From contig JBFLWB010000140.1 in assembly GCA_040758155.1 (NCBI GenBank), positions 1-60,388 of the forward strand: a DNA stretch of 60,388 bases, in the 5' to 3' direction. A program made the translations under genes and the position numbers. Below are positions 1 to 60,388 of the stretch, piece by piece; positions within the stretch are counted from its first letter, which is position 1; the number at the start of each line of letters is the position of its first letter. The stretch comes from Thermodesulfobacteriota bacterium (GTDB lineage Bacteria > Desulfobacterota > Deferrimicrobia > Deferrimicrobiales > Deferrimicrobiaceae). Under the pieces are notes generated by a model. That model ran no database searches and had not been told where the DNA came from. It was given only the letters and a program-made list of their open reading frames with translations.

Positions 1-455
1 GGTCCGCGCCGGGATACCTCGACGAACCGCGGCAGGAATTCAAGCGCCGCCTCGAGCCCTTCCCGGGCCGTATCGCTCATTCCTTCCCCGAAACGGTCGA
101 GGACCGCGGCGCGCATCCCCAGGAGATATCCCCTCGGCGCGGCGCCGAAGCAGGCGCGTGCGAGGTGAAGGACCTCGCAGGGATCGACGCCGTGCGTCGT
201 GAACCTTCCGGAGGCCCTCCCCTCGACCGGCCTCAGGTAGAACGGCTCTCCCGCGGAGCCGTCCGCGTCGGCGAACACCACGATGTCGTGCTCCGCGGCC
301 ATCGCTGCATGCTCGATCGAAAGCTGGTAGTCGCTCTCGACGGTGACGCCCGGCAGCCCCAGCGCCTCGAGCCGCTCCGCCAGGGCCGGCCCGAGCCCGT
401 CGTCCGCGCGGCCGGGATTGCCGTACCCGATGACCAGGATCCGCTCTCCGCTCAT
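1..455 (-). CDS. hoxW: [NiFe] hydrogenase maturation endopeptidase (HoxW/HycI family), 3' end runs off the window
   Basis: Absent from the ORF track because there is no stop inside the window. Reverse translation from ATG 455-453 gives MSGERILVIGYGNPGRADDGLGPALAERLEALGLPGVTVESDYQLSIEHAAMAAEHDIVVFADAD..., with the GNxxxxDDGxG start typical of hydrogenase endopeptidases. ATGA overlap with the hoxH stop at 452-455. Confidence 0.8.
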   Translation of the reverse strand, partial: MSGERILVIGYGNPGRADDGLGPALAERLEALGLPGVTVESDYQLSIEHAAMAAEHDIVVFADADGSAGEPFYLRPVEGRASGRFTTHGVDPCEVLHLARACFGAAPRGYLLGMRAAVLDRFGEGMSDTAREGLEAALEFLPRFVEVSRRG

Positions 456-1948
456 CCCTCTCCCGCGGCCCCCGCGTCGCGCACCATTTTCGCCATGACT
501 TCCCCCGAAGCATCGACCAGCTCGACGTCCAGCGGCATCTCCCCCACGGCGTGCGTCGCGCAGGAGAGGCAGGGATCGTAGGCGCGGATGGCCACCTCGA
601 TGCAGTTCAGCAGCTTCCCGGAGATCTCCTTCCGCCCGCTGAAATGGTCCTTGGCCACCTTCGTGACGGCGCGGTTCATCGGCTCGTTGTTATTGGTCGT
701 GGACACGATGAGGTTGCACATCGTCACCTCGTCGTTTCGGTTCACGCGGTAATGGTGAAAGAGAGTTCCCCGGGGCGCCTCGACGACGGCGACCGCCTCC
801 TCCCGGCGCGGCCCGGAGGCGAGCAGCTCCCTCCCCTGCAGGTCCGGATCCAGGAGCAGCTCCCGGATCTTCTCGATCGCGTGGAGCAGCTCGATCATCC
901 GGGCCCAATGGTAGCACATGGTGACGTTGTTCGCCCGGTCCTTGTGCAGCTCCCGGAACTCCCCGTGCGCGGCGTTCGCCTCTTCGGTGTCGATGAACGA
1001 CGCCGTGTTCAGGCGCGCCAGCGGCCCGACCCGGTACCAGCCGTATTCGGGGCCCAGCTCCTTCAGGAAGGGGAACTTCATGTACGACCAGGGGCGCACC
1101 TCCTCCATCAGCACGTCGAGGTACCTCTGGGGGTTCACGTCGACGAGGATCATGTTGCGGTCCTTGTCCACGGCGCGCAGCACCCCCTCGTACAGGTCGA
1201 GCGCCCCGTCGGACTCCCGCACCAGCGACAGGTGGTTTGAGTCGAACGAGCCGAAGGGCGCAAGCTCGTCGAGATGCTCCATGGTGAAGTCGCGCGCGAT
1301 GCCGACCGCCTCGCGCGCCCACGCCAGCATCCTGTCGGCGTCCTTGAGCAGATCGTCCCGCTCCGCGAGGGAGAGGTTCTTGTTCACGCCCCCGGGGACG
1401 GCGCCGGTGCCGTGGATCTTCTTCCCGGCCGTCCTCCGGATGATCTCCTGCCCGTACTTGCGCATCATCACGCCCTGGACCGCAAGGTCCGGGAACTTCG
1501 CGGCCACCGCGAGGATGTTGCGCTTTTCCGGAGGGGCGCCGAAGGCGCTCGCCGCCGTGCCGTCCGTGCCGAAAAGGAAATCCGGGGAGGCCAGGTGGAA
1601 GAAGTGCAGCGCGTGGCTCTGGAAAATCTGGCCGTAATGCATGAGCCGGCGCACCTTCTCCGCCGTGGGGGTGAGCCGCTCCCCCCCCACGATCCGGTCC
1701 ATGGCCTTGGCCGCCGCCAGGTGGTGGCTCACGGGGCAGATCCCGCACAGCCGCTGGACGATGACCGGCACTTCCCAGAACGGCCTTCCGAGGATGAACC
1801 GCTCGAAGCCGCGGAACTCGACGATGTGCAGGCGCGCGTGGTCCACCACGCCCGAATCGTCCATATGGATCGTCACCTTCCCGTGTCCCTCCACGCGGGT
1901 CACCGGAAGGATCGTGTACCGTTTCCCCTTGCCGCCGTCGGCCGTCAT
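452..1948 (-). CDS. hoxH: [NiFe] hydrogenase large (catalytic) subunit, NAD-reducing/bidirectional type
   Basis: 498 aa. RVEGHG and RLCGICPVSH (RxCGxCxxxH) near the N terminus. DPCLSCATH near the C terminus, followed by a ~30-aa tail of the kind cleaved by the endopeptidase. Confidence 0.93.
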   Translation of the reverse strand: MTADGGKGKRYTILPVTRVEGHGKVTIHMDDSGVVDHARLHIVEFRGFERFILGRPFWEVPVIVQRLCGICPVSHHLAAAKAMDRIVGGERLTPTAEKVRRLMHYGQIFQSHALHFFHLASPDFLFGTDGTAASAFGAPPEKRNILAVAAKFPDLAVQGVMMRKYGQEIIRRTAGKKIHGTGAVPGGVNKNLSLAERDDLLKDADRMLAWAREAVGIARDFTMEHLDELAPFGSFDSNHLSLVRESDGALDLYEGVLRAVDKDRNMILVDVNPQRYLDVLMEEVRPWSYMKFPFLKELGPEYGWYRVGPLARLNTASFIDTEEANAAHGEFRELHKDRANNVTMCYHWARMIELLHAIEKIRELLLDPDLQGRELLASGPRREEAVAVVEAPRGTLFHHYRVNRNDEVTMCNLIVSTTNNNEPMNRAVTKVAKDHFSGRKEISGKLLNCIEVAIRAYDPCLSCATHAVGEMPLDVELVDASGEVMAKMVRDAGAAGEG

Positions 1949-1960
1949 CGAAAAATCCTT

Positions 1961-2509
1961 CTAATCGTACTTGAGGTGCTCATAGACCGGCTCCGCGCTC
2001 CTGCCGGTCAGCAGGGCCGTCAGGGCGGCCCAGATGGCGTCCGCCGGCGGAGGGCAGCCCGGAATGAAGCGGTCGATCTTCACGACTTCGTGGCACGGAT
2101 AGACCCGGTTCAGCAGAAGGGGAATCTCCGGGTCGTTCGGCAGGACGTTCAGCGGGTTGTAGGTTCCCGGGCACTTCAGGTAGGCCTGCTCGAGGCACTC
2201 GCGCAGCGGGATGTTGTTCCGCATCGCGGGAACGCCCCCGTTGATCGCGCAGTCTCCGAGGGAGATCAGCACGTCGCACTGCTTCCGGAACTTCTCCAGC
2301 AGCTCGACGTTCTCCTCGTTGCAGCACCCCCCCTCCACGATGCCGACCGCGCAGCGGTCCCGGAACTCCTTGAAGTCGTTGATCGGGGAGCGGTCGAACT
2401 CGACCCTCGTCGCCAGCTCGAGGATCCGCTCGTCGATGTCGAGGACGGACATGTGGCAGCCGAAGCAGCCCGCCAGGCTGGCCGTCGCGATGCGCGGCTT
2501 GGGCGACAT
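1961..2509 (-). CDS. hoxY: [NiFe] hydrogenase small subunit, short group-3 type
   Basis: 182 aa. N-terminal ASLAGCFGCHMS and C-terminal GCPP cysteine motifs. Sits between hoxU and hoxH. Confidence 0.9.
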   Translation of the reverse strand: MSPKPRIATASLAGCFGCHMSVLDIDERILELATRVEFDRSPINDFKEFRDRCAVGIVEGGCCNEENVELLEKFRKQCDVLISLGDCAINGGVPAMRNNIPLRECLEQAYLKCPGTYNPLNVLPNDPEIPLLLNRVYPCHEVVKIDRFIPGCPPPADAIWAALTALLTGRSAEPVYEHLKYD

Positions 2510-2510
2510 C

Positions 2511-3215
2511 CTATTTGTCCTCCCTCGTCTCGATATCTTCGCCGATGGGCTGCCCGTCGTACCTCCGCTGCCCGACGGGCACCTCGTAGCCGACGCGCTT
2601 CCGCATCAGGGCGCCGACCGGGCAGACGGAGACCGCCTCGTCCGTTGCCTTGAGGTCGGTCTCCGACAGCGAATCGCCGTTGACCTGCAGCCGCTTCCTG
2701 GAGCCGCGCCCGACGAACTGGAACACGTTCTTCCGGTCCATGTCCTGGGAGGCCCGGACGCAGCGGCCGCACAGGATGCAGCGGTTGTGGTCGATGTAGA
2801 CGTCGGGATGCGAAAGGTCGATGTCGCGCTTCGGGTTGAGGTACCGGTACCTCGGCGCCGCGATGCCGAACCGGTAGGCCAGTGCCTGCAGCTCGCAGAA
2901 GCCGCTCTTCTCGCAGAACATGCAGAAATGGTTCCCCTCCACGAAAAGCATGTCGACGAGGTTCCGGCGGAACTCCTGCAGCTCGGGGGTCTCGCTCTCG
3001 ACGACCGCCCCCTCGGCGACGGTCTGCACGCAGGCGGCCTGGATGCGTCCGTTCACCCGGACCGAGCATACCCGGCAGCTCCCGTGGGGAGTGAGGTCCC
3101 GGTATGCGCACAGCCGCGGGATGAAGATCCCGGCCGCCTCCGCGGCCTTGAGGATCGTCTGGCCCCGGATCGCCTTGACCGTCTTCCCGTCGATCGTGAA
3201 CGTGACGCGGCTCAT
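2511..3215 (-). CDS. hoxU: Diaphorase iron-sulfur subunit (NuoG N-terminal-like, 2Fe-2S plus 4Fe-4S)
   Basis: 234 aa. Ferredoxin-like CAY...C..C...C, then HFCMFCEKSGFCELQ and CILCGRCVRAS...CPVGAL cluster motifs. Confidence 0.9.
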   Translation of the reverse strand: MSRVTFTIDGKTVKAIRGQTILKAAEAAGIFIPRLCAYRDLTPHGSCRVCSVRVNGRIQAACVQTVAEGAVVESETPELQEFRRNLVDMLFVEGNHFCMFCEKSGFCELQALAYRFGIAAPRYRYLNPKRDIDLSHPDVYIDHNRCILCGRCVRASQDMDRKNVFQFVGRGSRKRLQVNGDSLSETDLKATDEAVSVCPVGALMRKRVGYEVPVGQRRYDGQPIGEDIETREDK

Positions 3216-3230
3216 CGCTTCCTCCGGCGG

Positions 3231-5072
3231 TTAGACGTATTTCGACTGCCTGCCGACCCGCAGCTCGGCGTCGATGACCGCCTTGGACAGGTCGAACTCC
3301 GGGAGCAGTCCCGGCCTGCGCTCCGCGACGAACCCCGCCGAGAGGTCCCCGAAGATCTCCAGGGCCCCCAGCACGGGATTGGGGGCGGCCTGCCCGAGGC
3401 CGCAGCGGCTCGTGCGGATGATGAAGTTCGACAGGCTGCGCATCTCCGCCAGGTCCGCCGGGGCGCCGGCGCCCTCGATCACCTTGTGGACCAGATCCTT
3501 CAGGAGGATCAGCCCCACGCGGCACGGAGTGCAGTGGCCGCAGCTCTCCTCGATGAAGAAGTCGAGGTAATGCTCCGCGATCTCCAGCCTGTTGCGAGCG
3601 CGGTTGAAGACGACGATCGCCCCGCCCGTGGCGAGGTCGTCGTAGCAGATCCGCCCCTCCAGCCGGTCCGGCCCGATCATCTGCCGGCAGGGGCCGCCGA
3701 TCAGCAGGGTGCCCGTGTTTTCCGCCTCCGACATCTCGAGCAGCTCGGCGGGGGTGATGCCGAACGGCACTTCGTACACCCCGGGCTTCCGGCAGTCCCC
3801 GGAGATGCTCAGCACCTTCGTCCCGGTGGTCCGCGAGGACCCCATCGAGGCGAACCAGTCGCTCCCCTCGACCAGGATGCGGGATACGCAGCAGAGCGTC
3901 TCGACGTTGTTGACGATGGTGGGGCTGCCCAGGTATCCCTGCTGCGGCGGGAACGGCGGGCGGTTTTTCGGGTCGCCGCGGAACCCCTCGCAGGAGCTGA
4001 TCAGCGCGGTCTCCTCGCCGCAGATGTAGGCCCCGGCGCCGAGCTGGACCCGGATGTCGAAGTGGAACCCTTTCCTCCCGAGGATGTCCCGCCCGAGAAG
4101 CCCCTTCCGGCGACGCTCTTCGATCCTGCTTTCGAGGAACGCGAGGAGGTACCGGTACTCCCCCCGCAGGTAGACGATCCCCGTGTCGCTGCCGACCGCG
4201 TAGCCGGCGATCGCCATCCCCTCCAGAAGCTGGTCGGCGCACTCGGTCAGTAGGACGCGGTCCTTGAAGGTTCCCGGTTCCCCTTCGTCGGCGTTGCACA
4301 GGACGTAACGCCTCTCGCCGGGGGAACCGGCGGCCATCTCCCATTTCAGCCCGGCGGGGAAGCCCGCCCCTCCGCGCCCGCGCAGCCGCGAGTCCTTGAT
4401 CGCGCGGATCACCTCAGCGGGTGCGAGCGCCAACGCCTTCCGGAGACCGCTCCCGGGGTCGAACGGGGCGAAATGGACCGGCCCGCGCATCCGGATGTTG
4501 TTGCGGACCATCGACCGCACGAGCGGATGCTCGTTGTTGCCGTCCCCGACCATCGTGACGAGCTGCTGCGGATCGAGGTGCTTCCTCAGGTCGCGGATGA
4601 GCTGCCGCCCCCGTTCGGGTGTCAGGTGCGTCACCACCACCCCGTTGATCAGCGCGGCGGGCGCCTGGTCGCTCATGCCGATGCAGGGGGTGTGGGTCAG
4701 GGTGATGGCGCCGTCCGGCGTCGTCTCCCCCATCGTGACGCCGAGCTCCCTGGACATCGCCTCCGCGACGGCCTCGTACCCCTTCATCCAGTCCACGATG
4801 TCGCGGCAGAGGCGGATGACGACCTTCCCCTGCGGCTTCACCGACAGGAAGGAATAAAACGACACGAGGCTTTCCACTTCCACCCGGTGCGACCCGACCG
4901 CGCGGGCGATCTCCTCCATGGCTTCGTGCGAAACGCACCCGAACCTTTCCTGCACCGCGATGGCGATGTCCATCAGGCGGGAGCGGTCGTTTCCGAACTT
5001 CCTGCAGATTTCGGCGGTTACACTCGCCGTTCCCCGTTTCAATCGTGCCTCCCCGGCCCTCCCGTTTCGCAT
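3231..5072 (-). CDS. hoxF: Diaphorase NAD(H)/FMN-binding subunit (NuoE-like domain fused to NuoF-like domain)
   Basis: 613 aa. GRGGAGFPAGLKW (FMN/NADH site) and ESCGHCTPCRVG (4Fe-4S). N-terminal thioredoxin-like NuoE-type domain. An alternative start is TTG at 5042, which has a strong GGGGAGG SD 5 nt upstream; ATG 5072 has no SD. Confidence 0.9.
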   Translation of the reverse strand: MRNGRAGEARLKRGTASVTAEICRKFGNDRSRLMDIAIAVQERFGCVSHEAMEEIARAVGSHRVEVESLVSFYSFLSVKPQGKVVIRLCRDIVDWMKGYEAVAEAMSRELGVTMGETTPDGAITLTHTPCIGMSDQAPAALINGVVVTHLTPERGRQLIRDLRKHLDPQQLVTMVGDGNNEHPLVRSMVRNNIRMRGPVHFAPFDPGSGLRKALALAPAEVIRAIKDSRLRGRGGAGFPAGLKWEMAAGSPGERRYVLCNADEGEPGTFKDRVLLTECADQLLEGMAIAGYAVGSDTGIVYLRGEYRYLLAFLESRIEERRRKGLLGRDILGRKGFHFDIRVQLGAGAYICGEETALISSCEGFRGDPKNRPPFPPQQGYLGSPTIVNNVETLCCVSRILVEGSDWFASMGSSRTTGTKVLSISGDCRKPGVYEVPFGITPAELLEMSEAENTGTLLIGGPCRQMIGPDRLEGRICYDDLATGGAIVVFNRARNRLEIAEHYLDFFIEESCGHCTPCRVGLILLKDLVHKVIEGAGAPADLAEMRSLSNFIIRTSRCGLGQAAPNPVLGALEIFGDLSAGFVAERRPGLLPEFDLSKAVIDAELRVGRQSKYV

Positions 5073-5159
5073 GGGGCGCGTTCGTTATAAAACGCCCAAC
5101 GCAGATTACCGCAAACGCTCCCGGCAATCCACATTTCTCGTACGCCCCGGAGGCTCCCC

Positions 5160-5202
5160 GGGAGAGCGGATGCGATTTATCATATTTATAGGGATTTATA
5201 AT
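5160..5202. promoter_or_regulatory. AT-rich divergent promoter region between hoxF and the adenylating-enzyme gene
   Basis: Local AT-rich island (tgcgatttatcatatttatagggatttataat) in an otherwise GC-rich window. TATAAT at 5197-5202 on the plus strand, and TATAAA-like boxes on the minus strand. No convincing -35. Confidence 0.3.
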
Positions 5203-5227
5203 GGGGACACCCGGGAGGAAGGCCGCC

Positions 5228-6670
5228 ATGATCGCGTGGACTGCGGATAGGGCCAACCGCCAACCTCCCGAAATTCCTTCATTGTTCCGGTTGCTGCAGG
5301 ACCTTCGCCGGACAGGGAGGGAATCTTCGGAGGGATGGTCGGGCCGGATGCGGGCCCGTCTCGAGGAAACGGTACGCCACGCGAGGCTCCGATCGCCCTT
5401 CTACCGCGGGAAATACGCCTCCCTCCCGCGGGAGATCCGGGACATCGGGATTCTCCCTTCCGTCTCCAAACGGGAGTTGATGGAGAATTTCGACGCCTGG
5501 GCGACCGATCCCGCGGTTCGAAGGGAAACGGCGGACGCGTTCGTCGCCGATCCCTCCCGCATCGGGCAGCTCTACCTGGACCGTTACGTCGCTTTCTCTT
5601 CTTCCGGAACGACCGGTTCCCCCGTCATCCTGCTGCAGGACTCCGCGGCGATGACGGTCTACCAGGCGCTCTTCCTGGAGCGCCGCATCCCGTCACTGCT
5701 CTCCGCCCGGGACCTTTTTCCGCTTCTCAAGTGCCACGTGCGCATCGCGACGATCATCGCGACGGGGGGCCATTTCGCCAGCTCGGTGGTCGACGCCCGC
5801 GCCCGTGTCCATTGGCCGCGGCTGTACGGGCGCAACCGCACGTTTTCCCTGATGTCGCCCATGCCGGAGCTGGTGGACGCCCTGAACGATTACCGGCCGG
5901 CCGTCGTGGGGACCTATCCCACGGCGCTGGCCGTCCTTGCGGAGGAGCAGGCGGCGGGACGGCTGCGGATCCGCCCCGCCCTGCTGCTCTCGGGCGCCGA
6001 GCGGCTCTCCCGACCGCTCGCCGAGCGGATCTCCGCCGCGTTCCGCTGCCCCGTGCGCGACACCTACGCCGCTTCGGAATTCATGGGCATCGCGTTCGAC
6101 TGCCGGCTCGGTCGCATGCACGTCAACGCCGACTGGGTGGTCCTCGAGCCCGTGGACGCGGAGGGGCGGCCGTCCCTCCCGGGAGAGCCCTCCCGCACGA
6201 CGCTCCTCACGAACCTTGCCAACCGGCTCCAGCCGCTCATCCGGTACGACCTCGGCGACAGCGTCACGACGATGCCGGAAAGGTGCCCCTGCGGCAGCCC
6301 GCTTCCCGTCGTCCGGCCCGAGGGGCGGCGCGACGAAACGCTGCGCGTGGAACGGGAGGACGGCACGAGCGTGCCGCTGCTCCCCCTGGTGCTGGCTACG
6401 GTGATCGAGGAAACGACGGGGCTTTCGAGGTACCAGCTCCTCCAGGCGGGGCCGAGCGCGCTTCGGCTGCGCTTCGAGGAAGCGCCGGGGCTGGACCGCG
6501 CGCAGGTCGGAGCGGAGGCGGAGCGCCGTCTCCGGGCCTACCTGTCCTCCGTGGGGGTCGGCGCGGTATCGATCGAGCGGTCGGAGGAGCGGCCGCAGGT
6601 CAATCCGTCGGGGGGAAAGACCCGCTCGTTCCTCGTCGAGCGATCTTCAACATCTTCTCGGTCGCCTTGA
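5228..6670 (+). CDS. PaaK / coenzyme F390 synthetase-like adenylate-forming enzyme, substrate unknown
   Basis: ORF 5201-6670. SSGTTGSP AMP-binding loop, C-terminal SGGKTR lysine motif, and overall PaaK-family layout. Start placed at ATG 5228 because GGGAGGAAGG (5213-5222) precedes it, whereas ATG 5201 is embedded in a TATAAT box. Confidence 0.75.
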   Translation: MIAWTADRANRQPPEIPSLFRLLQDLRRTGRESSEGWSGRMRARLEETVRHARLRSPFYRGKYASLPREIRDIGILPSVSKRELMENFDAWATDPAVRRETADAFVADPSRIGQLYLDRYVAFSSSGTTGSPVILLQDSAAMTVYQALFLERRIPSLLSARDLFPLLKCHVRIATIIATGGHFASSVVDARARVHWPRLYGRNRTFSLMSPMPELVDALNDYRPAVVGTYPTALAVLAEEQAAGRLRIRPALLLSGAERLSRPLAERISAAFRCPVRDTYAASEFMGIAFDCRLGRMHVNADWVVLEPVDAEGRPSLPGEPSRTTLLTNLANRLQPLIRYDLGDSVTTMPERCPCGSPLPVVRPEGRRDETLRVEREDGTSVPLLPLVLATVIEETTGLSRYQLLQAGPSALRLRFEEAPGLDRAQVGAEAERRLRAYLSSVGVGAVSIERSEERPQVNPSGGKTRSFLVERSSTSSRSP

Positions 6671-7745
6671 GCCCGTGCCCCGTCAGGGGGGCGGCCACGA
6701 CGCCGGTCCGGAGCGAGGGACGGGAAAGGAACGCCGCGACGGGGAGAGCCGAGGTCGGCTCCACGTACAGCCCCTTGCGCCCCAGCAGGAGAAGCGCTTC
6801 TTCCACTTCCGGATCGTCCGCCGCGACGATCTCCCCCCCGGTGCTCCGCACGATTTCCAGGATCTCCGCCCACCGGACCGGTGCGGCGATCGCGACTCCC
6901 TCGGCGATCGTGTCCCCGCCGCGGACCGCCGGCAGGGAGTCGAGCCCGTCCCGGAACATCTCGTAAAGCGGCGCGCACCGCGCCGACTGGACCACCACGT
7001 GCCTCGGGATCCTGTCGATCAGCCCGGCGCCTTTCAGCTCCCGGAATCCGATATAGGAGCCGATCAGGAGGGTGCCGTTGCCCGTGGGCAGCAGGAGCGT
7101 GTCGGGCGCCCGGAACCCCATCTGCTCCCAGACCTCGTAGGCGAAGGTTTTCGTCCCGTGGAAGAAGAACGGGTTCCAGGAATGGCTCGCATAGTAATCG
7201 GTCGCGGCCGCCGCAAGCGCCGCTTCGGCGGTGTCTTCCCGGCTCCCGGGCACACGCGTCAGCTCCGCCCCGTACATCAGGATCTGGGCCAGCTTCCCGG
7301 GCGATGCGGATTCAGGGACCAGGATCCCGCACCGGATCCCCGCCTTCGCCGCGTACGCCGCGATCGCGCAGCCCGCGTTCCCCGACGAATCCTCCACGAT
7401 CCGCCCGACGCCGAGCTCCTTCGCCTTGCTGACGAGCACGGCGGCGCCGCGGTCCTTGTACGAGCCCGTCGTGAAGAGCTGCTCGAGCTTGAGGAGAAGC
7501 TCCCCCGGGCCGAGGTCCACCGGGATCAGCGGGGTCATCCCCTCGTCGAAGGAGACGATGTTGGCGTCGTCCCGGATCGGCAGCGCTTCCCGGTACCGCC
7601 ACATCGTGGGCTTCCGCCGGGCGATCTTCTCCGGGTCGAACCGGGCCTCGAAGCGGATCTCGAGGAGTCCCCCGCAGGAGCAGCGCCATACCGGGTCCTC
7701 CATCGAATACGTCCTGTCGCACGACCTGCAGGCCAGCGCGTCCAT
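6600..7745 (-). CDS. thrC: Threonine synthase-family PLP-dependent enzyme (short ThrC type)
   Basis: 381 aa. SYKDRG PLP-lysine motif, N-terminal CRSC...CSCGG zinc-ribbon-like segment, GNGT and TGHGLK motifs. AGGAGGA SD upstream. Whether it is the housekeeping ThrC or a paralog cannot be decided from the sequence alone. Confidence 0.8.
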   Translation of the reverse strand: MDALACRSCDRTYSMEDPVWRCSCGGLLEIRFEARFDPEKIARRKPTMWRYREALPIRDDANIVSFDEGMTPLIPVDLGPGELLLKLEQLFTTGSYKDRGAAVLVSKAKELGVGRIVEDSSGNAGCAIAAYAAKAGIRCGILVPESASPGKLAQILMYGAELTRVPGSREDTAEAALAAAATDYYASHSWNPFFFHGTKTFAYEVWEQMGFRAPDTLLLPTGNGTLLIGSYIGFRELKGAGLIDRIPRHVVVQSARCAPLYEMFRDGLDSLPAVRGGDTIAEGVAIAAPVRWAEILEIVRSTGGEIVAADDPEVEEALLLLGRKGLYVEPTSALPVAAFLSRPSLRTGVVAAPLTGHGLKATEKMLKIARRGTSGSFPPTD

Positions 7746-7776
7746 GGGAATCCTCCTGTCCGTCCGTCTATCGGCG

Positions 7777-7818
7777 AAAAACGGAAAAGCCCCCGGAAAC
7801 CTCTAGGCATCCGGGGGC
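7777..7818 (-). terminator. Rho-independent terminator downstream of tRNA-Gly
   Basis: Minus strand reads GCCCCCGGA-N12-TCCGGGGGC followed by TTTTCCGTTTTT. Confidence 0.7.
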
Positions 7819-7831
7819 CTGCGTGTTGCGA

Positions 7832-7906
7832 TGGAGCGGGCGACGAGATTTGAACTCGCGACTTCGACCTTGGCAAGGTCGCACTCTACCGCTGAGTTAC
7901 GCCCGC
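7832..7906 (-). tRNA. tRNA-Gly (anticodon GCC), CCA encoded
   Basis: Minus strand reads GCGGGCGTAACTCAGCGGTAGAGTGCGACCTTGCCAAGGTCGAAGTCGCGAGTTCAAATCTCGTCGCCCGCTCCA. It folds by hand into a cloverleaf: 7-bp acceptor, anticodon loop TTGCCAA, GTTCAAATC T-loop, discriminator U. Confidence 0.95.
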
Positions 7907-7945
7907 GCGGTAAGGGACGATTTTAGGCGAACCGGCGAGAGGTTG

Positions 7946-8539
7946 TCAAGGAGGACCGTCGGCCGGACCATGCTTGAAAAGCTCCCCCACGAACCGGAAA
8001 AAGTAGTCCAGCCCCGACCATGTGGTAAGCACGAGCCCGGCGGAAAGGACCCCGAGCCCCATCGAGTGGACGGGAAGGCCGAAGAGAGGATAATGCAGGA
8101 TCAGCATCGCCACCCCGATGTTCAGCAGGAGCGTCTTCCATTTTCCCAGGCGCGACGCGGCGATGACCACCCCCTCCGTCGAAGCGATACCGCGCAGGGC
8201 CGTGACGCCGATCTCCCGCGCCACGACAATGACGGCCATCCACGCGGGGACCCGTTCCGGCGGGATGAGCATGATCATGGCGGCGCACACCAGCAGCTTG
8301 TCCGCCAGCGGGTCGAGCAGCTTTCCCACGTCGGTGACCATCCGGTACCTGCGGGCGATGTAGCCGTCGAACAGGTCCGTCACCGCAGCGCCGACGAAGA
8401 TCGAAAACGCCGCGAACGAGCTCTGGAAGGAGATCTCCCGGCGGGCGCCCGGCAGCAGCAGAAGCACCACAGCGGGAATGGCGACGATCCGCAACAGTGT
8501 GAGAAAATTGGGAATATTCAGCCGGGAGGGGCTGTTCAT
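7946..8539 (-). CDS. pgsA: CDP-diacylglycerol--glycerol-3-phosphate 3-phosphatidyltransferase
   Basis: C-terminal 197 aa of track ORF 7946-9142, starting at MNSPSRLNIPNFLTLLRI. CDP-alcohol phosphatidyltransferase motif DLFDGYIARR...DPLADK. ATGA overlap with the upstream gene. Confidence 0.9.
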   Translation of the reverse strand: MNSPSRLNIPNFLTLLRIVAIPAVVLLLLPGARREISFQSSFAAFSIFVGAAVTDLFDGYIARRYRMVTDVGKLLDPLADKLLVCAAMIMLIPPERVPAWMAVIVVAREIGVTALRGIASTEGVVIAASRLGKWKTLLLNIGVAMLILHYPLFGLPVHSMGLGVLSAGLVLTTWSGLDYFFRFVGELFKHGPADGPP

Positions 8540-9135
8540 TCGCTCTGGGAGTACCGGCGGTACAGGGTGAGAACGCGTTCGACGTACAGGCGGGTCTCCT
8601 TGAAGGGCGGCACCCCGCCGTACTTCTTCACAGCCCCCGGTCCGGCGTTGTATGCCGCCACGGCATGGGCGATGTTCCCGTCGAAGGCGGCGAGCAGCTC
8701 CTTGATGTACCGGACCCCTCCCTCGATGTTCTCGATCGGGTCGAACGGGTCGCTCACGTTCATCCGCCGTGAAGTGAACGGCATAAGCTGCATCACGCCT
8801 TCCGCCCCCTTCGGGGAGATCGCGTTCCGCCGGCCGTCGGATTCCGCCTTGATGATGGCATGCACGAGCGCGGGCTCCATCCGGTTCGCCTTGCAGTACC
8901 GCTCCACGTAATTCGCCATCCAGCCGGTATCGTCGTACCCGGAGCGCCCGACGGCCCTCACCGGGGCGGGGCGGGCCTTGGGTCCCTCCCGGAGGTAAAG
9001 CCGGTATTTCCCGTCCGGCTGGACGTTGGTAAAATGAACCACCCCTTCTCCATCCACGTACTTGTATATGTCTCCGCGGGCCGCCATCGGCCAGAGGAGG
9101 AGGGAAACCATGAAAACGCATCGTAAATAAACCAT
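8536..9135 (-). CDS. Lytic transglycosylase (SLT domain) with N-terminal signal peptide
   Basis: 199 aa. AESDGRRNAISPKGAEGVMQLMP and AYNAGPGAV motifs of family-1 lytic transglycosylases. Hydrophobic N terminus. Confidence 0.85.
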   Translation of the reverse strand: MVYLRCVFMVSLLLWPMAARGDIYKYVDGEGVVHFTNVQPDGKYRLYLREGPKARPAPVRAVGRSGYDDTGWMANYVERYCKANRMEPALVHAIIKAESDGRRNAISPKGAEGVMQLMPFTSRRMNVSDPFDPIENIEGGVRYIKELLAAFDGNIAHAVAAYNAGPGAVKKYGGVPPFKETRLYVERVLTLYRRYSQSE

Positions 9136-9207
9136 AATTCATACTATCTTAAGGAAACCCCCCGGGGAAGTCAAACCGGGGACGGGTCTGCGGACGAGGG
9201 AGTCCCA

Positions 9208-10812
9208 ATGGAGCGGGTTTCGAAATTCCTGGTGATCGGCAGCGGAATCGCCGGATTGAGTTTCGCGTTGCGGGCGGCGAAAAAGGGAACGGTAACGGTC
9301 ATCACCAAGAAGAAGGCGTCCGAATCGAGCACCAACTACGCCCAGGGGGGGATCGCGACCGTCTGGAGCGGCGAGGACACCTTCGAATCGCACATCGAGG
9401 ACACCCACCGGGCGGGCGCCGGGCTGTGCCACCCGGACACCGTGGACCTGGTCGTCCGGGACGCGCCGGCGCGGATCCGGGAGCTGATCGACTGGGGGGT
9501 ACGGTTCACCCGCCGGACCGGGAAGGAGGAGTACGACCTTCACCGCGAGGGGGGGCACTCGAAGCGCCGGATCTTCCATTCCGAGGACCTTACGGGGCGG
9601 GAAGTGGAGCGGGCGCTGCTGGAGCGGGTCCGGGAGAACCGGAACATCCGTCTGCTCGAGCACCACGCGGCGGTCAACCTCATCACCCGCCGGAAGATCG
9701 CCCCCGACCGGAGACATCCCGACGAGGTGCTGGGGGCGTACGTGCTCGACGGCTTGAAGGGGGAAGTTCACCGGTTCACGGCCGACGCGACGGTGCTGTC
9801 GACGGGCGGATCCGGCAAGGTGTACCTGTATACGAGCAATCCCGATGTCGCCACGGGGGACGGCGTCGCCATGGCGTACCGGGCGGGAGCGACGATCGCC
9901 AACATGGAGTTCGTCCAGTTCCACCCCACCTGCCTCTTCCACCCCCACGCCAAGTCGTTCCTCATCTCCGAGGCGGTCCGGGGGGAAGGCGCGATCCTGG
10001 TCAACCGGGAGGGGAAGCGCTTCATGGAGGGGATCCACGCCATGAAGGAGCTCGCGCCCCGGGACATCGTCGCGCGCGCGATCGACGCGGAGCTGAAAAG
10101 GACCGGCGCGGACTGCGTCTTCCTCGACATCCGGCACAAGGGGAAGGCGTTCATCCGGAAGCATTTCCCGAACATCCACGCGACGTGCCTGTCCTTCGGC
10201 ATCGACATGACGAAGGAGCCGCTGCCGGTGGTTCCGGCGGCGCATTACCAGTGCGGCGGGGTGCTCACCGACCTCAACGGGGAAACGGACCTCGCGCGCC
10301 TGTTCGCCGTCGGGGAGTGCGCATGCACGGGGCTTCACGGGGCCAACCGGCTCGCATCCAACTCCCTCCTCGAAGCGCTGGTCTTCTCCGACCGGGCGTT
10401 CCGCCGCGCGGCGGAGCGGTACGCGGGGACGCCCCGCCCAAGTCTTGACATCCCGAAGTGGGATCCGGGGGAGGCGCAGGAGCCCGACGAGGCGGTCGTC
10501 GTCTCGCACAACTGGGAGGAGCTGCGCCGCACCATGTGGAACTACGTGGGGATCGTGCGGTCGAACAAGCGGCTGTCGCGCGCCCTGGACCGGATCGAGA
10601 TGCTGCAGAGGGAAATCTCGGAGTACTACTGGAACTTCCGGCTGACGGGGGACCTCCTCGAGCTGCGCAGCATCTGCACCGTCGCGGAGCTGATCGTGCG
10701 CTGCGCCCTGCAGCGGAGGGAGAGCCGGGGGCTGCACACCACGATCGATTACCCGTACCAGGACGACGAGCACGGCCGCAGAGACACGCTGGTTCGCCGC
10801 TTCCGGGAATGA
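9208..10812 (+). CDS. nadB: L-aspartate oxidase
   Basis: 534 aa. GSGIAGL FAD-binding fold, succinate dehydrogenase/fumarate reductase flavoprotein-like core, and HGANRLASNSLLE motif. Confidence 0.95.
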   Translation: MERVSKFLVIGSGIAGLSFALRAAKKGTVTVITKKKASESSTNYAQGGIATVWSGEDTFESHIEDTHRAGAGLCHPDTVDLVVRDAPARIRELIDWGVRFTRRTGKEEYDLHREGGHSKRRIFHSEDLTGREVERALLERVRENRNIRLLEHHAAVNLITRRKIAPDRRHPDEVLGAYVLDGLKGEVHRFTADATVLSTGGSGKVYLYTSNPDVATGDGVAMAYRAGATIANMEFVQFHPTCLFHPHAKSFLISEAVRGEGAILVNREGKRFMEGIHAMKELAPRDIVARAIDAELKRTGADCVFLDIRHKGKAFIRKHFPNIHATCLSFGIDMTKEPLPVVPAAHYQCGGVLTDLNGETDLARLFAVGECACTGLHGANRLASNSLLEALVFSDRAFRRAAERYAGTPRPSLDIPKWDPGEAQEPDEAVVVSHNWEELRRTMWNYVGIVRSNKRLSRALDRIEMLQREISEYYWNFRLTGDLLELRSICTVAELIVRCALQRRESRGLHTTIDYPYQDDEHGRRDTLVRRFRE

Positions 10813-10822
10813 AGGAGGCCCG

Positions 10823-11449
10823 TTATCTCCAGGCCAGGACGGCGCGCCCCTGCACTCCGGCCAGCACCAGCTTCAGGCGCGGGGCGCTCGTTTTCGCGTC
10901 CTCCGCGGACGGCTCGGCCTCTTTCGGGAACGCCACCTCGTATCCCCGGTACCAGGTCCCCGAATACGGGAAGAAGCGCGCCATCTCCTCGGGACGCAGG
11001 GCGGTCCTTCGTACGTAGACCGGCCCGAAGTCCTTTTCGTCGGCCCGGACCAGCCGGAGGCTCCAAAGCGACTCCGGCTTGTCCAGGTCGTTCTCCTTCT
11101 CCTCGGGGACCCACAGCGCGACGAAGAACCGTACGTACCGCTCCGACTCGGCGCGCCATTGCGCGATCGTCCGGTCCCTCCGGGCGGGGTCGATATAATA
11201 GATGCGGGAGTACTCCTCCGAGAAGGCCTTGAGCCACGGCGCGGAGAGCCAGGTCGCGGTGATGATGAACCGGGTGTCCAGACCGTCGTGGACCTCGCGG
11301 GTCCGGGTGGCGTCCTCCGTCACCCGCGCGTACGCCGGGGACCCGGCGACCTTCTCGTAAAGGGCGACCGACCGCGATCCGCAGCCGGCCGCGATCGCCG
11401 CCAGCGCCGCAAGCAGCAGCGCCGCCGCGCTCCTGCGGAAATCAGGCAT
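10823..11449 (-). CDS. Hypothetical lipoprotein
   Basis: 208 aa. Signal peptide with lipobox LAAIAAGC. No family recognised. 8-nt overlap with the pyrE stop; its own stop converges on the nadB stop with only a 10-nt gap. Confidence 0.6.
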   Translation of the reverse strand: MPDFRRSAAALLLAALAAIAAGCGSRSVALYEKVAGSPAYARVTEDATRTREVHDGLDTRFIITATWLSAPWLKAFSEEYSRIYYIDPARRDRTIAQWRAESERYVRFFVALWVPEEKENDLDKPESLWSLRLVRADEKDFGPVYVRRTALRPEEMARFFPYSGTWYRGYEVAFPKEAEPSAEDAKTSAPRLKLVLAGVQGRAVLAWR

Positions 11450-12038
11450 TCTCCACTTCCTCCTTCAGGAACATCGGCTCGATCCGGAACCCCGCCGCGG
11501 CCACGGCCTCCGCTCCGCCTTCGTTCCGGTCTACAAGGCACAGCACGCGCGCGACGACGAGCCCGGACAGGGCGGCCCGCTCGATGGCGCGCAGCGTCGA
11601 TGCCCCCGTCGTGACCACGTCCTCCAGGATCGCGACGCGCATCCCCGGCCTCAGGTTCTTCGTCCCCTCGATCCACTGCGCCGTCCCGTGCTTCTTCGGC
11701 TCCTTGCGGATGATGAACGCGGGGACAGGCCATCCCCGCATCGCGCTGGTGATCGAGACCGCCGTGACGATCGGGTCGGCCCCGAGGGTGATCCCGCCCA
11801 CCGCCTCCGGCCGCTCCCCGACCTCCAGCATCGCGCAGAATAGCCGCCCCGTGAGCACGGCGCCTTCCGCGTCGAGCGTGGTCTGCCGGCAGTCGATGTA
11901 GAAGTCGGACTCCTTCCCCGAGGACAGGACGACCTTCCGCTTCTCGTAGCTCTTTTCCCTCAGGATGGACAGGAAGCGGTTCCTGTCCGCGGCAAGCTCG
12001 GACGGGAACCGTGCGGACCGGCCGGCATCGACCTTCAT
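11442..12038 (-). CDS. pyrE: Orotate phosphoribosyltransferase
   Basis: 198 aa. SGKESDFYIDCR and the PRPP-binding loop VAILEDVVTTGAS. Confidence 0.9.
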   Translation of the reverse strand: MKVDAGRSARFPSELAADRNRFLSILREKSYEKRKVVLSSGKESDFYIDCRQTTLDAEGAVLTGRLFCAMLEVGERPEAVGGITLGADPIVTAVSITSAMRGWPVPAFIIRKEPKKHGTAQWIEGTKNLRPGMRVAILEDVVTTGASTLRAIERAALSGLVVARVLCLVDRNEGGAEAVAAAGFRIEPMFLKEEVENA

Positions 12039-12075
12039 CGCTTCCCCCGGTGACGCTTGGATTTTTTCCCCCCGG

Positions 12076-13500
12076 TCAGACGCTGACCGACCTCCGGAAC
12101 AGCGGCAGCTGCTCCCCGGCCTCCTCCAGCTCCAGCGGTATCGAGTAATTCCCGGTGAAGCAGGCGTCGCAGTACGTCGCCTTCCCGTTCGGCACGCAGG
12201 CGTGGAGCCCCTGGATGCTCAGGTATCCGATGGTATCCGAGGTCAGGTAGGTGTTGATCTCCTCCAGCGTGTGGGTGGCGGCGATCAGGTCGCGGCGCGA
12301 GGGGGTGTCGATCCCGTAGAAGCAGGGGTAGCAGGTCGGCGGCGAGCTGATGCGCACGTGGATCTCCCGCGCGCCGGCGGCCCGGATCATCTTGATGATC
12401 TTGCGACCCGTCGTGCCGCGGACGATGGAATCGTCCACCACGACGACCCGCTTCCCGCCCACGACGCCGCGCACCGCGTTCAGCTTCACCTTCACTCCGA
12501 AGTGGCGGATCGACTGCTGCGGCTCGATGAAGGTGCGGCCGACGTAGTGGTTCCGTATCAGCCCCATCTCGAACGGGATCCCCGACGCCTCCGAGTATCC
12601 CAGCGCCGCCGGGACGCCCGAGTCGGGGATGGGGATGACGATGTCGGCGTCGGCGGGATGCTCCCGCGCGAGCTGGCGCCCCAGCTCCTTGCGGACCTCG
12701 TAGACGCTTTTCCCGCCGATGATCGAGTCGGGACGGGCGAAGTACACGTGCTCGAAGATGCAGAACCGCTCCACGGCGGGGAGGAAAGGCTTGTGGGCCT
12801 CCAGCCCGCGGGCGCTCACCACGATCATCTCACCGGGTTCCACGTCCCGGACGAACTCCGCCTCGATCAGGTCGAGGGCGCACGTCTCGGAGCAGATGAC
12901 GGTCCCGCCGCCGGTCCCCTTGAGCTTCCCGATCACCAGCGGGCGGATGCCGTGCGGATCCCGGACGGCGATCAGCTTGTCCCGGGTCAGGAACAGCAGG
13001 GAGTAGGCGCCGCGCACCTGCTTCAGCGCGTCAACGATCCGGTCCTCGATCCGCTCCTTCCGGGAGCGTGCGATGAGGTGGATGATGACCTCGGTGTCCA
13101 TCGACGACTGGAAGATGGACCCTGAAACCTCCAGCTCGCTGCGGATCTCGTGCGCGTTGACGAGGTTGCCGTTGTGCGCCACGGAAATGGAGCCGGACTC
13201 GAAGTCGACCACCAGCGGCTGGCAGTTCTTCAGCTCGGAGGAACCGGTCGTCGAGTAGCGCACGTGGCCGATGGCGCTGCTGCCGGGGAGGCGGCAGAGC
13301 GTCTCCTCGGAAAAGATGTCGGCGACCAGCCCCATCTCACGATGGAAGGTGATCACATCGCCGTCGGAGCATGCGATCCCGGCGCTTTCCTGCCCCCGGT
13401 GCTGCAGGGCGTAGAGCCCGAGGTAGGTGAGGTTCGCGGCCTCGGGGTACCCGTAGACCCCGAAGATGCCGCACTCTTCATGCCAGCCGTCCAACGCCAT
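12076..13500 (-). CDS. purF: Amidophosphoribosyltransferase
   Basis: 474 aa. N-terminal nucleophile [17 protein letters not shown], and PRTase loop [12 protein letters not shown]. Confidence 0.95.
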
Positions 13501-13510
13501 GAGCGCCCCT

Positions 13511-15745
13511 TCAGCCCTCCAGCCCCAACGCCTTGGCGAATCCTTCCCGCCAGCAGGCCTGCAGCCCCGCCGCGTTGACCGCCGCGACGACGCCGATTTC
13601 GATCTGCTCCCCGCCGACCTCCCCCAACTCCCGTATTGTAATACGGAAACGGGCGGCGACGTCGATCAGCGCCTCCTTTTTCGCGGAAGGGCAGGAAAGC
13701 AGGACCGCCCCCTGGGATTCCGCGAACATCGCGAAATCCGGCCGAACGGCTTCCGGAAACGGGTTGGCCACCTTCACGCCGATCGGGCCGGCCGGCCTCG
13801 TGATGCAGCACTCCGCGAGCGCGCAGGCGAATCCGCCCTCCGCCAGGTCGTGCGCCGAGGACAGCGCCCCCTCCGCCGCTGCGGCCGCCAGGAACCGCTG
13901 CAGCCGCTTTTCGTGCGCGAGGTCCACCGGAGGCGGCGTGCCCGCCACTTTTCCGTGGACCTCCTTCAGGTACAGCGATCCCCCAAGGTCGATCCCGAGG
14001 CGTTCCGGGCCGGCGAGGAACACCGCGTCGCCGGGGGCGTCGAACCATTGGACCCGCCGGCGATCCGCGTCCTCGAGCAGGCCGACCATGGCCACGGTCG
14101 GGGTGGGATAGATCCCCTTCCCCATCGTCTCGTTGTAGAAGGAGACGTTGCCGGAGACCACGGGGATCTCGAGCTCCCCGCACGCCTTCGCCATCCCCTC
14201 GATGGAGGAGCGGAACTGCCACATGATCTCGGGCTTTTCCGGGTTGCCGAAATTCAGGCAGTCGGTGAGGCCGATCGGCTCCGCCCCGGAGCAGGCCACG
14301 TTGCGCGCCGACTCGCAGACGGCGATCATTCCGCCGACGTACGGATCGAGGTAGCAGTAACGGCTGTTGCAGTCCACCGACAGCGCGATCCCCTTCCGCG
14401 TCCCCTTGACCCGCAGCACCGCGGCGTCGGACCCGGGGAGCACGAGCGTGTTCGTCCGGATCATGTGGTCGTACTGGCGGAAGACCCACCTCTTGTCCGC
14501 CATCTCGGGGCAGCTCATCAGCCGCGTCCACGTCTCCGCCAGGTCGGCGGGGGCGGGCAGCGAAGCCGGATCGAGCCCCTGCTGCAGCGCGTCCTGGGAT
14601 TCCGGGCGGGCCGCCGGCCGGTCGTAGAGCGGCGCCTGGTCCGTCACCGGGGCGACCGGGATCTCGGCCACCGTCTCCCCGCGCCAGCGGATCCGCGCGA
14701 TGCCGTCGCCGGTCACCTCCCCGATGACGCTCGCGTCGAGGTCCCACTTCTCGAAGATCGCGCGGACCTCGTCCTCCCGCCCCTTCTTCGCCACCAGAAG
14801 CATCCGCTCCTGGGACTCGGAGAGCATCAGCTCGTAGGGGATCATCCCCTCCTCCCGCTGCGGGACGAGGTCGAGGTCCATCGTGAAGCCGGTGCCGGCG
14901 CGCGAAGCCATCTCGAAGGAGGAGGAGGTCAGCCCCGCCGCGCCCATGTCCTGGATCCCTACGATCGCGTCGGTGCGCATCAGCTCGAGGCACGCCTCCA
15001 GCAGCAGCTTCTCCGTGAACGGGTCGCCGACCTGCACGGTGGGGCGCTTCTCCTCGGACTTCTCGTCGAACTCCCCGGAGGCCATCGTCGCGCCGTGGAT
15101 GCCGTCCCGGCCCGTCTTCGACCCGACGTAGACGATGGGATTCCCCACCCCCGACGCGTACCCTCGCCAGATGGACTCCTTACGCACCACGCCGAGCGTG
15201 AAGGCGTTTACAAGGATGTTCCCGTCGTAGCACTCGTCGAAGTAGATCTCTCCGCCTACCGTGGGAACGCCGATGCAGTTGCCGTACCCCGCGATCCCGC
15301 CGACGACGCCCGTGACCAGATACCGCGTCCGCGGGTGGTCGGGGCGGCCGAAGCGCAGGGAGTCGAGCGACGCGATCGGGCGCGCCCCCATGGTGAAGAC
15401 GTCGCGCAGGATGCCGCCGACTCCAGTGGCGGCCCCCTGGTACGGCTCGATGAAGGACGGGTGGTTGTGGCTCTCCATCTTGAAGGACACAGCGAGGCCG
15501 TCCCCGATATCGACGATCCCCGCGTTCTCCCCCGGCCCCTGGAGGACGCGCGGCCCTTTCGTCGGGAACTTCTTCAGGTGGATCCGGGAGCTCTTGTAGG
15601 AGCAGTGCTCGCTCCACATGACGGAGAAGATGCCGAGCTCGGTGAAGCCCGGCGTCCGGCCCAGGATGGAGCGGACGCGGTCGTACTCCTCCTCGGAAAG
15701 ACCGTGCTCCTTCGCAAGCTCGAGGGTGACCGGCTTCTCCTTCAT
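13511..15745 (-). CDS. purL: Phosphoribosylformylglycinamidine synthase subunit PurL
   Basis: Track ORF 13511-15826. Start placed at the internal [21 protein letters not shown] (ATG 15745), which makes an ATGA overlap with the purQ stop. AIR-synthase-like repeats ([16 protein letters not shown]). Confidence 0.93.
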
Positions 15746-16443
15746 CTCCCCTTCTCCTTGAGCCATGCCGCCATGGAATCGAACAGCCGCCGGCCGTCCG
15801 CGCTTCCCAGCGCCTCCTCCGCGCAACGCTCCGGGTGGGGCATCATGCCGAGGACGTTCCCCCCTTCGCTGCAGATCCCCGCGATGTTCCCGGCGGAGCC
15901 GTTCGGATTGGCCTCCGCCGTCGCGTTCCCGCGGGCGTCGCAGTACCGGAACACCACCTGCCCCCGCTCCTCGAGGGCGGCCAGCGTCCCCGCGTCAGCG
16001 AAGTAGTTCCCCTGGTAGTGCGCGACGGGGATCCGCAGGACCGTCCCCGGGGAGAACCCGCGCGTAAAGGGGGTGCGGGCGGTCTCGGTCTTGAGGTGGA
16101 CGTAGTCGCATACGAACCGGAGCGACTCGTTGACGATCATCGCTCCCGGGAGCAGACCCGCCTCCAGCAGGATCTGGAACCCGTTGCAGATGCCGATGAC
16201 CGGGCCGCCGCCTTCCGCGAACCGCCGGACCGCTTCCATCACCGGGGAGAGCTTCGCCATCGCGCCGGTGCGCAGGTAGTCCCCGTAGGTGAAGCCGCCC
16301 GGGATCACGACGGCGTCGTACCCCTCGAGGGAGGACTCCTTGTGCCACACGAACCGGGCGTCCAGCCCGACCACGTGCTTCAGTGCATGGTACGCGTCGT
16401 GGTCGCAGTTGGAGCCGGGGAACACCAGTACCGCCGTCTTCAT
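15742..16443 (-). CDS. purQ: Phosphoribosylformylglycinamidine synthase, glutamine amidotransferase subunit
   Basis: 233 aa. GICNGFQ nucleophile elbow and MMPHPER motif. Confidence 0.95.
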
Positions 16444-16444
16444 C

Positions 16445-16687
16445 TCACTCCCCGATCTCGATCCGGTAATCCTCGATGACCGTGTTGGCGAGAAGCCGCC
16501 GGCACGCGTCGTCGAGGCGCCGCGCCGCCTCGTCCTTCCCGATGTCCCCCAGCGCGAGCTCCATGTACTTCCCGACCCGGACGTCCTCCACCCCCGCGAT
16601 CCCCAGATGGTTCAGCGAGGAGAGGATCGCCTTCCCCTGCGGATCGAGGACCCCTTTTTTCAGGGTAACGTAGATCTTCGCCTTCAC
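16445..16687 (-). CDS. purS: Phosphoribosylformylglycinamidine synthase subunit PurS
   Basis: 80 aa (VKAKIYVTLKKGVLDPQGKAI...IEDYRIEIGE), at the 3' end of track ORF 16445-17548. GTG start at 16687, giving a GTGA overlap with the purB stop. Confidence 0.85.
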   Translation of the reverse strand: MKAKIYVTLKKGVLDPQGKAILSSLNHLGIAGVEDVRVGKYMELALGDIGKDEAARRLDDACRRLLANTVIEDYRIEIGE

Positions 16688-18000
16688 GCCTTCCTCCCCT
16701 TTCCATCCGCCCCGAACACGCGGTCGATGACCCCGTCGATGTTCTTGACGTAATAGCCGATGTCGAACAGCTCCTCGAACTCCTCCTTCGTCAGCGCCGA
16801 ACGCACGTCCCGGTCCTTCCACAGGAGCGTCCGGAGCTGCCGCCCCGTCTTCCAGGACTTCATCGCCGAACGCTGGACCACCTCGTACGCCTTCTCCCTG
16901 GAGAACCCCTTCGCCGCCAGCGCAAGCAGCACCCGTTGGGAGAAGAGCAGGCCGTTGGTGCTCTGCAGGTTTTTCATCATCCGGTCGGGATACACCATGA
17001 GCTTCTCCATCATCCCCCGGAACCGTCCCAGCGCGAAGTGGAGGACGATGGTCGCGTCGGGGGCGATCACCCGCTCCGCGGAGGAGTGGCTGATGTCCCG
17101 CTCGTGCCACAGGGCGACGTTCTCCAGCGCGGTGACGGCGTAGCCGCGCAAAAGCCGCGACAGCCCCGAGATGTTCTCGGACAGGACCGGGTTCCGCTTG
17201 TGGGGCATAGCGGAAGACCCTTTCTGCCCTTCGGAGAAGAACTCCTCCGCCTCGAGCACCTCGGTTCGCTGGAGGTGCCGGATCTCCGTCGCGAACTTGT
17301 CGAGGGAGGAGCCGACGATCGCCAGCGTGGAGAACAGCTCGGCGTGCCGGTCGCGCTGGATGACCTGTGTGGATGCGGGCGCCGGCGAGAGCCCCAGCTT
17401 CCGGCAGACATGCTCCTCGACGAACGGGTCGATGTTGGCAAAGGTCCCCACCGCCCCGGAGATCTTGCCGACCGAGATGACGTCGCGGGCGCGCTCGAGC
17501 CGCGCGATGTCCCGCCGGACCTCGTCGGCCCAGAGCGCCATCTTCCACCCGAATGTCACCGGCTCCGCGTGGACGCCGTGGGTGCGGCCGATCATCACCG
17601 TCCCCCGGTGCTCTACCGCCCGGGCCTTCAGCACGTCGAAGACCCCTTCCGCCTCCTCGATCAGCAGCGCCAGCGCCTGCCGCATCTGGACCGCGAACGC
17701 CGTGTCGAGCACGTCCGAGCTGGTCATCCCCACGTGGAGGAAGCGGGAATCCTCCCCGATGTGTTCGGCCACCGAGGTGAGGAAGGCGATGACATCGTGC
17801 TTTACCTTCTTCTCGATCTCGTCGATCCGCGCGACGTCGAAGGCCGCCTTCCGCCGGACCCTGGCAAGCGCCTCCTTCGGGATCAGCCCCCGCCGGACCA
17901 TCGCCTCCATCGCCAGGATCTCAATGTCGAGCCAGATGCGGAACCGGTTCTCGTCCTGCCAGATCGCCGCCATTTCGGGCCGCGTGTACCGTTCGATCAC
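16684..18000 (-). CDS. purB: Adenylosuccinate lyase
   Basis: 438 aa. Fumarate-lyase signature GSSAMPHKRNP. Confidence 0.95.
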   Translation of the reverse strand: MIERYTRPEMAAIWQDENRFRIWLDIEILAMEAMVRRGLIPKEALARVRRKAAFDVARIDEIEKKVKHDVIAFLTSVAEHIGEDSRFLHVGMTSSDVLDTAFAVQMRQALALLIEEAEGVFDVLKARAVEHRGTVMIGRTHGVHAEPVTFGWKMALWADEVRRDIARLERARDVISVGKISGAVGTFANIDPFVEEHVCRKLGLSPAPASTQVIQRDRHAELFSTLAIVGSSLDKFATEIRHLQRTEVLEAEEFFSEGQKGSSAMPHKRNPVLSENISGLSRLLRGYAVTALENVALWHERDISHSSAERVIAPDATIVLHFALGRFRGMMEKLMVYPDRMMKNLQSTNGLLFSQRVLLALAAKGFSREKAYEVVQRSAMKSWKTGRQLRTLLWKDRDVRSALTKEEFEELFDIGYYVKNIDGVIDRVFGADGKGRKA

Positions 18001-18015
18001 GACGCCCTCCTTGCC

Positions 18016-18471
18016 TTACCTTCCCGTGTGTCCGAAGCCGCCCGCGCCGCGCGCCGTCCCGTCGAGGTCCGGAACGACCGTCAGTCGCGCCGACAGCACC
18101 GCGGAAAACACGACCTGGGCGATCCGGTCGCCCCGCCGCACGACAAACGGCTCCCCGCCGAGGTTCGCGAGGATCACCTGGATCTCCCCGCGGTAGTCCG
18201 CGTCGATCGTCCCGGGGCTGTTCAGGCACGTCACCCCGTGGCGGATCGCCAGCCCGCTGCGCGGCCGGACCTGCGCCTCCACCCCCGGCGGCATGGAGAC
18301 CGCCACGCCGGTCGGGATCGAGGCCCGCCCCATCGGCGGGATGACCACGTCGGAGTCCACCGCCGCCTTCAGGTCCATCCCCGCGGCGCCCGGCGTCTGG
18401 TATGCGGGCAGGAACTCCTCCCCTCCCCGGACCAGGGAAACACGGACGTCGCAGACCGCGCCGCCGCTCAA
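18016..18471 (-). CDS. dut: dUTP diphosphatase
   Basis: 3' part of track ORF 18016-18996. AGMDL, PRSGLA and [10 protein letters not shown] motifs. Start inferred at TTG 18471 (TTGA overlap with the M16 peptidase stop), because there is no ATG or GTG upstream of the conserved N-terminal strand. Confidence 0.85.
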
Positions 18472-19712
18472 AACCCGAGCCCCCCTTCGGGGAGATCCCC
18501 CACGGCGGCCAGCGTGAACCGGTCCCTGCGGAGAAGCTCCGCCGCCAGGTCGCGCACCTGGGACGGCGTCACCGCGTCCACGCGCGCCAGGACCTCCTCC
18601 GGCGGCTCCCTCCGGTCGAGGAACATCTCGTTCATCGCGAGGTGGGACATGCGGTACATCGTGCTCTCCAGCGACAGGAGGGTGTTCCCCTTGATGAGAT
18701 CCTTCGCGAATGCCACCTCGTCGTCGGTGATCCCCCCCTCCCGGAGGTCGTCTACGATGCGTCCCGCCACCTCGAGGACCTCCTCGACCTGCTCCTTCCC
18801 CGTGCCGGCGTAGATCTCGAGGATCCCCGCGTCGGCGTAGACGGACACCGTGGAACCCACGGAATACGCCAGCCCCCGCTTCTCGCGCACCTCCTGGAAG
18901 AGCCGGCTCGAGGAGCTCCCGCCGAGGACGGCGTTGATCACGTCCATCGCGAAGATCCGGTCGCTCTTCCGGGCCACCGCGGGCGCGCCCAGGCACAGGT
19001 GCGCCTGTTCGAGCTCCCTGGGCTTCAGGTACGTCCCGCCGGCCGGCTCCGCGGGCGGGGAGACGGCCAGCGCCTCCTTCAGCTCCAGCGGGGACAGCGC
19101 CTCCCGGAACGCGGAGACCGCGGCCTCGTGCGGAAGGTTCCCCACGACGGTCGCGACGATCCCCCGTCTGCGGAAACGGTCGCGGAAACAGCCGACGACC
19201 GCGCCCCGGTCGAACCGCCCCACGCTTTCCGCTGTCCCCTGCACCGGCAGCCCGAGCGGGTGCCCCCCCCAGTAGGAGAGGTTGAAGAAATCGTTCAGGA
19301 ACTCCTCCGGGGTGTCGTCCACCATCAGGATCTCCTGGAGGATGACGCTCTTCTCGCGGGCGAGCTCCTCCTCGTCGAAGACGGAGTCCCGGTAGATGTC
19401 CGCCAGGAGGTCGACGATCAGCGGGAAATCCTTCTCCATGGCCTTGGCGAAGAAGTAGGTGAATTCGCGGGACGTGTAGGCGTTCATCGTTCCGCCGACC
19501 GATTCGATGGCCCGGGAGATGTCGACCGCCTTCCTGCGGGCGGTCCCCTTGAAGAGCATGTGCTCGATGAAGTGGGCGATGCCGCTGTCGGCCTGCGTCT
19601 CCGCCCGGGAGCCTACGGGGACCCAGATTCCCGCCGTGGCGGACCGAAGCCAGGGCACCTGCTCGGTGACGATCGCGATTCCGTTTTCGAGGAGTGTGCC
19701 GGCAACCGTCAT
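18468..19712 (-). CDS. M16 family (insulinase-like) zinc peptidase
   Basis: 414 aa. [11 protein letters not shown] (HxxEH zinc motif). Confidence 0.85.
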
Positions 19713-19725
19713 CGGGTTCCGCCGG

Positions 19726-21909
19726 CTACCTTCTACCTCTCGGTCCCCGGCCCCGCTCGCGGTCCCGGCCCGGGCCCGCCTCCTTATCCCTGTCGGAGGC
19801 CGGCGGGGGGCCGGTTGCGGCCTTGAAGCGTCCTTCCTCCTCGAACTCCTTGTGGGAGAGCCGGATCTTCCCGTCCCGGTCCACTTCGAGGACGCGGACG
19901 GTGACCTCGTCCCCCTCCTTGAAGCACTCGGCCGTGTTGACCCGGAGCTTGGAGATCTGGGAGACGTGCAGCAGTCCGTCGGTCCCCGGGAAGATCTCGA
20001 CGAACGCCCCGAAATCCATGATCTTCCGGACCCGTCCCTGGTAGACCTTCCCGACCTCGGGGACCTGCGCGATCCCCTCGATGATGGAGATGGCCGCGCG
20101 GGCGGAGTCGGCGTCCACGGCGGCGATCTTGACCGTCCCGTCGTCCTCGATGTCGATCTTGACGCCGGTCTGCTCCTGGATGCCGCGGATGATCTTTCCC
20201 CCCGGGCCGATGATCTCGCGGATCTTGTCGGGCTTGACCATCATCACGTAGATCCGCGGGGCGAACGGCGAGAGCTCGGGCCGGTGCCCGGAGAGGGCGG
20301 CGTTCATCCGCTCGAGGATGAAGAGGCGCCCCTCCCGCGCCTGCCGGAGCGCGGTGAGCATGATGTCGCGGTCGACGCCGCCGATCTTGATGTCCATCTG
20401 GATCGCGGTGACGCCGTTCTTCGTGCCCGCGACCTTGAAGTCCATGTCGCCCAGGTGGTCCTCGTCGCCGAGGATGTCGGACAGGACGGCGACATCGCCG
20501 CCTTCCTTGATCAGCCCCATCGCGATCCCGGAGACGGCGCCGGTGGTGGGGATCCCCGCATCCATCATGGCAAGGGAGGAGCCGCACACGGTGGCCATCG
20601 AGGAGGAGCCGTTCGACTCGAGCACCTCGGAGACCACGCGGACCGTGTAGGGGAAGTCGGCGCTCTGGGGGAGCACCTTCGACACCGCGCGCTCCGCCAG
20701 CGCCCCGTGGCCGACCTCGCGGCGCCCCGGGGAGCGGAGCATCTTCACCTCGCCGACGCTGAACGGCGGGAAGTTGTAGTGCAGCATGAACGCCTTGGTC
20801 GTGTCGCCCAGGAGGGAGTCGATCCGCTGCTCGTCCTGCTTGGTCCCGAGCGTCGCGGTGGCCAGGACCTGCGTCTCGCCCCGCGTGAACACGGCGGAGC
20901 CGTGCGTCCTGGGGAGCACGCCGACCTCGCAGGAGATGTTCCGGATGTCGGACAGGCCGCGGCCGTCGATCCGCTTCTTCTCCCGCAGGATCTTCCCGCG
21001 CACGATCTTCTTCTCGAGCCCCTTGAACGCGTCGGCGATCAGGATCCCCTTCTCCAGCCGCTCCTCCTCGGAGAACGAGCCGCGGACGGCCTCGGCGACC
21101 TCCTCGATCCTCTTGCGGCGCTCCTGCTTCGCCAGGATGGAGTATGCCTCGGTCAGCGCGTCGCCCGCGATTCCCCCGATCTTCCCCGCGTCCTCTTCGG
21201 ACAGCTCCTTCTTCTCGTAGGCGCGCTTCTCCTTGCCGATCTCCCGGGCCATCTTCTCCTGCATCTCGAGGACGGGCACGAGCGACCGGTGCGCGTGGAA
21301 GATGGCGTCGAGCACCTCCTCCTCGGGGATCTCGCCGGCCTCCCCCTCGACCATCAGGATCGCGTCGCGGCTGCCGGCGACGAAGATGTTCATGTCGCTG
21401 CGCTCGATGTCCTGCAGCAGCGGATTGATGACCAGCTCGCCGTCGATCCGGCCGACCCGCGCTCCCGCGATGGGGCCGCCGAACGGGATGTCGGAGATGG
21501 AAAGCGCCGCCGAGGCGCCGATCATCGCCAGGATCCCCGTGTCGTTCTGCTTGTCCGCGGAGAGCACCGTGGCGATGACCTGGATCTCGTTGTAGAACCC
21601 TTTCGGGAACAGCGGCCGCAACGGCCGGTCGATCAGCCGGGAGGTCAGCACCTCGAACTCGGAGAGCTTCCCCTCGCGCTTGAAGAACCCGCCCGGGATC
21701 TTGCCCACGGCGAAGGTCTTCTCGACGTAGTCGACGACCAGCGGGAGGAAATCGATCCCGGGGCGGGGGGTGTCCGTCACGCAGGCGGTCACCAGGACGA
21801 CGGACCCGCCGTAGGATACGACCGCGGCGCCCCCGGCCTGCTTGGCCCAGCGCCCGGATTCGATGGATAACACCCGTCCGGAGATTTCCGCTTCGTACAC
21901 GTTTCCCAC
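19726..21909 (-). CDS. pnp: Polyribonucleotide nucleotidyltransferase (PNPase)
   Basis: 727 aa. Two RNase PH domains, KH and S1 (GRVRKIMDFGAFVEI). GTG start. Confidence 0.97.
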   Translation of the reverse strand: MGNVYEAEISGRVLSIESGRWAKQAGGAAVVSYGGSVVLVTACVTDTPRPGIDFLPLVVDYVEKTFAVGKIPGGFFKREGKLSEFEVLTSRLIDRPLRPLFPKGFYNEIQVIATVLSADKQNDTGILAMIGASAALSISDIPFGGPIAGARVGRIDGELVINPLLQDIERSDMNIFVAGSRDAILMVEGEAGEIPEEEVLDAIFHAHRSLVPVLEMQEKMAREIGKEKRAYEKKELSEEDAGKIGGIAGDALTEAYSILAKQERRKRIEEVAEAVRGSFSEEERLEKGILIADAFKGLEKKIVRGKILREKKRIDGRGLSDIRNISCEVGVLPRTHGSAVFTRGETQVLATATLGTKQDEQRIDSLLGDTTKAFMLHYNFPPFSVGEVKMLRSPGRREVGHGALAERAVSKVLPQSADFPYTVRVVSEVLESNGSSSMATVCGSSLAMMDAGIPTTGAVSGIAMGLIKEGGDVAVLSDILGDEDHLGDMDFKVAGTKNGVTAIQMDIKIGGVDRDIMLTALRQAREGRLFILERMNAALSGHRPELSPFAPRIYVMMVKPDKIREIIGPGGKIIRGIQEQTGVKIDIEDDGTVKIAAVDADSARAAISIIEGIAQVPEVGKVYQGRVRKIMDFGAFVEIFPGTDGLLHVSQISKLRVNTAECFKEGDEVTVRVLEVDRDGKIRLSHKEFEEEGRFKAATGPPPASDRDKEAGPGRDRERGRGPRGRR

Positions 21910-21937
21910 TGTTTTTTATTCCCTTCTTGTGTAGGAA

Positions 21938-22207
21938 CTACTTGCGCAGCCCGAGGGACTCGACCACCGTCTTGTACCGCAGCGACTCCTTCGCCTTCAG
22001 GTAGTCCAGCAGGCGGCGGCGCTGCCCGACCAGCTTCAGCAATCCTCTGCGGGAGCCGAAATCCTTGGTGTGGCTCTTCAGGTGATCCGTGATCATGTTG
22101 ATCCGCTCGGTCAGGAGCGCGATCTGCACCTCCGGGGAACCGGTGTCGGTGTCGTGCGTGCGGAATCTGCCGATGATGTCCTTCTTTTTTTCCGTAACCA
22201 GGCTCAT
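21938..22207 (-). CDS. rpsO: 30S ribosomal protein S15
   Basis: 89 aa. [14 protein letters not shown]...HLKSHTKD...RRGLL. Confidence 0.97.
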
Positions 22208-22260
22208 GTCCTTGCGCCCTTCCCTTTCGCCGAGATATTCCCGGTTTTATTGAAGAATTC

Positions 22261-22289
22261 TTTATATCACATCCATTCGGGGATGTAAA
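22261..22289 (-). promoter_or_regulatory. Candidate sigma70-type promoter for rpsO-pnp
   Basis: Minus strand: TTTACA (22289-22284), 17-nt spacer, TATAAA (22266-22261). Located in an AT-rich spacer directly after the truB stop. Confidence 0.45.
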
Positions 22290-23180
22290 TTACATGCCCC
22301 TCAGGATCTTCCACAGCCCCGAAGCGTCCCGGCCGACGATCGCCAGCGGCTCGCGCCGCTCCGTGACGAGCAGCGCCGTATCCCCGCGCTCCCCGGAGGC
22401 GCGCCCGGCGATCCAGGATCCCGCAAGCCGCCCGTTCCGGACGGCGTTCACCGCGTCGGGCGGCACCACCCAGGCCGGCATGCGGGAAAGGGCGTCGACG
22501 ATCGGGATCATCCGCTCGCCGGCCCGTCCCGCCGCGGCGAGCTCCCGCAGCTCTTCCAGCGTCGCGGCGCTCCCGATCTGGAACGGCCCCACCCGGAGAC
22601 GCCGCAGCCGGGAGACCGTCATCGGAACACCGAGTCGTTCCCCCAGGTCCCGTGGCAGCGCCCGGACGTAGAACCCCTTCGAGCAGGCGATCGCCGCGGA
22701 GAATCCCCGCTCGTCCCAGGACAGCAGGCGCGCCGCGGACACCGTCACCCGGCGGGGCGCCAGCGGAACCTCCTTCCCCTTCCGCGCCAGCGCGTAGGAG
22801 CGCACCCCGCCCACCTTCACCGCGGAGTAGGACGGCGGGACCTGGAGGAAGGTGCCGACCAGCGTCGCCAGCGCCGACGCGACGGCCGTCTCGTCCGCCG
22901 CGGCTCCCGGGCGCGTCTCCACCGGCTTCCCGGTCGCGTCCCCCGTGTCCGTGGCGATGCCGAAGGCGAACGCCGCCTCGTACTCCTTCTCCTCGTCCGC
23001 AAGGTACCCGGCGATCTTCGTGGCGTTCCCGACGCAGATGGGAAGCACGCCCGTCGCCATCGGGTCGAGCGTCCCGGCGTGGCCGCACTTCCTCTCCCCG
23101 AGGATCCTTCCCGCGAGCCGGACGGCGTCGAAGGAGGTGATGCCGCCGGGCTTGTCGAGGACGAGCACGCCCCCGGTCAC
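22290..23180 (-). CDS. truB: tRNA pseudouridine(55) synthase
   Basis: 3' part of track ORF 22290-24077. LVLDKPGGITSFD and GHAGTLDPMATGVL motifs. GTG start at 23180, giving a GTGA overlap with the nrnA stop. Confidence 0.9.
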   Translation of the reverse strand: MTGGVLVLDKPGGITSFDAVRLAGRILGERKCGHAGTLDPMATGVLPICVGNATKIAGYLADEEKEYEAAFAFGIATDTGDATGKPVETRPGAAADETAVASALATLVGTFLQVPPSYSAVKVGGVRSYALARKGKEVPLAPRRVTVSAARLLSWDERGFSAAIACSKGFYVRALPRDLGERLGVPMTVSRLRRLRVGPFQIGSAATLEELRELAAAGRAGERMIPIVDALSRMPAWVVPPDAVNAVRNGRLAGSWIAGRASGERGDTALLVTERREPLAIVGRDASGLWKILRGM

Positions 23181-24139
23181 GAAAGCGCGGCTCCGAGCGC
23201 GTCGAAGACCTTTCGCTTCACTTCGGAGATCGACCCCTGGACCGTGCAGCCCGCGGCGTTCCGGTGGCCGCCTCCGCCGAACCGCGCTGCCACCTCCGAA
23301 ACGTCGACCCGCCCCTTGGAGCGGAAGCTCACCCGGAACGCGCCGCCCTGCTCCTCCCTGAAGGATACCGCCACTTCCGCGCCCAGGACCGACCGGGGGT
23401 AGTTGATGAATCCTTCCATGAGGTCCTTCCCCGCCCCCGCCTCCGCCAGGTCCGAAAGCATCGTGGTGATGGACGCCACCTTCCCCTCCAGGGCGATCTC
23501 CAGGGAGGAGAGCGCCCTCCCGAGGAGGCGCAGCCGGGAGAGGCTCTGGGTCTCGTAGACCTGCTCCGCCACCGACCACGGGTCCACGCCGAGGCGGACC
23601 ATTTCCCCCGCCACCTCGAACGCCTCCGGCGAGGAGTTCCCGTAATGGAACGAGCCGGTGTCCGTCAGGACGGCGACGTAGATGTTCTCCGCGATGTCGC
23701 GGTCGATCGGGCATCCCATGGCGGCGAGCACGCGGTAGACCAGGAGCCCCGCCGCCGCGGCGTCGGGGTCCACAAGGGCGAGGTCGCCGCGGACGCCGTT
23801 GGTGCGGTGATGGTCGATGTTGACGAGCAGCGGCGGCTTCCGGAGCTCCGCCTCCACCCTCCCGGTCCGCTCCGGGGAGCCGCAGTCGACCACGACAGCG
23901 ACCTCGTACTTCGAACCGTCCTCCTCCATCCGGACCGTGTCGGCGCCGGGGAGGAACCGCAGGTTCTCCGGGACGGGGTCGGCGTTCAGCACCGCGGCGG
24001 TCTTTCCCATCTTCCGGAGCGCCAGCGCCAGCGCCAGCTCCGACCCGATGGCGTCCCCCTCCGGGTTCTCGTGGCACGCGATGAGGAACCGCTCCTTCTC
24101 CGCGAACACCCTGCAGATGGCGGACAGGTCTCCCCTCAT
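23177..24139 (-). CDS. nrnA: DHH/DHHA1 phosphoesterase (NrnA-type oligoribonuclease / pAp phosphatase)
   Basis: 320 aa. H-x-x-P-D-G-D-like CHENPEGDAIGS, DHH (NIDHHRTN) and GGGH (FGGGGHRNAAG) motifs. Confidence 0.85.
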   Translation of the reverse strand: MRGDLSAICRVFAEKERFLIACHENPEGDAIGSELALALALRKMGKTAAVLNADPVPENLRFLPGADTVRMEEDGSKYEVAVVVDCGSPERTGRVEAELRKPPLLVNIDHHRTNGVRGDLALVDPDAAAAGLLVYRVLAAMGCPIDRDIAENIYVAVLTDTGSFHYGNSSPEAFEVAGEMVRLGVDPWSVAEQVYETQSLSRLRLLGRALSSLEIALEGKVASITTMLSDLAEAGAGKDLMEGFINYPRSVLGAEVAVSFREEQGGAFRVSFRSKGRVDVSEVAARFGGGGHRNAAGCTVQGSISEVKRKVFDALGAALS

Positions 24140-24501
24140 TCCCGCTCCCCCCCTTCCTTCGAGATGTCCCGGAGGAGCGAGTCGATGCGGGCCCCGCGCT
24201 CGTACGAATCGTCGTAGTGGAACTGCAGCTCCGGCGCGCTTCGCAGCCCCAGGGCCGTCCCCACCTCCCGCCGGAGGTACCCTTCGGCGCGCCGCAGGGC
24301 CCTCACGACCTCCTTCCGCGCGGCCTCGTCCGCGAGCGCGGTCCAGCGCACGTGGGCGAGCTTCAGATCGGGGGTGATGGAGACCGAGGTGATCGTCACG
24401 CCCGACAGCCCGGGGTCGTTCACCTTCCTCTGCAGGAGGACGGAGAGCTCTTCCCGGATCCGTTCCGCGACGCGCGCCGGTCGGTCGCCTCGACCTCTCA
24501 T
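24136..24501 (-). CDS. rbfA: Ribosome-binding factor A
   Basis: 121 aa at the 3' end of the spurious 1170-aa track ORF: RVAERIREELSVLLQRKVNDPGLSGVTITSVSITPDLKLAHV... ATGA overlaps on both sides. Confidence 0.9.
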   Translation of the reverse strand: MRGRGDRPARVAERIREELSVLLQRKVNDPGLSGVTITSVSITPDLKLAHVRWTALADEAARKEVVRALRRAEGYLRREVGTALGLRSAPELQFHYDDSYERGARIDSLLRDISKEGGERE

Positions 24502-24803
24502 TCGGAATCGCCCCCCTCGGGCCGGAAGAATTCGATGCGGGCGGACAACAGCTCCACCTCCCCGTCCCTGCCGATCCCGTCCGCGATCCGGTCGAACATC
24601 GACCGGGCGAGCCGGGTGTCCGTGGTGACGAGGGCGACGCCGATCGTACCTCGCTGCCACTTGTCGTGGTGCGCCACCTCGGCCACGGAAACGGGGTATC
24701 CCGCGCGGATCCTCGCCGTGAGTCCCGCGATGCGGCGCCGCTTGTCCTTCAGGGACAGCGCCCCGGGGAAGAGAAGGTCCGCGGTGAGCACCGCGACGAC
24801 CAA
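24498..24803 (-). CDS. DUF503 (YlxP-like) protein
   Basis: 101 aa. LFPGALSLKDKRRRI motif. Occupies the conserved slot between infB and rbfA. Confidence 0.8.
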   Translation of the reverse strand: MVVAVLTADLLFPGALSLKDKRRRIAGLTARIRAGYPVSVAEVAHHDKWQRGTIGVALVTTDTRLARSMFDRIADGIGRDGEVELLSARIEFFRPEGGDSE

Positions 24804-24815
24804 GGGAGGCCGCCG

Positions 24816-27386
24816 CTACACCAGGGTGCCGGCGATCTTCTCGATGGTGTACGCCTCGATCTGGTCGCCGACCTGGATGTCGTTGTAGTTTTCGATCCCC
24901 AGGCCGCACTCGTACCCCTCGAGGACCTCCCGCACGTCGTCCTTGAAGCGCTTGAGGGAGGAGAGCTTCCCGTCGAACACCACCACGTTGTCCCGCAGGA
25001 GGCGCACGTTGGAGTTCCGGGTGATCTTCCCCGAGATGACCCCGCATCCCGCGATCGTCCCGATCTTGGAGATGTGGAAGGTGTTCCGGACCTCGGCCCT
25101 CCCCTGGACGATCTCCTTCAGGGTGGGCTCGAGGAGCCCTTCCATCGCCTTCTTGATGTCGTCGACCACGTCGTAGATGATCGAGTAAAGGCGGATGTCG
25201 ACGCCTTCCCGCTCCGCGAGCTCCGCCCCCTTCGCCTCGGGCCGGACGTTGAACCCGATGATGACGGCCGATGACGCGGAGGCGAGCATCACGTCGGACT
25301 CGGAGATCCCGCCGACCCCCGAGTGGATGATCTTGACCTTCACCTTGTCCGTCCCGAGCTTCCCGAGGGAAAACTGCAGCGCCTCCATCGAGCCCTGGAC
25401 GTCGGACTTGATGACGATGTTCAGGTCCTTCACTTCCCCGGCGTCGATCTTCCGGTGCAGGTCCTCGAGGCTCATCCGCGGGCGGGCGATGACGCGCTCC
25501 CGCTCCTTCTCGGACCGGTGGAGCGCGATCTGCCGCGCGGTCCGCTCGTCCTTCAGGACCGCGAACTTGTTCCCCGCATCGGGCAGCCCCGTCAGCCCCT
25601 GGATCTCCACGGGCGTGCCTGGGGGGGCGTCGTCGAGCCGCTTCCCCTTGTAGTTGATCAGCGCGCGCACGCGCCCGTAGTGGCTCCCCGTCACGATCGC
25701 GTCGCCCACCTTCAGGGTGCCGTCGAGGACCAGGACGGTGGCCACCGGGCCGCGCCCCTTCTCCAGGCGCGATTCGAGGACGGTGCCGCGGGCGAGCTTC
25801 GTCGGATTGGACCTGAGCTCGAGGACGTCCGCCTGCAGGAGGATGAGCTCCAGAAGCTCGTTGATGCCGATGCGCTTCTTCGCGGACACGTTGGCATACA
25901 GGTTGGTGCCGCCCCACTCCTCGGGGATCAGGCCGTGGTCGGAGAGCTGCTGGCGGATCCGGTCGGGCTGGGCGCCCGGCTTGTCGATCTTGTTCACCGC
26001 CACGACGATGGGGACGTTCGCCGCCTTGGCGTGGTCGATCGCCTCGATCGTCTGCGGCATCACCCCGTCGTCGGCTCCGACCACCAGGACGACGATGTCC
26101 GTCACCGACGCGCCGCGCGCGCGCATCGCCGTGAACGCTTCGTGGCCCGGCGTGTCGAGGATGACGAGGCGCCGGTCGTTGTGCTCCACCTCGTAGGCGC
26201 CGATGTGCTGCGTGATCCCGCCCGCCTCCGTCTCGGTGACCTTGCTCTCCCGGATGGCGTCGAGCAGCGTGGTCTTCCCGTGGTCGACGTGCCCCATGAT
26301 GGTGACGACGGGCGCGCGGGGACGGAGATCCTCTTCCTTGTCGACCTCCTGGTCGATGAGACTCTCCATCTCGGGGGCGACGTTCTCGACCTCGAAGCCG
26401 TACTCCTGCGCCAGGATCCCGGCCGTTTCGGCGTCGAGGAGCTGGTTCAGCGTCGAGGGCATCCCCATCTCGATGAGCTTCTTGATGACGTCCGCCGCCT
26501 TGATCCCCATCCGGTGGGCCAGGTCGCCGACGGTGACTACCTCCTCGATCTTCAGGTGCCGCTTGCTCGCCTTGGGCGGCAGCGTCGAGGGAACCTTCTT
26601 CTCCTTGACCGGCCGGCCGCGCTTCTTCGAGATGCGGGTGGGCTGGAACTGCCGCACGACCGACGGCTCGGCTTCGGGCGCCGGAGCGGCCCCCTCGGCT
26701 TTCTTCGCCTCGGCCTCGGGCTCCTCGAGGACCTCCTTGATGATCGTCTGCTTCAGGACCCCCTTCTGCACCTTCCGCTCGTGAGGCTTGTTCTTCTTCC
26801 ACTTCTTGTCCTTGTCTTTCCTGGCGTCCTCGGGCTTGACGGCGGCCACGGGCTTCTCGACGACCCGCAGCGGCGTCTCGCCCTCCGCGGTCGCCTCGGG
26901 CTGGGCCCCCGAGGCGGGGACCGCGGCCTGCGGCGCCGCTCCGGCGGCCTCCGCCTGCGGCGCGGCCGCGGGGGTTTCCGATGGGATCTCTACGGGAAGG
27001 GCGCCCGCTTCGCCGGCGGTCGGCGGCGCGGTCTCGGCGGCGGAGGGCTGAGGGACGGTTTCCGCGCGGTGCGCTTCGGCGGCGGCCGCCTCCTCCTTCG
27101 CGGACGGAGGGGCGGGCGGAGGAGCGGGAACGCCGCGCCGGAGGATGACCTTCTGCGACCTGCGCTCGATCACGCCGTCGGAACGGGTCAGCACGGTGGT
27201 CTGGGGCGGAGGAGGAGCCTGCGGCGGCTTCTTGAAGTGCCCCTTGACCCGGTCGATCAGGTCGCCTTCGAGGTTGCTGGAGGCCGACTTCCCTTTCGCG
27301 CCGATCCTCTCCAGGAAAGCGATGATCTCCCTGCTCGTCTCCATGCCCAGGTCTTTCGCCAGATCCCGAATCCGAACCTTGTCCAT
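24816..27386 (-). CDS. infB: Translation initiation factor IF-2
   Basis: 856 aa. N-terminal [14 protein letters not shown], an Ala/Pro/Glu-rich linker, and G domain [12 protein letters not shown] / DTPGH / NKID. Confidence 0.97.
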
Positions 27387-27404
27387 CCACTCCCCCTGCC
27401 GAAG

Positions 27405-27677
27405 TTATGCTTCGTGCGTCCTCGCGGCGGCCAGCCGGTCCGCCAGTTCCGTGCCCGACTCGCCCATCTTCCAGCGCGCGCCGCCCTTCCGCGTCCGGAG
27501 TCTGGCGGCGAACCGCCCGATGCATTCGCCGTCGCGGCACAGGTAGATGCCGCGTCCGGGGAGCCTGCCCGCCGGGTCGGGGGTCCACCCCGCCCCGGGC
27601 CTCCCCGCGATCCGGAGAAGCCGTTCCTTCCCCGTCACGGCCCCGCACTGAACGCAGGTGCGCCTTGTTTCTTTCAT
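27405..27677 (-). CDS. ylxR: YlxR/DUF448 family RNA-binding protein
   Basis: 90 aa. RTCVQC...GRGIYLC motif. Lies between nusA and infB. Confidence 0.8.
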   Translation of the reverse strand: MKETRRTCVQCGAVTGKERLLRIAGRPGAGWTPDPAGRLPGRGIYLCRDGECIGRFAARLRTRKGGARWKMGESGTELADRLAAARTHEA

Positions 27678-27678
27678 G

Positions 27679-28899
27679 CTACTCCTTCCGGGGGCCGCTT
27701 CCCTCTCCCCCGGCCGGTTCTTCCGCCGCCGGTTCCGCGGAAGGCGCTTCCGACGGCGCGGGTTCCGCCGAAGGCGGATCAGCCGTCCCGGCGTCTGCCG
27801 GCGCCTCCGCAGGGGCCTCCGCCTCCGGCTTCTTCGCGAAGAGACCTTCCGCCCGCTTCAGCGCGTCCTCGACCTGCCCCTCGGCGCGGACCTCGATGTT
27901 CCACCCCACCAGCTTGGAGGCGAGCTTGACGTTCTGCCCCTTCTTGCCGATCGCCAGCAGGAGCTGCTCCTCGGGGACGATCACCTCCATGGTCTTCTCC
28001 GACTCGTTCACGAGGACCCGGATGATCTCCGCGGGCTGGAGGGCGTTGCAGACGAACTTCGCGGGATCCTCGTCCCAGGCGATGATGTCGATCCGCTCGC
28101 CGCGCAGCTCCTGGACGACGCTCTGCACGCGGGATCCCTTCATGCCGACGCACGCCCCGACCGGGTCCACGTCGCGGTCCCTCGAGCGGACGGCGATCTT
28201 CGTCCGGAAGCCCGGCTCCCTCGCCACGCTCAGGATGCTGACCACCCCCTCGTACACCTCGGGGACCTCCTGCTCGAACAGCTTGATGATCATCCGGGGA
28301 TCGGCCCGGGACAGCAGGATCTCCGGCCCGCGGGAAGTCTTCGTCACGTCCTTGATGTAGGCGCGGATCCGGTCGGTCTGGCGGTACCGCTCCCGGGGAA
28401 TCTGCTCCGACGGCGGCATGATCGCCTCCGCCTTGCCCATGTCGATGACGAGGCAGTCGCGCTCGTACCGCTGCACGATGCCGTTGATGATCTCCCCCTT
28501 GCGGCCGATGAACTCGTTGTAGATGACCTCCCGCTCGGCGTCCTTGACCTTCTGCATGATGATCTGGCGCGCGGTCTGGGCGGCGATCCGGCCGAGGTCC
28601 TTGGTGCTGAGCCGGTCGCCCAGGCTGTCCCCCACCTGGGCCTCGGGGTCCAGCGCCTGCGCCTCGGCGAGCGACATCTGGGTGTCCGGGTCGGTCAGGT
28701 TGTCCGTCACCGTGCGGAAGGCCAGGATCTCGAATTCTCCGGTTTCGGGATCGTAGGTCGCCTCGAGGATCTTGTTCGCCCCGTATTTCTTCCGGGCGGC
28801 GCTTTCGAGGGCCTCCTTGATCGCTTCGATGATGATGTTCTTGTCGATCCCTTTTTCCTTGCCCAGCTGGGCAATGATCTGTCCGACGTCCAGGATCAT
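27679..28899 (-). CDS. nusA: Transcription termination/antitermination factor NusA
   Basis: 3' part of track ORF 27679-29418, starting at MILDVGQIIAQLGKEKGI (ATG 28899, ATGA overlap with the rimP stop). S1 and two KH domains. Acidic Ala/Pro/Glu tail. Confidence 0.95.
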   Translation of the reverse strand: MILDVGQIIAQLGKEKGIDKNIIIEAIKEALESAARKKYGANKILEATYDPETGEFEILAFRTVTDNLTDPDTQMSLAEAQALDPEAQVGDSLGDRLSTKDLGRIAAQTARQIIMQKVKDAEREVIYNEFIGRKGEIINGIVQRYERDCLVIDMGKAEAIMPPSEQIPRERYRQTDRIRAYIKDVTKTSRGPEILLSRADPRMIIKLFEQEVPEVYEGVVSILSVAREPGFRTKIAVRSRDRDVDPVGACVGMKGSRVQSVVQELRGERIDIIAWDEDPAKFVCNALQPAEIIRVLVNESEKTMEVIVPEEQLLLAIGKKGQNVKLASKLVGWNIEVRAEGQVEDALKRAEGLFAKKPEAEAPAEAPADAGTADPPSAEPAPSEAPSAEPAAEEPAGGEGSGPRKE

Positions 28900-29384
28900 C
28901 GCTTTTTCTTTCCCTTCCCGAAGAGTTCTTCCTGGGTAACGTCCAGGTTCGCCTTCCGGATCTCGCCGTAGGCGATCCGGATCACCGCGTCCTCCGTCTT
29001 GAGATCGATCCCGCCGTCGTCCGACCCGGCCAGGATCCCCACGAAGTTCCGGCGGCCCTCTTTCATCTCCGACAGCGTCAGCCGCACCCGGCTGCCCACG
29101 GACAGGGCGAAATGCTCCGGCCTGCGCAGCCTGCGGTTCAGTCCGGGGGAGGAAACCTCGAGCAGGTACGTTCCCTCGACGGGATCCTCCACGTCGAGGA
29201 TCGCGCCGAACCTGCGGCTGAAGGACCGGATCTCCGAAAGCGATACGCCGCCTTCCCGGTCGACGAAAACCCGCAGGACGATCCGCGGCCCCTCCCGCGC
29301 GACCTCGAGGTCGAACAGGGAAAGGGAGAGATCCCCCGCGACTTCCCGGGCGATCGCCTCGATCTTTTCGGTATCCGCTTTCAT
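28896..29384 (-). CDS. rimP: Ribosome maturation factor RimP
   Basis: 162 aa. VFVDREGGVSLSEI...SSPGLNRRL motif. Upstream of nusA. Confidence 0.9.
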   Translation of the reverse strand: MKADTEKIEAIAREVAGDLSLSLFDLEVAREGPRIVLRVFVDREGGVSLSEIRSFSRRFGAILDVEDPVEGTYLLEVSSPGLNRRLRRPEHFALSVGSRVRLTLSEMKEGRRNFVGILAGSDDGGIDLKTEDAVIRIAYGEIRKANLDVTQEELFGKGKKKR

Positions 29385-29393
29385 CGAAGACAG

Positions 29394-29420
29394 AAAAAAA
29401 AAGTGGGCACCGGCCCACTT
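29394..29420 (-). terminator. Intrinsic terminator hairpin between pyrD and rimP
   Basis: Minus strand reads AAGTGGGC-CGGT-GCCCACTT followed by a run of nine T, ending 10 nt before the rimP ATG. Confidence 0.7.
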
Positions 29421-29498
29421 ATCCTCCCCAACACCCCGATTATATTACAGGGAAAACGCGAGCGACCACAACACATTTCTTTCTCCCTCCCCGCCCTG

Positions 29499-30416
29499 TC
29501 AGGGGAGGAAGCTCCCCCGGTACTCCTTCACGCCGCGGATCCCCTCCCGGGCCAGGAAATCGCGGATCCCCTCGACGATCTCGATGCACGCGTTCGGGTT
29601 GCGGAAATTGGCCGTCCCGACCTGTACCGCGGCCGCCCCGACGAGGAGGAACTCGAGCGCGTCCTCCGCGCTCCGGATCCCGCCGATCCCGATCACGGGG
29701 ATCTTCACCGCCTTGCACGCCTCCCACACCATCCGCAGCGCCACCGGCTTGATCGCCGGCCCCGAAAGCCCCCCCGTCACGTTGCCCAGCCGCGGCCGCC
29801 GCGTCCGCGGATCGACCGCCATCCCCAGCAGCGTGTTGACGAGGGAGACCGCGTCTGCGCCCGAGTCCTCCGCCGCGCGGGCCATCTCCCCGATGTCGGT
29901 GACGTTCGGGGACAGCTTCACCCAGAGCGGCTTCGCGGTGGCCGCGCGGACCCTCCGGGTCAGCCCGTACAGCCCTTTCGCGGTGGAGCCGAACGCGATG
30001 CCGCCTTCCCTCACGTTGGGGCAGGAGACGTTCAGCTCGACCGCGGCCAGGGCGGGAACCGCGGACAGCCGCCGCGCGACCTCCTCGTATTCCTCCTCCG
30101 TCCGCCCGTAGATGTTCGCCACGAAGACGGCCCCCGCGTCCTCCAGCCGGGGGGCGACTTCGCCGATGAACCTCTCCACCCCGATGTTCTGCAGGCCGAT
30201 GGCGTTCAGCATCCCCGCCGGAGTCTCCACGATCCGCTGCGGCGCGTTCCCCCGCGTCGGGAGGAGGGAGAGCCCCTTCACGATCACCGCGCCGAGGCGG
30301 GAGATGTCGTAGAACGGCGCGAATTCCAGCCCGTATCCGAACGTCCCCGAAGCGCTCATCACGGGATTCTTCAGGAGCAGGCTCCCCACCCGCGCGGTCA
30401 GGTCCGGGGTCACCAT
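29499..30416 (-). CDS. pyrD: Dihydroorotate dehydrogenase B, catalytic subunit
   Basis: 3' part of track ORF 29499-31094, starting at MVTPDLTARVGSLLLKNPVMSASGTFG. NVSCPN and GGLSGPAIKP motifs. 7-nt overlap with the pyrK stop. Confidence 0.93.
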   Translation of the reverse strand: MVTPDLTARVGSLLLKNPVMSASGTFGYGLEFAPFYDISRLGAVIVKGLSLLPTRGNAPQRIVETPAGMLNAIGLQNIGVERFIGEVAPRLEDAGAVFVANIYGRTEEEYEEVARRLSAVPALAAVELNVSCPNVREGGIAFGSTAKGLYGLTRRVRAATAKPLWVKLSPNVTDIGEMARAAEDSGADAVSLVNTLLGMAVDPRTRRPRLGNVTGGLSGPAIKPVALRMVWEACKAVKIPVIGIGGIRSAEDALEFLLVGAAAVQVGTANFRNPNACIEIVEGIRDFLAREGIRGVKEYRGSFLP

Positions 30417-31225
30417 ACGACCTCCCGGGCATCGAACACCGGCCCCTCCTTGCAGACGCGCCGATAGGCGGTCCCGTCCCCTTCCCGCACCTCGGTCACG
30501 CATCCCCAGCAGACGCCGAACCCGCAGGCCATATGGTTCTCGAGCGACACCTGCGCGGGAACGCCCCGGGAGCCGGCCGTCTCCGCGATCTCCCGGAGCA
30601 TCTCCCTCGGGCCGCACGCAAGGATCGACAGCCGCCCGGCCTCGGGGGGCTTCAGGGCCTCGAGGCGGGCGCGGAGCGCGGCGCCCACCGTCCCGTGGAA
30701 GCCGGCGGTCCCGTCGTCGGTGCACAGGTGCACCCTGCCGGGCACGTTCCCCCCCGGGGTCCAATCCCGCGGGGGAAGCTGTTCGCGGGTCCGCGCGCCG
30801 AGGAACATCTCGAAATCGCTCCGTCCCTGCGAGAGGGCCATCCCGGCGGGGAACACCGTGGAGAAGCCGACACCGCCCCCCGCGAGCCACCAGGTCCGGT
30901 CGGGATCGTCGAGCCGGAAGCCGTTCCCCAGCGGCAGGGTGATGGACAGGGGGTCGCCCTCGTGCAGGCCGGACAGCAGCGCCGTGCCGCGCCCGACCAC
31001 CTTGTAGACGAACTCGACCGTTCCTGACACCCGGGTCCCTCCCGACCGGAAGATCGCGAGCGGCCTCGGGAGGAGCGGGTCGTTCCCGGGCCACCCCGAT
31101 ACCATGGCGAACTGTCCGGGCACGAACTCGACCCGGTCGGGGACCGCCACCTCCATCCGGTAGAAGATTCCGTGCCCCACGTTCCGCAGGATCCTGCCGC
31201 CGACGAACCGCGGATTAGCTCGCAT
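30410..31225 (-). CDS. pyrK: Dihydroorotate dehydrogenase B, electron-transfer subunit
   Basis: 271 aa. PGQFAMV, LPRPLAI, and C-terminal 2Fe-2S cysteines MACGFGVCWGC...C. The start codon lies inside the repeat element (see findings). Confidence 0.88.
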   Translation of the reverse strand: MRANPRFVGGRILRNVGHGIFYRMEVAVPDRVEFVPGQFAMVSGWPGNDPLLPRPLAIFRSGGTRVSGTVEFVYKVVGRGTALLSGLHEGDPLSITLPLGNGFRLDDPDRTWWLAGGGVGFSTVFPAGMALSQGRSDFEMFLGARTREQLPPRDWTPGGNVPGRVHLCTDDGTAGFHGTVGAALRARLEALKPPEAGRLSILACGPREMLREIAETAGSRGVPAQVSLENHMACGFGVCWGCVTEVREGDGTAYRRVCKEGPVFDAREVVW

Positions 31226-31527
31226 TTCTCACCAGCCTCCTACTGCGGCGGCGGATACGGGCACACCTACTGCGTTGTGCCCCTCCCGCCGGGAACGGCA
31301 TGATGGTGCCGGCGTCCGGGGGTACCCCAGGGAGCGTTTCTTGCCCGGGAGTGGGGCGCTCGGTCGGGCTCCTCGACGCACTGTCAAGTGCGCCTCCGGG
31401 GCCCTCGGTCGCGACGCCTTGTAGTGCTGCCAGGATGGCAGCATGCCGCGGAGGCCATGGATGGCCGGGAGCGGCCCACGCCCGTCTCCACCGCCTCGCT
31501 ACGGACGCTGGTGAGAAATGCGAGCTA
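31216..31527. repeat. Copy 1 of a 257/302-nt hairpin-rich element with terminal inverted repeats (candidate structured ncRNA or MITE)
   Basis: Core is 31221-31522. Termini are CGCATTTCTCACCAGC and GCTGGTGAGAAATGCG, extended by TAGCT/AGCTA. Near-identical to 54662-54918 except for a 45-nt insertion (31367-31411) and a few point differences. Confidence 0.85.
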
Positions 31528-31965
31528 TGTGGCATCCCTGTCCCGTATCTCCCGGGAGAGCAGCAGCGCGTCCTCCCCCGTGTCGGTGTAGTACCCTCTC
31601 CGGATCCCCTGGAACGCGAAGCCCAGCCGCCCGTAAAGCCGCTGCGCCTCCTCGTTCCCGGCCCGGACTTCGAGGTGGATCCGTTCCGATCCCGCCAGGG
31701 CCCCCCTGCGGATGCACTCCCGGACCAGGGCTTCCCCCACCCCCTGTCCCCGGAAATGCGGGTGCACCGCGATATTCAGGAGATGGGACTCGCCGGCGAC
31801 GTTCCAGCAGACGGCGTAGCCGAGGATCTCCCCCGGGGCCCCCTCCGCGACGAACGGCCGGGAGAAGGGACGGTCGATGTCCTCGGCGAACATCCCGCGG
31901 GACCAGGGCGTCGGGAAGGAGGCCTCCTCGATCGCCATCACCCCGTCGAGGTCGCAGGGGGCCAT
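31525..31965 (-). CDS. rimI: Ribosomal-protein-alanine N-acetyltransferase (GNAT)
   Basis: 146 aa. IEEASFPTPW and the acetyl-CoA motif RGQGVGEAL typical of RimI. Confidence 0.85.
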   Translation of the reverse strand: MAPCDLDGVMAIEEASFPTPWSRGMFAEDIDRPFSRPFVAEGAPGEILGYAVCWNVAGESHLLNIAVHPHFRGQGVGEALVRECIRRGALAGSERIHLEVRAGNEEAQRLYGRLGFAFQGIRRGYYTDTGEDALLLSREIRDRDAT

Positions 31966-31999
31966 GTTCCGGATCCGGAACTTCAGCCCGGACCTCCCG

Positions 32000-33010
32000 C
32001 TACCAGCGGATCAGCGCCGACGCCCAGGTGAACCCCGCGCCGAACGCGGCGAGGCATACCAGGTCCCCCTCGCGGATCCGCCCCTGCTCGAGGCACTCGT
32101 CCAGCGCGATCGGGATCGACGCGGCGGTGGTGTTCCCGTACCGCTCGATGTTCGAAAACACCTTATCCTCCGGCAGCTCCAGCGCCGCCCCCACCGCCTG
32201 CGTGATCCGCTGGTTCGCCTGGTGCGGGATGAGCAGCGACAGGTCGGAGACCGTGTGCCCGTTCTCCGACAGCGCCTCCCGGATCACCTCCGGGAACCGG
32301 CGGACGGCGTGCGCGAAGACGTACTTCCCGTTCATCTTCGGGTAATGCCTGCCGGCGTCTATGACCTCGTGGGTCAGCCAGGGGCTCTGCAGGAAGCCCG
32401 GCTCCGCGGCGCAAAGCTCCCGCGCGTGCTTCCCCTCCGAATGGATGTGCGTGGAAAGGATCCCCTTGCCGGGCTCCGCCGGGCCGACCACCGCCGCACC
32501 GGCCCCGTCCCCGAAGATCACCGTCACGTCGCGCCCCGCCGTGGAGAAGTTGAGCCCCTTGCTGTGGAGCTCGGAGCCGACCACGAGGACGTGGTCGTGG
32601 AATCCCCCCTTGACGTAGGCCTCCGCGACGGAGATGCCGTAGACGAACCCGCTGCACTGGTTGCGCACGTCGATGGCCCCGACGGTCCGAAGCCCGAGCA
32701 TGTCCTGCACGAGGACGCCGACGCCCGGAAAGTACATGTCCGGGGAGAGCGTCGCGAAGATCACCAGGTCGATGTCCTCCGGTGAGATCCCCGCCTTGTC
32801 GATCGCCTTCCGGGCGGCAGCGGCCCCCATGTGGCAGTTCCCGACCGGCGCCTCCGCGTAGCGCCGCTCCCGGATCCCCGTCCGCTGGACGATCCACTCG
32901 TCCGTCGTGTCCATCAGCTTCGTGAGCTCCTCGTTCGTCACCACGCGGGGAGGCAGCTCTCTCCCGGTGCCCATGATCCGCGCGCCGCGCATCGAAGCGC
33001 CATTTTTCAT
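32000..33010 (-). CDS. fabH: 3-oxoacyl-ACP synthase III
   Basis: 3' part of track ORF 32000-33283, starting at [16 protein letters not shown] (ATG 33010, ATGA overlap). Active-site NQCSGF, plus HQAN and GNTTAASIP. Confidence 0.93.
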
Positions 33011-33543
33011 ATCAGCACCGCCGCAGCGAGGGTCGTGGTGTACTCGTCCTTCACGATCGCGGACTGCGTGATGTTGAAGGACTTGTAGATCTTCCCGCTG
33101 ATCTTCCAGACCTCCCGCTTCTCGTCCCAGCTCCTGTCCTCGTCGAACTCGACGCCCAGTGTGGACGCCAGCATCGCCGCCGCGAGGTCTTCCGCATAGT
33201 CTCCCGCCACCTTCTCGGTCTGGCCGAAGGCGTGGTGCTCGCTCAGGTACCCGTAGACGGACCGGTCGGACGGGAGGGCGCACCCCACGGAGGCGGCCAC
33301 CAGCCGGCGGGGCTCGTCGCTGCAGCAGCGGCTCATGACCACGTAGACGATCTCGCCCGGCGAAAGCAGCTTCAATCCCGCCTCTTTCGAGACGATCCGG
33401 GCCTGCGGGGGGAATATGCTGGACACCTGGACGAGGTTGAACTTCTCGATGCCTGCGTCCCTGAGGGCCAGCTCGAACGAGGTCAGCTGCTCCCGGTGCC
33501 GGCCGACACCCTTGGTGAAGAAGACCTTCGCGGGAACGGTCAT
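33007..33543 (-). CDS. pdaD: Pyruvoyl-dependent arginine decarboxylase
   Basis: 178 aa ([46 protein letters not shown]...). The VSSI self-cleavage site context is typical of PvlArgDC. Confidence 0.88.
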
Positions 33544-33545
33544 GG

Positions 33546-34430
33546 CTATTCCCCCTGCCGCGCCACGACCCACCCCATGATCCGGTAGCAGAGGCGCGCG
33601 GCCAGATAATCCGGAGCGGCCATCCCCGCGATGGGCGCGAGCTCCATGACGTCGAATCCCACGAGGTTGCAGTTCCCCCGCAGCACGTCCCGCAGGATGT
33701 CGGTCACCTCGAACCAGGTGAGGCCCCCGGGTTCCGGGGTGACGACCGATGGCATGATCCCGGGGTCGAACACGTCGAGGTCGATGGTGATGTAGACGTT
33801 CCCGGAGAGGGAGCTGACGATCCCCTTCGTCACGTCCGCGAGGTTGTCCCGGACCTCGGAGGCGTAGAAGGTCTTCACGTCCTCGGTCTTCTTGAGGAAG
33901 CGGTCCTCCTCCTCCGACATGCTCCGGACGCCCGCCTGGACCAGGCGGACGCCGTGCTCGACGATCCTGCGGCCGACGCACGCGTGATTGTGCTTCGTGC
34001 CGAGGTATTCCTCGCGGAGATCCGCGTGCGCGTCGAACTGCAGCACCGTGAGCTGGCCGTACTTCTTCTTGAGCGCCGCGACGGCGGCGGGTGTGCCCGA
34101 ATGCTCCCCGCCGAGGAGGATCGGGAGCTTCCCGGCCTTCGAGACGGCCTTCACCCTGCGCTCCACTTCCTTCAGCGCGGCGGGGCCGGTCGTCGTGAAG
34201 GGGACCTCCGTGGAGACGAAGATGCCCGCGCGGTACGGCTCGATCTTGTTCTCCTCGTCGAACAGCTCCATGTGGGCGGAGGCGTCGAGAATGGCGCGGG
34301 GGCCGTTGCGCGTGCCGGCCTGGTACGTGGTGGTCACGTCCACGGGGAACGGGATGATCGCGAACTGGGACTGCTTCCAGGAGGCGTACCTTCCGGAAAT
34401 CCCGCCGAAGGTCACGGAGTATGGAATCAA
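33546..34430 (-). CDS. speB: Agmatinase (ureohydrolase family)
   Basis: 3' part of track ORF 33546-35789. GGEHS, DAHADL and DLDVFDP metal-binding motifs. TTG start at 34430, preceded by GGAGG at 34437-34441. Confidence 0.88.
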
Positions 34431-34468
34431 GGGGAACCTCCTCTGAAATGGCCGCCGGTGGCCCGATT

Positions 34469-36232
34469 CTACCCCGCCCGCATTCCGGCGCACAATAGCG
34501 GCCTTCCCGCGGGCCTTGCGTCCTGAAGAAGAAGGCGGACCGTGCGGACGCCCCGGTACACGTTCTCCTGAATGGCGACCAGCAGGTCGGACCGCCCGGA
34601 CGGATCGGCGGGAATTTCCCCGCGGTGGAACGCCACGCCTTCGACGCGCCGCCCGTTGTCCTCCAGCTCGAACCGGAGGTGTTGCCCGGCTCCGCCGACG
34701 CGTGAAGCCCGGGAGATCCGGGCGTTCCGGAGCAGGAACGCCGGCTCCGGGTTCCCCGCCCCGAACGGGCGGAGCAGCTCGAGGTCGGCCAGGAGCGCGG
34801 GCCCGATTTCGTCGAGCCGGATCTCCGCGTCGATGAACCGGCGCGGGACGAACGGCGACGCTTCCGCGTGGCGCGCCGCGATCTCCGACAACCCCCTGCG
34901 GAACGGCTCCAGGTTCTCCAGCGACATCGCCACCCCGGCGGCCTGGGTGTGCCCGCCGAACCGCGTGAGCAGGTGGGACAGCTCGGCGAGCGCCGAGACG
35001 ATCGGGAACCCGTCGACGCTGCGGCAGGAGCCGGTGACCTGCCCCGATTCCTCGCGTAGCAGCACGACGGGCCGGCCGTACCGGTCGAGGATCTTCGAAG
35101 CGACGATACCCAGGACGCCCTGGTGCCACCCCGGGTCGGACAGCACGATGGCGTGCGGAAGCTCCTCGAGCATGTCGATCCCCGCCTCCACGTCGGAGAG
35201 GATCCGCTCCTGTTCCCGCTGCCTCCGGATGTTGTCCTCGTTGAGCTCCCGGGCGAGCCGGGCGGACTCCTCCCGGTCGCTCGAGACGAGGATCCTCGAG
35301 CTTCGGGACGAATCCCCTATCCGGCCCGCGGCGTTCAGGCGGGGGCCGACCCGGAATCCGAGATCCGCCTCGGTCGCCAGAGCCGTGGAGACGCCGGAGA
35401 CCGAGAAGAGCGCTTCGATCCCTGGCCGCGCGGACCTCCGGATCTCGCGGATCCCCTCCCGCACCAGCGGCCGGTTCGACGCGGTCAGCGAAACCATGTC
35501 CGCCACCGTTCCCAGAGCCACCAGGTCGAGGTATTGCCGCATCGCCGGCTCCGGCCGGTCCGCGAAGAAGCCCGTCTCGCGCAGCCGCTTCCGCATCCCG
35601 CACGCGAGCAGGAATACGACTCCCACCCCCGCAAGATCCTTTTCCCGGAACGGGCAGTCGCGCCGGTGAGGATCGATCACGGCGTACGCCTCGGGAAGCG
35701 TGTCCCCCGGAAGATGATGGTCCGTGACGATGACCTCGACGCCGTCGGCCGTAAGCTCCCGGATGGGCCCGTGGTCCGTGATCCCGCAATCCACCGTGAT
35801 CACCAGCCGGTATCCTTCGCGCACCGCCCCGGCAAGAATGCGCGCCTGGAGCCCGTACCCGTCCTCGCGCCGGTCGTTCTGGTGGATCCGTACCGGCAGG
35901 CCGGGGAACAATTCCTTCAGGAAGAGGTAGATGCAGGCGGCTCCGGTCGCGCCGTCGGCGTCGTAGTCGGCGTACACCAGGACCGGCTCCCCGCGGATGC
36001 CCGCCGAGACGATCCGGTCCGCCGCCCTGTCGATGTCCTTCAGGAGGGAGGGATCGGGAAGGTCCGACAACGTCCCCCGCAGGAACAATTCCGCGTCGCC
36101 GGGATCGACGATCCCCCGGTTCGCCAGCGCCTTCGCCGCGGCGCCGGTGAGGCCGTGGCGGGAGGAGATGTCACGTACGAGACCGGGATCGGGCGCAAGG
36201 AGGGTCCATTCCCGTTCGACCGGCCCCCTCAA
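34469..36232 (-). CDS. recJ: Single-stranded-DNA-specific exonuclease RecJ
   Basis: 587 aa. DHH motifs ([19 protein letters not shown]) and DHHA1 GGH (FGGHTQAAG). Confidence 0.93.
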
Positions 36233-36245
36233 GCCATCCCCTCCG

Positions 36246-37163
36246 TCACCTCTTCACGTCGGCCATCTTCTCGCCGCGCCAGAGAACGAGCATCGGGCCC
36301 GCGACGAAGATGGACGAATAGCTCCCGATGACGAGGCCGATCAGGAGCGCGAGGGCGAAGTTGCGCAGCACGTCGCCGCCGAAGGCCAGCAGCGCCGCCA
36401 CGGCGAGGATCACCGTGAATCCCGTCACGAGCGACCGGCTCAGCACTTCGTTGACGCTCAGGTTGATCGTCTCGGAGAAGGTGTTCCGCTTGCGGAGCCG
36501 GATGTTCTCCCGGATCCGGTCGAAGATGACCACCGTGTCGGTCAGCGAATATCCCCCGATCGTGAGCAGCGCCGTGATGAACAGGAGGTCCTGCTCGAGG
36601 CCGAGCGCCCAGAAGATGCCCACCATCGCGAAGATGTCGTGGAAGGTGGCGACCGTCGCGGTGACCCCGAACTTGAACTCGAACCTCCACGCCAGGTAAA
36701 CGATGATCGCAAGGAAGGCGATGGCGAGCGCCCAGGTTGCATCCTGGCGCAGCTTGTGCCCGATCGCGGGGCCGATCTCGGAGATGCTCTCCACGACGAA
36801 CGGGTTCTCCGGCATCTTCTCCCGAAGGAGCTTCAGGACGGGCTCCGCGACCATCCGCTCCTCCTGTCCGCCGACCGCCCGCAGCTTGATCATGAGGACG
36901 GTGTCGCCCTCCACCCCCTGCAGCATCGCCCCGCTGTGCCCCGCGTCGGCCAGCAGCGACCGGACCCGCTCCATGGAGACCGGATTCCGGAACTTCGCCT
37001 GGATCGAGGTGCCGCCCGCCAGGTCGATGCCGAGGTTGGCGTGCCCGCGGAAGATCTGCACGGTCCCGATGAGGCCGAGGATCATCAGGACCGCGGAGAA
37101 CGCGAACGCGTAGTTCTTGATGGCCATGAAATCGTATTTCGGATTCTTCACGAGTTCGATCAT
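36246..37163 (-). CDS. secF: Protein translocase subunit SecF
   Basis: 305 aa. Six predicted TM segments and the SecD/SecF family motif GYSLTDTVVIFDRIRE. Confidence 0.95.
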   Translation of the reverse strand: MIELVKNPKYDFMAIKNYAFAFSAVLMILGLIGTVQIFRGHANLGIDLAGGTSIQAKFRNPVSMERVRSLLADAGHSGAMLQGVEGDTVLMIKLRAVGGQEERMVAEPVLKLLREKMPENPFVVESISEIGPAIGHKLRQDATWALAIAFLAIIVYLAWRFEFKFGVTATVATFHDIFAMVGIFWALGLEQDLLFITALLTIGGYSLTDTVVIFDRIRENIRLRKRNTFSETINLSVNEVLSRSLVTGFTVILAVAALLAFGGDVLRNFALALLIGLVIGSYSSIFVAGPMLVLWRGEKMADVKR

Positions 37164-37183
37164 CGATTCGCCTTCCCCGTTTC

Positions 37184-38779
37184 CTATATGCTCAGAGTCT
37201 TCATCGGCTTCTTCGCGTTCAGGTAGTCGAACACGACCTTCGTGCAGACCAGCGCCGTGAAGAGGTTGATCGCAACGCCCATGGAGAGCGAGACCGCGAA
37301 TCCCTTGATCGGCCCGGTCCCGAACTGGAAGAGGATGATCGCGGTGATCAGCGTGGTCACGTGGGTGTCGACCACCGTCACGAACGCCTTGTCGTACCCG
37401 GCGTCGATGGACGGGCGCACCGCCTTCTTCGAGCGGAGCTCCTCCCGGATGCGCTCGAAGATCAGCACGTTGGAGTCGACCGACATCCCGATCGCCAGGA
37501 TGATCCCCGCGATGCCCGGGAGGGTGAGCGTCGCCGAGAAGGCGGCCATCCCCGCGAGCAGAAAGAGGACGTTGAACAGCATGGCGAAATTCGCCACCAT
37601 CCCGGAGAACCGGTAATAGAACCCCATGAACCCCACCACCAGCAGCGCCCCGATGATGGCCGCGCGGATCCCCTTCCGGATCGAATCCTCCCCGAGCGAC
37701 GGCCCGATGGTGACGTTCTGGATCACCTTGACGGGCGCGGGCAGCGAGCCGGCCCGCAGCACGATGGCAAGGTCGGAGGCCTCCTCCGCCGTGAAGCTCC
37801 CGGTGATCTGCGCCTCCCCTCCCGAGATCCGCTCCTGGATCACCGGGGCGGAATAGACGGTGTCGTCGAGGACGATCGCGAGCCGGCGCTTCACGTTCTC
37901 CGCGGTCACGCGGTCGAAAATCCTCGCGCCGCGGGAGTCGAAGGAGATGGAGACGTACGCGCCCCCCGCCTGGCCGCCGAAGCTGACCTTCGCCGTCTTG
38001 ATCGTGTCTCCCGTCAGCAGCGAGCGTTTCTTCACCACGATGGGGGTCTTCGCGATGCGGCCGCTGGCGGGATCCGCCGATTTCTGGTACAGGAGCTGGC
38101 TGTCCTCGGGCAGGTTCCCCTTGAGCGCCTCCTCGACACTGGCGCCTTCGTCCACCAGCTTGAACTCGAGCAGCGCCGTCTTGCCGACGAGCTCGATGGC
38201 GCGCTGCTGGTCCTTGACGCCGGGGAGCTGGACGACGATCCGGTCGTCGCCCTCGGCGACGATCTGCGGCTCCCGCACGCCGAACTGGTCGATCCGGTTC
38301 CGGATGGTCTCCACGCCCTGCCCGACGGCGTTCATCCGGATCGCCTGTACCTCGGCCTCCTTCATCTTCGCTACGACGGACGCCCCTTCGGGCTTCACCT
38401 CGCCCAGCGTGACGTCGAGCGATGGGAACTCCTCCTTAAGGAGCTCCAGCGCCTTCCCCGCGAACTCGCCGGGAGGGAACGCGAGGGAGAAGCTTTCGGC
38501 CGAAGTTCTCTTGTAACCGAGGACCGGGAGCCCCTTGTCGCGGACCACCGCCCGCGCTTCGTCCGCGTAGCGCTGCGTCGTGTTCTCGATGGCCTTGTCG
38601 ATCTCGACCTGGAGCCGCAGGAACACGCCGCCCTGCAGGTCGAGGCCGAGGTTGATCTTCGGCATGGGATCCCGCCACGAGGCCGGGATCTTTTCGGTAA
38701 GGGACGGCGCCAGGACGGCTGCGGCCGCGGCCGTCAGGAAAACGATCATGGCGATCCGCCAGGTGATGTTCCTCCACAT
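37184..38779 (-). CDS. secD: Protein translocase subunit SecD
   Basis: 531 aa. LGLDLQGG and GMSVDSNVLIFERIREE motifs. Confidence 0.95.
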   Translation of the reverse strand: MWRNITWRIAMIVFLTAAAAAVLAPSLTEKIPASWRDPMPKINLGLDLQGGVFLRLQVEIDKAIENTTQRYADEARAVVRDKGLPVLGYKRTSAESFSLAFPPGEFAGKALELLKEEFPSLDVTLGEVKPEGASVVAKMKEAEVQAIRMNAVGQGVETIRNRIDQFGVREPQIVAEGDDRIVVQLPGVKDQQRAIELVGKTALLEFKLVDEGASVEEALKGNLPEDSQLLYQKSADPASGRIAKTPIVVKKRSLLTGDTIKTAKVSFGGQAGGAYVSISFDSRGARIFDRVTAENVKRRLAIVLDDTVYSAPVIQERISGGEAQITGSFTAEEASDLAIVLRAGSLPAPVKVIQNVTIGPSLGEDSIRKGIRAAIIGALLVVGFMGFYYRFSGMVANFAMLFNVLFLLAGMAAFSATLTLPGIAGIILAIGMSVDSNVLIFERIREELRSKKAVRPSIDAGYDKAFVTVVDTHVTTLITAIILFQFGTGPIKGFAVSLSMGVAINLFTALVCTKVVFDYLNAKKPMKTLSI

Positions 38780-38818
38780 GACGCTTCCGTTGCTCCTTTC
38801 GGTGTCTTCCGCTTCGCT

Positions 38819-39169
38819 TCAGGCCGGCTTCTGCGCCTCGGGAGCCGCCGCATCCTGGCTGGTGCCGGAGACGGCGCTCCGGGTCACCTTGACGCGCACC
38901 TTTTCGGCGATCTCCAGGGTCAGCGTGGTCTCGGTCAGCCCCTTGATCTCCCCGTGGATCCCGCCGGTGGTGACCACGCGGTCACCCACCTTGAGGTTCC
39001 GGATGAACTCCTGGTGCTTCTTCGCCTGCTTCTGCTGCGGCCGGATGAGCAGGAAGTAGAAGATCACGAACATCAGCAGGATCGGAACGAATCCCAGGAA
39101 CCCGCCGCCTCCCCCGGTGCCTCCCCCGGGGCTGCCGCCCATGGCATAAGCCACACCCGCGATCATCAT
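38819..39169 (-). CDS. yajC: Preprotein translocase subunit YajC
   Basis: 116 aa. Single TM followed by IRPQQKQAKKHQEF...GDRVVTTGGIHG. Confidence 0.9.
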   Translation of the reverse strand: MMIAGVAYAMGGSPGGGTGGGGGFLGFVPILLMFVIFYFLLIRPQQKQAKKHQEFIRNLKVGDRVVTTGGIHGEIKGLTETTLTLEIAEKVRVKVTRSAVSGTSQDAAAPEAQKPA

Positions 39170-39194
39170 CGGAGCTCCTCCCCCTTCGACGTTC

Positions 39195-40304
39195 TCATTC
39201 GATGCCTGAATCGAGTGATTTTTTCACAAAATCTGCGAAGTTTCCACGGGAAATTGCCTCGCGCGCCCGTTCCATGAGCCCGGCGTAAAACGAAAGGTTG
39301 TGGACGGTCATGGCCATGGAGGCCAGCATCTCCCCCTGCACGTAGAGGTGGCGCAGGTAGGCCCGGGAGAAGATACTGCAGGTCGGGCAGCCGCAGCTCC
39401 CGTCGGGGGGAAGCGGGTCGTCCTTGTACCGCGCCTGCTTGACGCTCAGCGGCCCCGCGGAAGTGAACATCATTCCGTTCCTCGCGTTCCGGGTGGGCAG
39501 CACGCAATCGAACAGGTCGATCCCCCGGGAGACCGCGAACAGCAGGTCACCGGGCGTTCCGACGCCCATCAGGTACCGCGGCAGCGCGGTCGGAAGCAAC
39601 AGCGCCGTCCGGTCGACGGTCTCCCGCTGGAGCTCCTTCCCTTCCCCCACGCTTACCCCCCCGATGGCGAACCCGTCGAACGGCATCGCGCAGACCTCCT
39701 CCACGCTGCGCTTCCGGAGGTCGGGGAACATCCCCCCCTGGACGATCCCGAACATGCCCCCTTCCGGGAGCGTCCTCGCCGCCAGGCATCGGCCCGCCCA
39801 CAAGGTGGTCCGCCGGACCGCCTCCTCCGCCTCCTCCCGTTTCGCGGGGTACGCGACGCACTCGTCGAGCGCCATCCGGATGTCCGACCCGAGCGCCTCC
39901 TGCACCTCGACCGCAAGCTCGGGCGTGAGCGTGTGCGCGGAGCCGTCGACGTGGGACCGGAACGAGACCGCTTCGTCGGACACCTTCCGGAGGGCGCTCA
40001 GGGAAAACACCTGGAACCCGCCGCTGTCGGTGAGGATCAGCCGGTCCCATCCCATGAAGCGGTGGACCCCCCCCAACTCCCGGATCCGCAGGTGCCCGGG
40101 GCGCAGGTAGAGGTGATACGTGTTCCCCAGGATGCATCCGTATCCCATGCCGCGGAGCTGATCCGGCCACACCCCCTTCACTGTCGCCGCCGTTCCCACG
40201 GGCATGAACGCGGGCGTCCGGAAGGAGCCGCGCTCCGTCTCGATCGTCCCGCAGCGCGCATCCGTCGCGGCGTCCTTCGCCTCGATGATGAAACGCAGAG
40301 TCAA
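39195..40304 (-). CDS. tgt: tRNA-guanine(34) transglycosylase
   Basis: 3' part of track ORF 39195-40517. TPAFMPVGT, LTDSGGFQ and the zinc site CGCPTC...H. TTG start at 40304, preceded by AAGGAG with a 6-nt spacer. Confidence 0.93.
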   Translation of the reverse strand: MTLRFIIEAKDAATDARCGTIETERGSFRTPAFMPVGTAATVKGVWPDQLRGMGYGCILGNTYHLYLRPGHLRIRELGGVHRFMGWDRLILTDSGGFQVFSLSALRKVSDEAVSFRSHVDGSAHTLTPELAVEVQEALGSDIRMALDECVAYPAKREEAEEAVRRTTLWAGRCLAARTLPEGGMFGIVQGGMFPDLRKRSVEEVCAMPFDGFAIGGVSVGEGKELQRETVDRTALLLPTALPRYLMGVGTPGDLLFAVSRGIDLFDCVLPTRNARNGMMFTSAGPLSVKQARYKDDPLPPDGSCGCPTCSIFSRAYLRHLYVQGEMLASMAMTVHNLSFYAGLMERAREAISRGNFADFVKKSLDSGIE

Positions 40305-40335
40305 ACGATACTCCTTTCGCGGGCTGGCGTTGACA

Positions 40336-40443
40336 AGCCGGCGGGGGACACACCTGTCGGGGCAGAGGGGGACAGACTTAGCTTCAAACACGGGATGAAG
40401 GGTTAAGTCTGTCCCCCGCCTGGTATGTCCCCCTCTACCGGCT
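40336..40443. repeat. Nested palindromic element filling the queA-tgt spacer
   Basis: Four arms share GGGGGACA/TGTCCCCC: 40336-40350, 40364-40380, 40404-40420 and 40426-40443. The inner stem is a perfect 14 bp, GGGGGACAGACTTA/TAAGTCTGTCCCCC. A related copy lies at 52281-52340. Confidence 0.8.
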
Positions 40444-41496
40444 TTACCAAATGAACATTGCGTCGCCGTAGCTGTAAAACCTGTAGCGACGCTCCACCGC
40501 CTCGCGGTAGGCCGCACGCACCGCGTCGACCCCCGCGAAGGCCATCACCAGCGCGAGCAGGCTGGAGCGCGGCAGGTGGAAGTTCGTCACCATCGCGTCC
40601 ACGACGCGGAAAGGGCGCCCGGGGAAAAGGAACAGCCTGGTGGTCCCCTCGGAAGGGGCGACGCGCCCGTCCTCCGCGGCGCACGTCTCCAGCGTCCGGA
40701 CGCTGGTGGTCCCCACCGCGACGATCCGCCCGCCCTCGGCGCGCGCGGCGTTGACCGCTTCCGCCGTCTCCGGCGGCATGCGGTAATGTTCGGGGTGGAT
40801 CTCGTACTCCTCCACCTCGTCCGTCCGGATAGGGGAAAAGGTGCCGTAGCCGACGGAAAGCGTGACGCGGGCGATCCCGATCCCGGCGGCCGATATCTGT
40901 CGGAGCATCTCCTCGTCGAAATGGAGCCCCGCCGTGGGGGCGGCCACGGAGCCGGAATGCTCTGCATACACCGTCTGGTACCGGACCTTATCCTCCTCCG
41001 CCGCGGGATCGCCGACAGCTCTCCGGATGTAGGGGGGTAGCGGAACCTCCCCCACCCGCTCGAGAAGCTCCAGCAGGGAGCCGCCCGCGGCCGCAAGGGC
41101 GACCTCCCATTTCCCCCCGCCGCGATATCGCTCCAGCCGGACCGTCAGCCCGCCGATATCGAATACATCCCCTTCCTTGAGCCGCTTCGAGGGGCGCGCC
41201 AGCGCTTCCCATCGCTCCCCGCCCCCCCCCGCCGCGCCGCTCGGGGAAAGCAGCAGGATCTCGACGGCGCCGCCCCCCTTCCTCACGGCTCGCAGGCGGC
41301 CGCGGAGGACCCGGGTGTCGTTCACGACGAGCAGGTCTCCTTTCCGCAGCAGGGACGGGAGATCGGAGAACACCCGGTCGGCGGTCTTCCCCGTCGGACG
41401 GGAAAGGACCATCAGACGCGCGTCCCGCCGGCGGGGAACGGGGCGCTGCGCGACGAGCTCGGGCGGAAGATCGTAGTCCAGGAGGCAGGTCTTCAG
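40444..41496 (-). CDS. queA: S-adenosylmethionine:tRNA ribosyltransferase-isomerase
   Basis: 3' part of track ORF 40444-41907. N-terminal LLDYDLPPELVAQRP, C-terminal FYSYGDAMFI. The start is uncertain: the only codon at the expected position is CTG at 41496 (CTGA overlap with the spoIID stop). Confidence 0.85.
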   Translation of the reverse strand: MKTCLLDYDLPPELVAQRPVPRRRDARLMVLSRPTGKTADRVFSDLPSLLRKGDLLVVNDTRVLRGRLRAVRKGGGAVEILLLSPSGAAGGGGERWEALARPSKRLKEGDVFDIGGLTVRLERYRGGGKWEVALAAAGGSLLELLERVGEVPLPPYIRRAVGDPAAEEDKVRYQTVYAEHSGSVAAPTAGLHFDEEMLRQISAAGIGIARVTLSVGYGTFSPIRTDEVEEYEIHPEHYRMPPETAEAVNAARAEGGRIVAVGTTSVRTLETCAAEDGRVAPSEGTTRLFLFPGRPFRVVDAMVTNFHLPRSSLLALVMAFAGVDAVRAAYREAVERRYRFYSYGDAMFIW

Positions 41497-42737
41497 GGGA
41501 TTTCCCTCGCCAGATCGGTGCCGGGGTAGTAGCGCGCGAGGATCTCCCGGAACCCCTTCCCGGACTTCGCCATCCCGTTCGCCCCGAACTGGCACATCCC
41601 GACGCCGTGGCCGTACCCCTCTCCCGTGAAGAGCCACCCGCCGGCGGCCGGCGCGATCGCCATCTTCAGGCTGCGGACGCGCGCATACCCCGCGACGCGG
41701 CGGAATTCCGCCGCGTTCGCCTCCCGGGAAACACCCCCGGATTGGATCCTGACCCGCACCGCCCTCCCCGTGGAAGTCAGCCCCGCGACGGAGAAGCGGA
41801 GGTCCCCCCCGGGAGGGATCCCCATCGCCCGCGCCACCCGGCGCCCTTCCGCCTCGGACATCCGGTACTCCCACCGAAAGACGGGGCTGTCGGAGCAGTC
41901 CTCGCACGCCACGGATCGAAGGTACGGAACATCCTTCCCCCAGGCGTTCGCGGCGGACTCGGTGCGCCCGCCGCAGGTGGAGTGGAAGACCGTCCGCGCC
42001 GGGGCCCCACGGTACAGCAGGACCAGGCCGCGCGTTTCCTCCGCGGCGTTCCGGAACGCCGCCCCGACGTTGTCGGTCCCGTCGAACACCTGGTCCTCGA
42101 CGCTCCCGAGGACGTCGAACAGCGGGTCCCTGGGCGTTCGCGCAGCGTCGACGGCGTACGTCCGGGTGGCGACCGCCTGCGCTGCGAGCGCCTCGGGATG
42201 GAACAGCTCCGGGACCTCCCGGCTGATCACGGCGGCCACATAGCTTTCCAGGGGGACCACCGCAACGGCGACGAGCTTCCCGTTCCGCGCCGTCAGGCGG
42301 AGCCTGCCCCCGACCTTTCGCCCATCCATCCGGAGCTCCGGGATGCCGGCGACGTCGACGCTATCGCCGAGAAGCTGCGCTCCGTCGAACCGGATCCGCC
42401 CCCCCACCGCGCCGAGCGGGACGTTCCCCGACGCCTGGGCCAGCAGCCTGCCGGCGGCGTCCCAGACGTTTACCCGGTCCGCGGACAGCGTGACGGCTTC
42501 GGCGTCCCCCCCGATGCGGACCCGGAGGAAGCGGGGCCCCGCGGATTCGGGCGGACGCGTCGCTTCGGGTGGCCGGGGACGCTCCGGGACGGCGGGAGGT
42601 TTCGCGGGCGGCGCTTCCGCCGGCGGGCGAGGCCGGGCACCGGTGCAGGAGAGGAGAAGGCCGATCCCCGCGCAGAAAAGTAGAGGGAACAGCGTCCCCG
42701 CCGCGAAGGCGGAGACGCTCCGCCGATACATGGACAT
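41493..42737 (-). CDS. SpoIID/LytB domain protein (secreted)
   Basis: 414 aa. Signal/TM segment, then SpoIID core motifs HSTCGGRTE and GHGVGMCQFGA. Confidence 0.85.
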   Translation of the reverse strand: MSMYRRSVSAFAAGTLFPLLFCAGIGLLLSCTGARPRPPAEAPPAKPPAVPERPRPPEATRPPESAGPRFLRVRIGGDAEAVTLSADRVNVWDAAGRLLAQASGNVPLGAVGGRIRFDGAQLLGDSVDVAGIPELRMDGRKVGGRLRLTARNGKLVAVAVVPLESYVAAVISREVPELFHPEALAAQAVATRTYAVDAARTPRDPLFDVLGSVEDQVFDGTDNVGAAFRNAAEETRGLVLLYRGAPARTVFHSTCGGRTESAANAWGKDVPYLRSVACEDCSDSPVFRWEYRMSEAEGRRVARAMGIPPGGDLRFSVAGLTSTGRAVRVRIQSGGVSREANAAEFRRVAGYARVRSLKMAIAPAAGGWLFTGEGYGHGVGMCQFGANGMAKSGKGFREILARYYPGTDLAREIP

Positions 42738-42744
42738 GCTTTTC

Positions 42745-43521
42745 TTAGTCCTGCCGCTTTCCGGAGGCTTCCCTGACCGCCTTCGCCGCCTCCATGAACG
42801 GCGTGAGCAGGTCGATCGGCACGGGGAAGATGGTCGTCGAGTTGTTCTCCGCGGCCACTTCCCGCAGCGTCTGGAGGTACCGGAGCTGGACGGCGACCGG
42901 GGTCTCCGAGATGATCCGTGCGGCGTCGGAAAGCTTCTGCGCCGCCTGGAACTCCCCTTCGGCCCCGATGACCTTGGCGCGCCGCTCTCGCTCCGCCTCG
43001 GCCTGCTTCGCGATCGCGCGCTGCATCTCCTGGGGGAGATCGATGTTCTTGATCTCGACCTTCGCGACCTTGACGCCCCACGGCTCGGTGTCCTTGTCGA
43101 GGATCTCCTGGATGTGGGTGTTGATCTTGTCGCGCTCGGACAGTAGCGTGTCCAGCTCCGCCTGGCCGCAGACGGAGCGCAGCGTCGTCTGCGAAAGCTG
43201 CGACGTCGCGTAGAGGTAGTTCTCGACGCTGATGATCGCCTTGTTCGGGTCGATGACCCGGAAATAGATCACGGCGCTCACCTTGATGGTGACGTTGTCC
43301 ATCGTGATGACGTCCTGCGCCGGGACATCCATGGCGACGACGCGCAAGTCCACCCGGACCATCCGGTCGATGACGGGGATCAGGATGATGAGCCCCGGCC
43401 CCTTGGCTCCGATCACGCGCCCCAGCCGGAAGATCACGCCCCGCTCGTACTCGTTCAGGATCTTGATCGCGCTGTACAGGAAGAAGATTGCCAGCACAAG
43501 CCCGGCCGCCAATACGGTCAT
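42745..43521 (-). CDS. SPFH/band-7 (stomatin-like) membrane protein
   Basis: 258 aa. N-terminal TM, then [14 protein letters not shown] and the coiled [13 protein letters not shown] region. Confidence 0.9.
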
Positions 43522-44873
43522 TTCTCAGCCCTCCCGGCGTCGGCCGGATGCCCCGGCTCGACGATCAGAGTCATCCCCTCGACGGACCTCACGATCACCC
43601 GATCCCCTTTCCGCACCGGCCGGTCGGAGCGCGCGTCCCAGAGCTCTCCGACGATGAACACCTTGCCCCTCCCGTCGATGTCCGTCACCGCCTCTCCCGT
43701 TTCGTCGACCATCCCTCCCTGGCCGAAGAACGGCTTGCGGAGCTGGCTGCGCACCGCCAGGGAGATCACGACGGCGAAGAAGACCGCCGAGATCGCGACC
43801 ATGGAGATCAGCACGCTCCAGGAAACGCGCAGGAACGGGTCGGCGCTGTCCCGGAAGAGCATAAGGCTGCCGAGGACCATGGACACGATCCCGCCGATGG
43901 CCAGGGCGCCGTGCGACTGGATCTTCAGCTCCAGGAAGAACAGGACGATGGAGAGCAGGATCAGGAGGAAGCCGGCGTAGTTCGCCGACAGGGTCTGGAG
44001 CGCGTAGAACCCGAGAACCAGGCAGATCCCCCCGACGACTCCCGGGAATACCGCTCCCGGCGACGCGAGCTCGAAGTAGATCCCGTAGATCCCGATCATC
44101 AGGAGAATGTAGGCGATGTTCGGGTTCGCGAGGGCCGCCAGGATGCGGTGCCGAAGCCCCATGGGGACCCGGGTCACCTCCGCCCCCTTCGTCTTGAGGA
44201 CGAAGGTCCTCTCCCCCTTCTTCACCGTGCGGCCGTCGATCCGGGCAAGAAGCTCCCGGAGGTCCGACGCGACCAGGTCGATCACCTTCTTCTCCAGCGC
44301 GTCCTTCGCCGACAGGGAGGCGCTCTCCCGGACGGCGCTCTCGGCCCACTCGGCATTGCGGCCCGACTGTGCGGCCAGCGAACGGGCGTAGGCCGCGGCG
44401 TCGTTCTCCACCTTCTTCGACATGGTGTTGTCCATCGGGCCGCCGCCGACGCTGACGGGGTGGGCGGCCCCGATGTTCGTCCCGGGGGCCATCGCCGCGA
44501 CGTCGGAAGCCAGCGTGATGAGGACCCCCGCCGACGCGGCGCGCGAGCCCGAGGGGGATACGTACACCGCCACCGGAACCTTGCTCTTCAGGATCCCCTG
44601 CACCATCTGGCGCATCGCGCTGTCCAGCCCGCCGGGGGTGTCGAGCTCCACGACGAGGAGGGCCGCCCCCGCGTCCTCCGCCTGCTCGATGACGTCTTCC
44701 AGGTAATCGGCTGTGACCGGAGTGATCGGCGCGGCGATCGTGGCCACCATCACCTCCGCGCCCTTCGGAACCGGCGCCTTCTCCACGGCGGACGGCTCCG
44801 ACGCCCGGGCCGGGAGGCGCGCCAGGGCCAGCAGCAGGAACGGGATGATGAAAAACCGGGATCGCAGCGTCAC
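43518..44873 (-). CDS. nfeD: NfeD-family membrane-bound ClpP-class serine protease
   Basis: 3' part of track ORF 43518-45941. GTG start at 44873 (GTGA overlap). Signal peptide, ClpP-like TPGGLDSAM...SAGV domain, TM bundle, and C-terminal OB domain. Paired with the SPFH gene. Confidence 0.85.
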
Positions 44874-46063
44874 GTCGCTCGCTTCCTGTAGACGGCGAAC
44901 TTCAGGTACTCGGTTTCCGGAACCGAGAGCAGCACGGGATGGTCCGGCGGCTGGCCCCCCAAGGCGACCAGCTCGAGGTCGGCGCCGGCATCCGCGGCCG
45001 CATCCGCCAGGGCTTCCTTCCATTTGGCCATATCGACGAGTTGGGTGCAAGACGAGGTGGCGAGCAGTCCCCCTGGGGAAAGGACCGAAAGCCCCATCCG
45101 GTTGATGTCCCGGTACCCCCGGAGCGCGCCTTCCCGCCCCTCCCGGGTTTTCGTGAAGGAGGGGGGATCCAGCACCACGAGGTCGAAGCGCATCCCCGCC
45201 GCGAAGAACTCCCGGAGCGATTGGAAAAGGTCCCCGGTCTCGCCCCCCCAGCTGGCCGAGAAACCGTTCCGGGCGGCGTTTTCCCTGGCCGCCTCCACCG
45301 CGGCGCGGGAGGAATCGACCGCCAGGACGCTCTTCGCCCCGCCTGCGAGGGCGTAAAGCCCGAACCCACCCGCGGCGCAGAAGCCGTCGAGGACGGTCCT
45401 CCCCTTCGCCAGGCGGCGGACGATGTTCCGGTTGGCCCGCTGATCGAGGAAGAAGCCGGTCTTGGGGCCCGATTCCACGTCCACGAGGAAGCGGACGCCG
45501 TCGGTCTCGATCTCCTCGGCGAACGGGCCGCCGCCGCGGACCGGCCCTCTGCGCTCCTCGAGCCCCTCGAGCCGCCGGCCGCCCCCCTCGGAACGCTCGA
45601 AGATCAGCCTCGGGGACAGGATCTCCTCCAGGGAATCCAGGATGGCATCCCGGACGGCCTCCATCCCCGCCGTCAGGATCTGCGCGGAGAGGACGCCGCC
45701 GAACCGGTCGACGATCAGCCCCGGCAGGAAGTCGCCCTCCGAATACATCACCCGCAGCGCACGCTCCTCCCCCATCCCCGCGTCGGCGCGGCGGGCGAGG
45801 GCGTCGCGGATGCGCGACATGACGAAGTGCTGCCCGGGCTCGGCCTCTCCCCGGGACACGCGCCGTAGCGCGAGCCGCGCCCCGAGGTTCGCCGTGGCCG
45901 TGCCTAGGAAATCGCCGCTCCGGGAGAGGACGCGCACCCATTGCCCGGGCGGCATCCCCTCGGGGACTTCGCGCAGGTCATCCCCGAACACCCAGGGATG
46001 TCCGCTCCGGAGGCGGGCCTCGCCTTTCCGGCTCACGCGCACCGGCGGAAGGGGCAGGATCAT
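44870..46063 (-). CDS. rlmI: Class I SAM-dependent rRNA methyltransferase with PUA-like N domain (RlmI-like)
   Basis: 3' part of track ORF 44870-46582, starting at MILPLPPVRVSRKGEARLRSGHPWVF (ATG 46063, ATGA overlap). SAM motif VLDGFCAAGGFG, plus DPPSF. Confidence 0.82.
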   Translation of the reverse strand: MILPLPPVRVSRKGEARLRSGHPWVFGDDLREVPEGMPPGQWVRVLSRSGDFLGTATANLGARLALRRVSRGEAEPGQHFVMSRIRDALARRADAGMGEERALRVMYSEGDFLPGLIVDRFGGVLSAQILTAGMEAVRDAILDSLEEILSPRLIFERSEGGGRRLEGLEERRGPVRGGGPFAEEIETDGVRFLVDVESGPKTGFFLDQRANRNIVRRLAKGRTVLDGFCAAGGFGLYALAGGAKSVLAVDSSRAAVEAARENAARNGFSASWGGETGDLFQSLREFFAAGMRFDLVVLDPPSFTKTREGREGALRGYRDINRMGLSVLSPGGLLATSSCTQLVDMAKWKEALADAAADAGADLELVALGGQPPDHPVLLSVPETEYLKFAVYRKRAT

Positions 46064-46761
46064 TTCGGGAGAGGGAGGGAGAGCTTCCGCCCGATGGCCT
46101 CGAAGTCTCCGAAGACCTCCCGCTCGCGGGACGGGTCGCGGAGGATGAAGGCCGGGTGGTAGGTCGGCAGCAGGGGGATGCCGTTCCATTCCCGCCAGCG
46201 GCCGCGCGCGCGGGTGATCCGCTCGTCGACGCCGCAGAGGTAGTTCAGCGCGGTCAACCCCAGCGTGCAGAGGACCTCCGGGCGTACTGTCCGGATCTGG
46301 CGCAGCAGGTACCCCATACACGCTTTCGCCTCCTCCGGGGTCGGGACCCGGTTTCCCGGGGGGCGGCACTTCACGATGTTGGCGATGTAGACGTCTCCGC
46401 GGGAAAGCCCGATCCGCGCGATCCACTGGTCCAGCCGTTTGCCCGCGGCCCCGACGAAAGGCTCGCCCTGCCGGTCCTCCTCCGCGCCGGGCCCCTCCCC
46501 GACGAACATCAGGCGGGCCCGGGGATTGCCCACGCCAAAGACGATCGTGTTGCGCCCGGAGCACAGCGGGCAGCCGCGGCACTCCTCCAGCTCCCGCCGG
46601 ATCTCCTCGAGCGTCTCCCCCTCCGCGGGCTGCCCCCCTTCCGCGGGCGTCCCCCCTGCCGCGGACGCACCCGTTTCCGCGGGCGGCCTGACCGGGACGT
46701 AATCCAGGCCGACCTCCCGCAGCCAGGCCGCCAGGAGCTTCCGGGAGGAGGTCCTTTTCAT
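46060..46761 (-). CDS. udg: Uracil-DNA glycosylase, family 4
   Basis: 3' part of track ORF 46060-47895, starting at MKRTSSRKLL (ATG 46761, ATGA overlap). CRGCPL, GEGPGAEED and HPAFILR motifs. Confidence 0.88.
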   Translation of the reverse strand: MKRTSSRKLLAAWLREVGLDYVPVRPPAETGASAAGGTPAEGGQPAEGETLEEIRRELEECRGCPLCSGRNTIVFGVGNPRARLMFVGEGPGAEEDRQGEPFVGAAGKRLDQWIARIGLSRGDVYIANIVKCRPPGNRVPTPEEAKACMGYLLRQIRTVRPEVLCTLGLTALNYLCGVDERITRARGRWREWNGIPLLPTYHPAFILRDPSREREVFGDFEAIGRKLSLPLPK

Positions 46762-47960
46762 CCCTTGAGGAACTTGTGGCAGACCGCGCGCCAGACGGCC
46801 GTGGCGATCGCCTCCTTGGCCGCCGTAGCCAGGTGCAGGTCGGTCCCGTCGGAGAAGTACACCCGCACCTCGTTGCTGTCGGAATCGAACCCGATGTCGC
46901 TGCGGGAGACGTCGTTGGCGACGATGGCGTCGAGGTTCTTCCGGCGCATTTTCGCGAGGGCGTTCTCCTCGATGTCGTTCGTCTCCGCCGCGAAGCCGAT
47001 CAGCACCCGGCTCCGCTTCGACTCGCCGAGGGAGGCGAGGATGTCGTCCGTGGGGACCAGGTCGATCCGCTCCGGCAATTCCTCCTTCTTGATCTTCCGG
47101 GAGGCCGCGGCGTCCGGGCGGAAGTCCGCAACCGCCGCCACCATGACCACGGCGTCGGCGTTCTCTGCCGCCTTCTCGACGGCGTTCTTCATCTCCCGCG
47201 CGGAACGGACCCGCTCGACCTTCATGTATGGAGGGTCCGGGAGGCGGGTCGGCCCGCTCACGAGGGTCACCTCCGCGCCGAACCGCCGCGCGACCGCCGC
47301 CATGGCGTACCCCATCTTGCCGCTGGCGCGGTTCGAAAGGAACCGGACGGGATCGATGTCCTCGACCGTCGGACCGGCCGCGACGACCACCTTCTTCCCC
47401 TTGAGGATCTTGTCCGCCAGGAGGATCCGCGCCATCTCCAGGATCTTCCCCGTGTCCGCCAGCCGGCCGGGGCCCACGGTGCCGCACGCCAGGTCGCCCT
47501 CGTCCGGATCGATGAGCGTAACGCCACGATCGAGGAGGACCTCGACGTTCTCCCGGACCGCCGGGGAGGCGTACATCTCGCTGTTCATCGCGGGGGCGAG
47601 CAGGATCGGGGCCGTGGTGGCCATCGCGACCGTGGAGAGGAGGTCGTCGGCGATGCCGTTGCGGATCTTCCCGATGATGTTGGCGGTGGCGGGCGCGATC
47701 AGCAGGAGCTGCGCCCTTTGGGCGAGGGAGATGTGCCCGATCTCGGACTCGCTGATGAGGTTGAACATGTCGGTGTGGACCGGGTTCTTCGAAAGCGTCT
47801 GCAGCGTGAGCGGCGTGATGAACTGGCTCCCCGCCGCGGTCAGGACGACGACGACGTTCGCGCCCTCCTTCCGGAGCTCCCGGACGATCTCGCACGCCTT
47901 GTACGCCGCGATCCCCCCGGTCACCCCGAGAACGACCTGCCTGCCCGCCAGCGTGGTCAT
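46758..47960 (-). CDS. coaBC: Bifunctional phosphopantothenoylcysteine decarboxylase / phosphopantothenate-cysteine ligase
   Basis: 400 aa. Flavoprotein N domain (GVTGGIAAYK, PAMN) and DFP C domain (SNRASGKMG). Confidence 0.95.
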   Translation of the reverse strand: MTTLAGRQVVLGVTGGIAAYKACEIVRELRKEGANVVVVLTAAGSQFITPLTLQTLSKNPVHTDMFNLISESEIGHISLAQRAQLLLIAPATANIIGKIRNGIADDLLSTVAMATTAPILLAPAMNSEMYASPAVRENVEVLLDRGVTLIDPDEGDLACGTVGPGRLADTGKILEMARILLADKILKGKKVVVAAGPTVEDIDPVRFLSNRASGKMGYAMAAVARRFGAEVTLVSGPTRLPDPPYMKVERVRSAREMKNAVEKAAENADAVVMVAAVADFRPDAAASRKIKKEELPERIDLVPTDDILASLGESKRSRVLIGFAAETNDIEENALAKMRRKNLDAIVANDVSRSDIGFDSDSNEVRVYFSDGTDLHLATAAKEAIATAVWRAVCHKFLKG

Positions 47961-47964
47961 GGCC

Positions 47965-48612
47965 TCACGCCTCCCCGGTAAGGAATGGATTGCTCCGCTT
48001 CTCCTGCTCCACCGTCGTGGCGGGGCCGTGCCCCGGAAGGAGGATCGTATCGTCCGGCAGGACGAGGATCTTCTCCCGGATGGCGCGCATCAGCTCCGCG
48101 TAGGACCCTCCCGGGAGATCGGTCCGCCCCACGGAGCCGGCGAAGATCAGGTCCCCCACGAACGCCATCCCCCCCGCCACGAAGGAGACGTGCCCGGGGG
48201 AATGGCCGGGAGTGTGCAGCACGCGGAACTCCTGGTCCGCGAGCCGGACGACGTCCCCCTCGTTCACCAGCACGTCGGGCGGGGGAGGCTCGGGAACGCC
48301 GAGCCCGAACATCGCCCCCTGCCGCGGCGCCGCCAGCATCCGGCCGACCTCGTCGGGGTGGATGTAAACCGCCGCGCCCGTCCGCTCCTTCAGGAACCGG
48401 ATCCCGCCCACGTGGTCGAAATGGCCGTGGGTGATCAGGATCTTCTCCAGGGTCAGCCCCTCCTCCGTCAGCAGCCGGAGGATCTCCTCCCCGTCGTCCC
48501 CCGGATCGATCACGACCGCGCGCCCGCTCGCGGGGTGCCCCACGATGTAGGCGTTCTCCGCGAGCGCCCCGACCTCGAGCACCAGGACGCGGAGCGGCGG
48601 CTCCTCGCTCAT
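47965..48612 (-). CDS. MBL-fold metallo-hydrolase (glyoxalase II-like)
   Basis: 3' part of track ORF 47965-50085, starting at MSEEPPLRVLVLEVG (ATG 48612, ATGA overlap). THGHFDH motif. Confidence 0.85.
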   Translation of the reverse strand: MSEEPPLRVLVLEVGALAENAYIVGHPASGRAVVIDPGDDGEEILRLLTEEGLTLEKILITHGHFDHVGGIRFLKERTGAAVYIHPDEVGRMLAAPRQGAMFGLGVPEPPPPDVLVNEGDVVRLADQEFRVLHTPGHSPGHVSFVAGGMAFVGDLIFAGSVGRTDLPGGSYAELMRAIREKILVLPDDTILLPGHGPATTVEQEKRSNPFLTGEA

Positions 48613-51107
48613 ATCTGGCCGCTCCAGGCGCGGAACAGCTCTGCATAATGGTCCGCCATCTGCAGGGCGGCCCCCCGGTCTCCGGCCTCCACCACCAGGT
48701 GGAAGTACGCCTCGTCCTGGCTCGGGTAGGCCAGCGCCCAGTCCTCTCCCTCGAACACCTTCACCCCGTCGATGAACTGGCTGGGCTTCCCCTTGGCGTG
48801 CAGCGCCAGCATGCGCATCAGGGCGCCCTTGTGCTCCCACGCGCACGGCACGTTCCGGTGGATCAGCGTGGTGGGGGGGATCTCCCGGAGGACATCGTGG
48901 ATCCTTTGCCCCCCCTCCCCGAGAAGCTCCATGATCTTCACGATGGCGTACATGCCGTCGAAGGCGGGCTGAAACCGGGGGAATATGAACCCGCCCGAGC
49001 CGTCCCCGGCAAAGACCATCCCTTCGCCGGCCGCCGTCTCCATCACCGAGCGCGGCAGTGTCCGAGTCCGGATGACGTCCATCCCGAACCGGGCGGCGAT
49101 CTTCTCGATGTTTCGAGAAGCCGTGACGGGGACGCCCACCCGTCCCTGCCTCGCCTGCCGGCATGCGAGGAGGCAGACCACCTGGAGCGCCGTCTCGTCG
49201 GAGAGCAGGTCCCCCTTCTCGTCCACGAGGAAGATCTTCTCCCCGCCGGTGTCGAGCATCACGCCGAGGTCGGCGTTCAGGGAGCGGGCGATCGCCGCGA
49301 GGTGATGGATCCCCTTGTCGAACTCCTCCCGGGTCCGCGTGATGCGCGACGCGTCGAGGATGGCGTTCAGCGCCACGGTCTCGATGCCCAGCCGTCCGAG
49401 GATCCGGGGGAAGATGACCGAGGAGGAGCCGTAGGAGTAGTCCAGGACGATGTTGTAGTGGCGGGCGGCGATCGCCGACGTGTCCACGCTCTTCAGGAAG
49501 CCGTCGACGTAGCTGTCGAATCCGCCGACCGGGAAGGTGATCACTCCCGTCTCCTCGATCTCGGCGCGGACGAAATCCTCCCGGAAGAACAGGCTCTCGA
49601 TCCCCTTCTCCGCCCCCATGGACAGGTCGAGCCCGGAGTCGTCGAAGAACTTGAGGTCCACGAAGGAAGGGTTGTACGGGCTTTTCCGGGTGTGGACGCC
49701 TCCCCGCTCGTCCCGGTGGGACCGGGAGAGGTAACGCACCACCGGCAGCGGGGTCACGCCGTAATCGTGGACGTCGACGCCGACGGAGAGCATGCCCGTC
49801 ATGATGGCGCGGTTGATCATCCGGGAGACCTTGTGGCTGTCGCGGCTGGTGGAAAGGACCACCTTCCGGCCGAACGTCGCCGCGTAGGAGGCGCCGAGCT
49901 TCGCCGCGAACTCCGGCGAGATCTCGATGTTGGCGAGGCCGACGATGCCGTAGGCGCCGAAGAGGGAGCGCGCCCATTTCTCCCCCCAGATGAGGGAGGA
50001 GGACAGGACCGCGCCGTCCTCCACGACCTTGTGGGGCCACACCTTGACGTTGGCCTTGACGACCGCGTCCGTCCCGATGCTGCAATGGTCGCTGATCACC
50101 GCGCGCTCCGCGAGGAATGCGCCGTTGCGGACCCGGGCGTCGGAGCCGACGATGTTCTCGTGGATCCGCGCCCCCTTGCCCACGGCGACCCGCGGCCAGA
50201 GCACGGAGGACTGAATCACCGAACCGTCCTCGACTACGCAGCCGTCCCCTGCGACGACGTTCTTCAGGGTGACGCCGGCGCCGACCGTGCAGTCCCTGCC
50301 CAGCAGAACGTTCTCCAGCTCGGCCGTGTAATCGACCCGGGAGTTCTCCCCGATCCAGACGGGCCTGTCGCCCGCCCGGGTTCCGTCGAAGTCGATCCGG
50401 ACCTTCCCCGCGAGGATGTCGAGGTGGACGTTCAGGTACTCGTCGAGGTTCCCCACGTCCTTCCAGTACCCTTCCGCGACGTACCCGAACAGGCGGTCCC
50501 CCCGCTGGAGCATCGTCGGGAAAAGGTTCTTGCTGAAATCGAAGTTCTTCTTGGGAGGGATGAGGGAAAGCACCTCGGGCTCGATGATGTAGATCCCCGT
50601 GTTGATGGTGTCGGAGAACACCTCCCCCCAGCCGGGCTTCTCGAGGAACCGGACGATGCGCCCGTCATCTTCCGTGATGACGATCCCGTACTGGAGCGGG
50701 TTGGGGACGCGCGTGAGGACGATGGTGACGGCCGCCTGCCGCTCCTTGTGGAACGCGACGGCGCGGGTGAGGTCGAAGTCGGTGATGATATCCGCGCTGA
50801 TCACCAGGAAGGTTTCCGTCAGGCGGGACTCGGACCCCTTGACCGCCCCGGCGGTGCCGTAATCCGCCTCGGCGGTGACGTGGTTCATCGCGACGCCCCA
50901 GGGGGAGCCGTCGCCGAAGCAGGAGCTGATCTTTTCGGGGAAGAAGTACAGGAGCACCTCGAGGTCGCGGATCCCCTGCTTCGCGAGGAGGCGGACGACG
51001 TGCTCCATCATCGGGCGGTTCGCCACGAACGCCATCGGTTTCGGAAGCTTCTCGGTGAGCGGCCGAAGCCTCGTGCCGAAGCCTCCCGCCATCACGACCG
51101 CCTTCAT
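48609..51107 (-). CDS. Fusion protein: sugar-1-phosphate nucleotidyltransferase + left-handed beta-helix + phosphomannomutase/phosphoglucomutase
   Basis: 832 aa. N-terminal MAGGFGTRLRPLT, hexapeptide repeats in the middle, and a PGM/PMM four-domain C-terminal half. Confidence 0.88.
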   Translation of the reverse strand: MKAVVMAGGFGTRLRPLTEKLPKPMAFVANRPMMEHVVRLLAKQGIRDLEVLLYFFPEKISSCFGDGSPWGVAMNHVTAEADYGTAGAVKGSESRLTETFLVISADIITDFDLTRAVAFHKERQAAVTIVLTRVPNPLQYGIVITEDDGRIVRFLEKPGWGEVFSDTINTGIYIIEPEVLSLIPPKKNFDFSKNLFPTMLQRGDRLFGYVAEGYWKDVGNLDEYLNVHLDILAGKVRIDFDGTRAGDRPVWIGENSRVDYTAELENVLLGRDCTVGAGVTLKNVVAGDGCVVEDGSVIQSSVLWPRVAVGKGARIHENIVGSDARVRNGAFLAERAVISDHCSIGTDAVVKANVKVWPHKVVEDGAVLSSSLIWGEKWARSLFGAYGIVGLANIEISPEFAAKLGASYAATFGRKVVLSTSRDSHKVSRMINRAIMTGMLSVGVDVHDYGVTPLPVVRYLSRSHRDERGGVHTRKSPYNPSFVDLKFFDDSGLDLSMGAEKGIESLFFREDFVRAEIEETGVITFPVGGFDSYVDGFLKSVDTSAIAARHYNIVLDYSYGSSSVIFPRILGRLGIETVALNAILDASRITRTREEFDKGIHHLAAIARSLNADLGVMLDTGGEKIFLVDEKGDLLSDETALQVVCLLACRQARQGRVGVPVTASRNIEKIAARFGMDVIRTRTLPRSVMETAAGEGMVFAGDGSGGFIFPRFQPAFDGMYAIVKIMELLGEGGQRIHDVLREIPPTTLIHRNVPCAWEHKGALMRMLALHAKGKPSQFIDGVKVFEGEDWALAYPSQDEAYFHLVVEAGDRGAALQMADHYAELFRAWSGQI

Positions 51108-51140
51108 GCGCCGTCCTCCCCGGGAGATGTCTGCGACGAC

Positions 51141-51806
51141 TTACAGGAAACGGATGAGACGCGTCACGCCGAGATAGCCGAAAGACAGGGCGAAGAACGC
51201 GATGAACGCGGCGCAGGCGCAGACGACGGCGCGGTACGCCCGGTCGGTGAACCATCCCCTGCCGGCCGAGACCGCCGTCCCGACGAAGAGATACCATGCC
51301 GCGTCCGCGAGGATGTGCCCCGCGAAAAATGCGAGGACCCCCTCCGGGCCCCGGCCGCGTGAGAGCAGCAGGTAGCCCAGCCCGATCGTCGCCCACCAGA
51401 GGGACCAGTACGGGTTCGACACGGAGGTGACGATCCCGTCGAGGAAGGGGCGCAGACTCCCGGCAGGCGCCGCATCTCCCGCACCCGCGTTCCCCGCGTC
51501 GAGCCGCAGCGTCGCGGCTTCCCGCGCCATCCCCAGCGCCATCCGGAGGAGCATGCCGCACCCCGCCAGGGCGATCGCGATCGTCGCCGCTTCCCCGCGG
51601 ATCCATTCCGTCAGGCCGAGCAGCAGGAACAGGACCAGCGCCCCTTCGAGCGCGGCATGGCCCAGGACCAGCAGCGGCGCGGCGGAGAAGCTCCCGCGCG
51701 ACGCGTGCCGGACAGTGACGGCCAGCAGGGGGCCGGGCATCAGCGCCCCCGACAAGGCGATGATGAAGGAAGAGACGAAAATCGCTGCGGGATTGCCGAA
51801 ATCCAT
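51141..51806 (-). CDS. LysE/RhtB family amino-acid exporter
   Basis: 3' part of track ORF 51141-52292, starting at MDFGNPAAIFVSSFIIALSGALMPGPL. Six hydrophobic segments; SNPYWSLWW motif. Confidence 0.8.
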   Translation of the reverse strand: MDFGNPAAIFVSSFIIALSGALMPGPLLAVTVRHASRGSFSAAPLLVLGHAALEGALVLFLLLGLTEWIRGEAATIAIALAGCGMLLRMALGMAREAATLRLDAGNAGAGDAAPAGSLRPFLDGIVTSVSNPYWSLWWATIGLGYLLLSRGRGPEGVLAFFAGHILADAAWYLFVGTAVSAGRGWFTDRAYRAVVCACAAFIAFFALSFGYLGVTRLIRFL

Positions 51807-51863
51807 ATTAAGTTTTATAACACAAATTACCCGCGCCGAAATCGGCGCGAGGCGGGAGGACTC

Positions 51864-52277
51864 ATGGCGTTTCGCAATCCGCTCCCCACCGCCGACATGA
51901 TCATCGAGGTGGGGGACCGCATCGTCCTCGTCCGCAGGAAGAACCCTCCCGAGGGATGGGCCATCCCGGGAGGGTTCATCGAGGAAGGGGAAGCGGCGGA
52001 GTCCGCTGCCGTCCGGGAGGCCCTGGAGGAAACGGGGCTCTCCGTGGAGCTCGTCGCGCTGCTCGGCGTCTACTCCGATCCTTCGCGGGACCCGCGGTTC
52101 CACACGATCTCGACGGTCTACATCGGCAGGGCGGAAGGAAGCCCCGCCGGCGCCGACGACGCCGCGGAGGCGCGCCTGTTCGGCGAGGGGGACCTGCCCT
52201 CTCCCATCGCCTTCGACCACGCGAAGATTCTCCGCGATTACTACATTTTCAAAAAAACCGGGAAGCGACCGATGTGA
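51864..52277 (+). CDS. NUDIX hydrolase
   Basis: Internal start at MAFRNPLPTADMII (ATG 51864), preceded by GGGAGGA. Nudix box GGFIEEGEAAESAAVREALEETG. Confidence 0.85.
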   Translation: MAFRNPLPTADMIIEVGDRIVLVRRKNPPEGWAIPGGFIEEGEAAESAAVREALEETGLSVELVALLGVYSDPSRDPRFHTISTVYIGRAEGSPAGADDAAEARLFGEGDLPSPIAFDHAKILRDYYIFKKTGKRPM

Positions 52278-52280
52278 ACT

Positions 52281-52340
52281 GGCGGAGGACACACTTCCCC
52301 TTCATCCCGCGTTTGAAGCGAAGTATGTCCCCCTCTGTCG
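52281..52340. repeat. Second member of the GGGGGACA-type palindromic element family
   Basis: GGCGGAGGACACACTT - CCCCTTCATCCCGCGTTTGAAGCG - AAGTATGTCCCCCTCTG. It aligns, loop included, with the minus strand of 40364-40420. Lies between the convergent NUDIX and aminotransferase stops. Confidence 0.6.
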
Positions 52341-52348
52341 CCCGTGCC

Positions 52349-53541
52349 TTACGACAGCGCCTTGACGGCCTCCTCGATCCGGTCGATCCCCTTCTCGATG
52401 TTCTTCATCGACGTGGCGTAGGAGAGCCGCTGGCAGGCGTCGTCGCCGAACGCGACGCCGGGAACCGACGCCACCTTGTGGTCCGCCAGCAGGTAATCCG
52501 CAAAGTCGGCCGAGCCGTTGATCGTCTTGCCCGACGGCGTTTTCTTCCCGTAGCAGCCGGAGAAGTCCGGGAACACGTAGAAGGCCCCCTGCGGAAGCAG
52601 GCACCTGACGCCTGGCATCGCGTTGAGCCGCTCGACGATGTATCGGCGCCGCCGGTCGAACTCCTCGATCCACTGCTTCATGAAATCCTGCGGCCCGTTG
52701 AGCGCCTCGATGGAGGCCTTGTCGCAGAACGAAACGGGATTGCTCGTGCTCTGGGACTGGATGTTGGTCATCGCGGCGACGAGGTCCTTTTCCGCGGCGA
52801 CGTATCCGATCCTCCATCCGGTCATCGAGTGGGACTTGGACAGGCCGTTGACGAGGATCGTCCGCTTCCGGATCTCCTCGCCCAGCGACGCGATGGAGAC
52901 GAACCGGAAGCCGTCGTACACCAGCTTTTCGTAGATCTCGTCGGACAGCACCGTGATGTCGTTCTTTACGACGACCTGCGCCAGCGCCTCGAGCTCCGCC
53001 TTCGAGTAGGCGGCGCCCGTGGGGTTGGAGGGGCTGTTCAGCACGAGGAGCTTGGTCCTCGGCGTGATGGCGTTGGTGAGCTGCCCCGGGGTGATCTTGA
53101 ACCCCGTGGACTGCTTCGCCTCGACGATCACGGGGGTTGCGCCCGCCAGCAGGGCGATGTCCGGGTAGGAGACCCAGTAGGGCGCGGGGATGATCACCTC
53201 GTCCCCCTCCTCGAGGAACGCCTGGGCCACGTTGTAGATCGAATGCTTCGCCCCCACCGAAACGATGACGTTCTCCCGCTGGTACGTCAGGCCGTTGTCC
53301 CGCTTCAGCTTCGCGATGACGGCGTCCTTCAGCTCCGGGGACCCCGGGACCGGCGTGTACTTCGTGTACCCGTCGTCCAGCGCCTTCTTGGCGACGGCCT
53401 TGATGTTGTCCGGAGTGTCGAAATCCGGCTCCCCCGCCCCGAAACCGACGACGTCGATTCCCTGGGCCTTCATCTGCTTGGCCTTGTTGGTGATCGCCAG
53501 AGTCGCCGAAGGCTGGATCTTGCCGACCCTCTTCGCGAGCT

Positions 53542-53545
<4 letters not shown>
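52349..53545 (-). CDS. Class I PLP-dependent aminotransferase (aspartate aminotransferase-like)
   Basis: 3' part of track ORF 52349-55021, starting at MKLAKRVGKIQPSATLAI (ATG 53545, ATGA overlap). NSPSNPTG and the PLP lysine SKSHSMTGWR. Confidence 0.92.
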
Positions 53546-54036
<491 letters not shown>

Positions 54037-54045
54037 CCGGCCTCC

Positions 54046-54591
54046 TCAAGGGACCTCGAAAAATGAGACGCGGGTGTCTCCGTATCGTTTCTCGGAAACC
54101 CGGATCCATCCGCCCGGCGCCGGCGCCGCCTCCCTGGCGGCGCTTTCCGCGACCACGATCGCGCCGGGGTCGAGGATCCCCGCCCGGCGGATCTCCTCCC
54201 CCGCCCGCTCGAGCAGCCCCTTTCCGTAAGGGGGGTCGAGGAACACGAGGGAGAACTTCTCCCCCCCGGCCGCCAGCCTCCGCAGCGCCTTCCGGTAATC
54301 CATGGAAAGGCATGCCGCCTGCGGGGCGCCGACGGCAGCGAGGTTCGCCTTCACCGCTTCGACCGCCGGGGGGAACGATTCCACCAGCACGGCGGTTGCG
54401 GCCCCCCGGGAGAGCGCCTCGATGGCCATGGCGCCCGTCCCGGCGAACAGGTCCAGCACCCTCGACCCGACGACCCGCTCGCCCAGGACCGAGAAGACCG
54501 CCTCGCGCACCCGGTCGGTCGTCGGCCGGACCGCCATCCCGCGCGGCGCGCGCAGCGTCCTTCCCTTCCACCTTCCGGCGACGACCCGCAA
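54046..54591 (-). CDS. rsmD: 16S rRNA (guanine966-N2)-methyltransferase
   Basis: 181 aa. RPTTDRVREAVF, DLFAGTGA and FLDPPY motifs. TTG start. Confidence 0.88.
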   Translation of the reverse strand: MRVVAGRWKGRTLRAPRGMAVRPTTDRVREAVFSVLGERVVGSRVLDLFAGTGAMAIEALSRGAATAVLVESFPPAVEAVKANLAAVGAPQAACLSMDYRKALRRLAAGGEKFSLVFLDPPYGKGLLERAGEEIRRAGILDPGAIVVAESAAREAAPAPGGWIRVSEKRYGDTRVSFFEVP

Positions 54592-54658
54592 ATCCGCCCC
54601 GAACGCATCGTTTTCGGCTCATTATTGGGATTTCGGCGGCGGTCGTCAAGGCGTCCCT

Positions 54659-54921
54659 GCCCGCATTTCTCACCAGCCTCCTGCTGCGGCGGCGGATACG
54701 GGCACACCTACTGCGTTGTGCCCCTCCCGCCGGGAACGGCATGATGGTGCCGGCGTCCGGGGGTACCCCAGGGAGCGTTTCTTTCCCGGGAGTGGGGCGC
54801 TCGGTCGCGACGCCTTGTAGTGCCGCCAAGGAGGGCGGTATGCCGCGGAGGCCAGGATGGCCGGGAGCGACCCACGCCCGTCTCCACCGCCTCGCTACGG
54901 ACGCTGGTGAGAAATGCGGGC
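54659..54921. repeat. Copy 2 of the 257/302-nt hairpin-rich element with terminal inverted repeats
   Basis: Core is 54662-54918, with the same 16-nt termini as copy 1, extended by GCC/GGC. Same orientation as copy 1. Lacks the 45-nt insertion. Confidence 0.85.
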
Positions 54922-54950
54922 CGGCGACTCCTCCGCGGCCGCGTGCTACA

Positions 54951-55832
54951 ATGGCCCGGAAATCCGGCGATCCGTCCGAGGAGCTGTTGGCCGAAATCAC
55001 CGCGTTGCGCGTCGGGTGCATCCCCTACGCGAACCTCATACCCATCTTCCACGCGCTGCAGGGCTCCCGCGCCGCGGGCGAAGCCCTGTTCGTGGACGGC
55101 CACCCTTCCGAGCTGAACCTCCTGATGCGGGCGGGCGGCCTGGATCTCTCTCCGAACTCCTCCATCGAGTACGCCGTGCGCCCCGACCTGTACATCCTCT
55201 GCCCCGGGATCTCCGTCGCTTCGCGCACCCGCGTGATGAGCGTCCTCCTCCTCTCGAACGGGCCGCTCCGGCAGCTCCCTCCGGACCCGATCGCGGTGAC
55301 GGGCGCGTCCGCCACTTCGGTAGCCCTTCTCGAGATCCTGCTGGGCGAATCGCTCGGGCGCAGGAACGCCCTCGTGACCACGTCCCTTCCGCCTGCGGAA
55401 GCGCTGCGCTCCCACCCGGCGTATCTCGCCATCGGCGACGAGGCCATCCGCGCGGCCGTCGAAGGGACCGCGCCGCACGTCACCGACATGGGGGAATGGT
55501 GGACGCGGGAAACCGGGAAGCCGTTCGTCTTCTCCCTGTGGATCGCCTCCCGCGCGGCGTGGGAAGGGCAGGCAAGGGAACCGCTTTCCCGGTTCGCCGC
55601 GGCGCTGATCGACGCCAAGCGGTCCGTCCAGGAATCGATCCGCCGCGGGGAATACCCGTGGGGCGGCCCCGGATGGATCCCCGCGAAGTTCCGGGAGGAT
55701 TACTGGCGCTGCCTCTCCTACGATCTCGACGAGGAAACGGAGGGGCTCTCCCTCTTCTTCCGGCTGGCGGCGAAGTACGGGAGGATTCCCTTCGCCCCGT
55801 CCCTCCGGTTCCTTGAGCCCGGCCCGGCATAA
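54951..55832 (+). CDS. mqnA: Chorismate dehydratase (futalosine-pathway menaquinone biosynthesis)
   Basis: 3' part of track ORF 54063-55832, starting at MARKSGDPSEELLAEITALRVGCIPYANLIP. MqnA-like LRVGxIPYxNxxP and SSIEY motifs (periplasmic-binding-protein-like fold family). Confidence 0.83.
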   Translation: MARKSGDPSEELLAEITALRVGCIPYANLIPIFHALQGSRAAGEALFVDGHPSELNLLMRAGGLDLSPNSSIEYAVRPDLYILCPGISVASRTRVMSVLLLSNGPLRQLPPDPIAVTGASATSVALLEILLGESLGRRNALVTTSLPPAEALRSHPAYLAIGDEAIRAAVEGTAPHVTDMGEWWTRETGKPFVFSLWIASRAAWEGQAREPLSRFAAALIDAKRSVQESIRRGEYPWGGPGWIPAKFREDYWRCLSYDLDEETEGLSLFFRLAAKYGRIPFAPSLRFLEPGPA

Positions 55833-55874
55833 GCCATGTTAATATTCATGATGATTCCCGGAGGGAGACCGTCC

Positions 55875-56075
55875 ATGATCCGGAAGGAAATGAAGATCGA
55901 GGAGATCCTGAGGAAGTTCCCGCAGACGATCCCCGTCTTCCGGCGGTTCGGGATCGACTGCATGCAGTGCCAGCTTTCCGAGTTCGAAAACCTCGAGCAC
56001 GGCGCCAAGGTGCACGGGATCGACCTGGATGCGCTGCTGGCCGGGCTGAACGACGCGCTCGCGGCGAAGAAGTAG
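55875..56075 (+). CDS. DUF1858 small redox-disulfide domain protein
   Basis: Track ORF 55836-56075. Start placed at MIRKEMKIEEILRKFPQTIPVFRRFGIDCMQC (ATG 55875) because GGAGGGAGA precedes it. CxxC motif. Confidence 0.72.
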   Translation: MIRKEMKIEEILRKFPQTIPVFRRFGIDCMQCQLSEFENLEHGAKVHGIDLDALLAGLNDALAAKK

Positions 56076-56090
56076 CCCCGCCCCCGCCCT

Positions 56091-56471
56091 TCAGATTCCC
56101 CGGGAATACTCCGCGCGGGCGTCCTCGGACTCCCACACGGCGACGCGCGCGACCCGCACGGGCGCGGGCATCCGCTTCTCCATCTCCTCGAACAGGTGCC
56201 GGGCGAGGTTCTCCGACGACGGGTTCATCCCGTCGAAGGGGGGGACGTCGTTCAGGTACATGTGGTCGAAGCGGGCGAGCAGCTCTGCGAGCGCCGATTT
56301 GATCGCCCGGAAATCGATGGCGATCCCCTGCTCGTCCAGCACGCCGGACTCGACGGTGACCTCGACCCGCCAGTTGTGCCCGTGCAGCCGCTCGCAGTTG
56401 CCGCGGTATTCCTTCAGCCGGTGCGCGGCGGCGAACGACCCCCGGATGGTGAGCGCGTAGGTCCCGTTCAT
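56091..56471 (-). CDS. queD: 6-carboxy-5,6,7,8-tetrahydropterin synthase
   Basis: 3' part of track ORF 56091-57197, starting at MNGTYALTIRGSFAAAHRL. CERLHGHNW zinc/catalytic motif. ATGA overlap with the upstream gene. Confidence 0.9.
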   Translation of the reverse strand: MNGTYALTIRGSFAAAHRLKEYRGNCERLHGHNWRVEVTVESGVLDEQGIAIDFRAIKSALAELLARFDHMYLNDVPPFDGMNPSSENLARHLFEEMEKRMPAPVRVARVAVWESEDARAEYSRGI

Positions 56472-57112
56472 TTCTCCTCCAGCGGCGACAGCGTGATCGA
56501 GGATTTCGATGCGGCGCGGGAATACCAGTTTCGGATCTCCCGGTCGATCTTTTCCGCCAGCAGCTCCTCCCGCACCTTCCCCTCGGTCAATCCCGGCGCG
56601 GCATCCCCCTGCACGAGCCGGCGCTGGTATTCCCTGCGGACCTCGTCTTCCTTGACATCGATGAACGCGCCCACGCGCTGCTTCAGGAACTCGCGCACGA
56701 GGAGCTGCCGTTTCACCCAGTCCGAGACCTGCCGCCGGGAGATCCCCTCCCGGCAGGGAGAGGCGCACGCCTCCGTCCTGCCGGCCGCTTCCCGCGCCGC
56801 TTCCGCCAGCGCGGCGTTGTCCACCTGTCCGAGCTGGAGCTTTTCCTGCTCCTGCAGCGCCAGCGTGTCGGAGATCAACCGGTCGCGGGCCTCTCCGATG
56901 GAAAGCTCCTCCGGCCGGCTCCCGGCCATCGCCGCGCACCGCAGGAAGCATCGCTCGCGATGCACGTCGGACAGGAACAGCACCTCCTTGTTGACGATCG
57001 CCGCCGTCCCCTCGTAGACGGCATACCCGTCCAGGGCGCCCGCCGATGCGGGGAAAAGGAGCGGGAGGAGGAGCGGAAACAGGAAGGTGCGTATCGAACG
57101 GGTCGGGATCAA
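56468..57112 (-). CDS. Secreted hypothetical protein, weakly SurA-N-terminal-like, with two CxxxC pairs
   Basis: 214 aa. Signal peptide LLLPLLFPASAGA. CFLRC and CASPC pairs. Helical, charged remainder. TTG start with a TTGA overlap on the nadC stop. Confidence 0.55.
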   Translation of the reverse strand: MIPTRSIRTFLFPLLLPLLFPASAGALDGYAVYEGTAAIVNKEVLFLSDVHRERCFLRCAAMAGSRPEELSIGEARDRLISDTLALQEQEKLQLGQVDNAALAEAAREAAGRTEACASPCREGISRRQVSDWVKRQLLVREFLKQRVGAFIDVKEDEVRREYQRRLVQGDAAPGLTEGKVREELLAEKIDREIRNWYSRAASKSSITLSPLEEK

Positions 57113-57933
57113 GCGGACAGCTCGAAGGAGATGTCGAGGGCGGGAGCGGAATGCGTGATCGCCCCCACGGCGATCGCGGCGACGCCCGTCGCGGCATACT
57201 CCTCCACGTTTCCCAGGTGGATCCCTCCGGATGCCTCGAGGAAGACCTTGCCGCCGAAGCGGGCCACCGCCTCCCGGACCGTCGGGGCCTTCATGTTGTC
57301 CAGCAGGACCGCGTCAGCGCCCGCGGCCACCGCGGCCTCGACCTCTTCGAGCGTTTCCGCCTCCACCTCGATCCGGACGAGGTGATGGGCGGCCCGTCGC
57401 GCCGCGTCGACCGCCGCCCCGATCCCGCCGGCCGCCCGGATGCCGTTCTCCTTGATCAGGATGCCGTCCGACAGGGAGAACCGGTGGTTCGTACCTCCCC
57501 CGACGCGGACGGCGTATTTCTCGAGGTTGCGCAGGAGCGGGGTGGTCTTCCGCGTGTCGAGGATGCGGGTCCCGTGCGCGGCGGTCCTCCGGACAAAGAG
57601 CGACGTCGTCGTGGCCACCCCGGACAGACGCTGAAGGAAGTTGAGGGCCGTCCGCTCCGCGCGCAGGAGCGACGCAACGGGGCCGGAGGCCTCTCCGACG
57701 CGGTCCCCGGCGGCCACCCGCCGCCCCTCCGGGACGAACGAGACGACGACCGACGGATCGACCTGGCGGAACACCTCCTGCGCCACGAGACCCCCGCAGA
57801 ACACCCCGGCGCCCCGGCAGAAAAAAATCCCCGATCCGTCCCCGGAAATCGCCTCTCCGAAAGGATCTCCGAAGGGGGCGTCCTCCAGGAGGGCGTCCCG
57901 GACGATCCGGTCGTAGCGCTCCCGCGGGATCAC
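57109..57933 (-). CDS. nadC: Nicotinate-nucleotide diphosphorylase (carboxylating)
   Basis: 274 aa. ERTALNFLQRLSG, TRKT and LLDNM motifs. GTG start with a GTGA overlap on the valS stop. Confidence 0.93.
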   Translation of the reverse strand: MIPRERYDRIVRDALLEDAPFGDPFGEAISGDGSGIFFCRGAGVFCGGLVAQEVFRQVDPSVVVSFVPEGRRVAAGDRVGEASGPVASLLRAERTALNFLQRLSGVATTTSLFVRRTAAHGTRILDTRKTTPLLRNLEKYAVRVGGGTNHRFSLSDGILIKENGIRAAGGIGAAVDAARRAAHHLVRIEVEAETLEEVEAAVAAGADAVLLDNMKAPTVREAVARFGGKVFLEASGGIHLGNVEEYAATGVAAIAVGAITHSAPALDISFELSA

Positions 57934-60388
57934 GACAGGTATCGGCTCACCAGCTCGAGGTTCTTCCCGAGTTTCCCCAGCTTCGTCTCGAGGGCGGCCT
58001 GCCGTTCGCGCAGCGCCTCCACGATGTCCTCGGGAGCGTTCTCCACGAACTTCCCGTTTCCGAGCTGTCCCATGACGCGCGCGAGCTCCGCTTTCCCCTT
58101 CTCGATCTCCTTCCCCAGGCGCCTTGCCTCCTGGTCGAAGTCGATCAGCCCGGCCAGCGGCATGCAGACCTCGATGTCGTTGACGACCGCCGTGGCGTCT
58201 TCGACGGGGATGTAGTCGGCGTCGGCGTAGGCGACCCGGTCCGCGCGGGCCAGCCGCCGCAGGATGTCCTCATGCTCCCTGAGGAAGTTCAGCTCCCCGG
58301 CCTCCCCCTTCAGGCGGACTTCCACCTTCTTCGCCGGCGGGACGTTCAGCTCGCTGCGGATATTGCGGACGGCGCGGATGACCTCCATCAGGTGCCCCAT
58401 GTCCTCCTCGACGTCCGCGTCGGCGAGGGAGGCGGCGGCGGCCGGGTATTTCCGGTCGTACAGAAGGCCGCGCTCCCCCGGGAGGGAATGCCAGAGCTCT
58501 TCCGTGATGAAGGGGATGAAGGGATGCCCGAGGGCGAGGATCGTCTCGTACACGTGCAGGAGGACCGACCGCTGACGTTCCCGCACCCGGTCGTCCGCCT
58601 CGGCATCGAGCGCAGGCTTGATCATCTCTAGGTACCAATCGCAGAACTCGTGCCACACGAACTGGTAGTACGCGGACCCGGCGTCGTTGAACCGGTATTC
58701 CTCGATCCCCTTGCGGATCTCGTCGATGACCCGCTGGAGGCGGGAAAGCATCCACCGGTCCACCACAGACGGGTCGGGCGGGAGCTTCCTGACCGTCGTC
58801 CCGTCCACGTGCATCAGGACGAACCGCCCCGCCTGGAACAGCTTGTTCATGAAGTTCCGGTATCCCTCGACCCGCTCGTCCGACATCCGGATGTCGCGCC
58901 CCTGGGCGGCCAGCGCCACGAGGGTGAACCGGAAGGCGTCCGTGCCGAACCGGTCGATGATCTCGAGCGGATCGATGACGTTCCCCCGGGTCTTGCTCAT
59001 CTTCTCGCCCTTTGCGTCCCGCACGAGGGCGTGGATCACCACGTCGCGGAAGGGGACCTTCCCCATGCATTCGATCCCCATCATCATCATCCGGGCGACC
59101 CAGAAGAAGAGGATGTCGAACGCGGTCACCAGCGCCGAGGTCGGATAGTACCGCTGGAGCTCCGGCGTCTTTTCCGGCCATCCCATCGTGGAAAAGGGCC
59201 ACAGCCCGGAGGAGAACCAGGTGTCGAGGACGTCCTCCTCCTGCTTGAGCTCCTTTCCGCCGCAGAACGGGCACTTCGAAGGGGCCTCGACCTCCACGAC
59301 GGTCTTCCCGCAGGCATCGCAGTGGTACGCGGGGATCCGGTGCCCCCACCAGATCTGCCGGGAGATGCACCAGTCGCGGATGTTCTCCATCCACTCGAAG
59401 TACGTCTTTTCCCACTGGGCCGGGACGATGCGGGTCTCGCCCTTCCGGACCGCCTCGATGGCGGGCTCGGCCAGCGGCTTCGCCTTCACGAACCACTGCA
59501 TGCTCTCGGCGGGCTCAACCACCGTCTGGCACCGGTAGCAGTGGCCGATGTTGTGGACGTACGGCTCCTCGCCGGCCAGCAGCCCCTCCTCCTTCAGCTT
59601 CGCGACCACGGCCTCCCGGCAGGCGAACCGGTCCATCCCCGCGTAGGCGCCGGCGTCGGCCGTCATCTTCCCGGACTCGTCGATCACCCGGACGGAGGGG
59701 AGCTCGTGCCTCTTCGCCACCTCGAAATCGTTCAGGTCGTGGGCGGGGGTGATCTTCACCGCGCCGGTGCCGAACTCCCGGTCGACCATCGGATCGGCGA
59801 GAAGCGGGATCGGGCGGTTCATCAGCGGGAGGCGCAGCGTCTCCCCGATCCTCCCCGCGTACCGCTCGTCCTTCGGGTTCACCGCGACGGCGGTGTCGCC
59901 CAGCATCGTCTCCGGGCGCGTCGTGGCGACGACGACGCCTTCGCCGCCGGACCACCCCGGGTAGCGGATGTGCCAGAGCGCTCCCTTCTTCTCTTCGAAG
60001 GACACCTCGAGGTCGGAAAGCGCCGTGCGGCAGCGGGGGCACCAGTTGATGATGTAGCGCCCCTTGTAGATGAGCCCCTTCCTGTACAGGCGGACGAACG
60101 CCTCCTTGACGGCCCGGGACAGCCCCTCGTCCATCGTGAACCGTTCCCTGTCCCAGTCGCAGGCGGCTCCGAGGCGCTTCAACTGCCGCAGGATCGTCCC
60201 GCCGCTCTGCTCCTTCCATTTCCATACGCGCGCGATGAAGGCCTCCCGGCCCAGCTCCTGGCGCGTCTTTCCTTCCTTCTTGAGCTCCCGCTCGACCACG
60301 TTCTGCGTGGCGATGCCGGCGTGGTCCATGCCCGGGATCCACAGCGCGTTGCGGCCGTTCATGCGGGCGTAACGGATGAGGACGTCCT
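57930..60388 (-). CDS. valS: Valine--tRNA ligase, N terminus beyond the window end
   Basis: Reading frame is open to the window edge (..DVLIRYARMNGRNALWIPGMDHAGIATQ). KMSKTRGN (KMSKS) motif and C-terminal coiled coil. Confidence 0.95.
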   Translation of the reverse strand, partial: DVLIRYARMNGRNALWIPGMDHAGIATQNVVERELKKEGKTRQELGREAFIARVWKWKEQSGGTILRQLKRLGAACDWDRERFTMDEGLSRAVKEAFVRLYRKGLIYKGRYIINWCPRCRTALSDLEVSFEEKKGALWHIRYPGWSGGEGVVVATTRPETMLGDTAVAVNPKDERYAGRIGETLRLPLMNRPIPLLADPMVDREFGTGAVKITPAHDLNDFEVAKRHELPSVRVIDESGKMTADAGAYAGMDRFACREAVVAKLKEEGLLAGEEPYVHNIGHCYRCQTVVEPAESMQWFVKAKPLAEPAIEAVRKGETRIVPAQWEKTYFEWMENIRDWCISRQIWWGHRIPAYHCDACGKTVVEVEAPSKCPFCGGKELKQEEDVLDTWFSSGLWPFSTMGWPEKTPELQRYYPTSALVTAFDILFFWVARMMMMGIECMGKVPFRDVVIHALVRDAKGEKMSKTRGNVIDPLEIIDRFGTDAFRFTLVALAAQGRDIRMSDERVEGYRNFMNKLFQAGRFVLMHVDGTTVRKLPPDPSVVDRWMLSRLQRVIDEIRKGIEEYRFNDAGSAYYQFVWHEFCDWYLEMIKPALDAEADDRVRERQRSVLLHVYETILALGHPFIPFITEELWHSLPGERGLLYDRKYPAAAASLADADVEEDMGHLMEVIRAVRNIRSELNVPPAKKVEVRLKGEAGELNFLREHEDILRRLARADRVAYADADYIPVEDATAVVNDIEVCMPLAGLIDFDQEARRLGKEIEKGKAELARVMGQLGNGKFVENAPEDIVEALRERQAALETKLGKLGKNLELVSRYLS

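Follow-up and report, generated by a model that had tools for sequence, protein, structure and literature searches.

Two copies of a palindromic element, very probably a non-autonomous DNA transposon, in a Deferrimicrobiaceae contig

Small mobile palindromes and the repeat of the window

Bacterial MITEs are 100-200 bp long, carry terminal inverted repeats (TIRs) and TA flanks, and give long stem-loop transcripts (PMC2229807), while members of the IS630/Tc1-mariner group take TA as their target and duplicate it on insertion (PMC2170065). We describe here a repeat that occurs twice in a 60,388-nt stretch of a Thermodesulfobacteriota contig (Deferrimicrobiaceae), called the window below. RUP of the pneumococcus resembles the family of this repeat in being small, non-coding and present in high copy, with TIRs, TA insertion and flanks and a stem-loop transcript, and it is proposed to be mobilised in trans by an IS630-family transposase, that of IS630-Spn1 (PMC2229807); we propose the same type of mobilisation for the window family. 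RUP is, however, 107 bp long, restricted to Streptococcus and provided with an identified parent IS with matching TIRs, whereas the window family measures 172 nt (263-308 nt in the window) and spans several phyla, and our searches found no parent IS; the two share no sequence similarity. The Correia/NEMIS elements of Neisseria (~105-155 bp, TIRs of 24-26 bp) likewise show TA duplication and a co-transcribed long stem-loop, and their parent transposase is also not identified (PMC2229807). They differ in being confined to one genus and in carrying an IHF site. Correia ends create promoter elements, and thus expression signals for neighbouring genes; the ends of the window family would do the latter by other means, namely a purine that completes a stop codon and, facing outward, a Shine-Dalgarno-like motif with an ATG. 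The ERIC/IRU elements of enterobacteria are co-transcribed imperfect palindromes of ~127 bp with TA at their termini, and their hairpin RNA affects mRNA stability (PMC2229807). Their TIRs are nevertheless much shorter (7 bp contiguous), they are limited to Enterobacteriaceae and Vibrio, and their sequence is not similar to ours. By blastn of a plasmid collection and by Rfam, no similarity to Correia, ERIC or RUP was detected; the host taxa differ as well, and the resemblance is of kind only.

Tc1/mariner-derived MITEs of eukaryotes (Stowaway type) and IS630-family IS such as ISY100 share with the window family the TA target and its 2-bp duplication (PMC2170065). The preference of IS630 for CTAG-like TA sites, as reported in PMC2170065 and the Tenzen references it cites, is also found in the window family. 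The TA duplication is the one feature that places the family with Tc1/mariner and IS630, no transposase or IS with matching TIRs having been found. In work of Supply and colleagues from 1997, the ends of the MIRU repeats of Mycobacterium reportedly overlap flanking stop and start codons, with translational coupling preserved at operon junctions. Like the window family, MIRUs are tolerated at such junctions; they are, however, 46-101-bp tandem direct repeats with small ORFs, whereas our family consists of palindromes that end in TIRs and duplicate their target.

In the window, copy 1 extends from 31218 to 31525 (308 nt) and copy 2 from 54659 to 54921 (263 nt); all element features are given on the + strand. 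An earlier note, made from the sequence alone, had described the two copies as lying in the same orientation, 23.4 kb apart, and this was reproduced by MAFFT alignment and by a repeat finder. Its estimate of their differences proved exact: within the limits used there, MAFFT gave seven substitutions, two single-nucleotide indels and one 45-nt indel. The 16-nt terminus CGCATTTCTCACCAGC was found four times in the window, at the four element ends, even if three mismatches were allowed, while shuffled controls gave a mean of 0.5 occurrences and reached four in none of 100 shuffles. No further copy was found elsewhere in the window. On each side the element continues for 3 nt beyond the limits given in the note. 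In both copies 19 terminal nucleotides are perfectly paired, the TIRs being at 31218-31236 (GCTCGCATTTCTCACCAGC) and 31507-31525 (GCTGGTGAGAAATGCGAGC) in copy 1 and at 54659-54677 and 54903-54921 in copy 2. At the outermost three nucleotides, copy 1 (GCT...AGC) and copy 2 (GCC...GGC) differ by a compensatory change, T-A versus C-G. Copy 1 is flanked by a TA on the left (31216-31217), where relatives have a single TA (ATGCCTCATAGAAAT), and by a TA on the right (31526-31527), which on the minus strand forms TAG with the end base of the element (31527-31525). The span 31216-31527 proposed in the note is therefore copy 1 plus both TAs.

Alignment of copy 1 with copy 2 and with other family members resolved it into a 172-nt family core and two inserted modules. 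Module A (31278-31356; 54719-54797 in copy 2) consists of 79 nt of branched GC-rich hairpins without counterpart in the 172-nt members, and is common only to locus L003. Module B (31425-31475; 54821-54871 in copy 2) has 51-52 nt and two hairpins, and is common only to loci L040 and L043; in its first hairpin, GCTGCC/GGCAGC of copy 1 is replaced by GCCGCC/GGCGGT in copy 2, again a compensatory change. Neither module was found as a free-standing sequence outside the elements. The apex hairpin of the family rod, CGCACU-GUCA-AGUGCG (31377-31392), the stem of which co-varies across lineages, belongs to the 45 nt missing from copy 2 (31359-31403; the placement is ambiguous within 14-nt direct repeats). 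Since this indel lies between the direct repeats, at 31353-31366 (GGGGCGCTCGGTCG) and 31398-31411 (GGGGCCCTCGGTCG), it is a repeat-mediated deletion in copy 2. All the small internal hairpins listed in the note were present in the sequence. Its picture of the design as a chain of GC-rich hairpins did not hold, because the family is a simple 172-nt rod and the hairpins are lineage-specific inserts (79 nt, 52 nt). The window copies have thus gained two modules relative to the standard form, and copy 2 later lost the rod apex with the 45 nt.

The non-coding nature of the repeat was confirmed: its interior shows no third-position GC periodicity (0.66/0.73/0.70; 0.69/0.66/0.71), and third-position GC in the flanking genes is about 0.9. 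Protein coding was considered, given that the length of the 45-nt indel is divisible by three and that the single-nucleotide indels compensate each other; it was rejected on this lack of periodicity. Both copies are thus non-coding and well within the size of a MITE (under ~600 bp).

The family, its target site and the search for a parent element

The standard form of the family is a 172-nt imperfect palindrome with the ends RCCCGCATTTCTCACC...GGTGAGAAATGCGGGY, and all the 172-nt representatives fold into a single unbranched rod (ΔG -91 to -121 kcal/mol). A search with a 20-mer of the terminus gave 89 stretches in species-representative genomes, in most of which paired ends stand 172-173 nt apart, and 12 metagenome stretches carry family elements as well. 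The members were collected with an exact 20-mer, which in part explains why the terminus looks invariant. Complete two-ended copies occur in MAGs labelled Deltaproteobacteria/Deferrimicrobiaceae, Nitrospirota, Pirellulales, Acidobacteriota and Gammaproteobacteria; the window copies are enlarged members of a Deferrimicrobiaceae-like 'Deltaproteobacteria' subfamily. TIR-only derivatives of 45-98 nt and nested-insert forms of 196-252 nt were also observed, and one locus (L052) contains three copies within 8 kb. A length so nearly constant (172 nt) across phyla implies constraint beyond what would be needed by an element that is purely selfish and decaying.

Among 56 distinct insertions, 33 have TA on both sides and 49 on at least one side. 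The target is TA, usually within Y-TA-G, and the TA is duplicated. The bases outside the TA read Y...G and are often mutually non-complementary, and they are therefore part of the target and not of the element; the first and last bases of the element are complementary, whereas the outer flank bases often disagree between the two sides. A 4-bp YTAR duplication of the IS5 type was rejected, as left and right tetramers differ in about half of the 33 TA-flanked insertions. In the window, TA dinucleotides number 647 as against 1562 expected.

Copy 2 has kept modules A and B and has no TA flanks. It is placed between the divergent genes rsmD (54046-54591, minus strand) and mqnA (54951-55832, + strand, start codon approximate; futalosine-pathway menaquinone biosynthesis), and a promoter-like site, TTGACG-17-AATAAT, is situated just outside it on the rsmD side (54649-54621). 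The copy is absent from the rsmD/mqnA intergenic region of one related locus (L107) and from the region upstream of mqnA in another (L108), although a GGGC microhomology makes it ambiguous where the element joins the empty site. Copy 2 has no obvious role in its place between the promoters of these two divergent genes.

Taken together, the TIRs, the TA duplication, the many copies and genomes, the empty orthologous sites for both copies, and the deletion and nested-insertion derivatives make it very probable that both window sequences are copies of a non-autonomous DNA transposon (MITE). The earlier note had left the choice between a MITE and a structured RNA, and the former half of its reading is borne out. 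It had also observed that no transposase is present in the window, and none was found among the ~40 GC3-supported ORFs scanned against Pfam. It further regarded a transposase-bearing IS with the same termini, along with target duplications at many copies, as the mark of an ordinary MITE: the duplications were found and the IS was not. No autonomous IS with the family termini was found in the 89 genome loci, the 12 metagenome loci or the plasmid collection. Matches with a single end were contig-end truncations, chance 20-mer matches, solo ends and diverged variants of ~120-200 nt. When TIR pairs spaced by 600-3500 nt were sought under relaxed criteria, neighbouring MITEs accounted for all but one; the exception, a 1256-nt pair (L022), encloses gcvH and folD and no transposase. 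In the plasmid collection the sole matches were chance ones of 32 nt in Ralstonia, and the 12 metagenome stretches, obtained with the left arm as query, were all MITEs, without an IS among them. A scan of viral contigs returned mostly chance 15-mer matches, plus two loci (L144 and L146) where a longer repeat with the same terminus lies at contig ends; a second scan and the neighbouring phage proteins gave no extension. The insertion at TA with a 2-bp TA duplication, which is the single trait that bears on the class of the mobiliser, makes an IS630/Tc1-mariner-type transposase likely. Such a DDE transposase, supplied in trans, would bind the ~20-30-bp termini.

Copy 1 at the GNAT-pyrK junction and the codons at element ends

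Relatives with the synteny fabH-GNAT-pyrK-pyrD-rimP-nusA have overlapping GNAT and pyrK genes (ATGCCTCATAG), and copy 1 occupies the TA of this overlap in the window. The empty site of loci L090-L094 reads ...ATGCCTCATAGAAATCCG..., with an overlap of 11 nt, and the filled site of the window ...ATGCCACA-TA-(308 nt)-TA-ATCCGCGG; the window is 3 nt (one Arg codon) shorter than the relatives here, and the reconstruction is not base-perfect. Upstream of copy 1, the GNAT acetyltransferase gene (31525-31965, minus strand; Pfam Acetyltransf_1) has its stop codon completed by the terminal base of the element. Downstream is pyrK (30410-31225, minus strand), for the electron-transfer subunit of dihydroorotate dehydrogenase, recognised by Pfam DHODB_Fe-S_bind, homologues and coding GC3. 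Its first in-frame start is now an ATG in the left end of the element (31223-31225, minus strand; MRA-NPRF...). A GGTGAG stands 2 nt upstream of this ATG, and an AGGAGG that may act as a Shine-Dalgarno sequence 10 nt upstream (31236-31241, minus strand). The ancestral pyrK start is stranded at 31533-31535 (minus strand), where ATG CCA CA(T) corresponds to the MPH of the homologues, and the element separates it from the rest of pyrK. Comparison with relatives shows that the first three codons of pyrK were replaced by ATG-CGA-GCT of the element, the N-terminus being MPHRNPRF in close homologues and MRANPRF in the window. Judged from its sequence, copy 1 seems to supply a new stop to GNAT and new start signals to pyrK. 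The 'unrelated intergenic contexts' of the earlier note apply to the functions of the neighbours, not to the position of copy 1, which is exactly on a stop/start junction. Insertion at a gene junction is an ordinary kind of event, though this is a tidy example.

Of the 125 element ends in the family, 28 border a GC3-supported ORF with a stop made of TA and the terminal R, compared with 4 and 3 in the other two frames. Every element end carries an outward AGGAGG/GGTGAG followed by an ATG, as ATG-CGG-GCT-A, and the Shine-Dalgarno-like motif and the ATG are both buried in the long helix. At 15 ends a coding ORF continues in the frame of this outward ATG, a weak excess over the 9 found for the sole other open frame. 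Six elements, copy 1 included, combine a stop reading in on one side with an ATG reading out on the other.

These features suggest how an insertion could be tolerated. The terminal purine makes TAG or TAA from the duplicated TA for a gene that reads into the element; at copy 1, comparison with relatives shows that the insertion split the overlapping GNAT stop and pyrK start and that the stop was rebuilt with the G of the element. In a polycistronic mRNA the whole element would loop out as a hairpin, so that the upstream stop and the new start would share one terminal helix, and a ribosome terminating at the stop could open this helix and expose the start, by which translational coupling would be kept. 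It is unlikely, in our judgement, that the family goes beyond selfish DNA in this respect, as a cross-phylum 'junction-compatible' mobile hairpin with ends evolved to be translationally transparent. If it did, the terminating ribosome would unzip the rod and start again on the gene downstream. Selection at the RNA level would then account for the constant length of the 172-nt rod and for its compensatory pairing, and the element would be a portable cassette for translational coupling and insulation, able to rewire operon junctions as at GNAT-pyrK.

Hairpin conservation, rival readings and significance

The hairpin is maintained across the family. Paired cells amount to 94.4%, where slid controls give 33-51%; compensatory changes affect 22 of 37 pairs, and none of 500 shuffles reached the observed covariation score. 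This strong support for the long helix across lineages, together with the two compensatory changes between the window copies, the folding of both strands of both copies (z -6.2 to -7.5 against shuffles) and the constant length across phyla, could speak for an independent structured non-coding RNA gene or a mobile functional RNA, the fold being its product and the copies paralogues. It would then be a new RNA: Rfam, searched at gathering and permissive thresholds with the window, copy 1 and 14 family loci, gave a tRNA as the sole match in the window, a best E-value of 3.2 on copy 1, and no match at the 14 loci with 172-nt members. Selection for RNA on one strand should, however, give an excess of G·U, and mismatches across the family are 211 G·T and 225 A·C, so neither strand is favoured. 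Nor is there a bias of orientation relative to the gene whose stop is abutted (13 left ends and 14 right ends), and on both counts strand-specific RNA selection was rejected. No promoter-like or terminator-like site, and no U-tract terminator, was found inside the element. The conserved apex is lost in copy 2, many TIR-only derivatives persist, the branched hairpins are not conserved, and TA duplications and empty sites show DNA transposition. The lack of strand and orientation bias is more easily reconciled with a DNA palindrome or a passive hairpin than with a strand-specific RNA. A free-standing structured RNA, the other half of the earlier reading, is thus very unlikely.

A duplicated host cis-regulatory module (a leader, attenuator or mRNA-stabilising hairpin) that is not mobile would agree with the position of copy 1 inside an operon, where it must be co-transcribed with pyrK-pyrD, and with that of copy 2 in a divergent promoter region; the ERIC and Correia MITEs do modulate mRNA stability (PMC2229807). 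The neighbours of the two copies are nevertheless functionally unrelated (pyrimidine synthesis on the one hand, rRNA methylation and menaquinone synthesis on the other), relatives of the same synteny have no element, family members stand beside hundreds of unrelated genes in several phyla, and the U-tract expected of a terminator is missing. We hold such a module to be extremely improbable as the origin of the element, and any effect on regulation would have arisen secondarily, from insertion. As to the mode of movement, the element, which is in high copy, mostly intergenic and folds into a long, symmetric but imperfect hairpin whose ends are conserved while its interior varies, also recalls a REPIN, that is a REP doublet hairpin moved as single-stranded DNA by a RAYT (an IS200-like HUH tyrosine transposase); compensatory upkeep of the hairpin would suit a single-stranded intermediate. 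To our knowledge, HUH single-strand transposition makes no target duplication, whereas here the TA is present in duplicate at the filled site and only once at the empty one. In addition, 172 nt is far longer than the 20-40 bp of REPs, no RAYT gene was found in the window, and the termini RCCCGCATTTC lack the GTAG or CGTC tag by which REP super-families are defined (PMC3733652). A REPIN-like origin is accordingly highly improbable.

Full-text literature searches with the family terminus gave nothing, and searches of the MITE literature returned no matching element; the family to which these probable MITEs belong appears to be undescribed. Its uncultured bacterial hosts, from soil, groundwater and wastewater, belong to five or more groups of phylum rank, and the family offers a marker for horizontal transposase exchange among distant phyla. 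The element breaks assemblies, since many of the matches lie at contig ends, and it can mislead gene callers, as long spurious ORFs run through it. At the locus studied here the annotation is corrected: the start of pyrK probably lies inside a mobile element, and the stop codon of GNAT is half element. If the transparency to stop and start codons is real, the family would be a clear case of a transposon adapted to a target, TA, that is rare in GC-rich genomes and there mostly forms stop codons.

Insertion sites of the two window copies

MAFFT alignment and a repeat finder placed the two hairpin-rich repeats of the window, in the same orientation, at 31218-31525 (copy 1) and 54659-54921 (copy 2). 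Both are real, and within the coordinates given in the earlier note they differ exactly as claimed there, by 7 substitutions, two 1-nt indels and one 45-nt indel. The 16-nt terminus CGCATTTCTCACCAGC was likewise confined in the window to the four element ends, even at 3 mismatches (mean of 0.5 matches in shuffled controls). Each side of the inverted repeat is 3 nt longer than described, with GCT...AGC in copy 1 and GCC...GGC in copy 2 forming a compensatory pair. BLAST with all family members revealed no further copies in the window. The element interior is without codon periodicity (GC by codon phase 0.66/0.73/0.70, as against ~0.9 at third positions of neighbouring genes), and on either strand the folding of both copies beats that of shuffled sequences by 6-7.5 standard deviations. 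The Rfam search of the window gave no match to the element; its sole match was a tRNA gene (7835-7906, minus strand). Elsewhere, a minus-strand cluster at 452-5072 encodes an Oxidored_q6 small subunit together with proteins resembling a NiFe-hydrogenase large subunit, a NuoG (2Fe-2S/4Fe-4S) and a NuoF/NuoE fusion; it has the appearance of a soluble NAD-linked hydrogenase module.

The gene map, built from third-codon-position GC (GC3) analysis and Pfam, places copy 1 in a minus-strand fabH-GNAT-pyrK-pyrD operon, between the GNAT acetyltransferase gene (31965 to 31525) and pyrK (31225 to 30410). The pyrK ORF starts at an ATG within the left end of copy 1, and the last base of the element completes the TAG stop codon of GNAT (31527-31525). 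The N-terminus of the window pyrK protein is MRANPRF, that of each of its nearest homologues (76-86% identity) MPHRNPRF or a similar sequence. The contigs of these homologues share the synteny of the window, and their GNAT and pyrK genes have an 11-nt overlap (...ATGCCTCATAGAAATCCG...). The window junction reads, on the minus strand, ...ATGCCACA-TA-[308-nt element]-TA-ATCCGCGG.... This comparison indicates that copy 1 inserted in the TA that pyrK codons 3/4 shared with the stop codon of GNAT. The ancestral pyrK start codon (ATG CCA CA-) was stranded upstream of the insertion, at 31535-31533 on the minus strand; the sole blemish of the reconstruction is one Arg codon (3 nt) missing from the window lineage. 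A mechanical ORF running through the whole of copy 1 (31215-31535) begins at this stranded ATG and was discarded as spurious. Judged from the sequences, donation of a start codon to pyrK by copy 1 appears to be the only reading that fits the homologue N-termini, because the next in-frame start would cost conserved residues.

Copy 2 lies between the divergent genes rsmD (54591 to 54046, minus strand) and mqnA (from about 54951). The element is absent from the orthologous rsmD-mqnA spacer of one relative (L107) and from the mqnA upstream region of another (L108). No TA is seen at the copy 2 junction, whose exact position a GGGC microhomology leaves ambiguous. Just outside copy 2 is a promoter-like TTGACG-17-AATAAT for rsmD (54621-54649, minus strand), and upstream of mqnA an extended -10-like motif, TGcTACAAT (54944-54952). 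Both are kept in the two empty-site relatives, so that copy 2 appears to sit between two back-to-back promoters. In copy 1, 14-nt direct repeats (31353-31366 and 31398-31411, 13/14 identical) flank the 45 nt missing from copy 2, which points to a repeat-mediated deletion in copy 2 with loss of the apex of its rod-shaped fold.

A mobile family inserted at TA

Searching one genome per prokaryotic species for exact matches to the terminus CGCATTTCTCACCAGCSTCC identified 89 stretches, about five of which look like chance matches; most of the others are paired ends. Among 56 distinct insertions, 35 measure 172-173 nt (170-174 nt overall). The MAGs that hold complete copies with both ends carry the labels Deltaproteobacteria/Candidatus Deferrimicrobiaceae, Nitrospirota/Nitrospirales, Pirellulales, Terriglobales and Thermoanaerobaculales, and Gammaproteobacteria. 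Shorter forms are derivatives reduced to the terminal inverted repeats (TIRs; 45-98 nt), and longer forms carry nested inserts (196, 224, 237 and 252 nt). The window copies, the longest members seen, combine a 172-nt core of the L007/L021/L042 type with module A (79 nt; outside the window only in L003) and module B (52 nt; only in L040 and L043). All 172-nt representatives fold as a single unbranched rod (ΔG -91 to -121 kcal/mol). The chain of hairpins noticed earlier is thus present, but it is a lineage-specific elaboration of a plain rod.

One Deltaproteobacteria MAG contig carries three 172-nt copies within 8 kb in mixed orientation (L052:1966-2143, 4503-4680 and 6127-6302). A Pirellulales copy (L062:2832-3074) has a 65-nt nested insert, the near-perfect hairpin AGCCTGGGGACAGAACG...CGTTCTGTCCCCAGGCT, a second example of rods gaining internal hairpin modules. 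Termini-only derivatives of 45-73 nt were found at L004, L019, L031, L024, L038, L050, L053, L058, L075 and L081; those at L024 and L050/L053 lie exactly between the stop codon of one gene and the in-frame ATG of the next. A repeat of ~200 nt in an alphaproteobacterial MAG (L060:6951-7142, L083:4888-5089) shares the first terminus, and its second end is strongly diverged (GGTCGGTGAGGGATCTCATG).

The true element ends are RCCCGCATTTCTCACC...GGTGAGAAATGCGGGY. TA flanks both sides in 33 of the 56 insertions and at least one side in 49, a dinucleotide scarce in the GC-rich window (647 observed, 1562 expected). The bases outside TA, Y at the left and mostly G at the right, are often not mutually complementary and therefore belong to the target sequence, not to the element. 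From the flanks and the counts, a 4-bp YTAR duplication fitted worse than a TA duplication. Of the two proposals made for the repeat, an undescribed structured RNA or a MITE, the latter was borne out by the TA duplication, the multi-genome family and the empty sites for both copies; the empty orthologous sites settle that the element is mobile DNA. A TA target that is duplicated on insertion marks IS630/Tc1-mariner transposases, with CTAG preferred by IS630 itself (PMC2170065), and a transposase of this type is thus the best inference for the mobiliser. No IS with these termini was found in the genome loci, metagenome loci, plasmid collection or window. Three contig ends of IMG/VR sample 3300049216 (L144:1-125; L146:1-125 and 4670-4768) carry the terminus of the family, CTAG followed by CCCGCATTTCTCACC. 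The interior of this repeat is non-palindromic and at least 121 nt long, the contigs breaking inside it; it splits two prophage genes that are intact in L149, one encoding the terminase and the other following the capsid gene, and may be an autonomous IS relative of the MITE.

Stop and start signals, and conservation of the rod

Reading inward from either side, TA and the terminal purine give TAG or TAA. A GC3-supported ORF terminates exactly at the element end for 28 of 125 distinct ends, against 4 and 3 in the other two frames. Since TA sites in such GC-rich genomes are concentrated in stop codons, the supply of targets, the survival of insertions that do no harm, or a combination of the two may account for this association. 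Outward, either end reads AGGAGG (or GGAG)-N10-ATG-CGG-GCT-A. At 15 ends this ATG shares the frame of a coding ORF, compared with 9 ends for the one other frame that is open, a weak excess across the family. In six elements, copy 1 among them, a gene ends at one side and a co-directional gene starts from the element's ATG at the other. In an operon mRNA the rod would loop out, bringing the upstream stop and the new start into one helix. The AUG would be paired with element bases 6-8, 5 nt downstream of the stop, so that a terminating ribosome could expose the new start.

The alignment of 39 members of 170-174 nt (176-180 nt with the 3 extra terminal bases per side) yielded 37 pairs in RNAalifold, 22 of them with compensatory changes. 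Paired cells reached 94.4%, against 33-51% with partners slid by 1-3 columns, and double-change cells 210 against 8-42; none of 500 shuffles attained the covariation score. Length and rod shape are kept although the interiors of the different lineages can otherwise hardly be aligned. However, in arm-to-arm alignment G·T mismatches (211) balanced A·C (225), and the end adjoining the upstream stop codon was the left one in 13 cases and the right one in 14. Both results speak against selection acting on a single RNA strand, and the proposal of a novel structured RNA was not sustained: the element is not a novel RNA class. Pairing may be kept because both arms carry protein-binding sequence, because a hairpin or cruciform favours transposition, or because survival is limited to insertions that can fold away without harm whichever way they face.

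Relation to known elements

Bacterial MITEs as reviewed by Delihas are 100-200 bp long, with TIRs, TA flanks and long stem-loop transcripts (PMC2229807), and the family matches them in kind. RUP, for which mobilisation by an IS630-family transposase is proposed, is the closest mechanistic analogue, and Correia elements are the closest in TIR length and in the creation of expression signals. The family has no sequence relationship to these or to the other MITEs compared, and no Rfam family. As a REP/REPIN element it fails on two counts, the end tag and the duplicated target. No description of the family turned up in full-text searches, whether with the terminus or on MITEs of the host taxa, and it appears to be an undescribed family of a known kind of element, the MITEs. 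Its modest interest lies in its spread across phyla, its precise fit to stop/start junctions and the clean natural experiment at GNAT-pyrK.

Follow-up and report, generated by a model that had tools for sequence, protein, structure and literature searches.

A 60,388-nt stretch of DNA from a Thermodesulfobacteriota bacterium (hereinafter, the window) contains two copies of a repeat, each with a short hairpin whose two arms differ between the copies in a paired manner. The locus raises the question of why this pairing is maintained, and on which strand it matters. The two hairpins are as follows.

31426-31442, plus strand: hairpin of copy 1, GCTGCC-AGGAT-GGCAGC; stem 31426-31431 / 31437-31442, loop AGGAT
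54822-54839, plus strand: hairpin of copy 2, GCCGCC-AAGGAG-GGCGGT; stem 54822-54827 / 54834-54839, loop AAGGAG

Between copies 1 and 2, T-A at stem position 3 becomes C-G and the G-C basal pair becomes G-T, and the loops are unlike in both sequence and length. A preliminary description of the window had reported both sequences, their coordinates, the exchange at position 3, the basal G-T and the freely changing loop, and all of these facts check out.

The two copies belong to a family of MITE-like mobile repeats

The two copies belong to a family of non-coding, MITE-like mobile repeats. Scanning one genome per species with the end sequence yielded 103 loci, most of which are MITE-type copies and a few of which are chance matches without the RCCC flank. 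The hosts are MAGs labelled Deltaproteobacteria, Candidatus Deferrimicrobiaceae, Nitrospirales, Nitrospira, Pirellulales, Terriglobales and Thermoanaerobaculia, together with a few MAGs of Gamma- and Alphaproteobacteria. The element is thus present in several phyla, with several copies per MAG.

Copies are 43-333 nt long, the most frequent length between the repeat ends being 170 +/- 1 nt. Internally deleted forms span 43-96 nt (including derivatives of 43-65 nt), and longer forms span 194-333 nt. The element ends are RCCCGCATTTCTCACC. Of 71 copies, 69 have the inverted repeat extended by four bases, RCCC...GGGY; 57 copies have G-C as their outermost pair, 12 have A-T, and 1 has a non-complementary G/T. 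TA is found on both sides in 43 of the 71 copies, in the context YTAR, and the remainder are one-base variants. The duplicated target could be TA (2 bp) or YTAR (4 bp), of which TA fits better.

At locus L039, the element lies in one of four paralogous 2.3-kb segments, and the other three are empty. The empty sites read GCAGCC-CTAA-CCTTC, while the filled site reads GCAGCC-TTA-[element]-TCA-CCTTC. The element is therefore shown directly to be an insertion, at CTAA. Four features that define a MITE are found, namely small size without coding capacity, terminal inverted repeats, target-site duplication, and dispersed copies with presence/absence differences. The 106-aa ORF that spans copy 1 has no homologues among 5.8 billion proteins.

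No transposase-encoding autonomous partner with the same ends was found among the 103 loci, in plasmids or in viral contigs. Two loci with single-ended hits, L023 and L053, were considered as autonomous insertion sequences and rejected, both being truncated copies (solo ends). The solo end of L023 adjoins gcvH/folD-like ORFs and that of L053 a PIN-domain-like gene, as assigned by inspecting the translations. Neither the canonical element nor insert B (see below) gave more than chance matches in PLSDB plasmids, and queries of viral contigs with the element end and with a 33-nt unit (see below) gave no match. An exact-protein look-up of the rimI-like gene beside copy 1, made to find strains without the insertion, returned no record.

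At gathering score, the sole match of the whole window in Rfam 15 is a tRNA at 7835-7906, and at a permissive threshold (E <= 10, 31150-31600) there is no useful match. A literature search by the exact terminal repeat strings returned unrelated primer matches only, and no paper on a bacterial repeat. Judged by exact-string searches of the literature and by Rfam, the family appears undescribed.

Both copies are composite members of the family

The anatomy of the two copies is as follows.

31218-31525: copy 1 of the MITE-like element, 308 nt when its 4-nt ends GCTC/GAGC are counted; inserts A and B added to the canonical rod
54659-54921: copy 2 of the MITE-like element, 263 nt, ends GCCC/GGGC; inserts A and B, without the 45-nt apex hairpin
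31222-31236: left terminal inverted repeat GCATTTCTCACCAGC; partners at 31507-31521 (copy 1) and 54663-54677 / 54903-54917 (copy 2)
31277-31355 (copy 2: 54718-54796): insert A, a 79-nt optional side branch; also in L003, shorter in L107
31367-31411: apex segment, 45 nt, with the conserved apex hairpin (GCACTGTCAAGTGC); of the two copies, in copy 1 only
31425-31475 (copy 2: 54821-54871), plus strand: insert B, a 51-nt optional module with two GGA-loop hairpins
31445-31475 (copy 2: 54842-54871), plus strand: second hairpin of insert B, GCCGC-GGA-GGCC-ATGGAT-GGCC-GGGA-GCGGC

Copy 1 is flanked by TA at 31216-31217 and 31526-31527, and the flanks of copy 2 are degenerate, with CT/CG in place of TA/TA. 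One 45-nt gap aside, the copies are ~96% identical. The apex segment has been deleted from copy 2 between direct repeats GGGGCSCTCGGTCG, and the placement of the deletion is ambiguous by 14 nt. The 15-nt repeat GCATTTCTCACCAGC has four exact matches in the window, two per copy and in inverted orientation.

Inserts A and B were delimited by aligning the window copies with the 170-nt forms, and both window copies are composite members, made of the canonical core plus modules. Their predicted folds are very stable (z = -5.4 to -7.3). Public metagenome and metatranscriptome contigs contain joints that omit exactly 79-80 nt and 51-52 nt; because the joints skip exactly those lengths, forms with and without insert A or insert B coexist in nature. 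Insert B is common to the window copies, L045, L048, L106 and L107, and the hairpin in question is the first of its two hairpins. The second hairpin has a C.A mismatch on the plus strand in copy 2. Other subfamilies carry inserts of their own; that of L070, a 65-nt palindrome with TTAG at its flanks, resembles a nested insertion.

Predicted start and stop codons lie at the element ends

Copy 1 lies between two minus-strand genes with Pfam support, a GNAT acetyltransferase (rimI-like, 31525-31965) and a pyrK-like gene (30410-31225). The neighbours of copy 2 are divergently oriented: an rsmD-type methyltransferase (54046-54591, minus strand) and an mqnA-type gene (from ~54951, plus strand). Simple consensus scans, which are crude for such an organism, detected neither promoter-like nor terminator-like sites within the two copies; a promoter-like site that would serve the rsmD-like gene is located just outside copy 2.

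Two coding signals coincide with the ends of copy 1.

31223-31241, minus strand: outward AGGAGG-N10-ATG inside the element end; AGGAGG at 31241-31236, then 10 nt, then ATG at 31225-31223
31525-31527, minus strand: stop codon TAG of the GNAT (rimI-like) gene, made of the element's last base and the flanking TA

The ATG in the element end is the first and sole plausible start codon of the pyrK-like ORF. Similarly, at L059 the ATG in the element end is the only possible start of a DnaE-like polymerase gene, which makes at least two ordinary genes with such a start. The junction forms the TAG/TAA stop of a flanking gene in ~22 of ~50 elements by a rough gene call. The element ends, with a stop re-created together with the TA flank and with an outward AGGAGG-N10-ATG, thus look suited to intergenic life. 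Orientation relative to co-directional flanking genes has no bias (14 to 13, from a rough ORF-based gene call).

The hairpin pairs on the plus strand in every variant

Additional copies of insert B were collected by a metagenome scan with a pattern anchored on both flanks and with the hairpin left unconstrained, which gave two more copies. Genome loci and the metagenome scan together gave five distinct variants of the hairpin.

W1 (copy 1): GCTGCC-AGGAT-GGCAGC
L045 / L048, plus one contig of run X5: GCTGCC-AGGGAT-GGCGGC
W2 (copy 2): GCCGCC-AAGGAG-GGCGGT
L106: GCTGCC-AGGGAC-GGCAGT
L107: GCGGCC-AGGGAT-GGCTGT

The collection of more copies had been proposed in the preliminary description, and these copies extend the series of pairs at position 3 on the plus strand to U-A, U.G, C-G and G.U, with G-C or G.U as the basal pair. 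Uncompensated changes that disrupt the stem, named in the same description as what would speak against a conserved structure, are absent on the plus strand: all 30 of 30 cells across the five variants are standard pairs. The W2 form is also present in contigs of four other metagenomes, in copies that retain the apex. It is therefore not a one-off and has been propagated to other samples.

A 6-bp hairpin per se is common and unremarkable in this DNA, with 2.7 per kb in the window versus ~2.0 per kb after shuffling. The covariation of the hairpin comes from a single pair that changes on both sides, and the observed score was matched in 42 of 500 shuffles. With five variants, the covariation is not statistically significant and is suggestive. 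The strand signal of the hairpin itself consists of 3 or 4 events (roughly p = 0.1) and is weak.

Copy 1 and copy 2 differ in 11 of 264 aligned columns, and five of these differences fall in the 18 columns of the hairpin (Fisher p = 3e-4). The hairpin is thus a local divergence hot spot and the fastest-changing part of the repeat. Two further differences form a second compensatory pair between the copies, in the terminal stem, where 31220 T/C changes with 31523 A/G.

A hot spot of this kind, together with the non-significant covariation test, is what would be expected if the hairpin were under no selection and its paired changes came from template switching (arm-to-arm correction) or from conversion or recombination with other repeat units. 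Related units with quite different stems exist elsewhere and are possible donors. Moreover, the U.G of L045/L048 is a plain single transition, and the C-G of W2 is the expected product of arm-to-arm correction. The G.U of L107 at position 3, however, needs two transversions, and template switching would yield a perfect pair instead. In addition, no pair is broken on the plus strand in 30 cells, and the A(N)GGA(N) loop closed by C-G is kept while the stems vary. We regard this neutral origin as unlikely, though it deserves serious weight.

Taken together, structural constraint on the hairpin is plausible but not proven; the pattern fits such constraint, and it also fits exchange between units or a mutable palindrome. 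The earlier conclusion that the structure is selected therefore stands in part: plus-strand pairing is kept through changes on both arms and the repeat as a whole is clearly constrained (see below), but the covariation of the hairpin alone is matched by shuffled alignments too often to carry it. The accompanying argument, that paired changes are not expected from neutral drift of a dead repeat, is overstated here. The repeat belongs to a mobile-element family, and palindromic repeats can yield paired changes without selection.

The backbone is constrained and favours the opposite strand

The canonical core is a rod-shaped hairpin of 170 nt, and representatives of four subfamilies each fold into one rod. 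Across 46 canonical copies from different phyla, 96.2% of cells are paired, and changes on both sides are found at 17 of 30 predicted pairs, in 138 cells; 0 of 500 shuffles scored as high. In the Delta group, 58 pairs are 98.5% paired, and again 0 of 500 shuffles scored as high. There is no doubt that the repeat as a whole is structurally constrained. Sequence is kept across phyla at the ends (~30 nt each) and at the apex (TCGACGTAGTG.TCAACTACGCC), while the stems between the ends and the apex differ in sequence and covary. The conserved apex TTGACA (minus orientation) was considered as a promoter and rejected, as inspection of the folds showed no -10-like hexamer downstream.

The element is no symmetric palindrome: a profile of it gives 150-170 bits for one orientation but 30-40 for the other. 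In 47 of 51 distinct copies, the strand complementary to the window plus strand has the better fold, by a mean of 17.5 kcal/mol. For the Delta group, alifold gives -92.7 kcal/mol for the strand complementary to the window plus strand versus -59.9 kcal/mol for the other. Over the union of predicted pairs, G.U cells number 84 on the strand complementary to the window plus strand versus 32. A simple arm-to-arm alignment gives a modest G.U excess only (209 to 150), and the energy and alifold comparisons are much clearer. The few copies without strand asymmetry are carriers of insert B, whose wobbles are on the plus strand.

The C/A mismatch between GGCGGCGG (within 31245-31254) and CCACCGCC (31488-31495) is present in the window. 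It had been read in the preliminary description as a wobble of the minus strand, consistent with the family, where 16 of 17 copies of the Delta group keep it as a minus-strand U.G. The functional strand had been called ambiguous, and with good reason: the wobbles of the hairpin fit the plus strand, the backbone favours the minus strand, and copy 1 lies between two minus-strand genes. Because both of these genes are on the minus strand, the likely transcript through copy 1 carries the complement of the GGA loops. The gene context of copy 1 thus argues against a function of the hairpin in host mRNA there.

The folding asymmetry is consistent (47 of 51 copies) and yet the element is found in both gene orientations (14 to 13), which would tie the asymmetry to the element and not to host transcripts. 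This could reflect constraint at the level of DNA, with the element needing to form a cruciform, or to fold from one particular strand of single-stranded DNA, in order to be recognised and moved; side hairpins would then be tolerated only if they fold on themselves and do not disturb the rod. The nearly perfect covariation of the terminal base pair is in line with this possibility. On the other hand, no transposase or recombinase partner was found among the loci, plasmids and viral contigs searched, so that no mechanism can be named, and terminal inverted repeats with a duplicated TA are typically the work of cut-and-paste transposases, whose substrate is double-stranded DNA. The wobbles of the hairpin are on the strand opposite to the one that the backbone favours. 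Fragments of the element are also present in metatranscriptome contigs, which indicates that the RNA probably exists, though such libraries can carry DNA. Constraint of DNA folding is therefore improbable as the main reason for the pairing.

The stable predicted folds, the strong covariation of the backbone and the fragments in metatranscriptome contigs would also be expected of paralogous genes for a free-standing structured RNA of ~260-300 nt (a small RNA or riboswitch-like leader), but this very improbable reading is largely refuted by the lack of an Rfam match and of promoter-like or terminator-like sites in the scans above, by the multiplicity of copies in a genome, their TA flanks and terminal inverted repeats, the empty sites and the derivatives of 43-65 nt, and by unrelated flanks and gene neighbourhoods in both orientations.

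Insert B resembles CsrA-binding hairpins and is related to tandem arrays

The loops of the first hairpin of insert B (AGGAT, AGGGAT, AAGGAG and AGGGAC) follow the pattern A(N)GGA(N), and each is closed by C-G. The core CA(R)GGAUG is found in three of the five variants (W1, L045/L048 and L107). The second hairpin has the loop AUGGAU, also closed by C-G, with GGA and GGGA in internal loops. In total, insert B contains four GGA in 51 nt on the plus strand and zero on the opposite strand. The SELEX consensus of CsrA is RUACARGGAUGU, with GGA in a hairpin loop (PMC4347634); its ACA is only partly matched here, by CCA.

Several GGA in loops are thus found, as in Csr/Rsm RNAs, while a match to a curated family and a promoter or terminator of the insert's own are not. 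No Csr/Rsm family of Rfam matches over the whole window, nor at E <= 10 on 31150-31600, and a crude motif scan found no csrA in the window. MAG MFD04716.bin.1.102, from which L045 and L048 come, carries a csrA homologue; this has a 1-nt frameshift, which is taken to be a putative assembly error. The loop pattern suggests that insert B is a candidate CsrA-type binding module.

The 33-nt stretch 31444-31476, which contains the second hairpin, is also found outside the element, in tandem arrays. In contigs of soil and sediment metatranscriptomes, its depth is 370-380 versus up to ~50 for the element backbone in the same run. Contigs contain joints that step back by 33 nt, with 18-20 letters between, namely GAAGGGCAGGAGCCCGAG, GCCGGGGAGGAGCGCAAG and GCTTGGTCAGGGATGGACTT. 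Insert-B-like units therefore exist outside the element, in tandem and in RNA-derived libraries. In several contigs, the sequences that adjoin the 33-nt unit are short hairpins with different stems and with AGGA, AGGGAG, AGGGAT or AUGGAU loops. A CRISPR reading of the arrays was rejected, as each 18-20-nt 'spacer' is a hairpin in its own right and has a conserved loop. The proposed tandem unit consists of the 33-nt conserved stretch with its hairpin, and of a short hairpin whose stem varies and whose loop is A(N)GGA(N). Insert B may be one unit captured from a separate tandem repeat of GGA-loop hairpins. That these arrays are a family of tandem GGA-loop hairpin RNAs, acting as a putative CsrA/Rsm-type sponge from which insert B was captured, is a speculative reading to which we give little credence.

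Comparison with known repeats

The element resembles Correia elements (CREE) of Neisseria and the ERIC/IRU elements of enterobacteria, which are MITEs, in being ~100-200 nt long and non-coding with terminal inverted repeats. By description, as distinct from sequence comparison, it also resembles them in folding over its whole length into a hairpin, in being intergenic and in having co-transcribed copies. Larger variants of ERIC with extra internal segments exist. As in the element here, ERIC-type repeats have 5'-TA-3' at both ends (PMC3184786). Unlike Correia and ERIC elements, the element described here is found in uncultured Deltaproteobacteria/Deferrimicrobiaceae, Nitrospirales, Pirellulales, Terriglobales and others, has termini and an apex that are conserved across phyla, and has ends with an outward AGGAGG-N10-ATG and with a TAG/TAA stop re-created together with the TA flank.

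The bcr1 element of the Bacillus cereus group is a mobile intergenic repeat of ~155 nt in which compensatory changes are reported to preserve the double-stranded structure of its RNA (PMC3184786). The preliminary description had noticed just this phenomenon, although bcr1 has 5-bp direct repeats and differs in sequence, host phylum and fold. Chunjie, a MITE of Geobacter uraniireducens, is 178-235 bp long, has very stable predicted RNA folds and inserts into operons without breaking them (PMC10969869, PMC3184786). It is likewise a deltaproteobacterial MITE with very stable predicted folds. Identity with Chunjie was rejected, as Chunjie is A+T-rich with 21-bp terminal inverted repeats and 9-bp direct repeats, whereas the element here is G+C-rich with TA flanks. 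In pneumococci, 36 genes have their stop codon encoded by a BOX repeat (PMC3049150), similar to the junction of the element here, which forms the stop of many flanking genes; the sequences are unrelated.

The hairpins of insert B are similar to the CsrA/RsmA-binding hairpins of CsrB and RsmY/Z, with GGA in loops, the core CA(R)GGAUG and clustered motifs, and tandem arrays of GGA-loop hairpins occur in RNA-derived contigs. Unlike CsrB and RsmY/Z, insert B lacks a Csr/Rsm match in Rfam and transcription signals of its own in the scans above, and it is embedded in a mobile repeat. Binding by CsrA is putative, and CCA stands in place of the ACA of the consensus. The second hairpin of insert B is, like REP/BIME, a G+C-rich imperfect palindrome of ~31 nt that occurs in clusters. 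The arrays here, however, are direct, with 18-20 nt between units, and not alternating, and the sequences are unrelated.

Discussion

The hairpin is a side branch of an optional module in a small, non-coding, mobile (MITE-like) repeat, and we lean somewhat towards the view that its pairing is kept since the element functions, modules included, in a folded single-stranded state. That strand would be RNA when transcription of neighbouring genes runs through the element, and possibly DNA while it transposes. The key feature of the branch may be the A(N)GGA(N) loop that is closed by C-G and displayed on the plus strand, of the kind bound by CsrA/RsmA; that this loop is what matters is a more tentative proposal, based on the loop sequences, and is doubtful as it stands. 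Several observations count against the explanation as a whole: there are only five variants with one covarying pair, the hairpin is a hot spot of divergence, its wobbles are on the strand opposite to that of the backbone, and the orientation of flanking genes is about even (14 to 13).

For 'covariation' between two copies of a mobile, palindromic, multi-copy repeat, conservation of structure is expected and paired changes are possible without selection. Most of the interest of the locus lies in the gene-friendly ends of the element and in its possible link to arrays of GGA hairpins. Start codons and gene borders lie inside the repeats, which matters for the annotation of genomes, and the ends bear on the question of how small mobile repeats reshape operons. 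If the GGA-loop module binds a CsrA-type protein, it would provide a route for spreading sites of post-transcriptional control. If, further, insert B is a unit of a sponge, binding sites for a global regulator of translation would be dispersed through the genome by the mobile repeat.

An element end supplies a start codon

The start codon of the pyrK-like ORF is supplied by the end of the element at copy 1 in the window. The feature concerned is as follows.

Window 31223-31241, minus strand: AGGAGG and ATG within the element end, at the start of the pyrK-like ORF

Specifically, the first codon of the ORF is an ATG within the terminal repeat, with AGGAGG located 10 nt upstream, and no in-frame ATG, GTG or TTG other than this terminal-repeat ATG is present upstream of Met24. 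Excision of the element and one TA in silico (window 31525-31535) yields ...GGGATGCCACATAATCC... This brings back an ancestral ATG of the pyrK-like ORF, which overlaps the stop codon of the rimI-like gene. The N-terminus, reconstructed as MPHNPRF before the insertion, now reads MRANPRF.

A DnaE-like gene at a locus from another genome likewise begins at the terminal ATG of an element (L059:4508-4510, minus strand), and the PHP domain of its product starts at residue 7 counted from that ATG. About 20 of the flanking ORFs face outward and extend to an element; 12 of them lie in the ATG frame, nine of these 12 at the AGGAGG end.

A stop codon is re-created at the element junction

Joined to the first base of the element, which is G or A, the flanking TA forms a stop codon again (TAG or TAA). 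According to a rough ORF-based gene call, this junction codon serves as the stop of a neighbouring gene in ~22 of ~50 elements, including the following case in the window.

Window 31525-31527, minus strand: junction stop codon of the rimI-like gene

A second repeat pair in the window

The window also contains a separate repeat of ~63 nt, present in two copies, each with a 14-bp stem and a loop.

Window 40363-40425, plus strand: first copy
Window 52275-52337, minus strand: second copy

The stem, GGGGGACAGACTTA/TAAGTCTGTCCCCC, encloses a conserved 22-nt loop, GCTTCAAACRCGGGATGAAGGG. The two copies differ by one compensatory change, in which A-T becomes C-G, and by one change to a wobble pair. 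The copy at 52275-52337 lies directly past the stop codon of an ORF ending at 52349, and a T-run follows ~17 nt beyond the copy. No match to the pair was found in Rfam at gathering score.

The insert B unit outside the element

A 33-nt stretch (31444-31476), which contains the second hairpin of the optional module insert B, is also present outside the element in public metagenome and metatranscriptome runs (X25-X27, X1 and X39). There it forms direct tandem arrays, in which the units are separated by GGA-loop hairpins of 18-20 nt. In a soil metatranscriptome, the 33-nt unit reaches a depth of 370-380, whereas the element backbone reaches at most ~50 in the same run.

Loci in other genomes

Three loci from other genomes have features of their own.

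L070:2836-3070: 65-nt palindrome in a Pirellulales element copy, with a perfect stem and TTAG on each side
L039:1004-7757: four tandem paralogous segments spaced ~2.3 kb apart
L020:4336-4496, minus strand: csrA homologue in MAG MFD04716.bin.1.102

The 65-nt palindrome, AGCCTGGGGACAGAACG...CGTTCTGTCCCCAGGCT, appears to be a further small mobile palindrome that sits inside the element. The four tandem segments are 93-95% identical around the element insertion site, and just one of them is occupied by the element. The csrA homologue carries a 1-nt frameshift (GACGACGTTACGTGACC), which may be an assembly error.

Terminal stem and strand asymmetry

The terminal stem contains a second compensatory pair between the window copies (copy 1, 31218-31525; copy 2, 54659-54921), T-A at 31220/31523 in copy 1 and C-G at 54661/54919 in copy 2. 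C-G at this pair is the norm of the family (65 of 71 copies).

The complement of the window plus strand folds more stably in 47 of 51 family copies, with a mean gain of 17.5 kcal/mol; the exceptions are copies bearing insert B. The element is found in either orientation relative to genes. This strong asymmetry between strands could originate from the element's own RNA or from a single-stranded DNA stage.

Follow-up and report, generated by a model that had tools for sequence, protein, structure and literature searches.

A hairpin-forming MITE in the rsmD-mqnA spacer that very probably descends from, or is moved by, IS1380-family insertion sequences

Bacterial MITEs that form long hairpins are known from the enterobacteria (ERIC/IRU) and from Neisseria (Correia/NEMIS). 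ERIC/IRU and Correia elements are imperfect palindromes of ~100-170 nt that use TA-containing targets, and they occur as size variants created by internal insertions at fixed points. They lie between genes, are often co-transcribed with them, and can alter the expression of their neighbours. REPINs, by comparison, are mobilised by RAYT tyrosine transposases and have neither terminal repeats shared with insertion sequences (ISs) of the DDE type nor target duplications. IS1380 transposases have been taken as the prokaryotic outgroup of piggyBac (PMC10813416).

Here, we describe a repeated element with two copies in a 60,388-nt stretch of DNA from a Thermodesulfobacteriota bacterium (hereafter, the window). 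Judged by the features described above, it resembles ERIC/IRU and Correia in being a hairpin palindrome with TA targets, size variants at fixed points, and an intergenic location. In contrast to those families, with which it has no sequence similarity, its IS partner belongs to the IS1380 family, its hosts are high-G+C uncultured lineages of several phyla, and one of its copies replaces a start codon. Like REP elements and REPINs, it is palindromic, dispersed between genes and able to form hairpins in DNA or RNA, but it differs from them in that its ends are those of a DDE IS and its targets are duplicated. It also recalls piggyBac, a transposon of eukaryotes, in having CCC...GGG ends and a duplicated 4-bp target with TA at its centre (TTAA for piggyBac; CTAG, CTAA and GTAG here), whereas our element is bacterial and non-autonomous, with a relaxed target (xTAx, and CCGG for one of the window copies). 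A limited literature search returned no description of an IS1380-linked MITE or of a Nitrospira MITE. MITEs are a known kind of element, to which this IS1380-tied hairpin family adds an example from little-studied lineages, namely Deferrimicrobia-like 'Deltaproteobacteria', Nitrospirales, Pirellulales and Acidobacteriota.

The copy on which we focus, copy 2, lies between the divergent genes rsmD and mqnA, and copy 1 lies at the junction of rimI and pyrK. Their limits and internal parts are as follows.

54659-54921, no strand assigned: copy 2 of the MITE, 263 nt, delimited by repeat pairing and alignment with copy 1
54660-54920: copy 2 by IS1380-style limits, the outermost G and C then being counted as target duplication
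54659-54677, plus strand: left terminal inverted repeat of copy 2, GCCCGCATTTCTCACCAGC, an exact inverted match to 54903-54921
54903-54921, plus strand: right terminal inverted repeat of copy 2, GCTGGTGAGAAATGCGGGC
54718-54796: module A in copy 2, 79 nt of additional hairpin that follows CTGCGTT in the left arm
54821-54871: module B in copy 2, 51 nt of additional hairpin that follows CCTTGTAG in the right arm
54797-54820: apex-loss junction of copy 2, where one 8-nt direct repeat, CTCGGTCG, is left
31218-31525, no strand assigned: copy 1 of the MITE, 308 nt, comprising the 178-nt core and modules A and B, with the apex intact
31277-31355: module A in copy 1
31425-31475: module B in copy 1
31359-31403: apex of copy 1

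In a repeat search, positions 54659-54807 pair with 31218-31366 (98%) and 54855-54921 with 31459-31525 (97%), and an alignment of the two copies has a sole large difference, a 45-46-nt segment found in copy 1 only. Both ends of both copies carry the perfect 15-nt inverted end GCATTTCTCACCAGC (four matches in the window vs 1.15 expected), and the inverted ends are perfect over 15-19 nt in the two copies. Because the outer ~45 nt of the arms pair as well, a single long hairpin forms from either strand. The predicted folding energy of copy 2 is -163 kcal/mol for either strand (z of -5.1 and -6.7) and that of copy 1 is -187 kcal/mol, with z-scores across the window copies of -5 to -8. No Pfam family matches the ORFs crossing the copies, indicating no coding capacity.

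A scan of one genome per species with the 19-mer GCATTTCTCACCAGCSTCC returned 103 stretches, against ~35 matches expected by chance. Some isolated 19-mer matches look like chance, and most are paired inverted ends; since the 19-mer was the search key, the conservation of this stretch is partly by construction. The scan yielded 66 complete relatives bounded by terminal inverted repeats, of which 45 measure 176-180 nt and a few 202-341 nt; another 12, the 'mini' forms (51-73 nt), consist of the two ends only. The canonical family termini read CCCGCATTTCTCACCAG...CTGGTGAGAAATGCGGG. Host MAGs are labelled Nitrospirales/Nitrospira, Pirellulales, Terriglobales, Thermoanaerobaculales, Gammaproteobacteria, 'Deltaproteobacteria', Candidatus Deferrimicrobiaceae and unclassified bacteria; at least nine loci come from one of them, MFD04716.bin.1.102, and many from others. 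The window's own proteins are closest to those of 'Deltaproteobacteria'/Deferrimicrobiaceae MAGs, and neither CoaD nor RimI of the window has an exact match among protein records. A search of plasmid DNA with the element gave no match.

Subfamilies from different phyla have unrelated inner sequence and a common plan, in which a terminal stem of 18-19 bp is followed by a conserved internal loop of asymmetric shape, by middle stems and, at the apex, by a stem-loop (for example CGAC-GTAGTGTCAACTAC-GCC). All 40 distinct canonical copies fold as a single hairpin of 55-71 bp with nearly all pairs in register between the arms. An alignment of L007 (178 nt), L045 (230 nt), L003 (258 nt) and the window copies resolves the size variants into core, core plus A, core plus B, core plus A plus B, and apex deletion. 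Module A (79 nt) is present in both window copies and L003 and absent from the 178-nt core form, and module B (51-52 nt) is present in both window copies and in L045/L048. Copy 2 equals copy 1 minus a 46-nt apex, and the segment it lacks is the apical stem-loop conserved in the 178-nt family. We ruled out that the extra 45-nt segment of copy 1 is an insertion: it is the ancestral family apex, and copy 2 is therefore the deleted form. The loss is consistent with deletion between two CTCGGTCG direct repeats.

The termini connect this family to the IS1380 family. Two unpaired matches from one Alphaproteobacteria MAG, L096 and L068, are an IS end, and at L096 a frameshifted IS1380-family transposase (NF033539, PF13701) adjoins the terminus. 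Intact ISs in the same genome (L112 and L113) read CTAG/CCCGGATTTCTCACC...GCTGGTGAGAAATGCGCG/CTAG (/ denotes the IS border), and the ends of these ~1.77-kb ISs can likewise be given as CTAG/CCCGGATTTCTCACCAAC...GCGCTGGTGAGAAATGCGCG/CTAG. A related IS with CCCG...CGGG ends, found in eight copies in another assembly and once elsewhere, has identical flanks in every copy (CTAG in seven, GTAG/GTAG in one, CTAA/CTAA in one). In total, the 4-bp duplications are identical in 11 of 11 IS copies (nine of CTAG and one each of GTAG and CTAA). From a cultured host, the annotated IS1380-family IS of plasmid pKF715A of Pseudomonas putida KF715 reads CTAG/CCCGCATTTCTCAC...GTGAGAAATGCGGG/CTAG, and its ends, written as CTAG/CCCGCATTTCTCACAGG...GCTGTGAGAAATGCGGG/CTAG, exactly match the first 14 nt of the CCC-initial terminus of the window element. 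Across the comparisons, MITE and IS1380-family termini match over 14-18 nt, CCC start included, and the terminal repeats of copy 2 have the same terminus as the relatives and these ISs.

Because IS1380-family ISs share its ends, the element is a MITE carrying IS1380-family ends. The pKF715A copy and the other ISs (L112-L122) have in common with it the terminus CCCGCATTTCTCAC / CCCGGATTTCTCACC counted from CCC, CTAG-type flanks, and target duplication. In contrast to the ISs, the window element has no transposase, measures 263-308 nt rather than ~1.77 kb, and is self-complementary throughout, both of its arms resembling the IS right end; moreover, the flanking 4-mers of the MITEs are often non-identical. 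Copy 2 is thus very probably a non-autonomous MITE derived from or mobilised by IS1380-family ISs. Neither the 60-kb window nor the 8-kb loci around MITE copies contain an IS1380-family transposase, the L096 locus in Alphaproteobacteria being the only exception, and this dearth of a cognate enzyme near the copies counts against such an origin. ORFs beside five unpaired terminal matches (L023, L084, L091, L053 and L005) are likewise not transposases. The CCC...GGG ends and 4-bp xTAx duplications of the IS copies strengthen the bacterial link to piggyBac. In a reading that we consider unlikely, IS1380/piggyBac-like transposition of these elements would need a folded single-stranded or cruciform form.

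Read inward, the borders of the family are almost always yTA, then R-CCCGCATTTC. TA...TA flanks, within xTAx, occur in 41 of 67 copies, with outer bases that prefer C/T...G/A, and many of the remaining copies have one TA plus one CA, TG or GA, as expected from AT-to-GC decay. Sites of the form YTAR are scarce in the window, with 14 in 60 kb vs ~390 expected from base composition, and four of these lie within stop codons. The TA+R border coincides exactly with the end of a long ORF, one whose codon-position G+C is of the coding type, in about 23-33 of 66 copies, and we attribute this adjacency to stop codons to the scarcity of target sites combined with purifying selection.

In the mechanism we propose, the MITE termini would be recognised by a DDE transposase of the IS1380 family acting in trans, and insertion would proceed through a 4-bp staggered cut with a preference for xTAx, mostly CTAG. 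In this genome, of 68% G+C, sites of that kind are very rare and cluster at stop codons and in intergenic DNA, which would account for the presence of copies beside unrelated genes. The initial annotation had argued that the element belongs to no single gene family and against a classical ligand riboswitch, favouring a dispersed, mobile or generic cis-acting element, and had suggested a catalogue of insertion contexts. The contexts of the relatives bear out its core argument: the genes flanking the 66 relatives are mutually unrelated with no fixed gene class, and orientation relative to the upstream gene is unbiased (12 vs 11). Of the features expected from a riboswitch, association with one gene class and a fixed 5′-leader orientation are absent, and the covarying structure that is present does not define the class alone. 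The element is very probably a mobile passenger, and not a riboswitch or gene-specific regulator.

Repeat pairing and gene calls agree in placing copy 2 between divergent rsmD and mqnA, as the initial annotation had it. The features of this spacer are listed below.

53542-54036, minus strand: coaD
54046-54591, minus strand: rsmD (TIGR00095)
54621-54649, minus strand: predicted sigma-70-like rsmD promoter (TTGACG, 17 nt, AATAAT; 10 of 12 matches, 0.1 expected)
54656-54659: left flank 4-mer CCTG, a probable copy of the CCGG target with one mismatch
54921-54924: right flank 4-mer CCGG, a probable target duplication
54944-54952, plus strand: TGnTAcAAT box, putative extended -10-like element upstream of mqnA, conserved in L109-L111
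Start at TTG 54987, plus strand: mqnA (PF02621)

Copy 2 begins 67 nt upstream of the rsmD TTG at 54591, close to the ~70 nt previously given. The 33 nt reported to the mqnA start did not hold: an ATG at 54951 lies 29 nt beyond the end of copy 2 and sits within the conserved TGnTAcAAT box, and the mqnA start in the gene call and in relatives is TTG 54987. The assignment to a divergent promoter region agrees with the predicted signals that flank the copy. The -35 box of the rsmD promoter ends 10 nt from the left end of copy 2, the TGnTAcAAT box lies 23-31 nt to its right, and both sequences are conserved in L109-L111. From these positions, copy 2 appears to lie between the predicted rsmD and mqnA promoters, sparing both core promoters. 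If there are no others, it would be transcribed from neither, which argues against an RNA role at this locus. Terminator-like sites (a G+C-rich hairpin followed by a T run) are absent at either copy, and the earlier suggestion of a terminator or processing role is not borne out, as copy 2 is apparently upstream of both promoters.

Comparison with relatives (MqnA 82-85% identity) supports insertion at this locus. The orthologous rsmD-mqnA spacers of L109, L110 and L111 are free of the element, and the empty site in all three reads CGTC-CCGG, with a single CCGG. An earlier view of ours, based on equal flank lengths, that copy 2 has no target duplication was revised, as IS-type limits give CCTG/CCGG at the conserved CCGG. 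This pair has the look of a duplicated 4-bp target that lacks TA and acquired one mismatch later (three of four bases match), an assignment made uncertain by the 1-2-nt variation in spacer length among relatives. The atypical flanks of copy 2, without TA and with a three-of-four match, count against an IS1380-type origin. Copy 2 consists of the 178-nt core and two internal hairpin modules less the apex. In the history we favour, it was inserted at CCGG between back-to-back promoters, and it is most likely a tolerated passenger untranscribed from either predicted promoter.

Copy 1 entered a different setting, in which the initial annotation had placed it correctly between rimI and pyrK without capturing how closely it engages them: the element abuts the rimI stop and contains the pyrK start.

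30410-31225, minus strand: pyrK
31223-31225, minus strand: pyrK start ATG, inside the terminal repeat and preceded by GGAGGCTGGTGAGAA; the public gene call P0001 starts here
31525-31527, minus strand: rimI stop TAG, composed of the flanking TA and the first base of the element
31525-31965, minus strand: rimI
31533-31535, minus strand: relic of the ancestral pyrK start, ATGCCACATAG, now parted from pyrK by the element

In five relatives (L104-L108) the rimI/pyrK junction is intact and element-free, with an 11-nt gene overlap; the sequence there is ATGCCTCATAG or ATGCCGTCTAA, in which the rimI stop falls inside the region of the pyrK start. The nearest PyrK homologues (84-86% identity) come from contigs with overlapping rimI and pyrK. 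On the gene strand, the occupied junction reads ATGCCACATA[G-element-C]TAATCC, so that copy 1 is flanked by TA/TA where the empty site in relatives has a single TA. With element-free sites at both window loci and IS1380-family termini, the mobility of the element that had been suspected is borne out. The idea that AGCT at copy 1 is a 4-bp target duplication is wrong. The copy-specific terminal pairs from which it arose are present as reported (GCC...GGC in copy 2, GCT...AGC in copy 1), but GCT/AGC is part of the inverted terminal repeat and not target DNA, and the duplicated target of copy 1 is TA within xTAx.

Copy 1 entered the TA of the rimI stop, rebuilt the stop as TA+G, and gave pyrK a new start codon, as the occupied and empty junctions indicate. 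The PyrK N-terminus is changed accordingly in sequence: it is MPHRNPRF in P0002, P0003, P0006 and P0008, begins MP... in nearly all others, and is MRANPRF in the window. The GGAGGCTGGTGAGAA stretch before the new ATG contains Shine-Dalgarno-like GGAGG and GGTGA, a candidate ribosome-binding site. Copy 1 would have been tolerated since its border rebuilds the rimI stop while the terminal repeat, read outward, could offer pyrK a GGAGG...ATG start; its survival may thus be owed to the rebuilt stop codon together with the translation start supplied by the repeat. Copy 1 therefore amounts to a natural experiment in which overlapping genes were split by a mobile element and both remained intact, the element contributing one base of a stop codon at one end and, at the other, a start codon with a candidate ribosome-binding site.

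These features invite the reading that the MITE was put to use after insertion, its hairpin being kept by selection at individual loci, which we regard as unlikely. Possible roles would be those of an mRNA stabiliser or processing site in operons, of a stop/SD-ATG bridge that preserves translational coupling and, at copy 2, of a cruciform-forming spacer that uncouples the divergent promoters. The start codon and stop at copy 1 favour it, as do three further loci (L057/L060, L078 and L088) with no alternative start codon near the repeat ATG. Donation of start codons was rejected as a general trait, however, since 7 of 10 further in-frame cases have an evident genuine start a few codons downstream; it is kept for copy 1 alone and is plausible at those three further loci. 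The adjacency to stop codons speaks no more strongly for host use, being largely explained by the location of rare targets.

Compensatory changes in the hairpin bear on the same reading. The terminal pairs of copy 1 are GCTCGC...GCGAGC against a family consensus of GCCCGC...GCGGGC, a double, pairing-preserving change, and another double change within the terminal repeat occurs in L092 (GCCTGC...GCAGGC). The T-A to C-G compensatory change suspected from the two window copies is therefore genuine, and it is one case of a family-wide compensatory pattern. At the borders, the base beside CCC/GGG is target-derived if the transposase makes identical 4-bp duplications. In 40 of the 41 TA-flanked MITE copies, this base and its partner on the other arm are complementary, though the flanking 4-mers are identical in only 18, a shortfall that counts against IS1380-type insertion; different 4-mers with a non-complementary inner pair occur in none of the 41. 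Each non-identical case looks, from its flanks, like a non-palindromic duplication in which one inner base was changed to pair across the stem. Taken with the double changes that copy 1 and L092 carry in the repeat and with those of the inner stems, this border pattern suggests either selection on the hairpin or a repair bias templated by it, and palindrome repair bias could yield the same pairing without any host function.

Should the border pairing bias reflect selection, hairpin MITEs would be more than inert debris. We nevertheless consider it doubtful that the hairpin is maintained at each inserted copy, by selection or hairpin-templated repair, beyond being a by-product of inverted ends. 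The basis for such maintenance lies in the compensatory double changes in the terminal repeat, the nearly invariable complementarity of the target-derived base, and the retention of the 178-nt plan with its apical stem-loop across several phyla despite exchange of the inner sequence. The 178-nt length, the conserved apical stem-loop and the compensatory changes also amount to more constraint than mobilisation in trans needs, and the strength of the compensatory changes in the stems implies that mobilisation in trans alone is no explanation for them. On one such reading, the element would be 'operon-compatible', in that its closing stem would set an upstream stop (TA + G/A) opposite an outward GGAGG...ATG. 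Termination at the stem foot could allow the ribosome to expose the start site of the gene that follows, and insertion into overlapping gene junctions would then be nearly silent, as at rimI/pyrK.

In a 26-sequence alignment of the family, 95.8% of cells are paired and 16 of 30 predicted pairs show double-sided changes. The covariation score, which is not tree-corrected and can be inflated by related sequences, is 0.342, compared with 0.117 in shuffled alignments (0 of 500 reach the observed value); sliding the partners by 1-3 columns gives no more than 0.086. Covariation is strong in three helices, which could suggest a structured RNA, either a cis-regulatory leader or an ncRNA gene, whose closing helix merely resembles inverted terminal repeats. 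The stable folds (z of -5 to -8), a hairpin architecture that is the same across subfamilies with unrelated inner sequence, and variable hairpin insertions at fixed points, as in large structured RNAs, fit this description too. We find it very improbable, however. Both strands fold equally well, and neither an association with genes nor a preferred orientation (12 vs 11) is seen. Rfam 15 gave no match for the window and 11 related loci at the gathering score, and a permissive search of the element, at E up to 10, returned chance-level matches only (E above 2). Copy 2 lies upstream of both predicted promoters, orthologous loci differ by presence and absence with target duplications, and the ends are those of a DDE transposon.

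Least probable of all is a REP/REPIN spread by RAYT (a tyrosine transposase resembling that of IS200/IS605) or an IS630/Tc1-family MITE, which the palindrome, intergenic location and many copies, and for IS630/Tc1 an apparent TA duplication within CTAG that resembles the IS630 target, would allow, but against which stand termini that match IS1380-family ISs over 14-18 nt, the 4-bp duplications made by those ISs (including non-palindromic CTAA and GTAG), the much shorter length of REP elements and their want of target duplications, and the absence of RAYT or IS630 transposases among the selected ORFs tested near copies. An IS630/Tc1 MITE with a 2-bp TA duplication, which TA flanks and complementary end bases had led us to entertain, was dropped, as intact IS1380-family ISs share the ends and have identical 4-bp duplications.

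Wobble pairs in the family hairpins number 193 vs 97, favouring the complement of the window plus strand. We do not interpret this asymmetry, because the copies are related and share ancestral mismatches; gene orientation is also unbiased. For genome annotation, copies of this MITE lead to misplaced gene starts, to false long ORFs that cross the repeat, and to breaks in MAG contigs. Several of the loci end inside a MITE copy.

The bases bordering the hairpin element were compared across its TA-flanked copies, drawn from the window and from the stretches recovered by a genome scan with the terminal 19-mer (L001-L103). The pair just outside the outermost CCC/GGG of the element is complementary in 40 of 41 such copies, and only 18 of the 41 carry the same 4-mer on both flanks. 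From sequence comparison, this pattern looks like the conversion of target-derived bases into an additional stem pair of the element.

The IS1380-family insertion sequences that share their ends with the element (L112-L123) begin and end in CCC...GGG and are flanked by identical 4-bp duplications centred on TA (CTAG, CTAA, GTAG). In both respects they are closely paralleled by piggyBac, which has CCC...GGG ends and a TTAA duplication (PMC10813416). YTAR tetramers are exceedingly scarce across the whole window of 60,388 nt, with 14 observed against approximately 390 expected from base composition, and stop codons of long coding-like ORFs hold four of these 14.

At copy 1, between rimI and pyrK, both neighbouring genes incorporate element sequence. 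In window 30410-31535, the start codon and ribosome-binding site of pyrK come from a terminal repeat of the element, and the ancestral pyrK ATG (31535-31533) has been left stranded across the insertion from present-day pyrK. The rimI stop codon has been remade from the flanking TA and the first base of the element.

Near copy 2, in window 54944-54995, the ATG at 54951 that had been assumed to start mqnA falls within a conserved TGnTAcAAT box and is off-frame relative to the downstream coding sequence in L110, a relative's rsmD-mqnA locus lacking the element. The start is likely the TTG at 54987, which is preceded by GAGGAG.

At 51-73 nt, the shortened 'mini' derivatives hold hardly more than both terminal repeats:

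'Mini' derivatives: L004, L020, L035, L086, L066, L043, L009, L093, L032, L037, L057, L060

The copy in L020 sits between two convergent ORFs, each of which terminates at its TAG borders. The element also breaks short-read assemblies, as many MAG contigs terminate within a copy (L012, L024, L054, L063, L074, L077, L082 and L087, among other loci). In a two-arm alignment of the canonical copies, G-U-compatible transition mismatches are skewed about 2:1 (193 versus 97) towards the strand complementary to the window plus strand, though these copies are not independent.

The window also carries a second small repeat, unrelated to the MITE: a hairpin of about 60 nt with the form GGGGGACAGACTTA-loop-TAAGTCTGTCCCCC. 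A repeat search of the window found its two copies, in opposite orientations, to be 93% identical over 40 nt:

Window 40363-40425, orientation opposite to the other copy, small hairpin repeat, copy one
Window 52275-52337, orientation opposite to the other copy, small hairpin repeat, copy two

The hairpin at 52275-52337 lies immediately 3′ of a TAA stop codon and is followed downstream by a T run.
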